From a virus (lineage: Duplodnaviria > Heunggongvirae > Uroviricota > Caudoviricetes): a stretch of DNA of 46,501 nt. This document shows, one piece after another, positions 1-46,501 of the stretch. Numbering within the stretch: position 1 is the stretch's first letter; every line of letters starts with the position of its first letter. Position numbers and translations under genes: made by a program. The stretch is from IMG/VR virus record IMGVR_UViG_2711768023_000006. One strand, 5' to 3'. The notes beneath the pieces are model-generated. The model saw only the letters and a program-made list of their open reading frames with translations, searched no databases and was not told the DNA's origin.

Positions 1-103
1 GGTTATCGCTCGCCACGGGAATATCTGCGGCAGCGGGCTTGTAATGGGTTAAGTGATAACAGATGTCTGGAAATATAGGGGCAAATCCAGTCCGTTATAA
101 AAA
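1..103 (+). mobile_element. IS2 3' terminal fragment (last codons of orfB plus terminal inverted repeat)
   Basis: Bases 1-103 match the recalled IS2 right end ...GGTTAAGTGATAACAGATGTCTGGAAATATAGGGGCAAATCCA; in-frame stop at 76-78. Confidence 0.7.
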
Positions 104-130
104 CGCCGGTAAATCGTTCCCAGAGAACCG

Positions 131-644
131 TGAGGTAGCCTGAGTTTAACGGACACTCCTTCCTGAAATAGAATGGCATCAGAAGGAGCTAATAATGAGC
201 AGAAAAACCCAACGTTACTCTAAAGAGTTCAAAGCCGAAGCTGTCAGAACGGTTCTTGAAAATCAACTTTCGATCAGTGAAGGCGCTTCCCGATTATCTC
301 TTCCTGAAGGCACTTTAGGACAATGGGTTACCGCCGCCAGAAAAGGGCTCGGTACTCCTGGTTCCCGCACGGTGGCTGAACTGGAATCTGAAATTCTGCA
401 ACTGCGTAAGGCGTTAAATGAAGCTCGCCTTGAGCGAGATATATTAAAAAAAGCAACAGCGTATTTTGCACAGGAGTCGCTGAAAAATACGCGTTAATCG
501 AACAATGGCGACAACAATTTCCCATTGAAGCGATGTGTCAGGTATTTGGTGTATCCAGGAGCGGTTATTACAACTGGGTACAGCATGAACCCTCAGACAG
601 AAAACAAAGTGATGAGCGGCTAAAACTGGAGATTAAGGTGGCAC
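131..644 (+). mobile_element. IS600 (IS3 family), 5' portion up to IS1 junction
   Basis: Starts with TGAGGTAGCCTGAGTTTAACGGACAC, inverse of the IS600 3' end seen at 2183-2212; contains orfA. Confidence 0.8.
195..497 (+). CDS. IS600 OrfA (IS3-family transposase HTH subunit)
   Basis: 100-aa ORF MSRKTQRYSKEFKAEAVRTV..., HTH plus leucine-zipper-like C-terminus; followed by orfB frame. Confidence 0.85.
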   Translation: MSRKTQRYSKEFKAEAVRTVLENQLSISEGASRLSLPEGTLGQWVTAARKGLGTPGSRTVAELESEILQLRKALNEARLERDILKKATAYFAQESLKNTR

Positions 645-1157
645 GGTAATGACTCCAACTTATTGATAGTGTTTTATGTTCAGATAATGCCCGATGACTT
701 TGTCATGCAGCTCCACCGATTTTGAGAACGACAGCGACTTCCGTCCCAGCCGTGCCAGGTGCTGCCTCAGATTCAGGTTATGCCGCTCAATTCGCTGCGT
801 ATATCGCTTGCTGATTACGTGCAGCTTTCCCTTCAGGCGGGATTCATACAGCGGCCAGCCATCCGTCATCCATATCACCACGTCAAAGGGTGACAGCAGG
901 CTCATAAGACGCCCCAGCGTCGCCATAGTGCGTTCACCGAATACGTGCGCAACAACCGTCTTCCGGAGACTGTCATATGCGTAAAACAGCCAGCGCTGGC
1001 GCGATTTAGCCCCGACATAGCCCCACTGTTCGTCCATTTCCGCGCAGACGATGACGTCACTGCCCGGCTGTATGCGCGAGGTTACCGACTGCGGCCTGAG
1101 TTTTTTAAGTGACGTAAAATCGTGTTGAGGCCAACGCCCATAATGCGTGCAGTTGCC
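645..1157 (-). mobile_element. IS1 fragment (terminal inverted repeat plus 3' part of insB), truncated at N
   Basis: GGTAATGACTCCAACTTATTGATAGTG IS1 end at 645; minus-strand translation ...[88 protein letters not shown] equals InsB C-terminus. Confidence 0.85.
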
Positions 1158-1158
1158 N

Positions 1159-2212
1159 AAAAGGGCTCGGTACTCCTGGTTCCCGCACGGTGGCTGAACT
1201 GGAATCTGAAATTCTGCAACTGCGTAAGGCGTTAAATGAAGCTCGCCTTGAGCGAGATATATTAAAAAAAGCAACAGCGTATTTTGCACAGGAGTCGCTG
1301 AAAAATACGCGTTAATCGAACAATGGCGACAACAATTTCCCATTGAAGCGATGTGTCAGGTATTTGGTGTATCCAGGAGCGGTTATTACAACTGGGTACA
1401 GCATGAACCCTCAGACAGAAAACAAAGTGATGAGCGGCTAAAACTGGAGATTAAGGTGGCACATATCCGCACTCGCGAAACATATGGAACCCGGCGGCTC
1501 CAGACGGAGCTGGCAGAGAATGGCATCATCGTTGGTCGTGACCGACTGGCACGTCTTCGTAAGGAGCTAAGGCTACGCTGTAAGCAGAAACGCAAGTTCA
1601 GAGCGACTACGAACTCGAACCACAATCTGCCAGTTGCGCCAAATCTGCTGAACCAGACGTTCGCTCCTACAGCACCAAATCAGGTCTGGGTGGCGGACCT
1701 GACGTATGTTGCCACACAGGAGGGATGGTTGTACCTCGCTGGCATCAAAGATGTTTATACGTGCGAAATTGTCGGCTACGCCATGGGAGAGCGCATGACA
1801 AAAGAGCTGACAGGTAAAGCCCTGTTTATGGCGCTCAGGAGCCAGCGCCCACCTGCCGGGCTAATCCACCACTCTGATCGAGGTTCACAGTACTGCGCAT
1901 ACGATTACCGGGTCATACAGGAGCAGTCTGGTCTGAAAACATCAATGTCGCGTAAAGGTAACTGTTACGACAACGCTCCGATGGAAAGCTTCTGGGGAAC
2001 GCTGAAAAATGAGAGCCTGAGCCACTATCGTTTTAATAACCGGGATGAAGCCATCTCAGTAATACGGGAATACATTGAGATTTTCTACAATCGTCAGCGT
2101 CGTCACTCTCGTCTGGGGAATATCTCCCCGGCAGCCTTCAGGGAAAAATATCATCAGATGGCTGCTTAAAAAAAGAACAAATGGTAGTGTCCGCTATTGC
2201 CAGTACACCTCA
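1159..2212 (+). mobile_element. IS600, internal position to 3' end (1159-1462 duplicates 341-644)
   Basis: Identical to 341-644, then continues through orfB to terminal ...GCCAGTACACCTCA shared by three copies in the window. Confidence 0.8.
1351..2169 (+). CDS. IS600 OrfB (IS3-family DDE transposase catalytic subunit)
   Basis: 272-aa ORF with DDE/integrase core (…HHSDRGSQY…NAPMESFWGTLK…) in the -1 frame relative to orfA. Confidence 0.85.
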   Translation: MCQVFGVSRSGYYNWVQHEPSDRKQSDERLKLEIKVAHIRTRETYGTRRLQTELAENGIIVGRDRLARLRKELRLRCKQKRKFRATTNSNHNLPVAPNLLNQTFAPTAPNQVWVADLTYVATQEGWLYLAGIKDVYTCEIVGYAMGERMTKELTGKALFMALRSQRPPAGLIHHSDRGSQYCAYDYRVIQEQSGLKTSMSRKGNCYDNAPMESFWGTLKNESLSHYRFNNRDEAISVIREYIEIFYNRQRRHSRLGNISPAAFREKYHQMAA

Positions 2213-2411
2213 GCTATTACCTTCTTCAGAGAGCCCCCAGCTACTTCCTGTGACTCTCGATGCAGCTGCCGAACAGCCAGAATCGCTCGCAGAGGACCCG
2301 AAAACCCTCAGTATCAGCTGTGAGGTAACGTTCCGGCACGGGACGCTCCGCTTCAATGGCAATGTCAGCGAAAAGCTCCTGACTCTGCTGATACAGGAAC
2401 TGAAGCGATGA
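2213..2411 (+). pseudogene. IS66 tnpA (orf1) C-terminal fragment
   Basis: Reading frame ...LSISCEVTFRHGTLRFNGNVSEKLLTLLIQELKR*; the apparent start MVVSAIAS lies inside the IS600 terminal repeat. Confidence 0.6.
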
Positions 2412-2718
2412 TCCCGTTACCTTCCGGGATCAAAATTTGGCTGGTTGCCGGTATCACCGATATGAGAAATGGCTTCAACGGCCTGGCTGCGAAAGTACAG
2501 ACGGCGCTGAAAGACGATCCCATGTCCGGCCATGTTTTCATTTTCCGGGGCCGCAGCGGCAGTCAGGTTAAACTGCTGTGGTCCACCAGTGACGGACTGT
2601 GCCTCCTGACCAAACGGCTGGAGCGTGGGCGCTTCGCCTGGCCGTCAGCCCGTGATGGCAAAGTGTTCCTTACACAGGCGCAGCTGGCGATGCTGCTGGA
2701 AGGTATCGACTGGCGACA
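2408..2718 (+). pseudogene. IS66 tnpB (orf2) N-terminal part, disrupted by prophage insertion
   Basis: MIPLPSGIKIWLVAGITDMRNGFNGLAAKVQ...LLEGIDWR; frame resumes at 41413-41453 (QPKRLLTSLTML*). Confidence 0.75.
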
Positions 2719-2900
2719 TATAACCAGGTGAATCATTTGATACCGACAAGGGGTTTAGTGAAAGGAGGTGAAATCACCTGTAAGATACTGAAATAAAACA
2801 GGTGATGGCTAGATGTGCGGATAAGGTCTATTTGATACCGATTGTGCAATAATTAGTCATTTATTATAAAATCGGCAACTCATTTGATACTGTGGTTTTA
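2719..2900 (+). promoter_or_regulatory. Prophage left end (attL) with three transposase-binding-like repeats
   Basis: TTTGATACCG at 2736-2745 and 2831-2840, variant TTTGATACTG at 2883-2892; same motif inverted three times at the right end. Confidence 0.6.
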
Positions 2901-2964
2901 GTCTTTTAAGGCGTTCCAAACAATGCGAAATACTCGATATAGTGCAAAATGCGGGCTAATGCTA

Positions 2965-3510
2965 TTAACCCGCTTTTGGTTCTACCGCGTTAGATTTGCG
3001 ACTTCTCTCAGTTTCTTCCAAAATCTCTCTGACGCGTTCGTCAGACATACCTTCAAGCTGTAATGCAGCTATTCTTTTCCTTCCTTCTAAGCGGATTAGA
3101 TCTTGATTTTCAGGCTCTAACAACCGAGCTAAGTACTTGGCTCCATTCAGAACCAAATTTTTCGATAGCTGCTCTAAGTCTTTTTCATCAAGTGCGCTGA
3201 TAATCGTCATAATTATCTTCTTGCTTTCATCTTGATTTTCCTTGATCTCACACCGATTCACTTGTGATGCATCACTGAATCCACATAGCCACTCAACACT
3301 TACTCCTTCGATAGACGCAATCTGAAGGGCGACACTTAAGGATGGCTCAGTGCCACGAGACAGATAATTGTTTAGTGTTGAAAATGAAAGCCCCCAATCT
3401 CTTGCTGCAGCTCTGACGCTGCGGGAGCCAATCAGCCTTTTCAGACGCTCAGCAATGCTTTCTTTTCTACCACCAGGAAAAGAAAGAGATGTTGTTGTTT
3501 GCTTGTTCAT
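2965..3510 (-). CDS. Putative prophage repressor (Mu c-like position, HTH protein)
   Basis: 181-aa HTH protein transcribed divergently from ner/A/B at the left end, as for Mu repressor. Confidence 0.6.
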   Translation of the reverse strand: MNKQTTTSLSFPGGRKESIAERLKRLIGSRSVRAAARDWGLSFSTLNNYLSRGTEPSLSVALQIASIEGVSVEWLCGFSDASQVNRCEIKENQDESKKIIMTIISALDEKDLEQLSKNLVLNGAKYLARLLEPENQDLIRLEGRKRIAALQLEGMSDERVREILEETERSRKSNAVEPKAG

Positions 3511-3695
3511 TTTCTTTTCTTCCTATCAATTTGAAATTATTAACTTTTAGTGTTGTCAGCAACCATTGATCCACAATAGACAAAAGAAAGATGTTTTTTT
3601 TGCTTTACATGAAGCAGAAGTGGATCAATACTTATATCAAACTTGATAACTAAGTTTAGTTATCAAATTTCGTAACTTTTTAGGATAGATGAATC
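3511..3695. promoter_or_regulatory. Divergent early promoter/operator region between repressor and ner
   Basis: AT-rich 185 bp with dyad TTGATAACTAAGTTTAGTTATCAA and inverted CCATTGATCCAC/GTGGATCAATA elements. Confidence 0.5.
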
Positions 3696-3926
3696 ATGGC
3701 GAGAAATGAAGTTAAGCCTGATTGGCATCCTCAAAGAATTTTGGGGGAAGTCAGAGCCAGAGAAGGAAGCATGAGGGCGCTGGCCCGTAAAGCTGGCGTG
3801 GGTCAGAACAATCTGTACAACGCGGTATACCGCCATGTTCCCAAGTATGAGGGGATTATCGCGGAATGCCTGGGGGTGCCGCCCGAGGAGATTTGGCCCA
3901 GCCGCTACATTCGTAAGGTCGCGTAA
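3696..3926 (+). CDS. ner: Ner-like DNA-binding regulator
   Basis: 76-aa protein with ...DWHPQRILGEVRAREGSMRALARKAGVG...EEIWPSRY, resembling Mu Ner/Nlp; first gene of early operon. Confidence 0.75.
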   Translation: MARNEVKPDWHPQRILGEVRAREGSMRALARKAGVGQNNLYNAVYRHVPKYEGIIAECLGVPPEEIWPSRYIRKVA

Positions 3927-3928
3927 TT

Positions 3929-6016
3929 ATGTTTGCTTCAGTTAAAGAACTGGTTGGATTACCGGGGATGCCGGGAACGGAGCAAGGCGTTCGCTATTCA
4001 ATCAGGAAGTATGCAACCAGCGAAACCAGCAGACGCCGCAAGAAAGGCGCTAAAGGTTTTGAATACAGCATTGACTGTTTACCTGAAGTGACACAGCAGG
4101 CATTACGCGAACGTTATGCCCTGCAACTGATGACGCAAAAAGCCGATGAATCACCGGCTCCGGTGGTGACAAAGGCCAGACGCTCGTCTGCCGTGGTTGA
4201 TGCGGTGGAGGCATATCGCGGATCACCACAACTGATGGTCGAACGCCTCAATGCCCTGACTGAAAACCAGCGCCAGGTGGCAGACGCACGCATTGCGATC
4301 GTCAGTGAGGTGCTGAAATTCACGCAACAACCCGGTTTCAGCTGCGCTAAAGCTATCCGGTTCCTCGTTAACAGCCTGGCACGATCACAACTGGACGAGC
4401 GCATTGTGGCAATGGTTGAGACGGCGAACGCCAAAAAGGGAAACAGCCGCGCGTTGAGTGAAATCACGCTGAAACGCTGGATTGCGGCCTTTAACAAGGC
4501 ACAGAACGCCGCTGAACGCCTGCTTTTACTGGCACCGGGTAAACGCCAGGAAATAAAAGCCGAAGATATTAACTGGCTGCCCGAATTTCTGGCGCAGTAT
4601 CGCCAGTCAAACGGCCGACCAATGACCGAGGCTTACGAGGATTTTGTTGCTGAATGGCAGCACCGGCACGCTGATGAGCCTTATATGCTCGATATCATGC
4701 CCTCTTATGACACCATTCGCCGCGCAATGAAGAAACTGCCGGAAGTGGTGAAACAAAAAGGCCGGGTAACTGGCAGTGAATACCGTCAGCTTGAGGGATT
4801 CACGCGCCGCGACTGGTCCAGAATGCCGGTGAATTATGTCTGGATTGGTGACGGTCACGGCATGAAGCTGAAATGCGCGCACCCGGTTCACGGGCGGCCA
4901 TTCGCACCGGAAGTGACCTTTGTTATCGACGGTGGCACGCGCTTTGTGGTGGGCTGGAGCCTTGACCTGGCTGAAAATGTTTTCGCCGTAGCCGGTGCCA
5001 TACAGCACGGTATTCGCCATCATGGCAAACCGTTTCTGTATTACTCGGATAATGGCTCCGGGGAAACCGCCGACGTCCTGGATAAGGAGATTGTGGGGAT
5101 ACTGCCACGACTGGGGATTAATCACCCGACAGGGATTGCCGGTAATCCGCAGGGACGGGGCATTATCGAACGGCTTAACCGCACATTACCGATGCGCATA
5201 GCCCGTAAATACCGCACCTATTTCGGGAAAGGAGCAGATCGCGAGACGTTACGTAAAACCAACCGCGATTTACGCTCGGCATTCAGTGCCCTGCAACAGG
5301 GCAAACGGCTGAACGCCCGGCAGCAGTCAGCGATGCGTGATTTACCGTCCTGGTCTGAACTGATTGATGCCATTCGTGACGGTGTTGAGTGGTACAACAA
5401 CCGGCCGCACGATGAATTACCCATGAAGCCGAACGGTAAACATTACAGCCCGGCGGAGTTCAGAAAAAAACGCCTGGCGGAAGAGGACACGGAAATTGAA
5501 TGGCTGTCCGATGTTGAACTGCGGGATATGTTCCGGCCGATGGTGGAGCGCCCTGTAAGACGCTGTGAAATACGCTGGCTGAATAATATTTACTACGCGC
5601 CCGAGCTGCGTGACGAGCATGGCCGTAAGGTACTTATCAGCTATGACATTCATGATGCCGAACGAATTACCGTGCGCCGCCCGGATGGCAGCGTGATTTG
5701 CGAGGCGGTATGGGACGGCAATAAACGCGAAGCCTTCCCTGTCAGCGCGGAATACTACAAACAGCAGCAGCGCCTTAAAGGCATGCGTAAACGCGCAGAG
5801 GAAAAAATCCGTGATGCCGAGGATGAGGTTGTCAACGTGCTGGAGCACAAGCCGCAGGAGCCCTGGCTGGAAAACATATACCGCCCTGTGGGTAATACGG
5901 TGACCGTTCAGCAACCGGTCGCTGACGATGAACCTGATGAAGAATACGAGCGTAATTTCCAGCGGGGATTGCAACTGCTCGAAGCGAAATTAAAAGAAAG
6001 TGATCCGCTGGCCTGA
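3929..6016 (+). CDS. A: Mu-type DDE transposase A
   Basis: 695-aa protein directly after ner, size and position of MuA. Confidence 0.85.
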   Translation: MFASVKELVGLPGMPGTEQGVRYSIRKYATSETSRRRKKGAKGFEYSIDCLPEVTQQALRERYALQLMTQKADESPAPVVTKARRSSAVVDAVEAYRGSPQLMVERLNALTENQRQVADARIAIVSEVLKFTQQPGFSCAKAIRFLVNSLARSQLDERIVAMVETANAKKGNSRALSEITLKRWIAAFNKAQNAAERLLLLAPGKRQEIKAEDINWLPEFLAQYRQSNGRPMTEAYEDFVAEWQHRHADEPYMLDIMPSYDTIRRAMKKLPEVVKQKGRVTGSEYRQLEGFTRRDWSRMPVNYVWIGDGHGMKLKCAHPVHGRPFAPEVTFVIDGGTRFVVGWSLDLAENVFAVAGAIQHGIRHHGKPFLYYSDNGSGETADVLDKEIVGILPRLGINHPTGIAGNPQGRGIIERLNRTLPMRIARKYRTYFGKGADRETLRKTNRDLRSAFSALQQGKRLNARQQSAMRDLPSWSELIDAIRDGVEWYNNRPHDELPMKPNGKHYSPAEFRKKRLAEEDTEIEWLSDVELRDMFRPMVERPVRRCEIRWLNNIYYAPELRDEHGRKVLISYDIHDAERITVRRPDGSVICEAVWDGNKREAFPVSAEYYKQQQRLKGMRKRAEEKIRDAEDEVVNVLEHKPQEPWLENIYRPVGNTVTVQQPVADDEPDEEYERNFQRGLQLLEAKLKESDPLA

Positions 6017-6098
6017 AATAAAAAAATAACCCGAGGGGTGACTCAGGTTATTTGAGGTTTCAGTCTCGGAGAATGCTGTCTCAAGCGAGGTGAATAAT

Positions 6099-7031
6099 AT
6101 GACCGATATTAACGATGTAATCAAGACCATTGATGAACTTATTGATGGCGGCGTACTGACGCAGTATGCCATCGCCAGAGAGGCGGGAATTTCCGACGGC
6201 ACATTATCGGCTTTCCGTAAGGGAAAATATAAAGGCGATAACGCTGCTGTGGCTGCTTCCCTGCGCTCCTGGTATGAGAACTGGAATAAACAAAGCGCAC
6301 TGCCGGAACCGCCGCAGTTTGTGGAAACTCAGACAGTCCAGGAGCTGCGCGCACTGTTTCAGGCGGTTCGCCTGATGGGCTGTATTAACGTTATTGTGGG
6401 CGTACCGGGTGTGGGTAAAACGGCCACTGCCCGTAATTACTGCCAGGAGCAACCAAACACCTGGATGATCACCCTGTCACCCGCGCACTCCAGCGTCACG
6501 GAGTGTCTGCTGGAGCTGGCCGATGCGCTGGGGATTGATTACACCCGCGCGAACAAAGGGGCATTATCCCGCGCCATCCGCCGTCGCCTGATGGGAACGC
6601 GTGGACTGGTGATTGTGGATGAGGCGGATCATCTTGGTATTGACGGTCTGGAGCAACTCCGGGCAATTCAGGACGCCACGGGGATCGGGATGGTGCTTAT
6701 TGGTAACCCGCGCGGATTGTTTAAAGGTGGACGCCGCGCCTTTGATGATTTATCGCGCCTGTTCAGCCGTCTTGCCCGTACAAAACAACTTCGCAAGGCC
6801 AAAAAGGCGGATGTGCTGGCCATTGCCATGGCGTGGGGGATCAGTGGTGAGGCCGAGCTGGCCGTCATGCAGGCTATCGCTGAAAAGCCGGGAGCGTTAC
6901 GCGTTCTGACACATACGCTTAACCAGGCGTGGCTCACCGCCAGCGGTGAAGGCGCGGCGCTGACAGAAAAACATATTAATGCGGCCTTTAAAGAGGTTTA
7001 TACCAACCCTGAATTACTCTCACAGGTGTGA
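6099..7031 (+). CDS. B: Transposition ATPase B (MuB-like AAA+)
   Basis: Walker A GVPGVGKT, Walker B VIVDEADHL; ATG at 6099 with RBS GCGAGG (the ORF-track start at 6090 is GTG). Confidence 0.85.
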   Translation: MTDINDVIKTIDELIDGGVLTQYAIAREAGISDGTLSAFRKGKYKGDNAAVAASLRSWYENWNKQSALPEPPQFVETQTVQELRALFQAVRLMGCINVIVGVPGVGKTATARNYCQEQPNTWMITLSPAHSSVTECLLELADALGIDYTRANKGALSRAIRRRLMGTRGLVIVDEADHLGIDGLEQLRAIQDATGIGMVLIGNPRGLFKGGRRAFDDLSRLFSRLARTKQLRKAKKADVLAIAMAWGISGEAELAVMQAIAEKPGALRVLTHTLNQAWLTASGEGAALTEKHINAAFKEVYTNPELLSQV

Positions 7032-7033
7032 TT

Positions 7034-7255
7034 ATGGCGGTATTTAATATTCCTGATATTTACGGACGCTTTTACCTGGTTAATTTCGATAACGTGAAGG
7101 TGATTTCACTGGCCGAAAATAAAGAATGTGGCGATTTACTTTTTGAATTTAATGACCGCACACGAATGGTGATATCTGCCGGACTTGATCGCGAAGGTGC
7201 GACAGAAGTTTACAGCGGAATATGCCGTTCTGTTGGTGCGAAACAAGTCAGCTAA
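7034..7255 (+). CDS. hypothetical early protein
   Basis: ORF after B; ATG at 7034 preceded by AGGTG. Confidence 0.4.
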   Translation: MAVFNIPDIYGRFYLVNFDNVKVISLAENKECGDLLFEFNDRTRMVISAGLDREGATEVYSGICRSVGAKQVS

Positions 7256-7267
7256 ATGAGGTGTTAT

Positions 7268-7522
7268 ATGAATATGCAATCCTGCGGTAACAAAATGAAT
7301 TTATTCGACTCCCTGAACAGCGCGCGCCGTCTGACCGAACTTGCCGGTGCGGTACTGGAACGCAGTAAGCGCTATCCGCAACGTTTTGCACTGAAAACCA
7401 CGCCGCCGGTAGGCAACGTGCAGGGAACCGGTGAAATTGAAATCACCATACAGACCAACGGCCTGCGCCGCCGTGTGAAGGCCACCCGCATCAGCGGCTG
7501 CACGGTTTACTGGGAGGTGTGA
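7268..7522 (+). CDS. hypothetical early protein
   Basis: ORF in early operon, RBS GAGGTG; start ambiguous (7256/7268/7274). Confidence 0.4.
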   Translation: MNMQSCGNKMNLFDSLNSARRLTELAGAVLERSKRYPQRFALKTTPPVGNVQGTGEIEITIQTNGLRRRVKATRISGCTVYWEV

Positions 7523-7523
7523 G

Positions 7524-7805
7524 GTGAAAAAAAATCTCATTGCATGGGCGTGGTCGAGTGGTCTTATTGAGTTTGGTTACGTCCTGCCGGAAGGTGCATT
7601 GCCGATAGTTGCCGGAAAGCCTGCCACGGTACGGCATGTGATTGAGGTTATGGCGCGTCATGGACGTGATGAACAGGAGCAGTTACTGGTTCCGGGGATA
7701 CCGGAAGCGGTGACGGAGGAAGAAGCCTTTAATGCCATGATTCGGTTCTGCCGTGAGGTTAGACGCCGGGTCAGTTATCCAAACAGAACGAGGACCAGAG
7801 GATGA
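7524..7805 (+). CDS. hypothetical early protein
   Basis: 93-aa ORF, GTG start preceded by GGGAGG, tightly coupled to neighbours. Confidence 0.4.
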   Translation: MKKNLIAWAWSSGLIEFGYVLPEGALPIVAGKPATVRHVIEVMARHGRDEQEQLLVPGIPEAVTEEEAFNAMIRFCREVRRRVSYPNRTRTRG

Positions 7806-8074
7806 GTAAAGTCGTACGCATTATTTTCGAATACAAGGAAGATGTTATCTGCAAAAACTCTGATGGCAGCACGCACAGAGGGGTAAGTCTGGATATACGT
7901 TCAACCGGAATAAAGAAGAAAGATAATGGACCCGCCATGATTTTTGGGGTGGTTATGCTGGCAGAAAGCAGAAACTTCGCAGAGTTTGTGGCAATGAAAG
8001 CCAGTGCATTCATGAAAGACAGAGGCATGGCTTCCGGGGTTATTAACGGTAATGAATTTAATCAACAGGGGTAA
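7802..8074 (+). CDS. hypothetical early protein (paralogue A)
   Basis: MSKVVRIIFEYKEDV...; N-terminus paralogous to next gene. Confidence 0.45.
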   Translation: MSKVVRIIFEYKEDVICKNSDGSTHRGVSLDIRSTGIKKKDNGPAMIFGVVMLAESRNFAEFVAMKASAFMKDRGMASGVINGNEFNQQG

Positions 8075-8078
8075 TTCC

Positions 8079-8372
8079 ATGAGCAAAGTACGCGTTATTT
8101 TTGAATTTAATCATGTTTCGCATGACGAAAAGTTGGCAGGCAATGACTGTGTTGAAGTGCATGAAAAGATTGGAGTGGATGTGAAAACAGAACGTGATAC
8201 GGATAACAGGCCGACGTCACTCTGTGACGTTTATGCAAGTATTCTCCAGTATCACAGTCCTGCAATTATTCAGTTTCTCTCAGCGGAATTTCAGGCATCT
8301 GCACAGTCTTTTGGAGCGGATGCCATCATTAAACGCCACCGCGTGCATAAAGCATCAGGCACACTGCAATAA
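8079..8372 (+). CDS. hypothetical early protein (paralogue B)
   Basis: MSKVRVIFEFNHV...; ATG at 8079 with RBS AGGGG. Confidence 0.45.
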   Translation: MSKVRVIFEFNHVSHDEKLAGNDCVEVHEKIGVDVKTERDTDNRPTSLCDVYASILQYHSPAIIQFLSAEFQASAQSFGADAIIKRHRVHKASGTLQ

Positions 8373-8383
8373 GGAAAAACAAA

Positions 8384-8914
8384 ATGGCTAAACGCGTTAC
8401 AAAATTAAAGGCCGCAGCCGAGGCGGCACCGCAGACCCGGGAAGAAGTCAGCCGTGATATCCGCACCCTGGGAGATATTCAGCGAGAGGCGCTGCGCCTG
8501 GAAACGGCGATGAATGACGAAGTGGCAGAAATCACCGCCCGTTATACGCCGCAGATTGAAAATCTTAAAAAGCAAATCAAAGTGCTTTTTAAAGGGATTC
8601 AGGACTGGTGCAAAACCAACCGTGATGAGCTGACGAACGGCGGCAAAACCAAAACAGCCAATCTGACCACCGGAACGGTGTCATGGCGGCTGGGAACGCC
8701 ATCATGCAGCGTCAGCCGTGATGTGGAAGGTGTGATTGAAATGCTGCGCCGTATGGGGCTTGAGCGTTTCATCCGCACGAAAGAGGAAGTGAACAAGGAA
8801 GCCGTCCTGGCGGAGCCGGATGCTGTGAAAGGCATTGCCGGTATCAAGGTGAATAAAGGCGCTGAAAGTTTTTATGTCGAGCCTTTTGAACAGGACGCCG
8901 GACTGAATAAATAA
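8384..8914 (+). CDS. gam: Gam-like host-nuclease inhibitor (DNA end-binding)
   Basis: 176 aa; ...IRTLGDIQREALRLETAMNDEVAEITARY...CKTNRDELTNGGKTKTANLTTGTVSWR...FIRTKEEVNKEA closely resembles Mu Gam. Confidence 0.85.
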   Translation: MAKRVTKLKAAAEAAPQTREEVSRDIRTLGDIQREALRLETAMNDEVAEITARYTPQIENLKKQIKVLFKGIQDWCKTNRDELTNGGKTKTANLTTGTVSWRLGTPSCSVSRDVEGVIEMLRRMGLERFIRTKEEVNKEAVLAEPDAVKGIAGIKVNKGAESFYVEPFEQDAGLNK

Positions 8915-9059
8915 CACCGCATTAATCAATTAAATATCACTTCATTTTAATTATGGCGCTCGCGTCAGGGGACTGCTTGCGCCTGAAAACAGAAAATAAG
9001 GGTTAAGAAATATGAAATACGTTTATATCGTCATTAATAATGTGGTGGGGAAATAAATC

Positions 9060-9593
9060 ATGATTGATGCAAAAGTGCTTGAAGGGGTTAAAAACTGGCT
9101 GTGTATTTATGGCCGCCTGACCTGCGGTGTACTGGCTGAAAAAATGAATATGCCGCCATCCTCCATGGTTTATTTTCTGCGTGATGCGGTTGATGCAGGC
9201 GTGCTGACGGAATGTAACGGTTTTTATGATATTCCGCGTCCCCGCCCGGTGCAGCCGGTTCGTCGCAAATGCAGCCAGGAATCTGCGGCTGATGATGTTC
9301 AGTGGTGCGGCTTCAGAAAATCCCTGCCATGGATTGAGGGGCATGATATTCCGTCGATGGCGTGGGAATTTGCTCAGGGCGTTCTGACCTGTGAAACCGT
9401 TTATGTGGTGGCTGAAGTTGATGAGCAGGCCATGAAAGAAGGCGTGCCCCAGTTTGTGATGGCGTATATCGACATACGCCTGGGCGTCATTATCTGCGGT
9501 TTAAGCGGCTGGAATATCACTGAACATGTTCTGCGCTACCTGATTGTTGACCGGACAGCAGCGCCTGCCGGGATATCTGCGGAGGTGGCGTAA
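9060..9593 (+). CDS. hypothetical protein
   Basis: 177-aa ORF in semi-essential early region. Confidence 0.4.
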   Translation: MIDAKVLEGVKNWLCIYGRLTCGVLAEKMNMPPSSMVYFLRDAVDAGVLTECNGFYDIPRPRPVQPVRRKCSQESAADDVQWCGFRKSLPWIEGHDIPSMAWEFAQGVLTCETVYVVAEVDEQAMKEGVPQFVMAYIDIRLGVIICGLSGWNITEHVLRYLIVDRTAAPAGISAEVA

Positions 9594-10108
9594 TGTTCTT
9601 TAAAACATCAAACCCTTCCGCGCTGGCTGCGTGGCAAAAATACCAGCAGGACTGCCAGAAAGTTAAGGATGAGGCAAAACGCCTTGAGGCCGTGCTGAAT
9701 GTTGCGTGCCGGTCGGTATTTGTATCCGGTATCAGTGGATTTTACTTTAAGGGACTGCGTTTTACGGAGGACAAATATCCTTTTCATCGCGACTTATGGC
9801 GAAAACCGACTGCGTCGAATGGCTGGAGCTGCACACCGCGCACATCACGTATCCCTAAAACCCTGCGTGTTGCCTCTGATGAACTGAACAGTCTGTGGCG
9901 TGAATATTCGCCCGTCACGTATGCCAGAACCGATGCGCTGTTGTTCTGGTTGGGTATTGATTTCTCGGCAATCCTGTTTGGCCCTGTGAAGTGGTTCTGC
10001 GTTGACGATGTGATTTACCTTCAGTGCGGCGTAAAACCCGCAAAACAGAAAATGACCGAAATACTGTCTGATGAGTTTTATGCTGCTGAAAAGCGAGTCA
10101 GGGGGTGA
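9593..10108 (+). CDS. hypothetical protein
   Basis: 171-aa ORF, start overlaps previous stop (TAATG). Confidence 0.4.
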   Translation: MFFKTSNPSALAAWQKYQQDCQKVKDEAKRLEAVLNVACRSVFVSGISGFYFKGLRFTEDKYPFHRDLWRKPTASNGWSCTPRTSRIPKTLRVASDELNSLWREYSPVTYARTDALLFWLGIDFSAILFGPVKWFCVDDVIYLQCGVKPAKQKMTEILSDEFYAAEKRVRG

Positions 10109-10111
10109 TGC

Positions 10112-10663
10112 ATGATGAAATTACAACCCATGGGACTAAAAGGTCGCGCCCCCGCTCATGTCCGTCCGTGGACACCTGAAGAAGATGCGCTGCTGATTGC
10201 GCTTTATTCATCCACCCCGGTTAAGGATATTGCTGCCAGAATAAAAAGAACTGTCTGGGCTGTATATAACCGGACTGGTGTATTGCGCAGTTCATACCCG
10301 GAGTTACTGAAATATAAACACCCAAGATTTACACCTGATGAAGATAAGTTTATTCGAAAAAATGCCAGAACAATGACCTGCCAGCAAATGGGAGAATATC
10401 TCGGACGTAATAAAGATTCTGTCAGATGTCGGGCAGGAATGATTGGTGCTGGATTAACAAAGTGCGGAGAGTTACGCCCCGGCACGCGCATATCTGATGA
10501 TGATGTACGTCTTATACGTGAGCTGCGTGATTCCGATTACCCACGCCGTCTGTCATTCCGGGAAATTGGCGAAAAGTTTGGAATATCTGAACATTCTGCT
10601 CACGCAGTTTATTACCGTCGCCGGACTGCCGAGGACGCTGTATTACGGGAGTTAACGCCATGA
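10112..10663 (+). CDS. hypothetical DNA-binding protein with three HTH/Myb-like repeats
   Basis: Repeats WTPEEDALLIALY...RTVWAVYNR / FTPDEDKFIRKNA...SVRCR / ISDDDVRLIRELRD...FGISEHSAHAVYYRR. Confidence 0.45.
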   Translation: MMKLQPMGLKGRAPAHVRPWTPEEDALLIALYSSTPVKDIAARIKRTVWAVYNRTGVLRSSYPELLKYKHPRFTPDEDKFIRKNARTMTCQQMGEYLGRNKDSVRCRAGMIGAGLTKCGELRPGTRISDDDVRLIRELRDSDYPRRLSFREIGEKFGISEHSAHAVYYRRRTAEDAVLRELTP

Positions 10664-10992
10664 TAACGACCTTATTTGTTGAATCAGATGAACCTCTTGT
10701 GTGTGCCGCCGGAATGCCGCTCTGTGGCGGAACGCTGACCGGCGTTTATTTCGGGGATTTGCGCGGTTATCCCTGGCATTCACTGGATGACGCATTTCCG
10801 CCTGATATGGAGGCTGTCGTGCTGATTGTTCAGTATGGTGACCAACAGGAACTGCGCATCGGCCATATGGGGTATGAAGGCTTTTTTATTGATGAAGAAA
10901 CCGGAGCCTGCCTTGAAGATGAGGACGGACAGGTGACGCACTGGTGCCATCTTTCGGCCTTGCCGGAATTACAGGGGATACATAATGGATGA
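10660..10992 (+). CDS. hypothetical protein
   Basis: 110-aa acidic ORF, overlapping coupling with neighbours. Confidence 0.4.
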   Translation: MITTLFVESDEPLVCAAGMPLCGGTLTGVYFGDLRGYPWHSLDDAFPPDMEAVVLIVQYGDQQELRIGHMGYEGFFIDEETGACLEDEDGQVTHWCHLSALPELQGIHNG

Positions 10993-11128
10993 GCAAATTG
11001 TTGAATGTCCCACCTGTGGAAATGAGGACCCGGAGTATCTGAAAGAGTGCCCACATTGTGGTGAGATAAAATGTAACCACTGCGATATGGGCGACGACAC
11101 TGCATGTATAAATTGTGAGGATGAATAA
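10985..11128 (+). CDS. small zinc-ribbon protein (47 aa, four CxxC motifs)
   Basis: MDEQIVECPTCGNEDPEYLKECPHCGEIKCNHCDMGDDTACINCEDE*; below the ORF-track size cut-off, fills gap between flanking genes. Confidence 0.5.
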   Translation: MDEQIVECPTCGNEDPEYLKECPHCGEIKCNHCDMGDDTACINCEDE

Positions 11129-11129
11129 T

Positions 11130-11417
11130 ATGGAAAAAGAAATCAAATTTGCGCCTAAATCTATCGACGAAGAACTGGCTAAAATCGGCATGCTTGAACG
11201 TATGCGGGACATTATCGAATATGCGATAAAAGAAAATCTTGCAGCCAGAGAAGCCCTTTTGATAATGGAGCGGGAGATTAACCTGATTAAGGATGCTGTA
11301 TCTCTGGATAATAAAATAGCCCGCGAGGAATACGTTCGCCGTAGGCTCGGTGTTGATGGTTCAGCAATTCTTACATCTGAACATTATGCAAAAATTTTTA
11401 ATCTTTTTCAGCGGTAA
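11130..11417 (+). CDS. hypothetical protein
   Basis: ATG at 11130 with RBS GAGGA; coiled-coil-like sequence. Confidence 0.45.
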   Translation: MEKEIKFAPKSIDEELAKIGMLERMRDIIEYAIKENLAAREALLIMEREINLIKDAVSLDNKIAREEYVRRRLGVDGSAILTSEHYAKIFNLFQR

Positions 11418-11637
11418 TCCCCATACAGGCCCGGAGATTGTCGAAATGCCAGTCGGTATTAATATATGAGCCATCCTGGATATCTTCTGCATTTTCCGGG
11501 GTAGAGTTTTTTTGAGCGAGATTGATAATATGTATTGCCTCCTCACGGGAAATCAGCCCCTTATCGAACAGGGTTACCATAAGATTTCCAGCCATTGTGA
11601 ATGCGGCAACATCAAGTGCATTTTTTATATCTGACAT
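11398..11637 (-). CDS. hypothetical protein encoded antisense to the early operon
   Basis: 79-aa ORF with RBS AAGGA 6 nt upstream of ATG on minus strand; no plus-strand ORF covers 11418-11707. Confidence 0.45.
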   Translation of the reverse strand: MSDIKNALDVAAFTMAGNLMVTLFDKGLISREEAIHIINLAQKNSTPENAEDIQDGSYINTDWHFDNLRACMGITAEKD

Positions 11638-11665
11638 AGATTTTTCCTTTTATGTTAATTGACAT

Positions 11666-11693
11666 GGCGGTGCGGTAACACCGCCCATTTTTT
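11666..11693 (+). terminator. Rho-independent terminator-like hairpin
   Basis: GGCGGTG-CGGTAA-CACCGCC followed by ATTTTTTAT. Confidence 0.5.
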
Positions 11694-11707
11694 ATGGAGC
11701 CACGATA

Positions 11708-12281
11708 ATGAATCGCGCTTCCCTGATTACCTTAATACATGTCGCAAAACGCGATCTACAGCTTGACCATGATACCTATACATCCGCGCTGCTGGCAGCC
11801 ACCGGCAAATCCAGTTGCCGTGATATGTCACCCGGTGAGTTATCCCGCGTGCTGGATGTTTTCAAAAAACGCGGTTTTAAAGTGCGTCAGAAGCCGGTTA
11901 ACCGGGCCTTAAAACCGGGTACGGTGACCGCCAAAATTCGCGCCATCTGGAAAGTGATGCACCGGCAGGGATTTATCTCTGATGGCGGGGAAACGGCCCT
12001 TAACCGCTGGGTGAAATCGCAGACGGCCGCGCNNNNNNNNNNNNNNNNNNNNNNNNNNNNNNNNNNNNNNNNNNNNNNNNNNNNNNNNNNNNNNNNNNNN
12101 NNNNNNNNNNNNNNNNNNNNNNNNNNNNNNNNNNNNNNNNCCCGCGCTGGCCTCTGATGTGCTGGAGCGTCTCAAACGCTGGCACCGCCGCAAAATGCTG
12201 GCAGCCCTGGATATGTCGGAACGTGCAGTGATGAGTTATGAGCGTGTTTGCAGGCTGTATGAAAAATCATTCCCCCGTTAA
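11708..12281 (+). CDS. gemA: GemA/gp16-like protein (interrupted by 108-N assembly gap)
   Basis: MNRASLITLIHVAKRDLQLD... N-terminus; C-terminal frame after the gap ends at 12279-12281; true length unknown. Confidence 0.55.
12033..12140. other. Assembly gap (108 N)
   Basis: Run of n characters inside gemA. Confidence 0.99.
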
Positions 12282-12285
12282 CCCC

Positions 12286-12317
12286 AAATCCCGCCACAGC
12301 GCGGGATTTTTATTTTA
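12286..12317 (+). terminator. Rho-independent terminator after gemA
   Basis: Perfect 9-bp stem AAATCCCGC/GCGGGATTT, 6-nt loop, then TTATTTT. Confidence 0.7.
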
Positions 12318-12351
12318 AACTTGCCCTGTGTAATGATGACCGGAGGCGGGT

Positions 12352-12774
12352 ATGGCTGAAACACAGATGAGCATGTTTGGTGACAGCGAACAGCTGCACG
12401 CGCTGATTGACCGTCTGGATGATATTCCTGATGATGAGCTGAAAAAGAACTGGCCCGGCACGCTGCGGGACCTGGTTGATGTGATCAGTGCTGAACTGCA
12501 CCGTCAGGGGATTGAACCTGCTCAGGCGGGAATGCTTGCCCGTAAGGTTGCAGCCGCACAGGCCGGGTACATGGGCGGGCGTGGTTATTATCTCCCGGTC
12601 GGTGAATCCCTTTTCACCGAACTGCGCAATAATGAAATTTTTTCCCGCTGGAGCCAGGGCGAAAAAATTGAAACCCTGCGCCGCCACTACCAGATGTCAG
12701 AGACGCAGATTTACTCCGTTATCCGCAACCAGCGTCGCCTGCATCAGGAACGCACGCAGCCACGGCTTTTCTGA
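12352..12774 (+). CDS. Mor/C-family late transcription activator
   Basis: 140 aa; C-terminal HTH ...ETLRRHYQMSETQIYSVIRNQRR resembles Mu Mor/C; sits between gemA and lysis genes. Confidence 0.7.
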   Translation: MAETQMSMFGDSEQLHALIDRLDDIPDDELKKNWPGTLRDLVDVISAELHRQGIEPAQAGMLARKVAAAQAGYMGGRGYYLPVGESLFTELRNNEIFSRWSQGEKIETLRRHYQMSETQIYSVIRNQRRLHQERTQPRLF

Positions 12775-12845
12775 TATTCCGCAAATCCTGCCCCCTTTTC
12801 CTCACGGTTACGCTGACTCAGAGAACACCATGAGACAGCGTAACA

Positions 12846-13346
12846 ATGCCAAAACTCCCCGCACCCCTGCGTAAAAAGCTGATTGCCCTTGTTCTGGCCG
12901 GAGCCGGGACGTTCACCATTGCCACGCACTACACCGGCTACTGGGAAGGGAAAGAAAACACCACGTACATTGATCCCACCGGCACCCCCACCATCTGTTA
13001 CGGCCATACCGGCCCGGATGTGAAACCGGGGATGACAAAAACTGATGAAGAGTGTCTGGAGCTGCTGGAAAAGGACATGAAATGGGCCTTTGCGGCTATC
13101 GATCGTCATGTTCAGGTGCCGCTTACCCGTGGTCAGACGGTGGCGCTGGCCTCCTGGATTTTCTGGGCCGGTGAAACGAACTTTCGCAACTCCACGCTCC
13201 TGCGCCTTATCAATGCCGGGCAGATGCCCGCGTCCTGTAAGCAGTATATCCGCTGGATTTATTCAAAGGGGGTAAAACTCCCCGGTCTTGAGGCCCGCCG
13301 TTCGGCGGATGAATGGTTATGTCGTTACGATTTGCCGAAAGTCTGA
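12846..13346 (+). CDS. lys: Endolysin, T4-lysozyme-like (GH24), probable SAR type
   Basis: N-terminal hydrophobic stretch LIALVLAGAGTFTIA then catalytic E-8aa-D-5aa-T motif (YWEGKENTTYIDPTGTPT). Confidence 0.8.
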   Translation: MPKLPAPLRKKLIALVLAGAGTFTIATHYTGYWEGKENTTYIDPTGTPTICYGHTGPDVKPGMTKTDEECLELLEKDMKWAFAAIDRHVQVPLTRGQTVALASWIFWAGETNFRNSTLLRLINAGQMPASCKQYIRWIYSKGVKLPGLEARRSADEWLCRYDLPKV

Positions 13347-13458
13347 ACCGCTTCTGGCGACCGCTCATGATTGCGCTGCTGTGTGCCGTTGTGCTGCTGC
13401 GGGGTGTGCTGTGTCTGCGGTGAACAATCCCTTACCGGCCCTGATTGCCGGAGGCTGT

Positions 13459-13809
13459 ATGGCGGCGCTGGGGGTGATGAGCGTGCTGGCTGCCGTGGTA
13501 TGGGGAATGCACCAGAAGACGCAGCGCCTTGAGGACAATAATCATGTGCTTGTGCGTGAACGGGACGAAGCCCGTCTGGTGCTGGCAAACCAGCAACGCA
13601 CCCTGCAACTCATTTCACAAATCAGCAAGGCGGCCACGAATGAAAAACAGCAGAACATGCAGCACAGCGAGGAACAGCAGAGCATTGTCCGCCGGTCACT
13701 GGCAACGGTGCCTGCTGCCGCTGTGCCTGTGCCTGATGATGTGGCTGACCGGGTGCGGCGGGCCGTCTGTGAAATACGTGCCGGTGAAGCCGGTGCCGAT
13801 CCCCGCTGA
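13459..13809 (+). CDS. Putative i-spanin (Rz-like); start uncertain
   Basis: N-terminal TM AALGVMSVLAAVVWGM then coiled-coil/charged periplasmic region; ORF-track start 13288 overlaps endolysin. Confidence 0.5.
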   Translation: MAALGVMSVLAAVVWGMHQKTQRLEDNNHVLVRERDEARLVLANQQRTLQLISQISKAATNEKQQNMQHSEEQQSIVRRSLATVPAAAVPVPDDVADRVRRAVCEIRAGEAGADPR

Positions 13810-14011
13810 ATGGCTGGCTGACTGCCTGGTCCCTCCCGCGCCGCAGCCGTTCACGTTTGGTGCATCGGTCACTTACAACCTGCAACTGCTGGCGGTGATT
13901 AAAAACTGCAACGTGGACAAGGCCAGCATCCGCCGTCTGGAGACACAGCGACAGCATGAATTTACTGATATGGCCGGAACGACTGCTGTTCCGGCAGGAA
14001 AGACGAAGTAA
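13640..14011 (+). CDS. Putative o-spanin lipoprotein (Rz1-like), overlapping i-spanin in another frame; start uncertain
   Basis: Lipobox LTGC (Cys codon 13751-13753) followed by proline-rich stretch PVKPVPIPAEW...PPAPQPF. Confidence 0.45.
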   Translation: MKNSRTCSTARNSRALSAGHWQRCLLPLCLCLMMWLTGCGGPSVKYVPVKPVPIPAEWLADCLVPPAPQPFTFGASVTYNLQLLAVIKNCNVDKASIRRLETQRQHEFTDMAGTTAVPAGKTK

Positions 14012-14021
14012 GGAAAAAGGT

Positions 14022-14249
14022 ATGGATGATTCAGATTGTGCTCAGGCAGTCATGGAGCGTGCAACAGAACGCGCCCTTTGTGACCGGCTGACACGTAAGC
14101 GCCGGGTGGCGGAGACACCGGGCAGGCGTGTATGCGCGGACTGCGGGGGTGACATTCCGGCTGCCCGTCTGGTTGCCGTGCCGGATGCCATCCGTTGTGT
14201 GAACTGCCAGAACATCATGGAGGCCGGTCATGTGGGTCAGCATCGTTAA
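14022..14249 (+). CDS. TraR/DksA-family C4 zinc-finger protein
   Basis: CADCGGDIPAARL...RCVNCQ motif; RBS AAGGAAAAAGG before ATG at 14022. Confidence 0.65.
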   Translation: MDDSDCAQAVMERATERALCDRLTRKRRVAETPGRRVCADCGGDIPAARLVAVPDAIRCVNCQNIMEAGHVGQHR

Positions 14250-14541
14250 AGATTATGTCGTGCCGATCCTGTCGGCAACGGCCACAGCCGGGGGGATCTT
14301 CATGGCGCTGATGCGCAAAACCTTTGTCCCCCGCGAGGCCTTTGAAAAACTCTCCGACCGGGTTGAGCGGGTGGAGAGCCGGATTTCCGGCCTGCCCACG
14401 CAGCAGGAGGTGAACAGACTCAATATCGAAATCACCACCCTGCGCGGTGAGCTTAAGGCCACCAATGCCACCCTGAAATCCGTCTCCCATCAGAACGAAC
14501 TGCTGCTGGAGCAGGCTGTAAGGAAAAAACACAATGAGTGA
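14230..14541 (+). CDS. Small membrane protein, possibly lysis-associated (holin/releasin-like)
   Basis: N-terminal TM VVPILSATATAGGIFMALM followed by coiled-coil region. Confidence 0.35.
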   Translation: MWVSIVKDYVVPILSATATAGGIFMALMRKTFVPREAFEKLSDRVERVESRISGLPTQQEVNRLNIEITTLRGELKATNATLKSVSHQNELLLEQAVRKKHNE

Positions 14542-14824
14542 TTTCATTACTGAAGATCAGCGTCTTGTCATTCTGCGGTCGCTGGCGGATTACAACGGCG
14601 AACTGGGCGAATCCGTGCTTCAGGACTGCCTGGATGATTACGGTCACCGCGTGTCCCGCGACACCGTTCATACCCACATTGCCTGGCTTGCCGAGCAGGG
14701 ACTGGTGCGTAAGCGCACGCTTGTTAACGGTTATTTCATCGCTGAACTGACCGGCCGGGGTCAGGATGTGGCGGAAGGCCGCGCCACCGTTCCGGGTGTG
14801 AAGAAACCACGCGCAAGGGGGTAA
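14534..14824 (+). CDS. hypothetical protein (Mu gp26 position)
   Basis: 96-aa ORF upstream of terminase module. Confidence 0.4.
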   Translation: MSDFITEDQRLVILRSLADYNGELGESVLQDCLDDYGHRVSRDTVHTHIAWLAEQGLVRKRTLVNGYFIAELTGRGQDVAEGRATVPGVKKPRARG

Positions 14825-14826
14825 CG

Positions 14827-15408
14827 ATGGATAAGCCAGCGCGTGGCCGTGTACGCAAGGTGGATTTGCTCCCCGACAGCATCCGTAAGCCGCTGCTGGA
14901 AATGCTGCGTGAAAAACGTCTGACGCAGGTCCAGATCCGCGAGGAAATCAACCGTCTGATCCGTGAAGCAGGTCTGCCGGAAGAGCAGCAGCTCTCACCG
15001 GCGGCCATCAGCCGGGAAGCCTCCCGTAATGAGCTGATTGCCCGTAATCTGCGTGATTTACGCGAGCAGACAAAAGCCATGATGGCCGAACTGGGGGATA
15101 AGCCGACCGGTGAAACCACGGCACTGATTCTGGAGATGTCCCGTGCCCTGATGTACCGCCGTCTGCGTGCCGCCACCGAATCCCTGAACAGCGACAGCGA
15201 TGTGGATATGCGCCTTATTAAGGACATCCTCCTGTCGGCACAGCGTGCAGAAAGTGCCGCCGAGCGCAGCATTAAGCGTGAAAAAGAAATCCGGGCCGCA
15301 TTTGCTGAAGAGATGGCGAATGCGGTCACCGATGAGTTGCGCGGCGTGGATGGCATGAGCGAGCAGATCGAATTCCGTATCAGGCAGATGCTGCTGGGTA
15401 AGGCGTAG
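14827..15408 (+). CDS. Putative terminase small subunit (Mu gp27-like)
   Basis: 193-aa protein immediately upstream of large terminase. Confidence 0.5.
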   Translation: MDKPARGRVRKVDLLPDSIRKPLLEMLREKRLTQVQIREEINRLIREAGLPEEQQLSPAAISREASRNELIARNLRDLREQTKAMMAELGDKPTGETTALILEMSRALMYRRLRAATESLNSDSDVDMRLIKDILLSAQRAESAAERSIKREKEIRAAFAEEMANAVTDELRGVDGMSEQIEFRIRQMLLGKA

Positions 15409-15418
15409 GAGGTGAATC

Positions 15419-15667
15419 ATGGCAACAGATAACCGCTCACTGATGAGCAGTGCCCATCAGAAAGCATTCAGTCTTGCAACACAGTTACCTCCTGAAACCA
15501 TAAAGGTATGTCGTGAGTTGACTGAACTCAGCATTGCCGGGGAAATATCCCTGGAACAACTGCATTCGCTGCTGGCAGAGGCTGCCACTGATGAGTTGAG
15601 CGGCGTGGACGTGATGACTGAAGAGCTTGAGTCCCGAATCAAAAGCATTCTGACAGGTAAAGCATGA
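15419..15667 (+). CDS. hypothetical protein sharing C-terminal motif with upstream gp27-like protein
   Basis: C-terminus DELSGVDVMTEELESRIKSILTGKA versus DELRGVDGMSEQIEFRIRQMLLGKA in 14827-15408. Confidence 0.45.
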   Translation: MATDNRSLMSSAHQKAFSLATQLPPETIKVCRELTELSIAGEISLEQLHSLLAEAATDELSGVDVMTEELESRIKSILTGKA

Positions 15668-17331
15668 TGAACAAAGCCAGAGAAACGTCGCCTTCACTGA
15701 TGCAAATGACGCCTCCCCGCAAAATTGATCTGTCAGGTGAAAAAGCCCTGCTGGGCGTGGATGTGCCGGACAGCCTTGATTTGCCCGGTGATATGCCGGT
15801 GTTTCTGGATTATCAGGCCCGCTGGTTTGCAGATGAAAGTCAGGTCTGCATCGCGGAGAAATCCCGCCGCACCGGTCTTACCTGGGCGGAAGCCGGGCGT
15901 AACGTCATTACTGCTGCAAAACCGAAGCGTCGTGGTGGCCGCAATGTGTTTTATGTGGGATCAAAGCAGGAGATGGCGCTGGAATATATTTCTGCCTGCG
16001 CGCTGTTCTCCCGTGCCTTTAACCAGCTGGCAGATGCTGATGTGTATGAGCAGACATTCTGGGATCGGGATAAAAAAGAAGAAATTTTGACCTACATGAT
16101 CCGCTTTCCGAACAGTGGATTCAAAATTCAGGCATTGTCTTCCCGTCCGTCAAACCTGCGCGGCCTTCAGGGGGATGTGGTGATTGATGAAGCCGCGTTC
16201 CACGAGTCACTGGATGAGCTTCTCAAGGCGGCAATGGCGCTCACTATGTGGGGCGCGCGCGTGCGTATTATCTCCACGCATAACGGCGTCGATAATCTGT
16301 TTAATCAGTACATTCAGGAAGCCCGCGAGGGGCGCAAGGATTACAGCGTCCACCGCATAACCCTGGATGATGCCATTGCGGACGGGCTGTACCGTCGTAT
16401 CTGTTACGTCACCGATCAGGAATGGTCACCGGAAAGCGAGCAGAAATGGCGTGATGATCTCTACAAAAACGCCCCGACCCGTGAGGATGCCGACGAGGAA
16501 TACGGCTGTATCCCGAAAAAATCCGGCGGTGCCTATATCCCCCACGCGCTTATTGAAATGGCGATGATCCGCGACATCCCGATTCTGACGTTTGAAGCCC
16601 CGGACAACTTCATCAGCCGTGCCGCATGGCTGCGTGAATCGGAAGTTTTAACCTGGTGTGAAGAACATTTAAAACCGCTTTTAGAGAAATTAAATCCCCG
16701 TTCCCGCTTCAGCTTCGGGGAAGACTTTGCCCGCACCGGTGACCTGTCCTGCTTTGTGCTGCTGGAAATCACCGAATCCCTGGCAAAGCGCGAGGTGTTT
16801 CGCGTGGAGCTGCGCAACCTGCCGTATGCCCAGCAGGAACAGGTGATGATGTACATCCTGACCCGCGTTCCGGCGCTGGTCGGTGCGGCGTTCGACGCCA
16901 CCGGTAACGGCGGCTATCTGGCAGAGGCCGCACTGCTGGCCTTTGGCCCGGACATCATCGACTGCGTGATGTTGTCGCCGAAGTGGTACGGCGAGTGGAT
17001 GCCAAAACTGAAAGCCGAGTTTGAAGATCAGAATATCCTCGTCGCCCGCCATCAGACCACGCTTGATGATTTGCGCCATGTGAAGGTAGTGAATGGTATC
17101 CCGCAAATCGACAAGGGGCGCACGAAGGACCAGAACGCAACGGCTGCGAACGCCCGCCGCCATGGTGATTTTGCCGTGGCGCTCTGTATGGCAAACCGGG
17201 CGTCATACATGGAGGGCTTCATCCTGGATGAATCAGCCTGTCAGGCGCTACAGGAGCGGTCGCGGGCAATGGAGGGCGGTTATCGTGATGACGATGAGGC
17301 ATATCATGAATTTGATCGGGGGGGCTGGTAG
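15664..17331 (+). CDS. Terminase large subunit (Mu gp28-like)
   Basis: 555-aa protein at the position of Mu gp28, followed by portal gene. Confidence 0.8.
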   Translation: MMNKARETSPSLMQMTPPRKIDLSGEKALLGVDVPDSLDLPGDMPVFLDYQARWFADESQVCIAEKSRRTGLTWAEAGRNVITAAKPKRRGGRNVFYVGSKQEMALEYISACALFSRAFNQLADADVYEQTFWDRDKKEEILTYMIRFPNSGFKIQALSSRPSNLRGLQGDVVIDEAAFHESLDELLKAAMALTMWGARVRIISTHNGVDNLFNQYIQEAREGRKDYSVHRITLDDAIADGLYRRICYVTDQEWSPESEQKWRDDLYKNAPTREDADEEYGCIPKKSGGAYIPHALIEMAMIRDIPILTFEAPDNFISRAAWLRESEVLTWCEEHLKPLLEKLNPRSRFSFGEDFARTGDLSCFVLLEITESLAKREVFRVELRNLPYAQQEQVMMYILTRVPALVGAAFDATGNGGYLAEAALLAFGPDIIDCVMLSPKWYGEWMPKLKAEFEDQNILVARHQTTLDDLRHVKVVNGIPQIDKGRTKDQNATAANARRHGDFAVALCMANRASYMEGFILDESACQALQERSRAMEGGYRDDDEAYHEFDRGGW

Positions 17332-18920
17332 TGGGACGCATCATTGATACTGACGGAAAACCTTTCTCCTTTGACCCGGAGATGCAGAGTGCCGCGCTGG
17401 ATATTCCGCAGATTGCCAGCCGTTATATTGAACATCCGGCTTCGGGTATCACCCCGAACCGGGCGGCGCAGTGCCTTCGCGGGGCTGAACGTGGCGATCT
17501 GATTGCCCAGTCCGATCTGGCCGCTGATATTGAAGAAAAGGACACCCACCTTTTTGCGGAGCTGGGCAAGCGACGTCTTGCCATTCAGGGGGTGCCATGG
17601 AGTATTGAGCCGCCACCGAACGCCAGCGCGAATGAGAAAAAGGACGCGGAAATGCTCGACGAATATCTGCATTCCGCAGACTGGTTTGATGCCATGCTGT
17701 TTGACGCCACGGATGCCATCCTGAAGGGCTATTCCTGCATGGAAATTGAGCACGGGATGCTCGGTAAAATGCACATCATCCGCGCCATCCGCTGGCGTGA
17801 CAGCGGGCATTTCTGCCTTAACCCGGATGATTTGAGCGAACTGCGGCTGCGTGACGGCAGCCATGCCGGGGTGGCGTTTCAGCCCTTTGGCTGGATAGTG
17901 CATCAGTCGCGTTCACGCACCGGCTACGGTGGTGCGACGGGGCTTGTCAGAACGCTTATCTGGCCGTTCATTTTCAAAAACTATTCCGTGCGCGATCTGG
18001 CGGAATTTCTGGAGGTGTACGGCCTGCCAATGAAGGTCGGGAAATACCCGTCCGGGGCAACACCGGAGCAGAAAAGTGCCCTGATGCGGGCGGTGATGGA
18101 TATCGGGCGACGTACAGGCGGGATCATCCCGGCCGGGATGTCGCTGGAGTTTCAGGCGGCAGCGAACGGTCAGGCCGATCCGTTTGAAACCATGATTTCG
18201 TGGGGTGAGCGTTCCATCTCCAAAGCAATACTCGGCGGCACGCTGACCACAGAAGCCGGAGACAAAGGCGCGCGCTCGCTGGGTGAGGTGCATAACGAGG
18301 TGCGCCGGGAAATCAGGGATTCTGATTTACGCCAGCTGGCTGCAACCCTGAACCGCGATCTGGTGTATCCGCTGTATGCCCTGAACACCGCCCACGCCAT
18401 TGATATCCGTCGCCTGCCGCGTATCTGTTTCCAGACCAAAGAACCGGGGGATATCACCAAAATAGCCAGTGCGGTGATGCAACTCAGTGCGGGGATGGAT
18501 ATTCCTGATCCCTGGGTACGGGATCAGACCGGTATTCCACAGCCCACGCCCGGTGAAGCCATATTCCGTGTCCGTCAGAGCAGTAATGAACCGGCCATGC
18601 CTGACAGGGAAACGCTACCGGAAAAACAGGAAAAGACAGAACAGACGGCGCTTTCAGCCCGACTGCCGGAAGCGAAAAACACGCCGCGTGATGAACTGGA
18701 CGACATGGGGGACGCGGTGCCTGCCCGCCGCTTACAGGAGGCCATCGATCCGGTGCTGGAGCCGGTCATTGATGTCATCAGAACGCGGGGGCTGGCGGAG
18801 GCACTGGCAGACCTGCCTGCCCTTTACCGTGAAATGGATGATTCCCGCCTGATGACGCTGCTCAGTGATGCCATGTTTGCTGCGGAAATGAAGGGGATGC
18901 TGGATGGCTCAGGGGATTGA
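17331..18920 (+). CDS. Portal protein (Mu gp29-like)
   Basis: 529-aa protein between terminase and F; start overlaps terminase stop (TAGTG). Confidence 0.75.
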   Translation: MGRIIDTDGKPFSFDPEMQSAALDIPQIASRYIEHPASGITPNRAAQCLRGAERGDLIAQSDLAADIEEKDTHLFAELGKRRLAIQGVPWSIEPPPNASANEKKDAEMLDEYLHSADWFDAMLFDATDAILKGYSCMEIEHGMLGKMHIIRAIRWRDSGHFCLNPDDLSELRLRDGSHAGVAFQPFGWIVHQSRSRTGYGGATGLVRTLIWPFIFKNYSVRDLAEFLEVYGLPMKVGKYPSGATPEQKSALMRAVMDIGRRTGGIIPAGMSLEFQAAANGQADPFETMISWGERSISKAILGGTLTTEAGDKGARSLGEVHNEVRREIRDSDLRQLAATLNRDLVYPLYALNTAHAIDIRRLPRICFQTKEPGDITKIASAVMQLSAGMDIPDPWVRDQTGIPQPTPGEAIFRVRQSSNEPAMPDRETLPEKQEKTEQTALSARLPEAKNTPRDELDDMGDAVPARRLQEAIDPVLEPVIDVIRTRGLAEALADLPALYREMDDSRLMTLLSDAMFAAEMKGMLDGSGD

Positions 18921-20235
18921 TTTAGGTTATGCCGCCACGCTTCCCTCAAAAGAGACGGTGGCATACTTCCGCGCCAAAGGGGCGCATATCAGCTGGAACT
19001 GGTTCGAAACAGACGCGGATGTTCATGCCCGCTCATTCACGGCAGCAAAAACGGCACGGCTGGATGTGGTAACCACATTACAGGCCGAAGTGCAGCGGGC
19101 CATTGATGAGGGGATTTCACAGAAAGAATTTATCCGCACACTGACGCCACGCCTGCAAAAGCTGGGATGGTGGGGAAAGCAGATTGTGGTGGACAGCGAC
19201 GGTAACGCGGAAGAAGTGCAGCAGGGCAGTCCCCGTCGTCTGGCGCTGATTTACAACGTGAACACCCGTGTGGCTTACAATGCCGGGCGTTACACGCAGA
19301 TGATGAACAACACGGACACGCATCCGTTCTGGCAGTATGTGGCGGTCATGGACAGCCGTACCCGCCCGTCGCATTCCGCCCTTAACGGTCTGGTATTCCG
19401 CTATGACGATCCGTTCTGGAAAACACACTACCCGCCCAATGGCTGGAACTGCCGCTGCCGTGTGCGGCCATTGTCTCAGGCCCGTCTGGATGCAATGGGG
19501 TTATCCGTTTCATCCGGTGAGGATCATCTCTCCACCCGCAATGTTGAGGCTGGCGTGGATAAACAGACCGGAGAAGTCAGAGAAATGCCGGTGACCACAT
19601 ATTCAGATGGCGCCAGAACCATGACACCGGATGTGGGCTGGTCATATAACCCCGGCTCGGCAGCGTTCGGCACAGACCAGGCGCTGATCCGCAAACTGAT
19701 CGAGGTGAAAAGCCCGGCGTTACGGGAAATGGTGGTTCAGGAGATGAACAACAGCCCGGAGCGGCAGCTGGCGTTCCGCATCTGGGCAAAAAACATCATG
19801 CAGACCCGGCGAGGTGGTAACGATATCCGCACGCTGGGCTTTATGACTGAAAGCATTGCGCAGGCAGTGGAAAGCCGGACGGGAACGCCACCGGCCCGCC
19901 TGCTGGCGATGAGCGGTAAAAATGTGCTCCATGCGGACAGTGTGAAACATCAGAATGACGGCATCGCTCTGACGCCGGAGGACTTCGGGCGCTTACCGGC
20001 AATGCTGGCAAGGCCAAAAGCGGTACTGTGGGACAAACGGCACAACAATCTGATGTATATCGTGGAAAATCAGGATGGCAGTGTGCAGATTGCCGTTAAT
20101 GCACCGTACAGTCTGAAACGTCAGCCCGACAAACTGGATGTGATTGTGAATGCTTACCGGGTTATCAATATGGATAAGCTGAAATCGGATATCCGGGGCG
20201 GAATGCTTGAGGTGCTGGAAGGACAAATTGATTAA
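18904..20235 (+). CDS. F: Head morphogenesis protein (Mu F-like)
   Basis: 443-aa protein following portal. Confidence 0.75.
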   Translation: MAQGIDLGYAATLPSKETVAYFRAKGAHISWNWFETDADVHARSFTAAKTARLDVVTTLQAEVQRAIDEGISQKEFIRTLTPRLQKLGWWGKQIVVDSDGNAEEVQQGSPRRLALIYNVNTRVAYNAGRYTQMMNNTDTHPFWQYVAVMDSRTRPSHSALNGLVFRYDDPFWKTHYPPNGWNCRCRVRPLSQARLDAMGLSVSSGEDHLSTRNVEAGVDKQTGEVREMPVTTYSDGARTMTPDVGWSYNPGSAAFGTDQALIRKLIEVKSPALREMVVQEMNNSPERQLAFRIWAKNIMQTRRGGNDIRTLGFMTESIAQAVESRTGTPPARLLAMSGKNVLHADSVKHQNDGIALTPEDFGRLPAMLARPKAVLWDKRHNNLMYIVENQDGSVQIAVNAPYSLKRQPDKLDVIVNAYRVINMDKLKSDIRGGMLEVLEGQID

Positions 20236-20356
20236 CGGTCAGTGGCGGGGGTCGAACCCGCATACATGATCCACCCGGAGGCAGGCACCGACTTTACCAG
20301 TTAAGCGTACACTGACCGCCTGTTTATTTTATATTCATCCTTTATGCGGAGGCAAT

Positions 20357-20830
20357 ATGTCATCCATTGATGCAGCTGTCGTTGTTGACGTTACGCGTCT
20401 CCAGCGAGTGTTTGCCCGGCTTCAGTTTGTGGGCGGCGGAAAAGACCTGGCCCGCAGTGTGGCGGCGAGTCTTCTGTCATCGTCAGAAATGGCGTTTGAG
20501 CAGGAAAAAGAGCCGGATGGTGAACGCTGGCATGACTGGTCAGATCCTTACCGTGAGTGGCGTACCCGTAAGGGATACACGCCCGGCAAAATCCTGACGC
20601 TGAACGGCGATCTGGCCCGCCGCCTGACCACGGATTATGGCGATACCTGGGCGCTGATTGGATCAAATGAACCTTATGCAGCCATTCATCAGTGGGGTGG
20701 CCTGCCTGGTATGCCACCGGGACCGGCGGCCATTGGCGCACGTCCGTATATGGGCTTTGATCAGGTGGCAGAACAGGAGATCATGGACGAAATCAGAAAA
20801 CGCTTTAAAAAGGCCACAGAAACGCCGTAA
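20357..20830 (+). CDS. G: Virion morphogenesis protein (Mu G-like)
   Basis: 157 aa, position and size of Mu gpG. Confidence 0.7.
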   Translation: MSSIDAAVVVDVTRLQRVFARLQFVGGGKDLARSVAASLLSSSEMAFEQEKEPDGERWHDWSDPYREWRTRKGYTPGKILTLNGDLARRLTTDYGDTWALIGSNEPYAAIHQWGGLPGMPPGPAAIGARPYMGFDQVAEQEIMDEIRKRFKKATETP

Positions 20831-21007
20831 TGGTTTAAGGTATGCAAACGTATTACCTTACCCCCTTCAGGCGCGTGTCGTGATTTTCTAACCTGTATTT
20901 AACGGGCTTTAAAATCTGCGTGAAGCGCCTTTCTCATTCCCCCCCTGTCAGCACTTTCTGAAGTCCCGCAAAACCAGCCCCAAAAATACCCGGCTTATGC
21001 TGCCGGT

Positions 21008-22141
21008 ATGAAGACAGAAAATCACCCAAAAGACGCAAATCGCCCCTCCGGTTTAGCCGTGCTTTCAGCTTCGCTGACTGCATCCGGCGACGGATGGTGT
21101 CAGTTACTGCCAGCCGGTCGGGTAAAGGCCCGTGACGGTCGCCCGGAAAAACCGACTGAAGGCTGGCTGATTAACGAATCCGCCTGTAACCGGATGAAAG
21201 CCGGGCTTTCCGCCCTGCATCAGCCGTTACTGATTGATTATGACCATCACTCCGTGAATGCGCAGAAAAACGGATTCAAGGCTATTGCTGCAGGATGGGT
21301 TAAGCCGGAAAACATCGAATGGCGTGAGGGTCAGGGGATTTTCATTAAACCTGAATGGACACCACAGGCACAAAAACATATTGATGACCGTGAATATGCC
21401 TATCTGTCTGCATATATGCATTATTTCGCTGACACCGGGGAACCCTACCTGTTGCGCATGGCTTCCCTGACGAATGATCCGGGTATTACGGGTATGAACC
21501 CTGTCGCGGCACTCAGTGCTGATGATCTCTATGTCGTTTCCCCTTCTCAGGAGCAATCCCCCATGAATGAGCAATTACGCCAGTTGCTGACGGCGCTCGG
21601 TCTGACCGTGGCTGACGGTGACGAATTTACACCGGAACTGGGCACGGCGGCGCTGTCTGCCCTTACCGGGATCAAAACCCGTGCGGATGCGCACGACACC
21701 CTGAAAACGCAGGTTGCCAGCCTGTCGGCAGAACTGGAAACCGCAAAAGGCACACCAACTGGCGGCACTATTGATCTGACGAAATATGTGCCCGTTGAGA
21801 CGTATAACGCCCTGCGTACCGAATATGCCGCGCTGTCGGCACAACACGGCAGCACCACGCTGGAGCAGTTGCTGGATAAGGCCGAGTCCGAAGGACGCAT
21901 TTTCAAAAGCGAACGCGGATACATGGAAGGACTCGGACAACAGATTGGCGTCGCGGCACTTTCTGCACAGCTTGACGCCCGCCAGCCGGTTGCGGCTCTG
22001 ACCACTCTTCAGACCGACACCGTAACCGTGCCGGATAAAAAGACCGCCACCGCTGTGCTGTCGGCTGAAGATATCGCCGCCGCACGTCTGTTGGGTAAAA
22101 CCGAAGCCGAGTTCCTGAAAATGAAAGAGGAAATGCAATAA
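21008..22141 (+). CDS. I: Head protease/scaffold protein (Mu I-like)
   Basis: 377 aa; Ala/Thr-rich coiled C-terminal half, placed before major capsid gene. Confidence 0.7.
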   Translation: MKTENHPKDANRPSGLAVLSASLTASGDGWCQLLPAGRVKARDGRPEKPTEGWLINESACNRMKAGLSALHQPLLIDYDHHSVNAQKNGFKAIAAGWVKPENIEWREGQGIFIKPEWTPQAQKHIDDREYAYLSAYMHYFADTGEPYLLRMASLTNDPGITGMNPVAALSADDLYVVSPSQEQSPMNEQLRQLLTALGLTVADGDEFTPELGTAALSALTGIKTRADAHDTLKTQVASLSAELETAKGTPTGGTIDLTKYVPVETYNALRTEYAALSAQHGSTTLEQLLDKAESEGRIFKSERGYMEGLGQQIGVAALSAQLDARQPVAALTTLQTDTVTVPDKKTATAVLSAEDIAAARLLGKTEAEFLKMKEEMQ

Positions 22142-23088
22142 TGCCTACCCCGATTACACCGGCGATGATCACCGCCCTGATGACGGGCTACCGTTCTGAT
22201 TTTCAGGCCGGGATGTCCATGGCTCCGTCGCAGTACCAGAAAATTGCGATGACCGTGCCGTCCACCTCGAAATCCAACACCTACGGCTGGCTGGGGCAGT
22301 TCCCGCAGTTCCGTGAGTGGATCGGCTCCCGCGTCATCGAGAAGATGAAAGCCTATGGCTACGCCATCGTGAACAAAACCTTTGAAGGCACCGTTGCCAT
22401 TAGCCGCGATGACTTTGAAGACGACAATCTCGGCATCTACTCCCCGTTATTCCAGGAAATGGGTCGTGCCGCTGCGGCACAACCGGATGAACTGGTCTTT
22501 GCTGCACTGCGTGATGGTCTGAATGCGGCCTGCTATGACGGCCAGAACTTCTTTGATACCGAACACCCTGTTTACCCCAAAGTGGATGGCTCCGGTGATG
22601 CACAGATGGTCAGCAATATGTTTGTGGCAAAAACCGGCTCTGTCGGTGCACAGGCGGATTACAGCGGCCCGGCCTGGTATCTGCTTGACTGCTCCCGCGC
22701 GGTAAAACCGCTGATTTATCAGGATCGCCGCAAAGCCGAACTGGTTGCCCAGACAAAAGTCGATGAAGGCCGTGCGTTTACTGATAACGAGTTTGTGTTC
22801 GGTGCTTCCGCCCGTCGCAATGTGGGCTACGGCTTCTGGCAGATGGCCTACATGATGCAGTCACCGCTGACGCTGGATGCGCTGTGGCACGGCTGGTCAG
22901 CCATGCGTGACTTTAAGGCTGACGGTGGCCGCAAACTCGGCATCAAACCCACCCATATTGTTGTCCCCACCTCGCTGGAAAAACAGGCGGTGCAGCTGCT
23001 GGAGCGCGAGCTGTTCGCAGACGGTAACGCCACAGTCTCTAACGAGATGAAGGGCAAGCTGGAGCTGGTTGTCGCGGATTATCTGTAA
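22141..23088 (+). CDS. T: Major capsid protein (Mu T-like)
   Basis: 315-aa protein immediately after I. Confidence 0.75.
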   Translation: MPTPITPAMITALMTGYRSDFQAGMSMAPSQYQKIAMTVPSTSKSNTYGWLGQFPQFREWIGSRVIEKMKAYGYAIVNKTFEGTVAISRDDFEDDNLGIYSPLFQEMGRAAAAQPDELVFAALRDGLNAACYDGQNFFDTEHPVYPKVDGSGDAQMVSNMFVAKTGSVGAQADYSGPAWYLLDCSRAVKPLIYQDRRKAELVAQTKVDEGRAFTDNEFVFGASARRNVGYGFWQMAYMMQSPLTLDALWHGWSAMRDFKADGGRKLGIKPTHIVVPTSLEKQAVQLLERELFADGNATVSNEMKGKLELVVADYL

Positions 23089-23131
23089 ACGGTGAGCCGG
23101 GCTTACGGCCCGGCCCCTGCGGAGGGCAAAT

Positions 23132-23491
23132 ATGAATGAACATCACACTGTGGCAGCAACAGATGATTCAGGCCTTCAGGTCAGTGGTGACAGTCCTGTC
23201 ACGGTACTGGCAGAAGTGCGTTGCAGTCGTACGCATTTTCGTCGTGCGGGGTTCCTGTTCATGCGGGGACGCCAGCAGGTTGACGTCACCCCGGAGCAGC
23301 TTGCCCGACTGGAAGCGGAGCCATGCCTCACTGTACGAATACTACAGACGCCTGGTGATGATGCGGGAGCCGTGGCGGGTGTGGTTCATGCAGAGACCGG
23401 TGCAGATTTAGCCGAAGCCGAAACCGTACAGGATGCTCCCCGGAAAAAGACCGGCAATAACGCCAGACAGGCGAAAAAGGCGCGCGCATGA
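23132..23491 (+). CDS. hypothetical head-associated protein (Mu gp35 position)
   Basis: 119-aa ORF; alternative-frame ORF 23136-23411 rejected. Confidence 0.45.
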   Translation: MNEHHTVAATDDSGLQVSGDSPVTVLAEVRCSRTHFRRAGFLFMRGRQQVDVTPEQLARLEAEPCLTVRILQTPGDDAGAVAGVVHAETGADLAEAETVQDAPRKKTGNNARQAKKARA

Positions 23492-23907
23492 ATTACGCCA
23501 CCGAAACCGATATGCGGGCACGTTACCGCGAGGATTTGCTCAGGCCATTACTGGCCGTGCCCCGTTCGGATGAACCGGACACGCGCAAGCTGAACCGGGC
23601 ACTGACGGACGCGTCTGCCCTTATCGACAGCTATCTGTCTTCCCGTTACACGCTGCCGCTGGCGGTGGTTCCGGCGGTCCTTGTTCAGCATTGCTGCACG
23701 ATTGCCTTTTATTACCTGTGCGATCAGCGGGCATCCGATCAGGCGCGTGACCGTTACCGTGAGGCGCTGGCCTGGCTGAAAGATGTCATGAACGGTAACG
23801 TGCCGGTCGGCGTGGATACAGACGGTGCGGCCCCTGAATCCGGGGATTTACCGCAGGTGCAGTCTGATGCGGCGGTGTTCGGGCGCAACCAGAAGGGCTT
23901 TATATGA
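23488..23907 (+). CDS. Head-tail joining protein (Mu gp36-like)
   Basis: 139 aa, translationally coupled. Confidence 0.5.
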   Translation: MNYATETDMRARYREDLLRPLLAVPRSDEPDTRKLNRALTDASALIDSYLSSRYTLPLAVVPAVLVQHCCTIAFYYLCDQRASDQARDRYREALAWLKDVMNGNVPVGVDTDGAAPESGDLPQVQSDAAVFGRNQKGFI

Positions 23908-24467
23908 TTACGGAAACCGAGCAGGCGTACATCGCCCGTATCCGTGAGTATTTCGGGAATGAACTGGTGTCTGTTGACACACATCCCGGCGACTGGAGCG
24001 ACAGCGTACTGCGCACCATGCTGATTAACGCCCCGGCTATCTATGTTGCCTGGCTGGGTGCCGGTGAAGGGCGTACCCGTGGGCGTCTGGTCAGTCACTG
24101 GGTGTTCTACGTCATCGGCGACATGCTCAATGGCCGTGAGGTCAGCCGTCCCGGGCTTTATCAGATTGTGGCCCGCCTGATTACCGTGCTGGACGGCTTC
24201 AGAGCAGAAAAAACCTCACCGCTTTACTTTGAAAAGGCGGTCAACGGTTACACCGAAACGCAGGCAGGCAGCGGTGCCGTGATGTACGCCCTGTATTTCT
24301 CATGCGAGGAAATGATCGACCCGCTGACGGATATCAGCTCGCTGGATGATTTCCTGCGCCATTACGAAACCTTTACCGAACCGGAAGGCACGCCGGAATT
24401 TAAGGCACACATCCGTCTGCCTGGTGCAACTGCCGCCGGTGAAAACGCCGGACTGTCAGAGGAATAA
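23904..24467 (+). CDS. Head-tail joining/tail completion protein (Mu gp37-like)
   Basis: 187 aa, translationally coupled. Confidence 0.5.
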   Translation: MITETEQAYIARIREYFGNELVSVDTHPGDWSDSVLRTMLINAPAIYVAWLGAGEGRTRGRLVSHWVFYVIGDMLNGREVSRPGLYQIVARLITVLDGFRAEKTSPLYFEKAVNGYTETQAGSGAVMYALYFSCEEMIDPLTDISSLDDFLRHYETFTEPEGTPEFKAHIRLPGATAAGENAGLSEE

Positions 24468-24470
24468 CAG

Positions 24471-24749
24471 ATGACAACCATTTTTATTAAACCTGCGCCG
24501 GGATGCCTGATCCGCGATCCCGACACGATGACTCCGCTCTCTCAGGACGGGGAAGAGAAACCCTTCACTCCGTTCTGGTGCCGCCGTCTTAATGATGGCG
24601 ACGTCATTGTGGTGGATAAAACGGCGGAGCCTGCCCCGGCTGCCACAACTGCTAATACCGGCGCGGCGGCAAAACCAGCGGGAGCGGTAGCAGAAAAAAC
24701 TGCGGCGGTGGCTGAAAAAACCGCAGCATCAGATAAGGGGACGTCCTGA
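24471..24749 (+). CDS. hypothetical protein (Mu gp38 position)
   Basis: 92 aa with Ala-rich repetitive C-terminus. Confidence 0.45.
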   Translation: MTTIFIKPAPGCLIRDPDTMTPLSQDGEEKPFTPFWCRRLNDGDVIVVDKTAEPAPAATTANTGAAAKPAGAVAEKTAAVAEKTAASDKGTS

Positions 24750-26251
24750 TGATTAACTTTGATTATATCGGCGATAACAATCGCATTCCGCTGGTACAGA
24801 TTGAAATCAATAATTCAATGGCCGTGACCGGCACTCCACCACAGCGTCAGGCGGTACTGTTGTTTGGTCAGGCTGCAATGAAAGACACTACCATTCAGGG
24901 GCGCGGTCAGCTTGATGTACCAGTACGTATTACCCGAGCTTCACAAGCAAGAGAACTCTGGGGGCGAGGTTCCATGATTGCACTGATGGTAGAGGAATTT
25001 ATCGCCATTAACCCTGACACAGAGTTATATGCCATTGCACAGGGGGCTGGAACAGGTCAGTCCAGGGCATGCGTGATGAATATCATTGGAACAGCATTGG
25101 CAGACGGGGTGTTAAGTGTTTACATCGGCGGTCGCCGTTACCTCCTGCCCGTCAGTAAGGGGAAAAAAGGTAAAGAGCTTGTGGAAGAGCTGGCTAAGGT
25201 CATTAACGCTGACACTGATGCGCCATTCACTGCTATCGCAGCTGAAGTCAGTGGTGATAATGCTGAAGGACTTAAAGGCAGCATGGGGGTTAACGCCCGC
25301 TTTATCGGTGAATGCTCAGCTCATGATTTACGGGTGAACTATTATGACGGTGAAACTACACCGGCCGGTCTTACGCTGGAGCTCGTCGCGCCAACACAGA
25401 AGGCAACAAACCCCGATATCACCCGTAGCGTCTCAGGGATGGGGAATCGTCAGTACAACTACATCGTCATGCCCTATAAGGATGCGGCAAATCTCAAAAT
25501 TCTGGCGGATGAACTGCTGAAACGCTGGGGACCGGTAAAAATGTCGGACGGTATGGTCTGGATGGCGCATACCGGCACCTTCGGTACGGCAACCAGTTTT
25601 GGTGAATCCCGTAATGACTTCCTGTTTACCTGCACTTCTATTCCTAAAGCACCAGAGCCGGATTATGTCTGGGCTGCCTCCATTTGTGCGGTCTGTGCGC
25701 CCTCCCTGTCAACGGATCCGGCCCGACCATTACAGACACTGGCGCTGCCTGCCCGTATGGCACCTGAAGCACCGGATCGTCTGACGCGGGAAGAGCGAAA
25801 CAGCCTGCTTTATACCGGCATGTCCACGGTGACCGTCGCGGCCGCGGATGTGGTGCAGATTGAACGTCAGGTGACGATGTACCGTCAGAATGCATACGGC
25901 GAAATCGATCCCAGCTATCTGGATGTGGAAACCATCTACACCCTGTCATATCTGCGTTATTCCCTGCGCACCTTTATCACGCAGCGTTTTCCGCGCCATA
26001 AACTGGCTGATGACGGGACGCCCGTTCGTGCCGGTCAGAATATCGTGACACCGGAGATCATGAAACTTCAGTTAATTTCGCTGGGGGAAGAATGGGTGGA
26101 TCTGGGACTGGTCGAAAATCTGGACACCTTTAAAAAGAATCTGCTCGTGGAGCGCAACACAAAAGACCGTAACCGTCTGGATGTGATGTGTACACCGGAT
26201 CTGGTTAACCAGTTCCGCTTCATGGCCGCGCAGATCCGTTTCATTTTGTGA
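24749..26251 (+). CDS. L: Tail sheath protein (Mu L-like)
   Basis: 500-aa protein followed by small tube gene. Confidence 0.75.
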   Translation: MINFDYIGDNNRIPLVQIEINNSMAVTGTPPQRQAVLLFGQAAMKDTTIQGRGQLDVPVRITRASQARELWGRGSMIALMVEEFIAINPDTELYAIAQGAGTGQSRACVMNIIGTALADGVLSVYIGGRRYLLPVSKGKKGKELVEELAKVINADTDAPFTAIAAEVSGDNAEGLKGSMGVNARFIGECSAHDLRVNYYDGETTPAGLTLELVAPTQKATNPDITRSVSGMGNRQYNYIVMPYKDAANLKILADELLKRWGPVKMSDGMVWMAHTGTFGTATSFGESRNDFLFTCTSIPKAPEPDYVWAASICAVCAPSLSTDPARPLQTLALPARMAPEAPDRLTREERNSLLYTGMSTVTVAAADVVQIERQVTMYRQNAYGEIDPSYLDVETIYTLSYLRYSLRTFITQRFPRHKLADDGTPVRAGQNIVTPEIMKLQLISLGEEWVDLGLVENLDTFKKNLLVERNTKDRNRLDVMCTPDLVNQFRFMAAQIRFIL

Positions 26252-26259
26252 GGTAAGGC

Positions 26260-26625
26260 ATGAGCGGAAAACAGTATCAGGGCACGGCCACCATCCGTGT
26301 GAACGGGCAGGAGTACGACACCCTTGAGGGGGCCACGTTCTCCCCGTCCGGCTTTGAGCGTGAAGTGGTGAAAGGCGCGAAAGTTTACGGCTATCGCGAG
26401 AAACCCCGTGAGGCGACGCTGGACTGTAAATTCCCGGCGGGCGGAGAAGGTTCACCGGCTGCCGATGAAATCAACACCTGGACTGCGGTCACGATTGAGT
26501 TCGTGGCCGATACCGGTGAAGTCCACATGATGACGAAGGCCTGGAGCAGTGAACCGGCCTCGCTTGACGGTGGTGGTGATATCTCCGCGAAGTTCGCCAG
26601 CGCCACCAGTACCCGTGTCCAGTAA
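26260..26625 (+). CDS. M: Tail tube protein (Mu M-like)
   Basis: 121 aa directly after sheath. Confidence 0.65.
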   Translation: MSGKQYQGTATIRVNGQEYDTLEGATFSPSGFEREVVKGAKVYGYREKPREATLDCKFPAGGEGSPAADEINTWTAVTIEFVADTGEVHMMTKAWSSEPASLDGGGDISAKFASATSTRVQ

Positions 26626-26639
26626 TCAGGAAAAATGTA

Positions 26640-27116
26640 ATGAGCACACGTAAGAAAAAAACGGCGGTTTCTGACGAGGCCGTGATGGAGGCTATCCGGG
26701 ATGCACTTGAAGACGGCGATCCCCGCACCGCCGGGCTGGCTGAACAACTGGCGAACGGCTATGTGGATCTGCTCGACGGTCTGCCGTTCGGGGAATCCCG
26801 TGAATACCGCGTCACCTTCCGCGAACTGACGGCAAAAGACAGCATTGATGCGGAGAGCGAGGCCGAGCGTCTTATGGAAACCCGAAACGGTCCGGTTCTT
26901 GTGGCCTCACCGGCACTGCGCGGCATTGCGCTGCTGCGCCGTCAGATTGCCGCTGTCGGCCAGATTGAGGGGCCATTGTCTCCGCGTCAGATAGGACAGC
27001 TCAGCGAGCGCGATCTCTCCCGACTGATGGCGGCAGTAAGCCTGCTTGATTCCGCGATGGCCGGAAAGCTGGTCGCTGAACGGGGGCGACCAGATGCAGT
27101 GCCGGGATCAGATTGA
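26640..27116 (+). CDS. Putative tail assembly chaperone
   Basis: 158-aa acidic protein between tube and tape measure; overlapping +1-frame ORF 27046-27240. Confidence 0.45.
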   Translation: MSTRKKKTAVSDEAVMEAIRDALEDGDPRTAGLAEQLANGYVDLLDGLPFGESREYRVTFRELTAKDSIDAESEAERLMETRNGPVLVASPALRGIALLRRQIAAVGQIEGPLSPRQIGQLSERDLSRLMAAVSLLDSAMAGKLVAERGRPDAVPGSD

Positions 27117-27243
27117 AGAAGCCGCAATTGTGCTGGGGATGGTGACAAAAAGCGGCCCGGAGTGGGCGCTTAACCTCCCCTTATCGCAGCTTTACCGGCA
27201 CTGCCGACAGACCGAAAAAATTCTCAGAACGAAGCAGTAACCC

Positions 27244-29301
27244 ATGGCAAAAAACCTGAAAGCCTCCCTGATTGTCGATTTACTCGGCAATATTTCTGCC
27301 AAATCCCGCCAGTGGTCACAGGAGCTGGGGGCATTCTCCCGTTCCGGCAGGACGGGGCTGGGTGGTCTTGGAAATGCAGCACGTCGTGCCGGTCAGGAGA
27401 CAGAACTTGTCGGCTCCCGTATGCAGCGAACGCTTGCCGGTGTTCGTGGCAGTATCCGCACGGTGACGTCAGATTTTGACCGCCTTCAGGGCAGCATTAC
27501 CGGCACCATCGGGCGGATAAGCAACCTTTACGGGATGCTGGCGGGAGGGGCTGCGGTCTACGGGTTTAATAAAGCCTTTATCCGCCCGGCCGCAGAGATG
27601 GAGAACTATATTCTGCGTCTCAACGCCATTAATCATGGCGATACGGCAAAAACGGAAGCAGTGAAAGCCTGGGCGGTACAGAACGCCAAAGACACCACCT
27701 GGGGGCTGGCGGGGGTTATGCAGGAATACGCCTCCAGTCGCGGGTTCGGTATGAGTGACAGGGAAGCCCGTCGCTTTATTACCATGCTTCAGGATCAGGG
27801 CGGCTATCACGGCTGGTCACTGTCAGATGCACAGGGTGCGTCCCTGCAACTCAAACAGATGTTTGCCCGCCAGAGTATCCAGGCAGCGGACGCCAATATT
27901 CTGACCGGATACGGGATTAACGTTTACCAGTTGCTGGCCGATAAGCTGGGTGTAAACCAGAAGATCATCCGTGAGAAAGGCGAGAAAGGAAAACTGGGAC
28001 CGGACAGCATTCGCCTGTTATTTCAGGTGATGGCCGAACAGGCAAAAGGTGCCCAGAAAAACGCCATGAATTCCTGGACGGGAATGACGTCCATGATGGG
28101 CGATGTCTGGGACGGATTTGCCCGCGAGGTGATGGCAAAGGGACCGTTTGACAGCCTGAAAAAGAGCCTGAAAGGCTTTCTGGATTATGCTGATGCGGCA
28201 CAGAAAAGCGGCTTACAGGATAAGCTGGCCACACAGACGGCCTCAGCCCTGAATCAGGGATTTGAGTATGCCAGAGACGCTGCGACCGGCTTTTACCGGG
28301 TCATTCAGAAAGTCAGGGAAACGCTTCAGGCACTGCGCGACGCCGGTTATGGCGATGCGCTGGATCGCATTGGTCAGGGTGCGCAGACCGCCGCAAAGTA
28401 CCTGATGTATATGTATCTCGCCTCCCGTGCGCTGAAGGTGCTCAGGTTTGCGGGGACGGGGGCATTACGTCTCGGCGCAACCCCCTTACGCTATGGCATG
28501 GCGATGACCTCCGTGCTGACGTCGCCCTTCCGCAAACCGCAGACCACTGTACCGGGAACGCAGCCCGGACGCGCTGGCCGGTTCCTGAATTTCCTTACCG
28601 GGGTAAATCCGGCTGCCGTTCAGCCCGTGCTGGTCACCAATTGGCCTGCGGGTGGCCTGGCCTCAGGTGGCGGGGATGTGGTGGTCAGCGGTGACGGCAA
28701 AACCGTGCGCGGCCGTAAAAAACGCGGCCCCGGACGTGGACGGGGTGTCACGACCGTCGTGACTGCCGGTGAGCAACTGGCGGAGAGTGCCGGTAAACAG
28801 GGCTTCTTCGGTCGTATGATGAGCCGTGCCGGTGGTCTGCTAACGGCGGCCGGAAACCGCATGGGGCTGGGGCGTTTTGCCGGGCTGTTCCGTGGTGCCG
28901 GTCGGCTGGGTGGTGGTGCCCTGTGGGCCGGTGCCATGGCGGCTCCTGTACTGCTGGACAGCAGCGCCAGTGCAGCCGATAAAGCCGGTGCCGTGGGTTC
29001 CCTTGCCGGAAGTATCGCCGGTGGCGCGCTGGGGGCGGCTGCCGGTCCGGTCGGGGTTGCCATTGGTTCCACGGTGGGCAGCTATCTCGGTGATTATCTG
29101 GGGGGCTGGCTGACGCAGGCCTGGCAGAAACTGCGTGGCGGCAGTGACGAAAACGGCGGACAGGCCACCGCGAAAACCGCCGCACGGGTGGAGCTTGTTG
29201 CCCCTGAAGGCTGGCGGGCGCGCAGTATTGATGTGGATGATACCGCACAGCATGGCCTGGATGTGAACGTCTGGAACGGAGGGAACTATGGCCTCTACTG
29301 A
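27244..29301 (+). CDS. Tail tape measure protein
   Basis: 685 aa with Gly/Ala-rich C-terminal region, after chaperone gene. Confidence 0.75.
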   Translation: MAKNLKASLIVDLLGNISAKSRQWSQELGAFSRSGRTGLGGLGNAARRAGQETELVGSRMQRTLAGVRGSIRTVTSDFDRLQGSITGTIGRISNLYGMLAGGAAVYGFNKAFIRPAAEMENYILRLNAINHGDTAKTEAVKAWAVQNAKDTTWGLAGVMQEYASSRGFGMSDREARRFITMLQDQGGYHGWSLSDAQGASLQLKQMFARQSIQAADANILTGYGINVYQLLADKLGVNQKIIREKGEKGKLGPDSIRLLFQVMAEQAKGAQKNAMNSWTGMTSMMGDVWDGFAREVMAKGPFDSLKKSLKGFLDYADAAQKSGLQDKLATQTASALNQGFEYARDAATGFYRVIQKVRETLQALRDAGYGDALDRIGQGAQTAAKYLMYMYLASRALKVLRFAGTGALRLGATPLRYGMAMTSVLTSPFRKPQTTVPGTQPGRAGRFLNFLTGVNPAAVQPVLVTNWPAGGLASGGGDVVVSGDGKTVRGRKKRGPGRGRGVTTVVTAGEQLAESAGKQGFFGRMMSRAGGLLTAAGNRMGLGRFAGLFRGAGRLGGGALWAGAMAAPVLLDSSASAADKAGAVGSLAGSIAGGALGAAAGPVGVAIGSTVGSYLGDYLGGWLTQAWQKLRGGSDENGGQATAKTAARVELVAPEGWRARSIDVDDTAQHGLDVNVWNGGNYGLY

Positions 29302-30646
29302 CACGCCGGGGCGTGGCTCCTTTCGTGGCGTACCGTTCCTGGTTTATCAGGAGCAGCGGGAACGGGGCGGACGTAACATTGTGCGCCGTGAATACCCACT
29401 GCGTGAAAGCGGCGGTGCGGATGATCTGGGGCCAAAACTCCCGGAGTTCACATTCACGGTTCTGGTGACCGGAGACGATCTTCAGACACAGCGAAGCCGC
29501 CTGCGTGATGCGCTGCGTGCACCCGGTGCCGGTGAACTGATGCACCCGGATTACGGCACGTTAAACGTGCTGATAAACAGCTTTGAAAGCCGTTATAACG
29601 CCAGCGAGCAGGGAACGGTTGAGTTCACGATCAACGTGATCCCCGCCAGTGACGATACCGCCCCTGCGGTGGCAGAAGATACGGCAGCTGCGCTGGAGCA
29701 GAAAAGCGGCTCAGCAATGAATCAGCTGTTTAACACGCTTTCAGACGGCTGGACGGTGATTTCAGACGGTCTGCATGATGTACAGGCCATGACCGACACC
29801 ATCAGCGATAAGATTGATGCACTGGAGAATGCCGTTTCGGGGATGGGGATTGTGCAGGATATCAGTGCCTTTACGGCCAGTTTTACTGCCCTGAAAGGCA
29901 ATGCCGCCGCCCTGATTAATGCGCCCCGTCGCATGGCTGAATCGCTGGCCGGAATGTTTGCCGTGCTGACCGGGCTGCCCGGCGATCCTTCCCTGTCTCT
30001 GACCGGAAAAGCCGGAACGCCGTCCGGCAGCCTGACCACAAACCGTGACAGCATGGCAGAGCAGGCCATGCCGCAGCTGTACCGCACACTTTCCTCCCTG
30101 CGTTACACCCTCAGCGAACAGGATGATCCACAGCGCCTGATTGGCCTGACGCCTGCGGCACAGAAAAATATCCGTCTGCTGCGGAGCGTGATGCAGAGTG
30201 CAACCCTGGTGTCGCAGGCACAGACGCTCGGAAAACTGCTGGATCAGGTCATCCGGCAGAATACGACGCACGTTCAGGATACTGACCGTTCGGGCGGACT
30301 GGCCTGGCTGGAAAGTTCTGCTGATGTGCAGCGTATCAACCGGGATTTGAGCGATGCCATGGAACAACAGGTGCTGGATCTGTCCGCACAGGGCTATACC
30401 GGGACTGCCCTTGCATTACGTGATGCAGGGCTTGCGCTGACAGAAGATTTAACCACACGGAGCGTGCATCTTCCCGGTGCTTTTCAGGTCATGGTTCGCA
30501 CCACCGAACCGGCACTGGTCACGCTGTACCGTGCCACCGGCAACAGCAGTCGCTGGCAGTATTTTGTCCGCAGAAACAATATCCCCGATCCGGTTTTTGT
30601 TCCGGGTGGCCGCAGCGTGGAGGTGATCAGTGAGCAGCAGGATTGA
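29288..30646 (+). CDS. N: DNA circularisation protein (Mu N-like)
   Basis: 452 aa between tape measure and baseplate hub. Confidence 0.65.
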   Translation: MASTDTPGRGSFRGVPFLVYQEQRERGGRNIVRREYPLRESGGADDLGPKLPEFTFTVLVTGDDLQTQRSRLRDALRAPGAGELMHPDYGTLNVLINSFESRYNASEQGTVEFTINVIPASDDTAPAVAEDTAAALEQKSGSAMNQLFNTLSDGWTVISDGLHDVQAMTDTISDKIDALENAVSGMGIVQDISAFTASFTALKGNAAALINAPRRMAESLAGMFAVLTGLPGDPSLSLTGKAGTPSGSLTTNRDSMAEQAMPQLYRTLSSLRYTLSEQDDPQRLIGLTPAAQKNIRLLRSVMQSATLVSQAQTLGKLLDQVIRQNTTHVQDTDRSGGLAWLESSADVQRINRDLSDAMEQQVLDLSAQGYTGTALALRDAGLALTEDLTTRSVHLPGAFQVMVRTTEPALVTLYRATGNSSRWQYFVRRNNIPDPVFVPGGRSVEVISEQQD

Positions 30647-31754
30647 ACTGTATATCGGTGGCAGTATTTTTTCCGGCTGGCTGACGGTCAGCGTCCGTCG
30701 CTCGCTGGAGCATCTGGCCGGGTCGTTTGAACTGGGGCTGATGCTGCCCGGTGAGCGCATCCCCTCAGCCCTGCGAACCGGTCAGTCCCTGACGCTCAGA
30801 ATTAACGGGCAGACGGTCATCAGTGGCTGGCTGGATCAGGTCAGTCAGCGGATCAGTGCAACCCGTCATCAGATCAGCATCAGCGGTCGGGATAAAACCG
30901 GCGACCTGGTGGACTGTGCCGCCATCCATCCCGGCAGCCAGTGGCGCAACCGGACGCTGGCACAGATTGCCGCAGATTTATGTGCGCCCTTCGGGATAGC
31001 CGTGCGCTGGCAGGTTAACGACGACACGGCTGCACGCCCCTTCAGCTCTTTTACGCTGGAAAACTCAGAAACCGTGGCGGATGCGCTGACCCGTGCTGCC
31101 CGGCATCGCGGGGTGCTGGTGACCAGTAATGCTGACGGCGATCTGGTGTTCACCCAGGCAGGAAGCCAGCAGACGGACAGACTGGTGCTGGGAGATAACC
31201 TGCTTGATGCCGATTACAACACGGACTGGCGAGGACGATACAGCGAATACCGTGTCCGGGGACACGGGCGCGGTGGTGGCAAACGGGGAGACAGCGAATC
31301 CGCCGCCCGTCTGGCAGCACCTGTGGGCGTCATCAGTGATGAGCAGATCGGCCGCTACCGGTCGAAAATCATCCTCGCCGATCAACAGACAGACACCACC
31401 GGTGCACGGCAGCGTGCCCTGCGTGAAATGCGCCGTGCGATTGCCCGTTCAGAACGGTTTTCTGCCACCGTGCGTGGCTGGTTCCGGGATGATGGCCGGT
31501 TATGGGATGTCAATCTGCTGACCGGTGTTTCAGCCCTGCGTTTCGGTATAGAACAGACTGAACTGCTGGTCTGTCAGGTGGAGTTTTTACTTGATGAACA
31601 TAACGGGGAAGTCACCCGGCTGGTACTGGCACCGCGTGACGGCTTTATCGTTCCGGCAGAGCCGGACAGTAAGGGCCGGGGTGGTTCCGGTGACGATGTT
31701 GATGCCTTTATTCGCCAGCAGATGAAAAAACAGGGGATCAGCTTTGATGAATGA
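30630..31754 (+). CDS. P: Baseplate hub protein (Mu P-like)
   Basis: 374 aa at Mu P position. Confidence 0.65.
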   Translation: MSSRIELYIGGSIFSGWLTVSVRRSLEHLAGSFELGLMLPGERIPSALRTGQSLTLRINGQTVISGWLDQVSQRISATRHQISISGRDKTGDLVDCAAIHPGSQWRNRTLAQIAADLCAPFGIAVRWQVNDDTAARPFSSFTLENSETVADALTRAARHRGVLVTSNADGDLVFTQAGSQQTDRLVLGDNLLDADYNTDWRGRYSEYRVRGHGRGGGKRGDSESAARLAAPVGVISDEQIGRYRSKIILADQQTDTTGARQRALREMRRAIARSERFSATVRGWFRDDGRLWDVNLLTGVSALRFGIEQTELLVCQVEFLLDEHNGEVTRLVLAPRDGFIVPAEPDSKGRGGSGDDVDAFIRQQMKKQGISFDE

Positions 31755-32358
31755 TGAAGTGTTCAGCCGCCTGATTGCCCCGGTAACGCGCGGTATTCGC
31801 CTGTTGTTTGGCCGGGGCGTTCTGACCGGCACACATGACGAACTGAAAATGCAGAATGTGCAGCTCACCGGCATGGACGGCGAAACCTTTGATGATGTGG
31901 AGCGTCCCCAGCAGTACGGGCAGATCAGCGTTCCCCTGCCGGGTGCGGAAACCTTTTTTGCCTGTCTGGGCGGACAGCGGGATCAGACTGTGGTGCTTGT
32001 GGTGGAAGACCGGCGCAGCCGCCCGACCGGACTCACAGCCGGAGATACGGGGGTGTATCACCATGAGGGGCACCGGATACGGTTAACAAAGGATGGTCGC
32101 ATTATTGTGACATGCAAAATGCTGGAGATTTACGCCGATGAGGGGATGCGGGTGGATACGCCGGAGGCCACCTTTACGGGCAATGTGACGGTGGATAAAA
32201 ACCTGCATGTTAAGGGTAATTTCGTGCTTGATGGTACAGGTAAATCAGACGGGCTGTTCACGATGTCTGATGCCGTTATTGCCGGGATCACCTATTCCGG
32301 CCATGTGCATCAGGATAACGGCAAAGGCAGTAAGACAGGAGCGCCGGAGAATGGCTGA
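31744..32358 (+). CDS. Baseplate spike protein (Mu gp45-like)
   Basis: 204 aa at Mu gp45 position. Confidence 0.6.
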   Translation: MMNDEVFSRLIAPVTRGIRLLFGRGVLTGTHDELKMQNVQLTGMDGETFDDVERPQQYGQISVPLPGAETFFACLGGQRDQTVVLVVEDRRSRPTGLTAGDTGVYHHEGHRIRLTKDGRIIVTCKMLEIYADEGMRVDTPEATFTGNVTVDKNLHVKGNFVLDGTGKSDGLFTMSDAVIAGITYSGHVHQDNGKGSKTGAPENG

Positions 32359-32788
32359 TATTGCAATTGTATGGGATCAGGGGTGCGGTTCGCTGCAACT
32401 GAACGGTGCCGACTTGCTGACGGATGACAGTCTGCTGACGGCCGTTCTGATTTCGCTGTTTACTGACCGCCGGGCGCTGGCATCGGATGAAATCCCTGAC
32501 GGTACGCGCGACCGCCGGGGATGGTGGGGAGACAGTTTTCGCCCGCGCCCCATTGGCTCCCGTCTGTGGCTTCTCAGCCGGGAAAAAACGCTGGCCTCGG
32601 TGATAAGCCGTGCCCGTGCTTACGCGGATGAGGCGCTGGGCTGGCTCAGTCAGGATGGCGTGGCGTCATCCGTGGTCTGTCATGCAGAACGTGTGGGACA
32701 CGCGCGGCTGGCGCTTTCGGTGCGCATAACCCTGCCTGATGGTTCAGTGAGGCCCATGATTTTTTATGCTGATCTTAAGGGGGAGTAA
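32351..32788 (+). CDS. Baseplate protein (Mu gp46-like)
   Basis: ATG at 32351 (MADIAIVWDQG...) overlapping previous stop. Confidence 0.6.
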   Translation: MADIAIVWDQGCGSLQLNGADLLTDDSLLTAVLISLFTDRRALASDEIPDGTRDRRGWWGDSFRPRPIGSRLWLLSREKTLASVISRARAYADEALGWLSQDGVASSVVCHAERVGHARLALSVRITLPDGSVRPMIFYADLKGE

Positions 32789-33870
32789 TGCCTTATCAGC
32801 CTTTACCGCTGGCACAGTTAATCACGCAGACACAGCAGGATATCAGCCAGCGCCTGCCCGGCTCGCAGCCGGGTGTGAATGAAACCACCCTGAATGCCAT
32901 TGCTTACGCTCAGGCAGGGTTATCTGCTCAGGAGCATGAGCATCTGGCCTGGATTGCGCGTCAGATCATCCCGACCGAAGCCGATGAAGCCGAACTGCTG
33001 AAACACTGTGCATTCTGGGGCGTCATGCGTAAGCCTGCCTCTCGGGGGGACGGGCCGGTTCAGCTGATGCTGACCACGGATGCGGGGATCAAGGAAGGTG
33101 TGCTTCTCCAGCGAAGTGATGGCGTGGTTTACCGTATCACCACCTCCCTGACCGGTAAGGCCGGTACGCTGAATGTCAGTGTGGAAGCCGAAAGTGCCGG
33201 TCGTGCGGGGAATGCCCCGGCAGGGACAAAACTGACATTTATCACACCGCAGGCGGGGATCAACCAGACGGCCACGGTGACCGGAACGGGGATCACCGGT
33301 GGTGCGGATGTGGAAACCGTGCCGGAGCTGCTTTCCCGTCTGGTTTTCCGGGTGCAGAATCCACCGTCCGGCGGCACGCAGTATGATTTTGAACGCTGGG
33401 CGCGTGAAGTGCCGGGCGTGACGCGGGCATGGTGCCGCCCGGAATGGCCGCAGGCGGGCAGCGTGGGGGTAACGTTTGTTCAGGATAATAACCCGGATAT
33501 TTTCCCCGGTGACGGTGATGTTCAGCGGGTGGCGGATTATATCCGCAGTCATGATGATCCGGCGACCGGCCAGCCTGTCGGACAGCCTCTGGGGCCGACG
33601 GTGACCGTGTTTAAACTGACCAATAAGCCGGTGCCCTTCAGCATCAGGATCATCCCGAAAACACCGGAGAATCAGGCGGCCGTAAAACAGGCGCTGACCG
33701 ACCTGTTGTATAACGAATCCCGGCCCGGCGGTCTGGTTCTGCCGTCGTCTTTCTGGCGGGCGGTGGCAGGGGTGAAAAATCTGGAGGATTTTGAAGTGCG
33801 CAGTCCGCTGACGTCAGTTCAGGCGGGAGACAGTGAGCTGCTGACGGTAGGAGAAATCACATGGCTGTAA
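32788..33870 (+). CDS. Baseplate wedge protein (Mu gp47-like)
   Basis: 360 aa at Mu gp47 position. Confidence 0.65.
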   Translation: MPYQPLPLAQLITQTQQDISQRLPGSQPGVNETTLNAIAYAQAGLSAQEHEHLAWIARQIIPTEADEAELLKHCAFWGVMRKPASRGDGPVQLMLTTDAGIKEGVLLQRSDGVVYRITTSLTGKAGTLNVSVEAESAGRAGNAPAGTKLTFITPQAGINQTATVTGTGITGGADVETVPELLSRLVFRVQNPPSGGTQYDFERWAREVPGVTRAWCRPEWPQAGSVGVTFVQDNNPDIFPGDGDVQRVADYIRSHDDPATGQPVGQPLGPTVTVFKLTNKPVPFSIRIIPKTPENQAAVKQALTDLLYNESRPGGLVLPSSFWRAVAGVKNLEDFEVRSPLTSVQAGDSELLTVGEITWL

Positions 33871-34421
33871 CCCTGACCCCGCATCAGCGCGCCCTGTTGC
33901 AGTTACTGCCTGACGGGCTGGCATGGGACAAGCGTCCGTCATCCGTACTGGCATCATTATGTCTGGGCCTCAGTCATTCGACAGCGCGTGTATCCTGGAC
34001 GGGTAAACAGCTGCTTGCCGAGCGTTTCCCTGACACGTCGCGCCTGCTGCTGGAAGACTGGGAGCGTTATCTCGGGCTTCCCGAGTGTGATATGGCCGGA
34101 GCCACCCTCACGGAGCGACAGCGTTATGCCGGAAATAAATACCGGATGAAGCCCTCGCTGAACCGTGAATTTTATATCCGGTTTGCGGCGGAGTTTGGTT
34201 ATCAGATTGACATTCAGCCCTCACCGGATTCGCAGTGGGTCAGTATTGTCACGATTAACAGTGAAACCGGCTACCGGAATATGAATGTGCTGGATGATAT
34301 TCTCACGCCGCTGCGTATTTATGAAGGCGGTGCGCTGGAATGTATTCTGAACCGTTATAAGCCTGCATGGCAGACGTTTATTTACGTTTATGCAAACAGC
34401 CATGAAGAGGAGACTATTTAA
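33861..34421 (+). CDS. Baseplate/tail protein (Mu gp48-like)
   Basis: 186 aa immediately upstream of tail fibre. Confidence 0.55.
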
Positions 34422-35302
34422 TGTTTCATGTTGATAATAATTCCGGCGTGGCGAATATGCCTGCGCTGGCACCGGCGCAGAGTAATACCACCACCTGGTT
34501 TACCGAAGGTGACGGACAAAAAGGTATCAGCTGGATTGGTCAGGACTGGCTGAATATTCTCCAGGCCGAACTGCTGAATATTCTGGCTGAAGCCAGTATT
34601 CAGCCGGATAAGGCGCAGTTAAACCAGCTTACGCTGTCCATTAAAGCCATTATCGCTGCGAATGCCTTTTCCCGGAAAAATAACCTGAAAGAAATTGCTG
34701 ATGCCGGTGCGGAGGCCCAGCGTCTGGCCCGTGGTTATCTTGGTCTGGGGACGCTTGCCACAAAAAACAGTCTTGGTCCCGCTGACGTTAATGCCCTGGC
34801 GAAGGATCAGAATCTCGCCGACCTGGAGAATAAGGGAACCGCCCGTAATAATCTGGATGTTTACAGCAAAAGCGAAGGTGATAACCGTTACCTGCGCAGG
34901 GAGCAGAACGGCGCAGACATTCCGGATAAAGGGGCTTTTATCGATAACGTCGGTTTACGGGAAACGGTAAACAGGGCGGCGAATGCCCTGCCATCGGACG
35001 GCACCGCCGTTGCCGCGAACAGGCTGGCAAATGCCCACACAATTAATGGTGTTCCCTTTGACGGGACGCAGGATATCACTATCTCATCAGGAACAGTAAC
35101 CGCCATAAGACTGGGGTCGGTGACCGCACATATGCCCGGAACATGGGAAAGCTGGGATCTGAATCTGGGGGGCGGCAATGTTCTTACCGGAATTAAAGTA
35201 CAGGATGTCGGTAAGAATACGGCAGATAACGTCGGCGGCGTGTATTACCGGCCGTTGCAGTATCTGTTAAATGGAGCATGGGTGACGGCTGCAAGTATAT
35301 AA
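34421..35302 (+). CDS. S: Tail fibre protein S (constant N-terminus plus currently expressed variable C-terminus)
   Basis: 293 aa; codons 173-181 span a gix-like recombination site; downstream part lies in invertible segment. Confidence 0.75.
34938..34963. other. Left invertase crossover site (gix/hix-like, 26 bp) inside S
   Basis: TTATCGATAACGTCGGTTTACGGGAA, imperfect dyad with central TC; inverse partner at 36255-36280. Confidence 0.6.
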
Positions 35303-35310
35303 TGATATTC

Positions 35311-35336
35311 AGAAGGCCTTCCGGCCTTCTTTATTA
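35311..35336. terminator. Bidirectional terminator hairpin between S and convergent U'
   Basis: AGAAGGCC-TTCC-GGCCTTCT followed by TTATT; overlaps U' stop. Confidence 0.6.
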
Positions 35337-35855
35337 CTGTGGCTGCTCAGGCCATTTAATGGCGTTAAATTCAGCTTCTGTTTTAATGGCGGGTAGTTCC
35401 ATTTTCTTCACCTGACTGATGTATGCCATCCATTGGGTAAGTGCTGCTCTGTCTTCATCGCTGATGGTGCCCAGTTGTAGCTCCGTTCTCCAGTCATTAA
35501 TTTTTTCATATGCCTGATTAAGATATGACTGGCGCATTGCTTCCAGTTTTCTTGCGTAGTTAACCGGAATACGGGAGATTATGCCATTATCAAACTTCCA
35601 GTTTCCTGAAATATCCGTGCCTTCAGGGAGTTCATCGACCTCAACCACAGAAAACCCCGCAGGATACAGCGCCGAGGCGTCCTGTGATATTGAGCAGATA
35701 ACGCCGCTGTCAGGTGTTATGCAAAGTTTATATTTTTTGGTGAATAATGGCAGGGATTCGTAGAAATCCTTACCATCTTCACTCTGGAAATACTGAACAT
35801 TATTACCATATGGCATATTTTCAGGATAATAACGGGTTATATTTTTTAGTTCCAT
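35334..35855 (-). CDS. Tail fibre assembly protein (U'/Tfa) in the currently silent orientation
   Basis: 173-aa protein on minus strand inside invertible segment, RBS GGAGG, directly downstream of alternative fibre tip. Confidence 0.7.
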   Translation of the reverse strand: MELKNITRYYPENMPYGNNVQYFQSEDGKDFYESLPLFTKKYKLCITPDSGVICSISQDASALYPAGFSVVEVDELPEGTDISGNWKFDNGIISRIPVNYARKLEAMRQSYLNQAYEKINDWRTELQLGTISDEDRAALTQWMAYISQVKKMELPAIKTEAEFNAIKWPEQPQ

Positions 35856-35906
35856 AAAATCCTCCTGGAAATAAATCTGTTTTAAAATATATTATTTACT
35901 GACTAT

Positions 35907-36268
35907 TTATAACTGAGATACCGTAATCCATGTACCTCCGACTAATTTTTGCAGGGGTCTGAATGCTATAAAATCGTTTGAAGCATCAACTTTACTGTCA
36001 ATCTGCAGGCCTGCCATAACATTACCGTACGCAGAGTAATATGCCCCACCGTACATTACCTGCCTGTTCTCTGCTCCCAGCCTGATATCCTGGATATATC
36101 GGGAATCCGCATCCTGCTGTGTTATACCAGAAGTGATGTTTATGTCCTGCGTCCCGTCAAAGGGAACCCCATTAATATTTCTTGGGGTGGCGAGTCTATT
36201 CGCGGCAACGGCGGTGCCGTCCGATGGCAGAGCATTCGCCGCCCTGTTTACCGTTTCCCGTAAACCGA
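35907..36268 (-). other. Silent alternative tail-fibre C-terminal cassette (Sv')
   Basis: Minus-strand frame ...[60 protein letters not shown]...GGTWITVSQL*; first ~45 codons near-identical to S codons 178-222, no start codon, in-frame stop just upstream of repeat. Confidence 0.65.
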
Positions 36269-36280
36269 GGTTTTCAGGAA
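36255..36280. other. Right invertase crossover site (gix/hix-like, 26 bp)
   Basis: TTCCCGTAAACCGAGGTTTTCAGGAA, very close to recalled Mu gix sequence; central GA is reverse complement of left-site core. Confidence 0.65.
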
Positions 36281-36345
36281 AGCCAGGATTAACTCTGTTT
36301 TATTCCTCATGCGACAATTCCGGCTTTTTATAATAAGGAAATCGT

Positions 36346-36918
36346 ATGCTGATTGGGTATATCAGGGTGTCAACAAATGACCAGAATACGGCGCTACAAA
36401 GAAATGCGCTGGAATGTGCAGGATGTGAGCTGTTTTTCGAAGACAGAATAAGCGGTAAGACAAGGGAGCGTCCCGGACTTAAACGCGCATTAAAGCGACT
36501 CCGGCCAGGGGATACCCTGCTGGTCTGGAAACTGGATCGCCTTGGACGCAGTATGCAGCACCTTGTCCTTTTAACAGAAGAACTCCGGCAACGCGGCGTT
36601 AACTTCCGCAGCATTACGGACAATATTGATACATCCACTCCCATGGGACGTTTCTTTTTCCATATAATGGGCGCGCTGGCGGAAATGGAGCGGGAACTCA
36701 TTATTGAACGTACACGCGCGGGTCTTGCTGCTGCCCGTGCTCAGGGGCGTCATGGCGGCAGACCTCAGAAACTGACAGAGAAAGAGCGGGAGCAAATCGC
36801 CCGTTTGCTGGCTAATGGCGAGTCCCGTAAACAAATCGCACTGATATTTGATATTGGCCTTTCCACCCTTTATCGTTATTTTCCTGCCTCACCAGCTCCG
36901 TCACCAAAAGTACCGTGA
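36346..36918 (+). CDS. gin: Serine recombinase, DNA invertase Gin/Hin/Pin family
   Basis: MLIGYIRVSTNDQNTALQRNALECAGCE...GDTLLVWKLDRLGRSMQHL...MGRFFFHIMGALAEMERELIIERT, near-identical motifs to Gin. Confidence 0.95.
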   Translation: MLIGYIRVSTNDQNTALQRNALECAGCELFFEDRISGKTRERPGLKRALKRLRPGDTLLVWKLDRLGRSMQHLVLLTEELRQRGVNFRSITDNIDTSTPMGRFFFHIMGALAEMERELIIERTRAGLAAARAQGRHGGRPQKLTEKEREQIARLLANGESRKQIALIFDIGLSTLYRYFPASPAPSPKVP

Positions 36919-37003
36919 CGCTTTTTTGAATTTCCGCAAAACACATATTTTTCAGCGGTCGCTATTCTGACTCTGTTTAATTCAGAAACAGGCAGAAAAG
37001 ACG

Positions 37004-39058
37004 ATGTCAGACTCCAAGTGGAAAATGCTCTCCGCCATGCCCGGAGAGTTTTCAGTCAAGGTTGCCGGTGGCACGGTGGCATTTATTGAAAGCCCTTTCC
37101 GCCCTTCGGGTAATAAAGGGGGGATCACCTTCGCAGACTGCGTGATCCGCTTCAGCACGAAAGAGCCATTATGGGTAATGCCGGTATCCGGTAATCCCAG
37201 TGCAGAAATCACCAGTTCAGGCGTGACTGGCATCATTCCAATCACATCTGACGTGGCCGGAACGCTCACGCCCTCCGACTGGAATGCACCGGATAACGCC
37301 GGGCCTTCCGGTAGCACGAATGGCAGCAGTTCAGAGCCGGAATATTACTTTGTTGTCATTCTCGCGGGTCAGTCAAATGGCATGGCCTACGGCGAGGGGC
37401 TGCCGTTACCGGATTCGTTTGACCGCCCGGACCCACGCATTAAGCAACTGGCACGCCGCAGTACGGTAACGCCCAACGGTACGTCGTGTACATACAACGA
37501 CATCATTCCGGCAGACCACTGCCTGCATGATGTTCAGGATATGAGCGGGATAAACCACCCGAAAGCTGATCTGGCAAAAGGCCAGTACGGGACTGTCGGT
37601 CAGGGGTTGCATATTGCCAAAAAACTGCTTCCCTATATCCCACAGAATGCCGGGATACTTCTGGTGCCCTGTTGTCGTGGCGGGTCAGCATTCACCACTG
37701 GAGCCGACGGCTCATTCAGTGAGGCCAGCGGTGCTTCCGCTGATTCTTCACGCTGGGGGGCCGGTAAACCTCTGTATCAGGACCTGGTAAGCCGCACCAA
37801 AGTCGCGCTGGCGAAAAACCCGAAAAACAAACTTCTGGCTGTGGTCTGGATGCAGGGAGAGGCAGACCTTGCCTCAGGAAGCCAGCAGCATAATAGTTTA
37901 TTCACGGCCATGGTTCAGCAGTTCAGAACTGACCTGGCTCCGCTTGCTGCGCAGTGCGTGAGTGGAAATGCCACCACGGTGCCGTGGATTTGCGGTGATA
38001 CCACGTATTACTGGAAAAACGCTGGCACCGATAAATATGAGGCAGTATACGGTGGCTACAAAGGCAAGGAAGCACAGAAAATTTTCTTTGTACCGTTCCT
38101 GACGGATGAGAATGGACAGAGCACGCCAACGAATGCTCCGGCGGAAGACCCGGATATTGTGGCTGTCGGGTATTACGGTGCAGCATCCCGAACCCAGGGC
38201 AGTTTTGTTTCGACACAGCGTGACAGCCATTTCAGCTCATGGGCACGCAGGGGCGTCATTTCAGACCGTCTGGCCTCAGCTATTATGCTCCATGCAGGGC
38301 GCACGGCTGAACTGATGCGTGGGCAGACCGTGACACCACCGGATGAGAAGCCGTCACCTGATACACCATCAAAACCGTCCACGCCACCCGCAGACACCAC
38401 GACGATGAGTACGCTATTTGCTTACCGGGCATCTGAGTCTGAAGGACGGTTGACACCACAGGGTTGGGCTGCCGGAGGTGGCAAGGCTCAAATCGTGGAT
38501 GATGCCGGAGCCAGCGGGGGTAAGGCAATGAAACTGACCAAGGAAACAGGAAGAGCCCCCTGGTACCTTGAGCATGATGCTGGTAATGGTGCGGACCTGC
38601 TGGGTAAAGGTGGTCTTGTCAGTTGTCGTTTTAAACTCGATGGCGCGCTTACGGCTAATCAGTACGCACTGGCGCTGTACTGGCCGGTTTCTGCCCTGCC
38701 GCAAGGGGTTACTCTGGAAGGAAATGCCGGTCATAACCTGCTGGCATCGTTCTACGTACAGAGCGATGCCACAGACCTTAACGTGATGTATCACAAAGGA
38801 AACACGGCGCAGAACACGAAGCTGGGGTCATTCGGCGCATTTAATAACGAATGGCATACGCTGGGCTTCCGTTTTGCCGGTAACAACAGTATTGAGGTGA
38901 CGCCGGTCATTGATGGTAAGGACGGGACACCATTCATGCTGTCGCAGTCTCCGGTCGGCACGTTTACGGCAGACAAGTTGCGCGTGACCGATATCACTAA
39001 AAATGCGACTTACCCGGTACTGATTGACAGTATCGTGGTGGAAGTGAATAACGCGTAA
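37004..39058 (+). CDS. SGNH/sialate-O-acetylesterase-like hydrolase with Pro/Thr linker and C-terminal beta-rich domain
   Basis: 684 aa; GQSNGMAYGEG block with catalytic Ser, downstream RDSH (Asp/His) block; linker PPDEKPSPDTPSKPSTPPADTTT; no signal peptide evident. Confidence 0.6.
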   Translation: MSDSKWKMLSAMPGEFSVKVAGGTVAFIESPFRPSGNKGGITFADCVIRFSTKEPLWVMPVSGNPSAEITSSGVTGIIPITSDVAGTLTPSDWNAPDNAGPSGSTNGSSSEPEYYFVVILAGQSNGMAYGEGLPLPDSFDRPDPRIKQLARRSTVTPNGTSCTYNDIIPADHCLHDVQDMSGINHPKADLAKGQYGTVGQGLHIAKKLLPYIPQNAGILLVPCCRGGSAFTTGADGSFSEASGASADSSRWGAGKPLYQDLVSRTKVALAKNPKNKLLAVVWMQGEADLASGSQQHNSLFTAMVQQFRTDLAPLAAQCVSGNATTVPWICGDTTYYWKNAGTDKYEAVYGGYKGKEAQKIFFVPFLTDENGQSTPTNAPAEDPDIVAVGYYGAASRTQGSFVSTQRDSHFSSWARRGVISDRLASAIMLHAGRTAELMRGQTVTPPDEKPSPDTPSKPSTPPADTTTMSTLFAYRASESEGRLTPQGWAAGGGKAQIVDDAGASGGKAMKLTKETGRAPWYLEHDAGNGADLLGKGGLVSCRFKLDGALTANQYALALYWPVSALPQGVTLEGNAGHNLLASFYVQSDATDLNVMYHKGNTAQNTKLGSFGAFNNEWHTLGFRFAGNNSIEVTPVIDGKDGTPFMLSQSPVGTFTADKLRVTDITKNATYPVLIDSIVVEVNNA

Positions 39059-39202
39059 GCAGGATAAAAAAATGCCGCCGGTAAGGGAAAACAAGAAACC
39101 GGCGGCAAAAAGATCGTTATATCCAAAGCAAAAAATGCAGTGCACCTTTTTACCTAACAGATATTACCGGTGTCAACACCATGTCAATAATTGGGAGGGA
39201 TA

Positions 39203-39385
39203 ATGACATTTTTACAGCTTATTTTATTGTATTTCTGCACGGCAGTATGTGCGTTATATCTGGTGAGTGGTGGTTATAAGGCCATCAGAAATTATGTTCG
39301 CCGCAAAATTGAGGACGCAGCAGCTGAAAAACTCAGTAAAACAGCGCAGGTAACTCCGCTCCCAAAAGACCCGACCCAGCCCTGA
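39203..39385 (+). CDS. Small membrane protein
   Basis: MTFLQLILLYFCTAVCALYLVSGG TM segment; RBS GGGAGGG before ATG 39203. Confidence 0.45.
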   Translation: MTFLQLILLYFCTAVCALYLVSGGYKAIRNYVRRKIEDAAAEKLSKTAQVTPLPKDPTQP

Positions 39386-39420
39386 TTGCAGGGCTTTATT
39401 CCCGCATAAGGAGGATATAC

Positions 39421-39675
39421 ATGCCAGAAATTAAAGGCACCGTCACTGAAGACCTGGTAAAACAGGCACTGTATTCCGGTGAAGTAAATAAGTTGCTGAA
39501 AGCGCAGGTCCGCAAGGATTTTGAGGCACAAATCGACACTTACGTTGATGAAGTGCTGGCAAAACTTATTGGGCCAGCAGTTGCGGCCAGTGATGCTGAT
39601 AATGAGCCGAAAACCGACGCGCAGCCAGAGCAACCAGACCCGGCTCAGCCCGGAACTGACAGTACCATGATGTAA
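39421..39675 (+). CDS. hypothetical acidic protein
   Basis: 84 aa with strong RBS AAGGAGG. Confidence 0.5.
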   Translation: MPEIKGTVTEDLVKQALYSGEVNKLLKAQVRKDFEAQIDTYVDEVLAKLIGPAVAASDADNEPKTDAQPEQPDPAQPGTDSTMM

Positions 39676-39842
39676 CAATACAAACCGGTGGTGTCCTCTG
39701 CCGGTTTGACACTAATGAAAACATCTTTGCCGCTATCCAGCCATATGTAATCGCTGGATAGTATTTCGTATTCAGAAATATAGCTGCTTATGGAGCAGTC
39801 AATCCTGCTTCCCCATCCGGGCAGGCAAATGAACCGGTATCA

Positions 39843-40136
39843 TTAGTCCGATTCACGCTTTTGTAGAATCGTTCCCAGAATGCTATACAGCTCATTAGCC
39901 TGTTGCTCCATCATTGAGACGGAGGCTATACGGTGCAAAGTGATTTCAGGAGGTGGCACACCTCCATCTTCTTGCTGTGGAGGAAAAACATAAGATTTAA
40001 TAAAAAAGTTGAAGCATATGAACTCTCCCGCACTCGAACTGTATTTGCAGGCATCTGAATAATCGGAAAAATAATCATTATAGATTTCCGCATTTTCAAT
40101 CATTTTTCGATTTCTCGTCGTTACATGATTGTCCAT
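39843..40136 (-). CDS. hypothetical protein, divergent from com-mom
   Basis: 97-aa minus-strand ORF; AT-rich intergenic region shared with com-mom. Confidence 0.4.
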   Translation of the reverse strand: MDNHVTTRNRKMIENAEIYNDYFSDYSDACKYSSSAGEFICFNFFIKSYVFPPQQEDGGVPPPEITLHRIASVSMMEQQANELYSILGTILQKRESD

Positions 40137-40254
40137 AGCAGCCTCTTACGCTGGCAATTAACCAATTGACTTCTATAAATTAGTTGATTTGTTTGCTTTG
40201 CGGTATTCAAATGTACAATCATTCAGCACTTATGCGTTACAGCACCGTTTAAAA

Positions 40255-40392
40255 TTAGTGATCAAACTCATAAATTTTCGCTAATGACATTTCGTGTTAT
40301 TTGTTGTATCAATTAAATAAATCAAATCGATCGTTTTTGTCGATCGATTGAGTGATAAAGATATCAACAACAAAGCAGGAGGTTATGCGGCC
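40255..40392 (+). promoter_or_regulatory. com-mom upstream regulatory region with GATC cluster
   Basis: GATC at 40260-40263, 40329-40332 and 40342-40345 upstream of com start. Confidence 0.45.
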
Positions 40393-40593
40393 ATGTATCG
40401 AAACATACGGTGCCGACATTGTAACAAGCTACTGGCACGAGCCAGCTTCAGTTATCTGGAAGTTAAATGTCCGCGCTGTAAAACCCTCAATCAAATCACA
40501 TCTCAGAGCGCCACAGAGCACCCCACATACACAAGGAAATCCTGTCGTGGGGAACAGAAAGCAAGTTACATCCCGTATCATCAGCACGCCTGA
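40393..40593 (+). CDS. com: Com-like zinc-finger translational activator of mom
   Basis: [17 protein letters not shown]...VKCPRCKT resembles Mu Com (MKSIRCKNCNKLL...RCPRCK); RBS AGGAGG; overlaps mom. Confidence 0.7.
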
Positions 40594-41284
40594 ACTTATT
40601 CACTATAACGACAATATCGTCGGTTATGGCTCCCGTGAGTTACGGGTTGAGACAATAAGTTGCTGGCTGGCCCGGCTGGTCGTCGTCAATAAACATTACA
40701 GCCATCGTTTCGTAAATAATTCCTACCTTCATCTGGGCATATTTTCAGAACGGGAGCTGGTTGGCGTAATGCAATGGGGTTATGCCCTTAATCCAAACAA
40801 TGGTGCACGCGTCGTAACTGGCACGCAGAACCGCGAATATATGGAGCTTAACCGGTTATGGCTGCATGACTGTATGCCGAGAAACTCCGAATCAAGGGCA
40901 ATCAGTTACGCGCTCAAACTAATCAGACAACTTTATCCGCAGGTGCAGTGGGTTCAGTCGTTTGCAGATGAGCGTTGTGGCTGTCTTGGTGTCGTGTACC
41001 AGGCAAGCAATTTTGATTATGTAGGCAGTCATGAAACAACATTCTATGAACTTGATGGCGAGTGGTATCACGAGATTTGCAAGAATGCAATCAAACGAGG
41101 AGGACAGCGAGGTGAACATCTGCGGGCTAATATCGACAGAGCCAGTGTTCATAAATTCCGTCAGTTTCGTTACATCCGGTTTCTGGACAAGAGAGCCAGA
41201 AAACGCCTTAACACAAAGCTATTCAAAGTCCAGCCTTACCCAAAACCACAAACAGTTAAAACTGGTTTGAAAGAGAGTGAATGA
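40547..41284 (+). CDS. mom: Mom-like DNA modification enzyme (adenine modification); start uncertain
   Basis: ...[43 protein letters not shown]...[11 protein letters not shown]...[23 protein letters not shown] matches Mu Mom; GTG at 40547 with RBS AAGGA; ORF extends upstream to 40352. Confidence 0.8.
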
Positions 41285-41324
41285 ACGCTTAAAAACTCAT
41301 TCTAAAACTCAAAAGAAAAGCGCC

Positions 41325-41412
41325 GATTTAGTATCAAATAAGTTGCGTATCGGCGTTTTTCAGCGGTATCAAATGAAATGCAAATCGGTATCAAAAAAAT
41401 CGCCGCGCTATA
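41325..41412 (+). promoter_or_regulatory. Prophage right end (attR) with three inverted transposase-binding-like repeats
   Basis: CGGTATCAAA at 41364-41373 and 41386-41395, variant AGTATCAAA at 41330-41338; terminal ...GCGCTATA mirrors left terminal TATAACC. Confidence 0.6.
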
Positions 41413-41998
41413 GACAGCCTAAGCGGCTGCTGACCTCCCTGACCATGCTGTAAATCTCTTTATCCTGGTTGTCACAGAATAAGCCCGGTAAAATACGGGC
41501 TTATGAACGACATCTCTTCTGACGACATCTTCCTGCTGAAACAGCGCCTTGCCGAACGTCAGTTGAAAACGAAACCGCTGCTGAAATCCCTGGAAAGCTG
41601 GCTGCGTGAAAAGATGAAAACCCTGTCGCGACACTCAGAACTGGCGAAAGCGTTCGCATACGCCCTGAACCAGTGGCCGGCGCTGACGTACTATGCAGAT
41701 GATGGCTGGGCTGAGGCGGACAATAACATCGCTGAAAATGCGTTGCGGATGGTCAGTCTGGGCCGCAAAAACTACCTGTTCTTCGGTTCGGATCATGGAG
41801 GAGAGCGGGGAGCGCTGCTGTACAGCCTGATCGGGACGTGCAAACTGAACGGAGTGGAGCCAGAAAGCTACCTCCGCTATGTCCTTGACGTCATAGCCGA
41901 CTGGCCGATAAACCGGGTCGGCGAACTGCTCCCCTGGCGCGTAGCACTGCCGACTGAATAACACATTCCCGTCAATACGGTTCTTGCTGCACGCTTAC
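41413..41998 (+). mobile_element. IS66-family element, right portion (tnpB 3' end, internally deleted tnpC, right terminus)
   Basis: QPKRLLTSLTML* at 41415-41453; tnpC remnant; ends ...CACGCTTAC, complementary to the IS66-family GTAAGCG terminal motif. Confidence 0.7.
41503..41961 (+). pseudogene. IS66 tnpC, internally deleted (N-terminal leader fused to C-terminal ~130 aa)
   Basis: ...MKTLSRHSELAKAFAYALNQW...DNNIAENALRMVSLGRKNYLFFGSDHGGERGALLYSLIGTCKLNGVEPESYLRYVL...LLPW matches transposase C-terminus only; 152 aa versus ~520 expected. Confidence 0.75.
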
Positions 41999-42014
41999 GG
42001 TAAACACCCCGGAA

Positions 42015-43187
42015 GTGGTGATGCACACTGTTGCTGATGTGATGACAGGAAACGATGGTGAATACTGTTTCCATGCGCGGACTGGAAAATATGGTGTGTA
42101 TCTGAAACCGGGCTGGCACAACGAGTACAACGTTGGCGACATTGCTGTATATGAGGACTCAAAGCCCGGCACGCTGAATGACTTTCTGATTGCTCCTGAT
42201 GAGGGCGACCTGAAACCGGATGTCGTCAAACGCTTTGAGGAAATGGTGGCGCAGGCGCAGCAGAGCGCCGGGGCCGCAGCCGGAAACGCACAGCAGACGG
42301 CGCAGGATGTGGCGGCAGCCGCAGGTTATGCCCGCGCAGCAGAGCAGGCCAAAAATGACATTGATGCTGCGCTGACCGGCACTCTGAAAACGGCTAACCA
42401 TCTGTCTGAAATCGCAGCAGCAGGCGAAAAGGCACAACAGAAGTCCCGGGATAATCTGGGGCTGAAAAGTGCGGCCACGATGGAAGCACAGAGCGACATT
42501 TACGACCGGACAAAAGGCCGTCTGGCGATACCCGGCGCATTCGGCTTTGGGTGTGCTTTTCTGCCTGAAGATGTTATCCGTTTTGACACTAAGAGTGATT
42601 TCCTGGCCTGGGTAAGGAATGCGCTGCCAGGTGAATATTCCGTTGCTGGCCCCTACGACATCATCATACCCGACACACGGTTTGAAGGGGTGCTCAGCAT
42701 CCGGTGGACTGATGCACGCCCTGAGACAACAGAACCGAGGTACAGAGCCAAATCCCTTACTTTTTACGGCATTAACGGCCCCATTTATCACACCCGCTAC
42801 TGCTACTGGCCCATATCCAGACTGACTGGCTGGGTGAAAATAAATATAACCACAGAAGATATTATTTACAGAATCGTGGCGAGCTCTGTCTGCAACAGAT
42901 GGGGAGACCCTGACATTGGCGGGCTGATTATTGCTGCGTACCAGGGAGAAGCTGACGGTGATAAAGTCATCAGACTTGTCAGGGGGCAGTCATACAGAGG
43001 CTCACGACTGGGACCGGTGGGGATTTCAGTGCCCAGTACTCCCACCGGAACGTATATAGCATCCCCACAATTTTTCATTACGGGATGTTCAGAGCATTCA
43101 TTACCGGGGTCATATTGCGCCCTGTCCGGGGTGCCGGATGCTCATGTCTCTGGCGCAATGCCCGGGCTTTTTATTCGCACATCGTGA
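42015..43187 (+). pseudogene. 5'-truncated phage tail fibre gene (second prophage remnant)
   Basis: Tail-fibre-like C-terminal region with Ala/Gln-rich coiled segment; ORF begins right at IS66 end; followed by Tfa. Confidence 0.55.
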
Positions 43188-43197
43188 GGAATGCACC

Positions 43198-43761
43198 GTG
43201 GAAATTAAAAAAATCATTAATCCCCGTTATACCGAAAGTGGCGCAGTAGACTGTGACGTTTTTTTTGACGACAGGGACCAGGCAGTCCCCTACACAGCCA
43301 CCGCTGATGATGTCGCACCGACGGGTCAGCGAATCTGGCAGGAACTGCAAAGTGGCAAATGGGGTGAGATAGCCCCATTCACTGTGACACCAGAAATGCT
43401 GGAAGCGGCCAGAGAGGCCAGACGTCAGGAAATTGAAGCATGGCGCACAGAACAGGAGGCGAAGCCGTTCACGTTTGAATGGAACGGTCGTATCTGGAAT
43501 GCTGGCCCCAACTCACTGGGCCGCCTGTCCCCGGTAGTCATGCTGGCAAAATCTGTCACAGCACAAACACATATGGCGTGGAGCGATGCCGATAATCAGC
43601 AGGTGAAACTGTCGATGCCGGAACTGGAAGAACTGGCGGCAGCAATGGTGCAGGCGCAGGTCGATCGCAACGATGAGATTTATCGCCGTCAGCGTGAAAT
43701 GAAAGAGGAGCTGAGCAGTCTGGATGATTTGGCTTCAATTCGGGCGTTTGACGTTAAGTAA
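43198..43761 (+). CDS. Tail fibre assembly protein (Tfa)
   Basis: GTG at 43198 with RBS TGAGGA; VEIKKIINPRYTESGAVDCDVFFDD... typical Tfa N-terminus. Confidence 0.65.
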   Translation: MEIKKIINPRYTESGAVDCDVFFDDRDQAVPYTATADDVAPTGQRIWQELQSGKWGEIAPFTVTPEMLEAAREARRQEIEAWRTEQEAKPFTFEWNGRIWNAGPNSLGRLSPVVMLAKSVTAQTHMAWSDADNQQVKLSMPELEELAAAMVQAQVDRNDEIYRRQREMKEELSSLDDLASIRAFDVK

Positions 43762-43858
43762 TGAATAAGCCGCAACTGGCGGAATCACAGAAGACCGCTT
43801 TGCTTACCGAGGCGGAGTCTGTCATCCGGCCGCGGGGGCGTGCTGTCAGGCTGAACAN

Positions 43859-44404
43859 CTACAGCACCAAATCAGGTCTGGGTGGCGGACCTGACGTATG
43901 TTGCCACACAGGAGGGATGGTTGTACCTCGCTGGCATCAAAGATGTTTATACGTGCGAAATTGTCGGCTACGCCATGGGAGAGCGCATGACAAAAGAGCT
44001 GACAGGTAAAGCCCTGTTTATGGCGCTCAGGAGCCAGCGCCCACCTGCCGGGCTAATCCACCACTCTGATCGAGGTTCACAGTACTGCGCATACGATTAC
44101 CGGGTCATACAGGAGCAGTCTGGTCTGAAAACATCAATGTCGCGTAAAGGTAACTGTTACGACAACGCTCCGATGGAAAGCTTCTGGGGAACGCTGAAAA
44201 ATGAGAGCCTGAGCCACTATCGTTTTAATAACCGGGATGAAGCCATCTCAGTAATACGGGAATACATTGAGATTTTCTACAATCGTCAGCGTCGTCACTC
44301 TCGTCTGGGGAATATCTCCCCGGCAGCCTTCAGGGAAAAATATCATCAGATGGCTGCTTAAAAAAAGAACAAATGGTAGTGTCCGCTATTGCCAGTACAC
44401 CTCA
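43859..44404 (+). mobile_element. IS600 partial copy (3' 546 bp) after N at 43858
   Basis: Identical to 1667-2212 of first copy incl. orfB C-terminus and terminal ...GCCAGTACACCTCA. Confidence 0.85.
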
Positions 44405-44476
44405 GAATCCGGGGAGGCCCGGGGGCGGGCCTCTGTTTTTCCGGAGTCAGTCCGGTCTGTGGTTTATGCGATGTGA

Positions 44477-46192
44477 TTATGAATGGTGCAGTTGTGAGCC
44501 GTTTTCAGACAATCGCAGGGCCAGTACCTCGTCAGTCAGCTGACGGTAAATCTGCTGTTCAGTCTCACGCATCACCTGTGCACCGGCTTCCCTCTCCGCA
44601 TCCGCATCACCGCTCAGACCTGATGCTTTCAGCCGGTCAGCCACCCTCTGAGGGTACTCATTCTCCAGCATCTCATATTTCTGCTCTTCTGCCAGCGCCC
44701 AGCGGTCAGCTTCCGTACGCTTCAGTACAGCATGCCATGGTCCCCAGAGGGAGAACCAGTCCGTAAATTCATTCTCTTCACGGCTTCTGACCATGGCTTC
44801 GGCAGTGCGGAGGTCATTTGCTGTCACTCCCGACACGCCATAGAAACGCATTTCCTTCACGGCAGTGGAGAGCTGAAGTTTCTCTGCGAGCATGGTCTGG
44901 AAGGCCAGGTAGACTTCTATCTCATCCACAAAATGGAGAGTTCTGACTTTATCCCGGGCAATGTCCTCCAGAATTTCGAGGCGGAACATTTCCCTGCCCA
45001 GGGAGAGCAGAGCGCCGGTATCATTATCGAAAAGGCCTTCTGATGCCTGATGGACCAGGAGGGTTTTCCGGAGATTGTTCCATGTGAGCGCGACACGGTC
45101 CTCACAGCTCTCAGTGGCATCAGCAGCAACAGCGAAAGACTGCTGTCGAAGCTCCGCAGAGGCACTGAGTTTTTCCAGCCATGCAGCGACCTGTTCACGG
45201 AATCCGGAGGTATTGCGTGCAGAGACGGTATCGGAAAGGCGGTCAAGGAACGCGGAAAAGGTGTTGGCGTGCTCTTCATGTTCAAAAGCATGCCATATCT
45301 GTGATACATCAGATTGTTTGTTTTCCGGGAACCATGCTGTCACGGCATCAGCCAGGGGGCGATGGAGTGTATTCTGTTGTCCGTCACTCATGGAGAAGTA
45401 AATCCGTGGGCCGTGGTAGTCCGGTTGGGCGGTTTGTTGCGACAGAGACTCCCTGATCCGTGAGGACAGAGGATTGTCTTCGAGGATGATAGTGCAGGTC
45501 GGATCAAGGCTAAGTATATTTTCCGGAATGTATGTGATGCGATTCTCGCGGCACCGGAAAAATATCTCGGTTTCCTCTGAGTGATGATTTCTTACAGGTA
45601 CGGCTGGTAGGCTTTCCAGAAGATTAGTACTTACATCGAGCGCTTCCAGTGATTCAGGTAACTCAGGGAGAAATGTCAGCTGGTTATTTCTTACTGAGAG
45701 CACTTCCAGCGATGTAGGTAATTCAGGAAGCATGGTTAGCTGATTGTTATCTGCATTAATATATTCCAGCAATGCAGGCAATTCAGGAAGCATGGTTAGT
45801 TGGTTGTTATCTACATCAAGATGTTTCAGAGATGCGGGTAATTCAGGAAGTGTTGACAGGTGATTGTCACAGGCGTCAAGGTATTCCAGCGATGCTGGCA
45901 ATTCTGGTAATGATATTAGGGCATTCTGAGTAATTTCCAGAACAGTGATTTGAGGTGGTAAGTTGTCAGGTAGCGAGGACAGATTTAAACGATTCAGTTG
46001 AAGCTCACTGAACTGATTGATGAGACATTCTTTAAGTAGGGAGACCGCTTCATTCCGATTTTCACCGGGGAGCGCTTGTTTTTCCCATTTATCCCATGCT
46101 GAAAAGTAATCAGCATATGTACCGGAAATAGTGTTATAAAAAGAATTTTGGGACAATGAAAAGTTATTATTTATCGGTAACATGATGGACAT
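44477..46192 (-). CDS. ipaH: IpaH-family type III secretion effector (LRR plus NEL E3 ubiquitin ligase domain)
   Basis: MLPINNNFSLSQNSFYNTISGTYADYFSAWDKWEKQALPGE..., LxxLPxLP leucine-rich repeats, conserved C-terminal NEL domain; canonical start probably at 46183. Confidence 0.93.
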   Translation of the reverse strand: MSIMLPINNNFSLSQNSFYNTISGTYADYFSAWDKWEKQALPGENRNEAVSLLKECLINQFSELQLNRLNLSSLPDNLPPQITVLEITQNALISLPELPASLEYLDACDNHLSTLPELPASLKHLDVDNNQLTMLPELPALLEYINADNNQLTMLPELPTSLEVLSVRNNQLTFLPELPESLEALDVSTNLLESLPAVPVRNHHSEETEIFFRCRENRITYIPENILSLDPTCTIILEDNPLSSRIRESLSQQTAQPDYHGPRIYFSMSDGQQNTLHRPLADAVTAWFPENKQSDVSQIWHAFEHEEHANTFSAFLDRLSDTVSARNTSGFREQVAAWLEKLSASAELRQQSFAVAADATESCEDRVALTWNNLRKTLLVHQASEGLFDNDTGALLSLGREMFRLEILEDIARDKVRTLHFVDEIEVYLAFQTMLAEKLQLSTAVKEMRFYGVSGVTANDLRTAEAMVRSREENEFTDWFSLWGPWHAVLKRTEADRWALAEEQKYEMLENEYPQRVADRLKASGLSGDADAEREAGAQVMRETEQQIYRQLTDEVLALRLSENGSQLHHS

Positions 46193-46350
46193 TCAGTTAA
46201 AGCCGATGGACAAATGGCTTTGTTAAAAGAAATAAGTAGGAGTTTTTATGAAGTTCATTCCATGAAATGAACTTCAGCACTTTTTTATTATAAAAGGACA
46301 AACAAAATTGGCTGTAAAAAAACGATACTGTTTCAGTTAACTGTGAATAG

Positions 46351-46501: not shown

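Follow-up and report, generated by a model that had tools for sequence, protein, structure and literature searches.

The right end of this viral DNA raises the question of whether two overlapping genes, and the GATC sites ahead of them, make up a com-mom DNA modification module like that of phage Mu, and whether the region upstream of com is organized as it is in Mu. A sequence-only reading of positions 40255–41284 had proposed both. The window, as we use the term, is the whole stretch of DNA analyzed, 46,501 nucleotides in length (Caudoviricetes; IMG/VR record IMGVR_UViG_2711768023_000006). We consider it very probable that the locus is a Mu-type com-mom operon with Com-dependent translation of mom, a likely OxyR operator that holds a pair of Dam sites, and transcription from a weak promoter. 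The genes themselves are an already known and already annotated system, of which the window carries a modest regulatory variant.

The com and mom genes and their prophage

The product of com matches the Pfam family Zn_ribbon_Com (PF10122) with 48.2 bits against a cut-off of 22.9, and is 45% identical to Mu Com (E = 2e-14). Its translation reads KCPRCK within the N-terminal part and contains two CxxC pairs, C7/C10 and C26/C29, which provide four zinc ligands. A search of the PDB with Com found no solved relative. The gene lies directly upstream of mom and overlaps it by 47 nt (40547–40593) in a different frame. Its Shine–Dalgarno sequence (Table 1) has an equivalent in Mu com, where aggagg stands 6 nt ahead of the ATG.

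The product of mom matches the Pfam family Mom (PF25680) with 261.2 bits against a cut-off of 27.1, covering positions 1–202 of the 202 in the profile. It shares 78% identity with Mu Mom over the full 231 residues of the Mu protein, whose crystal structure (PDB 8BV8) it matches with E = 2.4e-123. Thus, the Com-like zinc finger gene overlapping the 5′ end of a Mom-like gene, as the sequence-only reading described it, is borne out by both family matches and by alignment with the Mu proteins. Based on the PGAP annotation of Escherichia coli strain 600029, identical coding sequences are obtained after mapping for both com (WP_014334043.1) and mom (WP_000528246.1). The GTG start at 40547 is homologous to the GUG of Mu and is preceded by a Shine–Dalgarno sequence, AAGGA, at 40533–40537. 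In the biochemical literature, Mu mom starts at a GUG ten codons inside the RefSeq open reading frame, from which 231-residue and 241-residue numberings have arisen (PMC7261163, PMC13219725).

Residues needed in Mu Mom are H48, Y49, R101, S114, D139 and Y149 in the 231-residue numbering (PMC7261163), which correspond to H58, Y59, R111, S124, D149 and Y159 in the 241-residue numbering of PMC13219725. In the latter numbering R111, S124 and R151 are essential, and activity is drastically lowered by alanine at H58, Y59, W48, Y159 or W181 and by R111K, as it was by D149A in earlier work; a helix-turn-helix (HTH)-like insertion at about Mu residues 175–209 is also required (PMC13219725). The Mom of the window keeps every residue identified by mutagenesis in Mu (W40, H50, Y51, R103, S116, D141, R143, Y151 and W173), and all of these are invariant in an alignment of 16 homologs that extends down to 66% identity. 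Loss of the catalytic residues, which the sequence-only reading had named as evidence that would count against it, is therefore not seen, all nine positions important in Mu being conserved. Over the HTH-like insertion the alignment with Mu is gapless and of high identity, including RGGQRG...LRAN, and on this alignment the insertion is judged to be present.

The structure of Mu Mom has been solved, and the enzyme takes glycine off Gly-tRNA(Gly) and attaches it to adenine N6 in double-stranded DNA, after which an on-base rearrangement takes place (PMC13219725). The predicted enzymatic activity of the Mom encoded here would be the same: glycine from Gly-tRNA(Gly) would be placed onto adenine N6 and rearranged to N6-carbamoylmethyl-adenine, as in Mu. 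N6-carbamoylmethyl-adenine in DNA blocks many restriction enzymes. From the conserved protein sequence we infer, on good grounds, that the prophage is able to modify its own DNA. A complete anti-restriction DNA-modification module of this kind is relevant to phage and mobilised DNA crossing restriction barriers among E. coli and Shigella strains.

The genes belong to a Mu-like transposable prophage at about 2720–41412, of which com-mom is the rightmost operon. The prophage is apparently complete, carrying transposase genes, a homolog of the late activator C and a full morphogenesis set, and other E. coli genomes have full-length copies with which it is collinear. The C homolog (12352–12774) is 40% identical to Mu C, compared with 28% to Mu Mor, and the phage therefore encodes the C-type late activator on which Mu-type control of Pmom depends. 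Late timing of com-mom expression is predicted. The surroundings of the prophage in the window are rich in IS elements. Its right-end flank is an IS66 tnpB gene, compared with a partial pseudogene of an SgrR-family regulator in strain 600029, which is consistent with insertion of the 600029 copy in an SgrR-family gene.

Table 1 Coordinates of the genes and sequence elements discussed in the text (positions in the window)
Feature	Position	Strand	Description
Mu late activator C homolog	12352–12774	+	Pfam Mor family, 107 bits; directly upstream of the lysozyme gene
GATC	40260–40263	.	69 nt from the next GATC, compared with canonical spacings of 18–19 or 31 nt
Candidate OxyR operator	40308–40344	.	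ATAGnTnnnAnCTAT-N7-ATAGnTnnnAnCTAT; best consensus match in the whole window
Perfect 9-bp inverted repeat	40325–40349	.	AATCGATCG-N7-CGATCGATT; holds Dam sites 40329–40332 and 40342–40345
Tentative -10 region	40353–40363	+	TGATAAAGAT; GATAAA/AAAGAT at the offset used by relatives; weak assignment
com Shine–Dalgarno sequence	40377–40382	+	AGGAGG, read from the sequence; kept across the window's family
com	40393–40593	+	ATG 40393 to TGA 40593; 66 aa; predicted zinc-ribbon translational activator
Candidate Com RNA target	40506–40524	+	GAG CG CC ACA GAG CA CC CC; SELEX motif match
Translation-inhibition hairpin (predicted)	40521–40552	+	CCCCAC 40521–40526 pairs with GUGGGG 40547–40552
mom	40547–41284	+	GTG start; 245 aa; predicted GNAT-fold DNA adenine N6 modification enzyme

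Predicted RNA elements for the translational control of mom

In Mu, Com binds a small hairpin located just 5′ of a translation-inhibition hairpin, and the mom GUG is in the stem of the latter. Both elements have counterparts in the window. The start-codon hairpin buries the mom GUG and encloses the mom Shine–Dalgarno sequence. It is part of the minimum-free-energy fold of 40490–40580 and, folded alone, has a free energy of -11.5 kcal/mol. The same CCCAC...GUGGG arrangement occurs in Mu and relatives.

The candidate Com target abuts this hairpin. Based on SELEX, Com recognizes a 6-nt loop that contains CC(N)2-3GAG and sits on a stem of 4 bp with C-G as the closing pair; the bipartite consensus is NGAGNNCC(N)2-3GAGNNCCNN (PMC6483171). 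The stretch at 40506–40524 is a full match to the bipartite motif, in the form GAGNNCC-N3-GAGNNCC, and aligns with the Mu Com site CUGAAUGCCUGCGAGCAUCCCAC. Its hairpin has a stem of 40508–40511 with 40518–40521, a 6-nt loop and C40511-G40518 as the closing pair; one C40509.A40520 mismatch falls within the 4 bp. In one relative (L007) a U at the first mismatch position restores the pair, and a Pseudomonas relative has a G at the second position. RNAfold alone prefers a 2-bp alternative over the 4-bp stem.

The stem covaries across 22 distinct lineages that range from Enterobacterales to Pseudomonas and Desulfovibrio. In this set, which was pre-filtered by requiring at least three of the four pairs in every sequence, 96% of the cells are paired, three of the four pairs have changed on both sides, and none of 500 shuffles reaches the score. 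The variants include AUGC/GCAU, GCAC/GUGC, ACGC/GCGU, AGGC/GCCU and GCGC/GCGC. A search of 39000–42000 against Rfam returned no family at E ≤ 1 except for one sub-threshold sRNA hit, so the Com target is absent from Rfam.

The proposal that Com governs mom translation as in Mu is thus supported at the level of sequence elements, by a Com-target hairpin and a hairpin that sequesters the start codon. In the mechanism that we propose, com and mom would be read from one transcript in which the GUG at 40547 is locked in the hairpin at 40521–40552. Com, translated first, would bind the adjacent hairpin (40508–40521, loop CACAGA) and open the lock, and Mom would be produced only when Com is present.

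A separate observation concerns related mom genes that stand without com. Many Mom homologs at about 69% identity are of this kind and are located between a Q-like antiterminator gene and the lysis genes of lambdoid-type phages. Ahead of these genes is a conserved leader of 100–140 nt with two structured domains, in the second of which a GGAG Shine–Dalgarno sequence pairs with ACC, with compensatory changes between subtypes; a comparison of this leader with Rfam gave no family match. Several of these loci also have a tRNA-Gly(UCC) gene, which either stands 110–210 nt upstream of mom in the same orientation or belongs to a small array of tRNA genes directly downstream, and tRNA-Gly(UCC) is the sole tRNA within 3 kb. 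The adjacency is notable because Mom uses Gly-tRNA(Gly) as its co-substrate; phage tRNA genes go unmentioned in the paper on this co-substrate (PMC13219725). The tRNA-Gly genes and the structured leader may interest those working on the tRNA-dependent chemistry of Mom.

The GATC pair and the promoter region

Three GATC sites within 90 bp upstream had been likened to the Dam- and OxyR-controlled region of the Mu mom promoter. The sites are exactly where they were placed, at 40260, 40329 and 40342; they span 82 bp and precede the com ATG by 133, 64 and 51 nt. By number they are unremarkable. Triplets spanning no more than 86 bp occur twice in the window (3.1 expected under random placement), pairs spaced by no more than 13 nt four times (4.7 expected), and GATC is under-represented overall (128 sites, compared with 184 ± 13 in shuffles). 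Since the cluster is no more than chance by count, the case for the GATC pair rests on conservation.

The sites at 40329 and 40342 are 13 nt apart in a perfect inverted repeat, which is preceded by ATCAATTAAAT. The Mu counterpart of the palindrome is AATCGATCggtaatacaGATCGATT, and Mu reads ATCAATTAAATCGATCGgtaatacaGATCGATT at the equivalent place. Based on this alignment, the two sites are homologous to Mu GATC II and III. The homology was found by eye and by anchored comparison; in a blastn search of the upstream region against phages, similarity to Mu was limited to mom and the 3′ end of com. We compared 53 distinct com upstream regions, drawn both from viral contigs and from genomes representative of species. 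Of these, 30 contain the 13-nt pair, including nearly all of the enterobacterial regions and none of those from Desulfovibrio or Pseudomonas. Enterobacterial regions almost always have three GATCs, with a spacing of 18–19 or 31 nt followed by one of 13 nt, and within the 53 regions no GATC was found in those from Desulfovibrio, Pseudomonas and Rhodospirillaceae. The pair is missing in lineages whose hosts are not expected to have Dam. The window's family, together with L028, has the 13-nt pair only. Across 11 distinct upstream variants of this family both GATCs are always retained, with one arm base changed in a single variant (L023), and the 13 nt just 3′ of the palindrome are variable.

The site at 40260 behaves differently from the pair. 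Close relatives of the L012 type have unrelated sequence in place of the segment around it, with GATCs at -186 and -175 instead. It is therefore probably outside the regulatory element, as judged from its spacing (Table 1) and its replacement in relatives. We also considered whether 40260 is a displaced equivalent of Mu GATC I, and this was ruled out by spacing and non-conservation. No equivalent of Mu GATC I is present in the window, where its position reads TATC/AATT, so that instead of the three GATCs spaced by 18 and 13 nt in Mu only the 13-nt pair is found. Consequently the likeness to the Mu Dam/OxyR region holds for the conserved sites at 40329 and 40342 and fails for the unconserved site at 40260. 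That the whole cluster arose by chance in an intergenic region rich in AT would agree with the triplet and close-pair counts, which equal random expectation, and with the lack of conservation of 40260. We nevertheless regard it as extremely improbable, given that 40329 and 40342 belong to a perfect palindromic element of 25 nt, which is homologous to that of Mu and kept across genera. For the pair, comparison of these sequences refutes the chance reading; for 40260 alone chance is the likely explanation.

OxyR is reported to act at the GATC cluster in Mu. In the window, the stretch at 40308–40344 agrees with the OxyR consensus at 13 of its 20 specified positions, a score of 13 that is reached at only 3 positions in 46.5 kb. 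An identical scan over the Mu GATC cluster also gave a best score of 13/20, and the two GATCs stand in the same register relative to the consensus as Mu GATC II and III. We therefore treat this stretch as a candidate OxyR operator. In the proposed control, the Dam sites in the palindrome would be part of a likely OxyR operator, to which the repressor could bind as long as the sites are unmethylated or hemimethylated; full methylation would lift the repression.

A rival explanation accepts com and mom as genuine and denies that the palindrome is an OxyR/Dam switch. The element would be bound by another protein, such as the C-like activator encoded by this phage, SeqA or Fis, or would be an inherited relic, and the late activator alone would govern transcription. 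The case for OxyR is, after all, a 13/20 consensus match, there are two GATCs compared with three in Mu, and no other candidate for a C box was seen. Moreover, if the -10 is near 40354–40363, the palindrome sits at about -30 to -50, the position of a Mor/C-type activator. However, the GATC tetranucleotides themselves are kept at 13-nt spacing where their flanks have diverged, and they are absent where the host is not expected to have Dam, as predicted for a methylation-sensing site. The register relative to the OxyR consensus, which equals that of Mu, also argues against this explanation, and we consider it rather unlikely.

A sigma-70 scan of 39700–41500 found no + strand promoter upstream of com. 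Candidate -35/-10 pairs placed by hand upstream of the GATC pair (TTGTTG/TTGTAT, with various -10s) were rejected on spacing or on the invariant positions of the -10. The tentative -10 at 40353–40363 was assigned by comparison with relatives of short spacing (L028, L029, L030 and L085), which have TATACT, TATAGT or ATAGAT 12–14 nt after the second GATC; the Mu -10 is TAAGAT. Among close relatives in the window's family the proposed -10 stretch is variable. Transcription most likely begins a few tens of nucleotides upstream of com, from what would be a weak promoter.

The distance between the GATC pair and com sets the window apart from Mu. The sites at 40342 and 40329 are 51 and 64 nt from the com ATG, compared with 78 and 91 nt in Mu, and are thus 27 nt closer. 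In Mu, the gap between the pair and com holds the C box TTATgccccaATAA, a poor -35, a T6 run and the -10. Because the second GATC of the window is only 31 nt from the com Shine–Dalgarno sequence, there is no room for a C box plus -35 and -10. The order seen in Mu, in which the GATC cluster precedes a C box and a promoter with weak -35, T-run and -10, is accordingly not found. The phage's own candidate late promoters contain CCTnaCCCCCTT, at 12791 and 20861. Our search for a C box looked for words that the com upstream region has in common with the stretches ahead of lys, of the protease gene and of the tape-measure gene. CCTnaCCCCCTT was not found upstream of com, which is a weak negative since it is based on two or three example promoters. 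Between 38557 and the end of the prophage at 41412 there is no CCCCC run and no box of the Mu type (ATAACC or TTAT..ATAA).

From this comparison we conclude that the promoter layout differs from Mu Pmom. The earlier likening to the Mu mom promoter region is apt in general and needs correction in that GATC I is absent, no Mu-like C box is visible and the pair is closer to com. Given that shorter distance, the Mu mechanism, with OxyR acting upstream of a C box, cannot apply literally. If 40353–40363 is the -10, the Dam sites would fall in the spacer and the -35 region, where a bound repressor would occlude RNA polymerase directly, unlike the upstream action in Mu. An extension of this idea is that the Dam/OxyR operator has shifted onto the core promoter with loss of the C box, and that com-mom is C-independent and epigenetically switched like agn43 or gtr. 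We consider this a highly unlikely scenario; if it were true, Mom would not be confined to late lytic growth, and the chromosome of some lysogens would be carbamoylmethylated from time to time.

Distribution and comparison with known systems

The module is widespread. It was found in at least 226 complete E. coli genomes at a query cover of at least 80%, where the best place per record is 90–100% identical, and in strain 600029 it is 99.9% identical over 40100–41418. Mu-like prophages of O157:H7 are among the carriers in E. coli, as are Mu-like insertions in Stx phages. Relative to the window, the CDS coordinates of the E. coli copies are equal and only the insertion site differs. The module is also present on many viral contigs, and its differing insertion sites imply recent transposition. 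Of 138 related loci, 77 show an overlap of com and mom, with a range from Enterobacterales to Desulfovibrio and Pseudomonas. The names used in RefSeq are ‘Com family DNA-binding transcriptional regulator’ and ‘Mom family adenine methylcarbamoylation protein’, the first of which is a misnomer in that Mu Com binds RNA.

This distribution bears on a further alternative, in which a defective prophage carries the module as a silent relic: the 27-nt shortening would have removed the activator site, leaving the open reading frames intact and without expression. Such a history would be in keeping with the lack of a recognizable promoter or C box, with the variable putative -10 stretch and with the location of the prophage within an IS-rich region. 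It is difficult to reconcile with the intact state of the open reading frames, the essential residues and the RNA control elements, or with the conservation of the module, at 95% or more, across 226 E. coli genomes and numerous viral contigs that differ in insertion site. Other short-spacing lineages have good -10 hexamers, and the prophage is full length with its transposase genes. Thus, we find a silent relic very doubtful and retain the reading of a Mu-type operon transcribed from a weak promoter. As the genes themselves hold nothing new, the compact control region with two GATCs is the sole point of research value.

The closest known counterparts are Mu (NC_000929, Mup54/Mup55), D108, SfMu and Mu-like phages of Yersinia, which have a like gene pair in the same order, with an overlap, as the last operon before the right end. 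With Mu the window shares a mom GUG buried in a CCCAC/GUGGG hairpin, a Com hairpin with a CC-N3-GAG loop, a Dam-site pair of the form ATCGATCG-N7-GATCGATT with ATCAATTAAAT ahead of it, and a C-type late activator encoded in the phage. At the DNA level, identity to Mu is about 72% and is confined to mom. Several differences are apparent. The Mu-like element of the window has two GATCs compared with three, and the Mu C box, -35 and T6 spacer have no counterpart. Unlike that of Mu, the Com hairpin has a C.A mismatch, and the C-terminus of Mom is 12 aa longer. In addition, gin abuts com in Mu, but in the window about 3.4 kb of additional genes lie between the invertase gene and com.

The other systems with which the control region can be compared are Dam/OxyR switches of bacterial and phage promoters. 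In agn43, an OxyR operator that contains GATCs underlies phase variation. Phase variation is not known for any mom gene. In the switches at E. coli agn43/flu and at the gtr operons of Salmonella and phage P22 (PMC2909390 for gtr), the GATCs are inside an OxyR-type operator near or within the core promoter. These switches produce heritable phase variation of constitutive promoters and have three to four GATCs, compared with the two of the pair in the window (PMC2909390 for gtr). By analogy, the compact spacing in the window suggests a layout like that of the agn43 and gtr switches. The compact control region of the window shows that the pair of Dam sites, and not the full layout of Mu Pmom, is what forms the conserved core of mom regulation.

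Insertion site and flanking chromosome

The Mu-like prophage (about 2720-41412) interrupts tnpB of an IS66-family element. At its left end a TnpB ORF runs into the prophage, and the tnpB sequence picks up again at 41413; 3' of this resumed tnpB, the IS66 transposase is present as its C-terminal part only (41503-41961). The repeat ATTTGATAC(C) occurs near the left phage end at 2733, 2831 and 2883 and, inverted, near the right end at 41321, 41366 and 41388. These end repeats look like transposase-binding sites.

Beyond the element, the flanks carry IS1 and IS3-family transposases (regions 195-2169 and 43882-44361). They also hold an IpaH-like type III effector and a lambdoid tail-fibre remnant. 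Together this content suggests an IS-rich chromosome of Shigella- or EIEC-like character.

Coordinates of features in the window and in related loci with com-less mom genes (L-numbers)
Feature	Location	Strand	Remark
IS66-family sequence	2408-2731; 41413-41961		flanking the prophage
tRNA-like element	20237-20316	-	Rfam tRNA 31 bits, gathering score 29
Region from invertase gene to com	36346-40136		with extra genes
Invertase gene	36346-36918		resolvase family
SASA-esterase/DUF6645 protein	37004-39058		684 aa
DUF1378 gene	about 39203-39385
DUF826 gene	39421-39675
Small divergent ORF	39843-40103/40136
Lambdoid tail-fibre remnant	42015-43761		flank of prophage
IpaH-like type III effector	44477-46192	-	LRR_TTSS + NEL E3 ligase domain
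Structured leader (examples)	L049:1375-1497; L052:1370-1488; L058:1335-1485
tRNA-Gly(UCC)	L065:633-706; L067:1310-1384; L073:1306-1379; L076:1218-1291; L080:1306-1379; L097:2457-2531; L157:2812-2885; L204:2740-2813

Likely late promoters, Com target and base composition

The motif CCTnaCCCCCTT is found at 12791 and 20861, before the lysozyme and protease genes, and in each case a T-run and a weak -10 follow about 20 nt later. The two sites are likely to be late promoters that depend on the phage's C homolog. Upstream of com the motif is missing.

The stem of the Com target, a small RNA hairpin upstream of the mom start, contains a C.A mismatch (40509 and 40520) that is common to most of this prophage family. 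One related locus, L007, has a compensating C-to-U change at the mismatch, and distant relatives have G at its second position. The mismatch looks like a half-finished compensatory substitution.

Across the whole window GATC is under-represented, with 128 sites compared with 184 +/- 13 in dinucleotide-preserving shuffles, every one of which gave a higher count. A masked run of 108 Ns occupies 12033-12140, inside the GemA-like gene, and there are single Ns at 1158 and 43858.

mom genes without com

Homologs of mom that lack com (loci L049-L082 and L094-L098) are preceded by a 5' leader, roughly 100-140 nt in length, that is conserved and structured; it is bounded by an intrinsic terminator on one side and the start codon on the other. 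In its 5' part it forms a long stem-loop, and next comes a hairpin, closing beside the start codon, in which the SD GGAG is paired with ACC. Compensatory changes distinguish three subtypes from one another (GUAC/GUAC, GCAC/GUGC and GUAU/AUAC). The leader contains no GATC sites, and an Rfam search with it returned no match. It is possibly a cis-regulatory RNA that acts in place of Com control.

In several loci a com-less mom gene is adjoined by a same-strand tRNA-Gly(UCC) gene, the sole tRNA inside 3 kb. It lies mostly 110-210 nt 5' of mom, with one case in a Met-Leu-Gly array directly 3'. The surroundings are a late region of the lambdoid type, which reads Q-like protein, Ogr-like zinc finger, mom, holin, lysozyme. 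Since the glycyl donor for Mom is Gly-tRNA(Gly) (PMC13219725), the phage may supply its own Mom co-substrate through this gene. Phage tRNA-Gly genes beside mom are not mentioned in PMC13219725.

Other prophage genes and comparison with Mu

A tRNA-like element with an over-long anticodon region (24 nt compared with 18) sits in the prophage between its head-morphogenesis and virion-morphogenesis genes. PGAP annotates it as 'tRNA-OTHER' in the E. coli strain 600029, and ARAGORN made no call on it.

Whereas gin abuts com in Mu, the window has about 3.4 kb of extra genes between the invertase gene and com. The trio of extra genes is presumably similar to the nanS-p region found in Stx phages.
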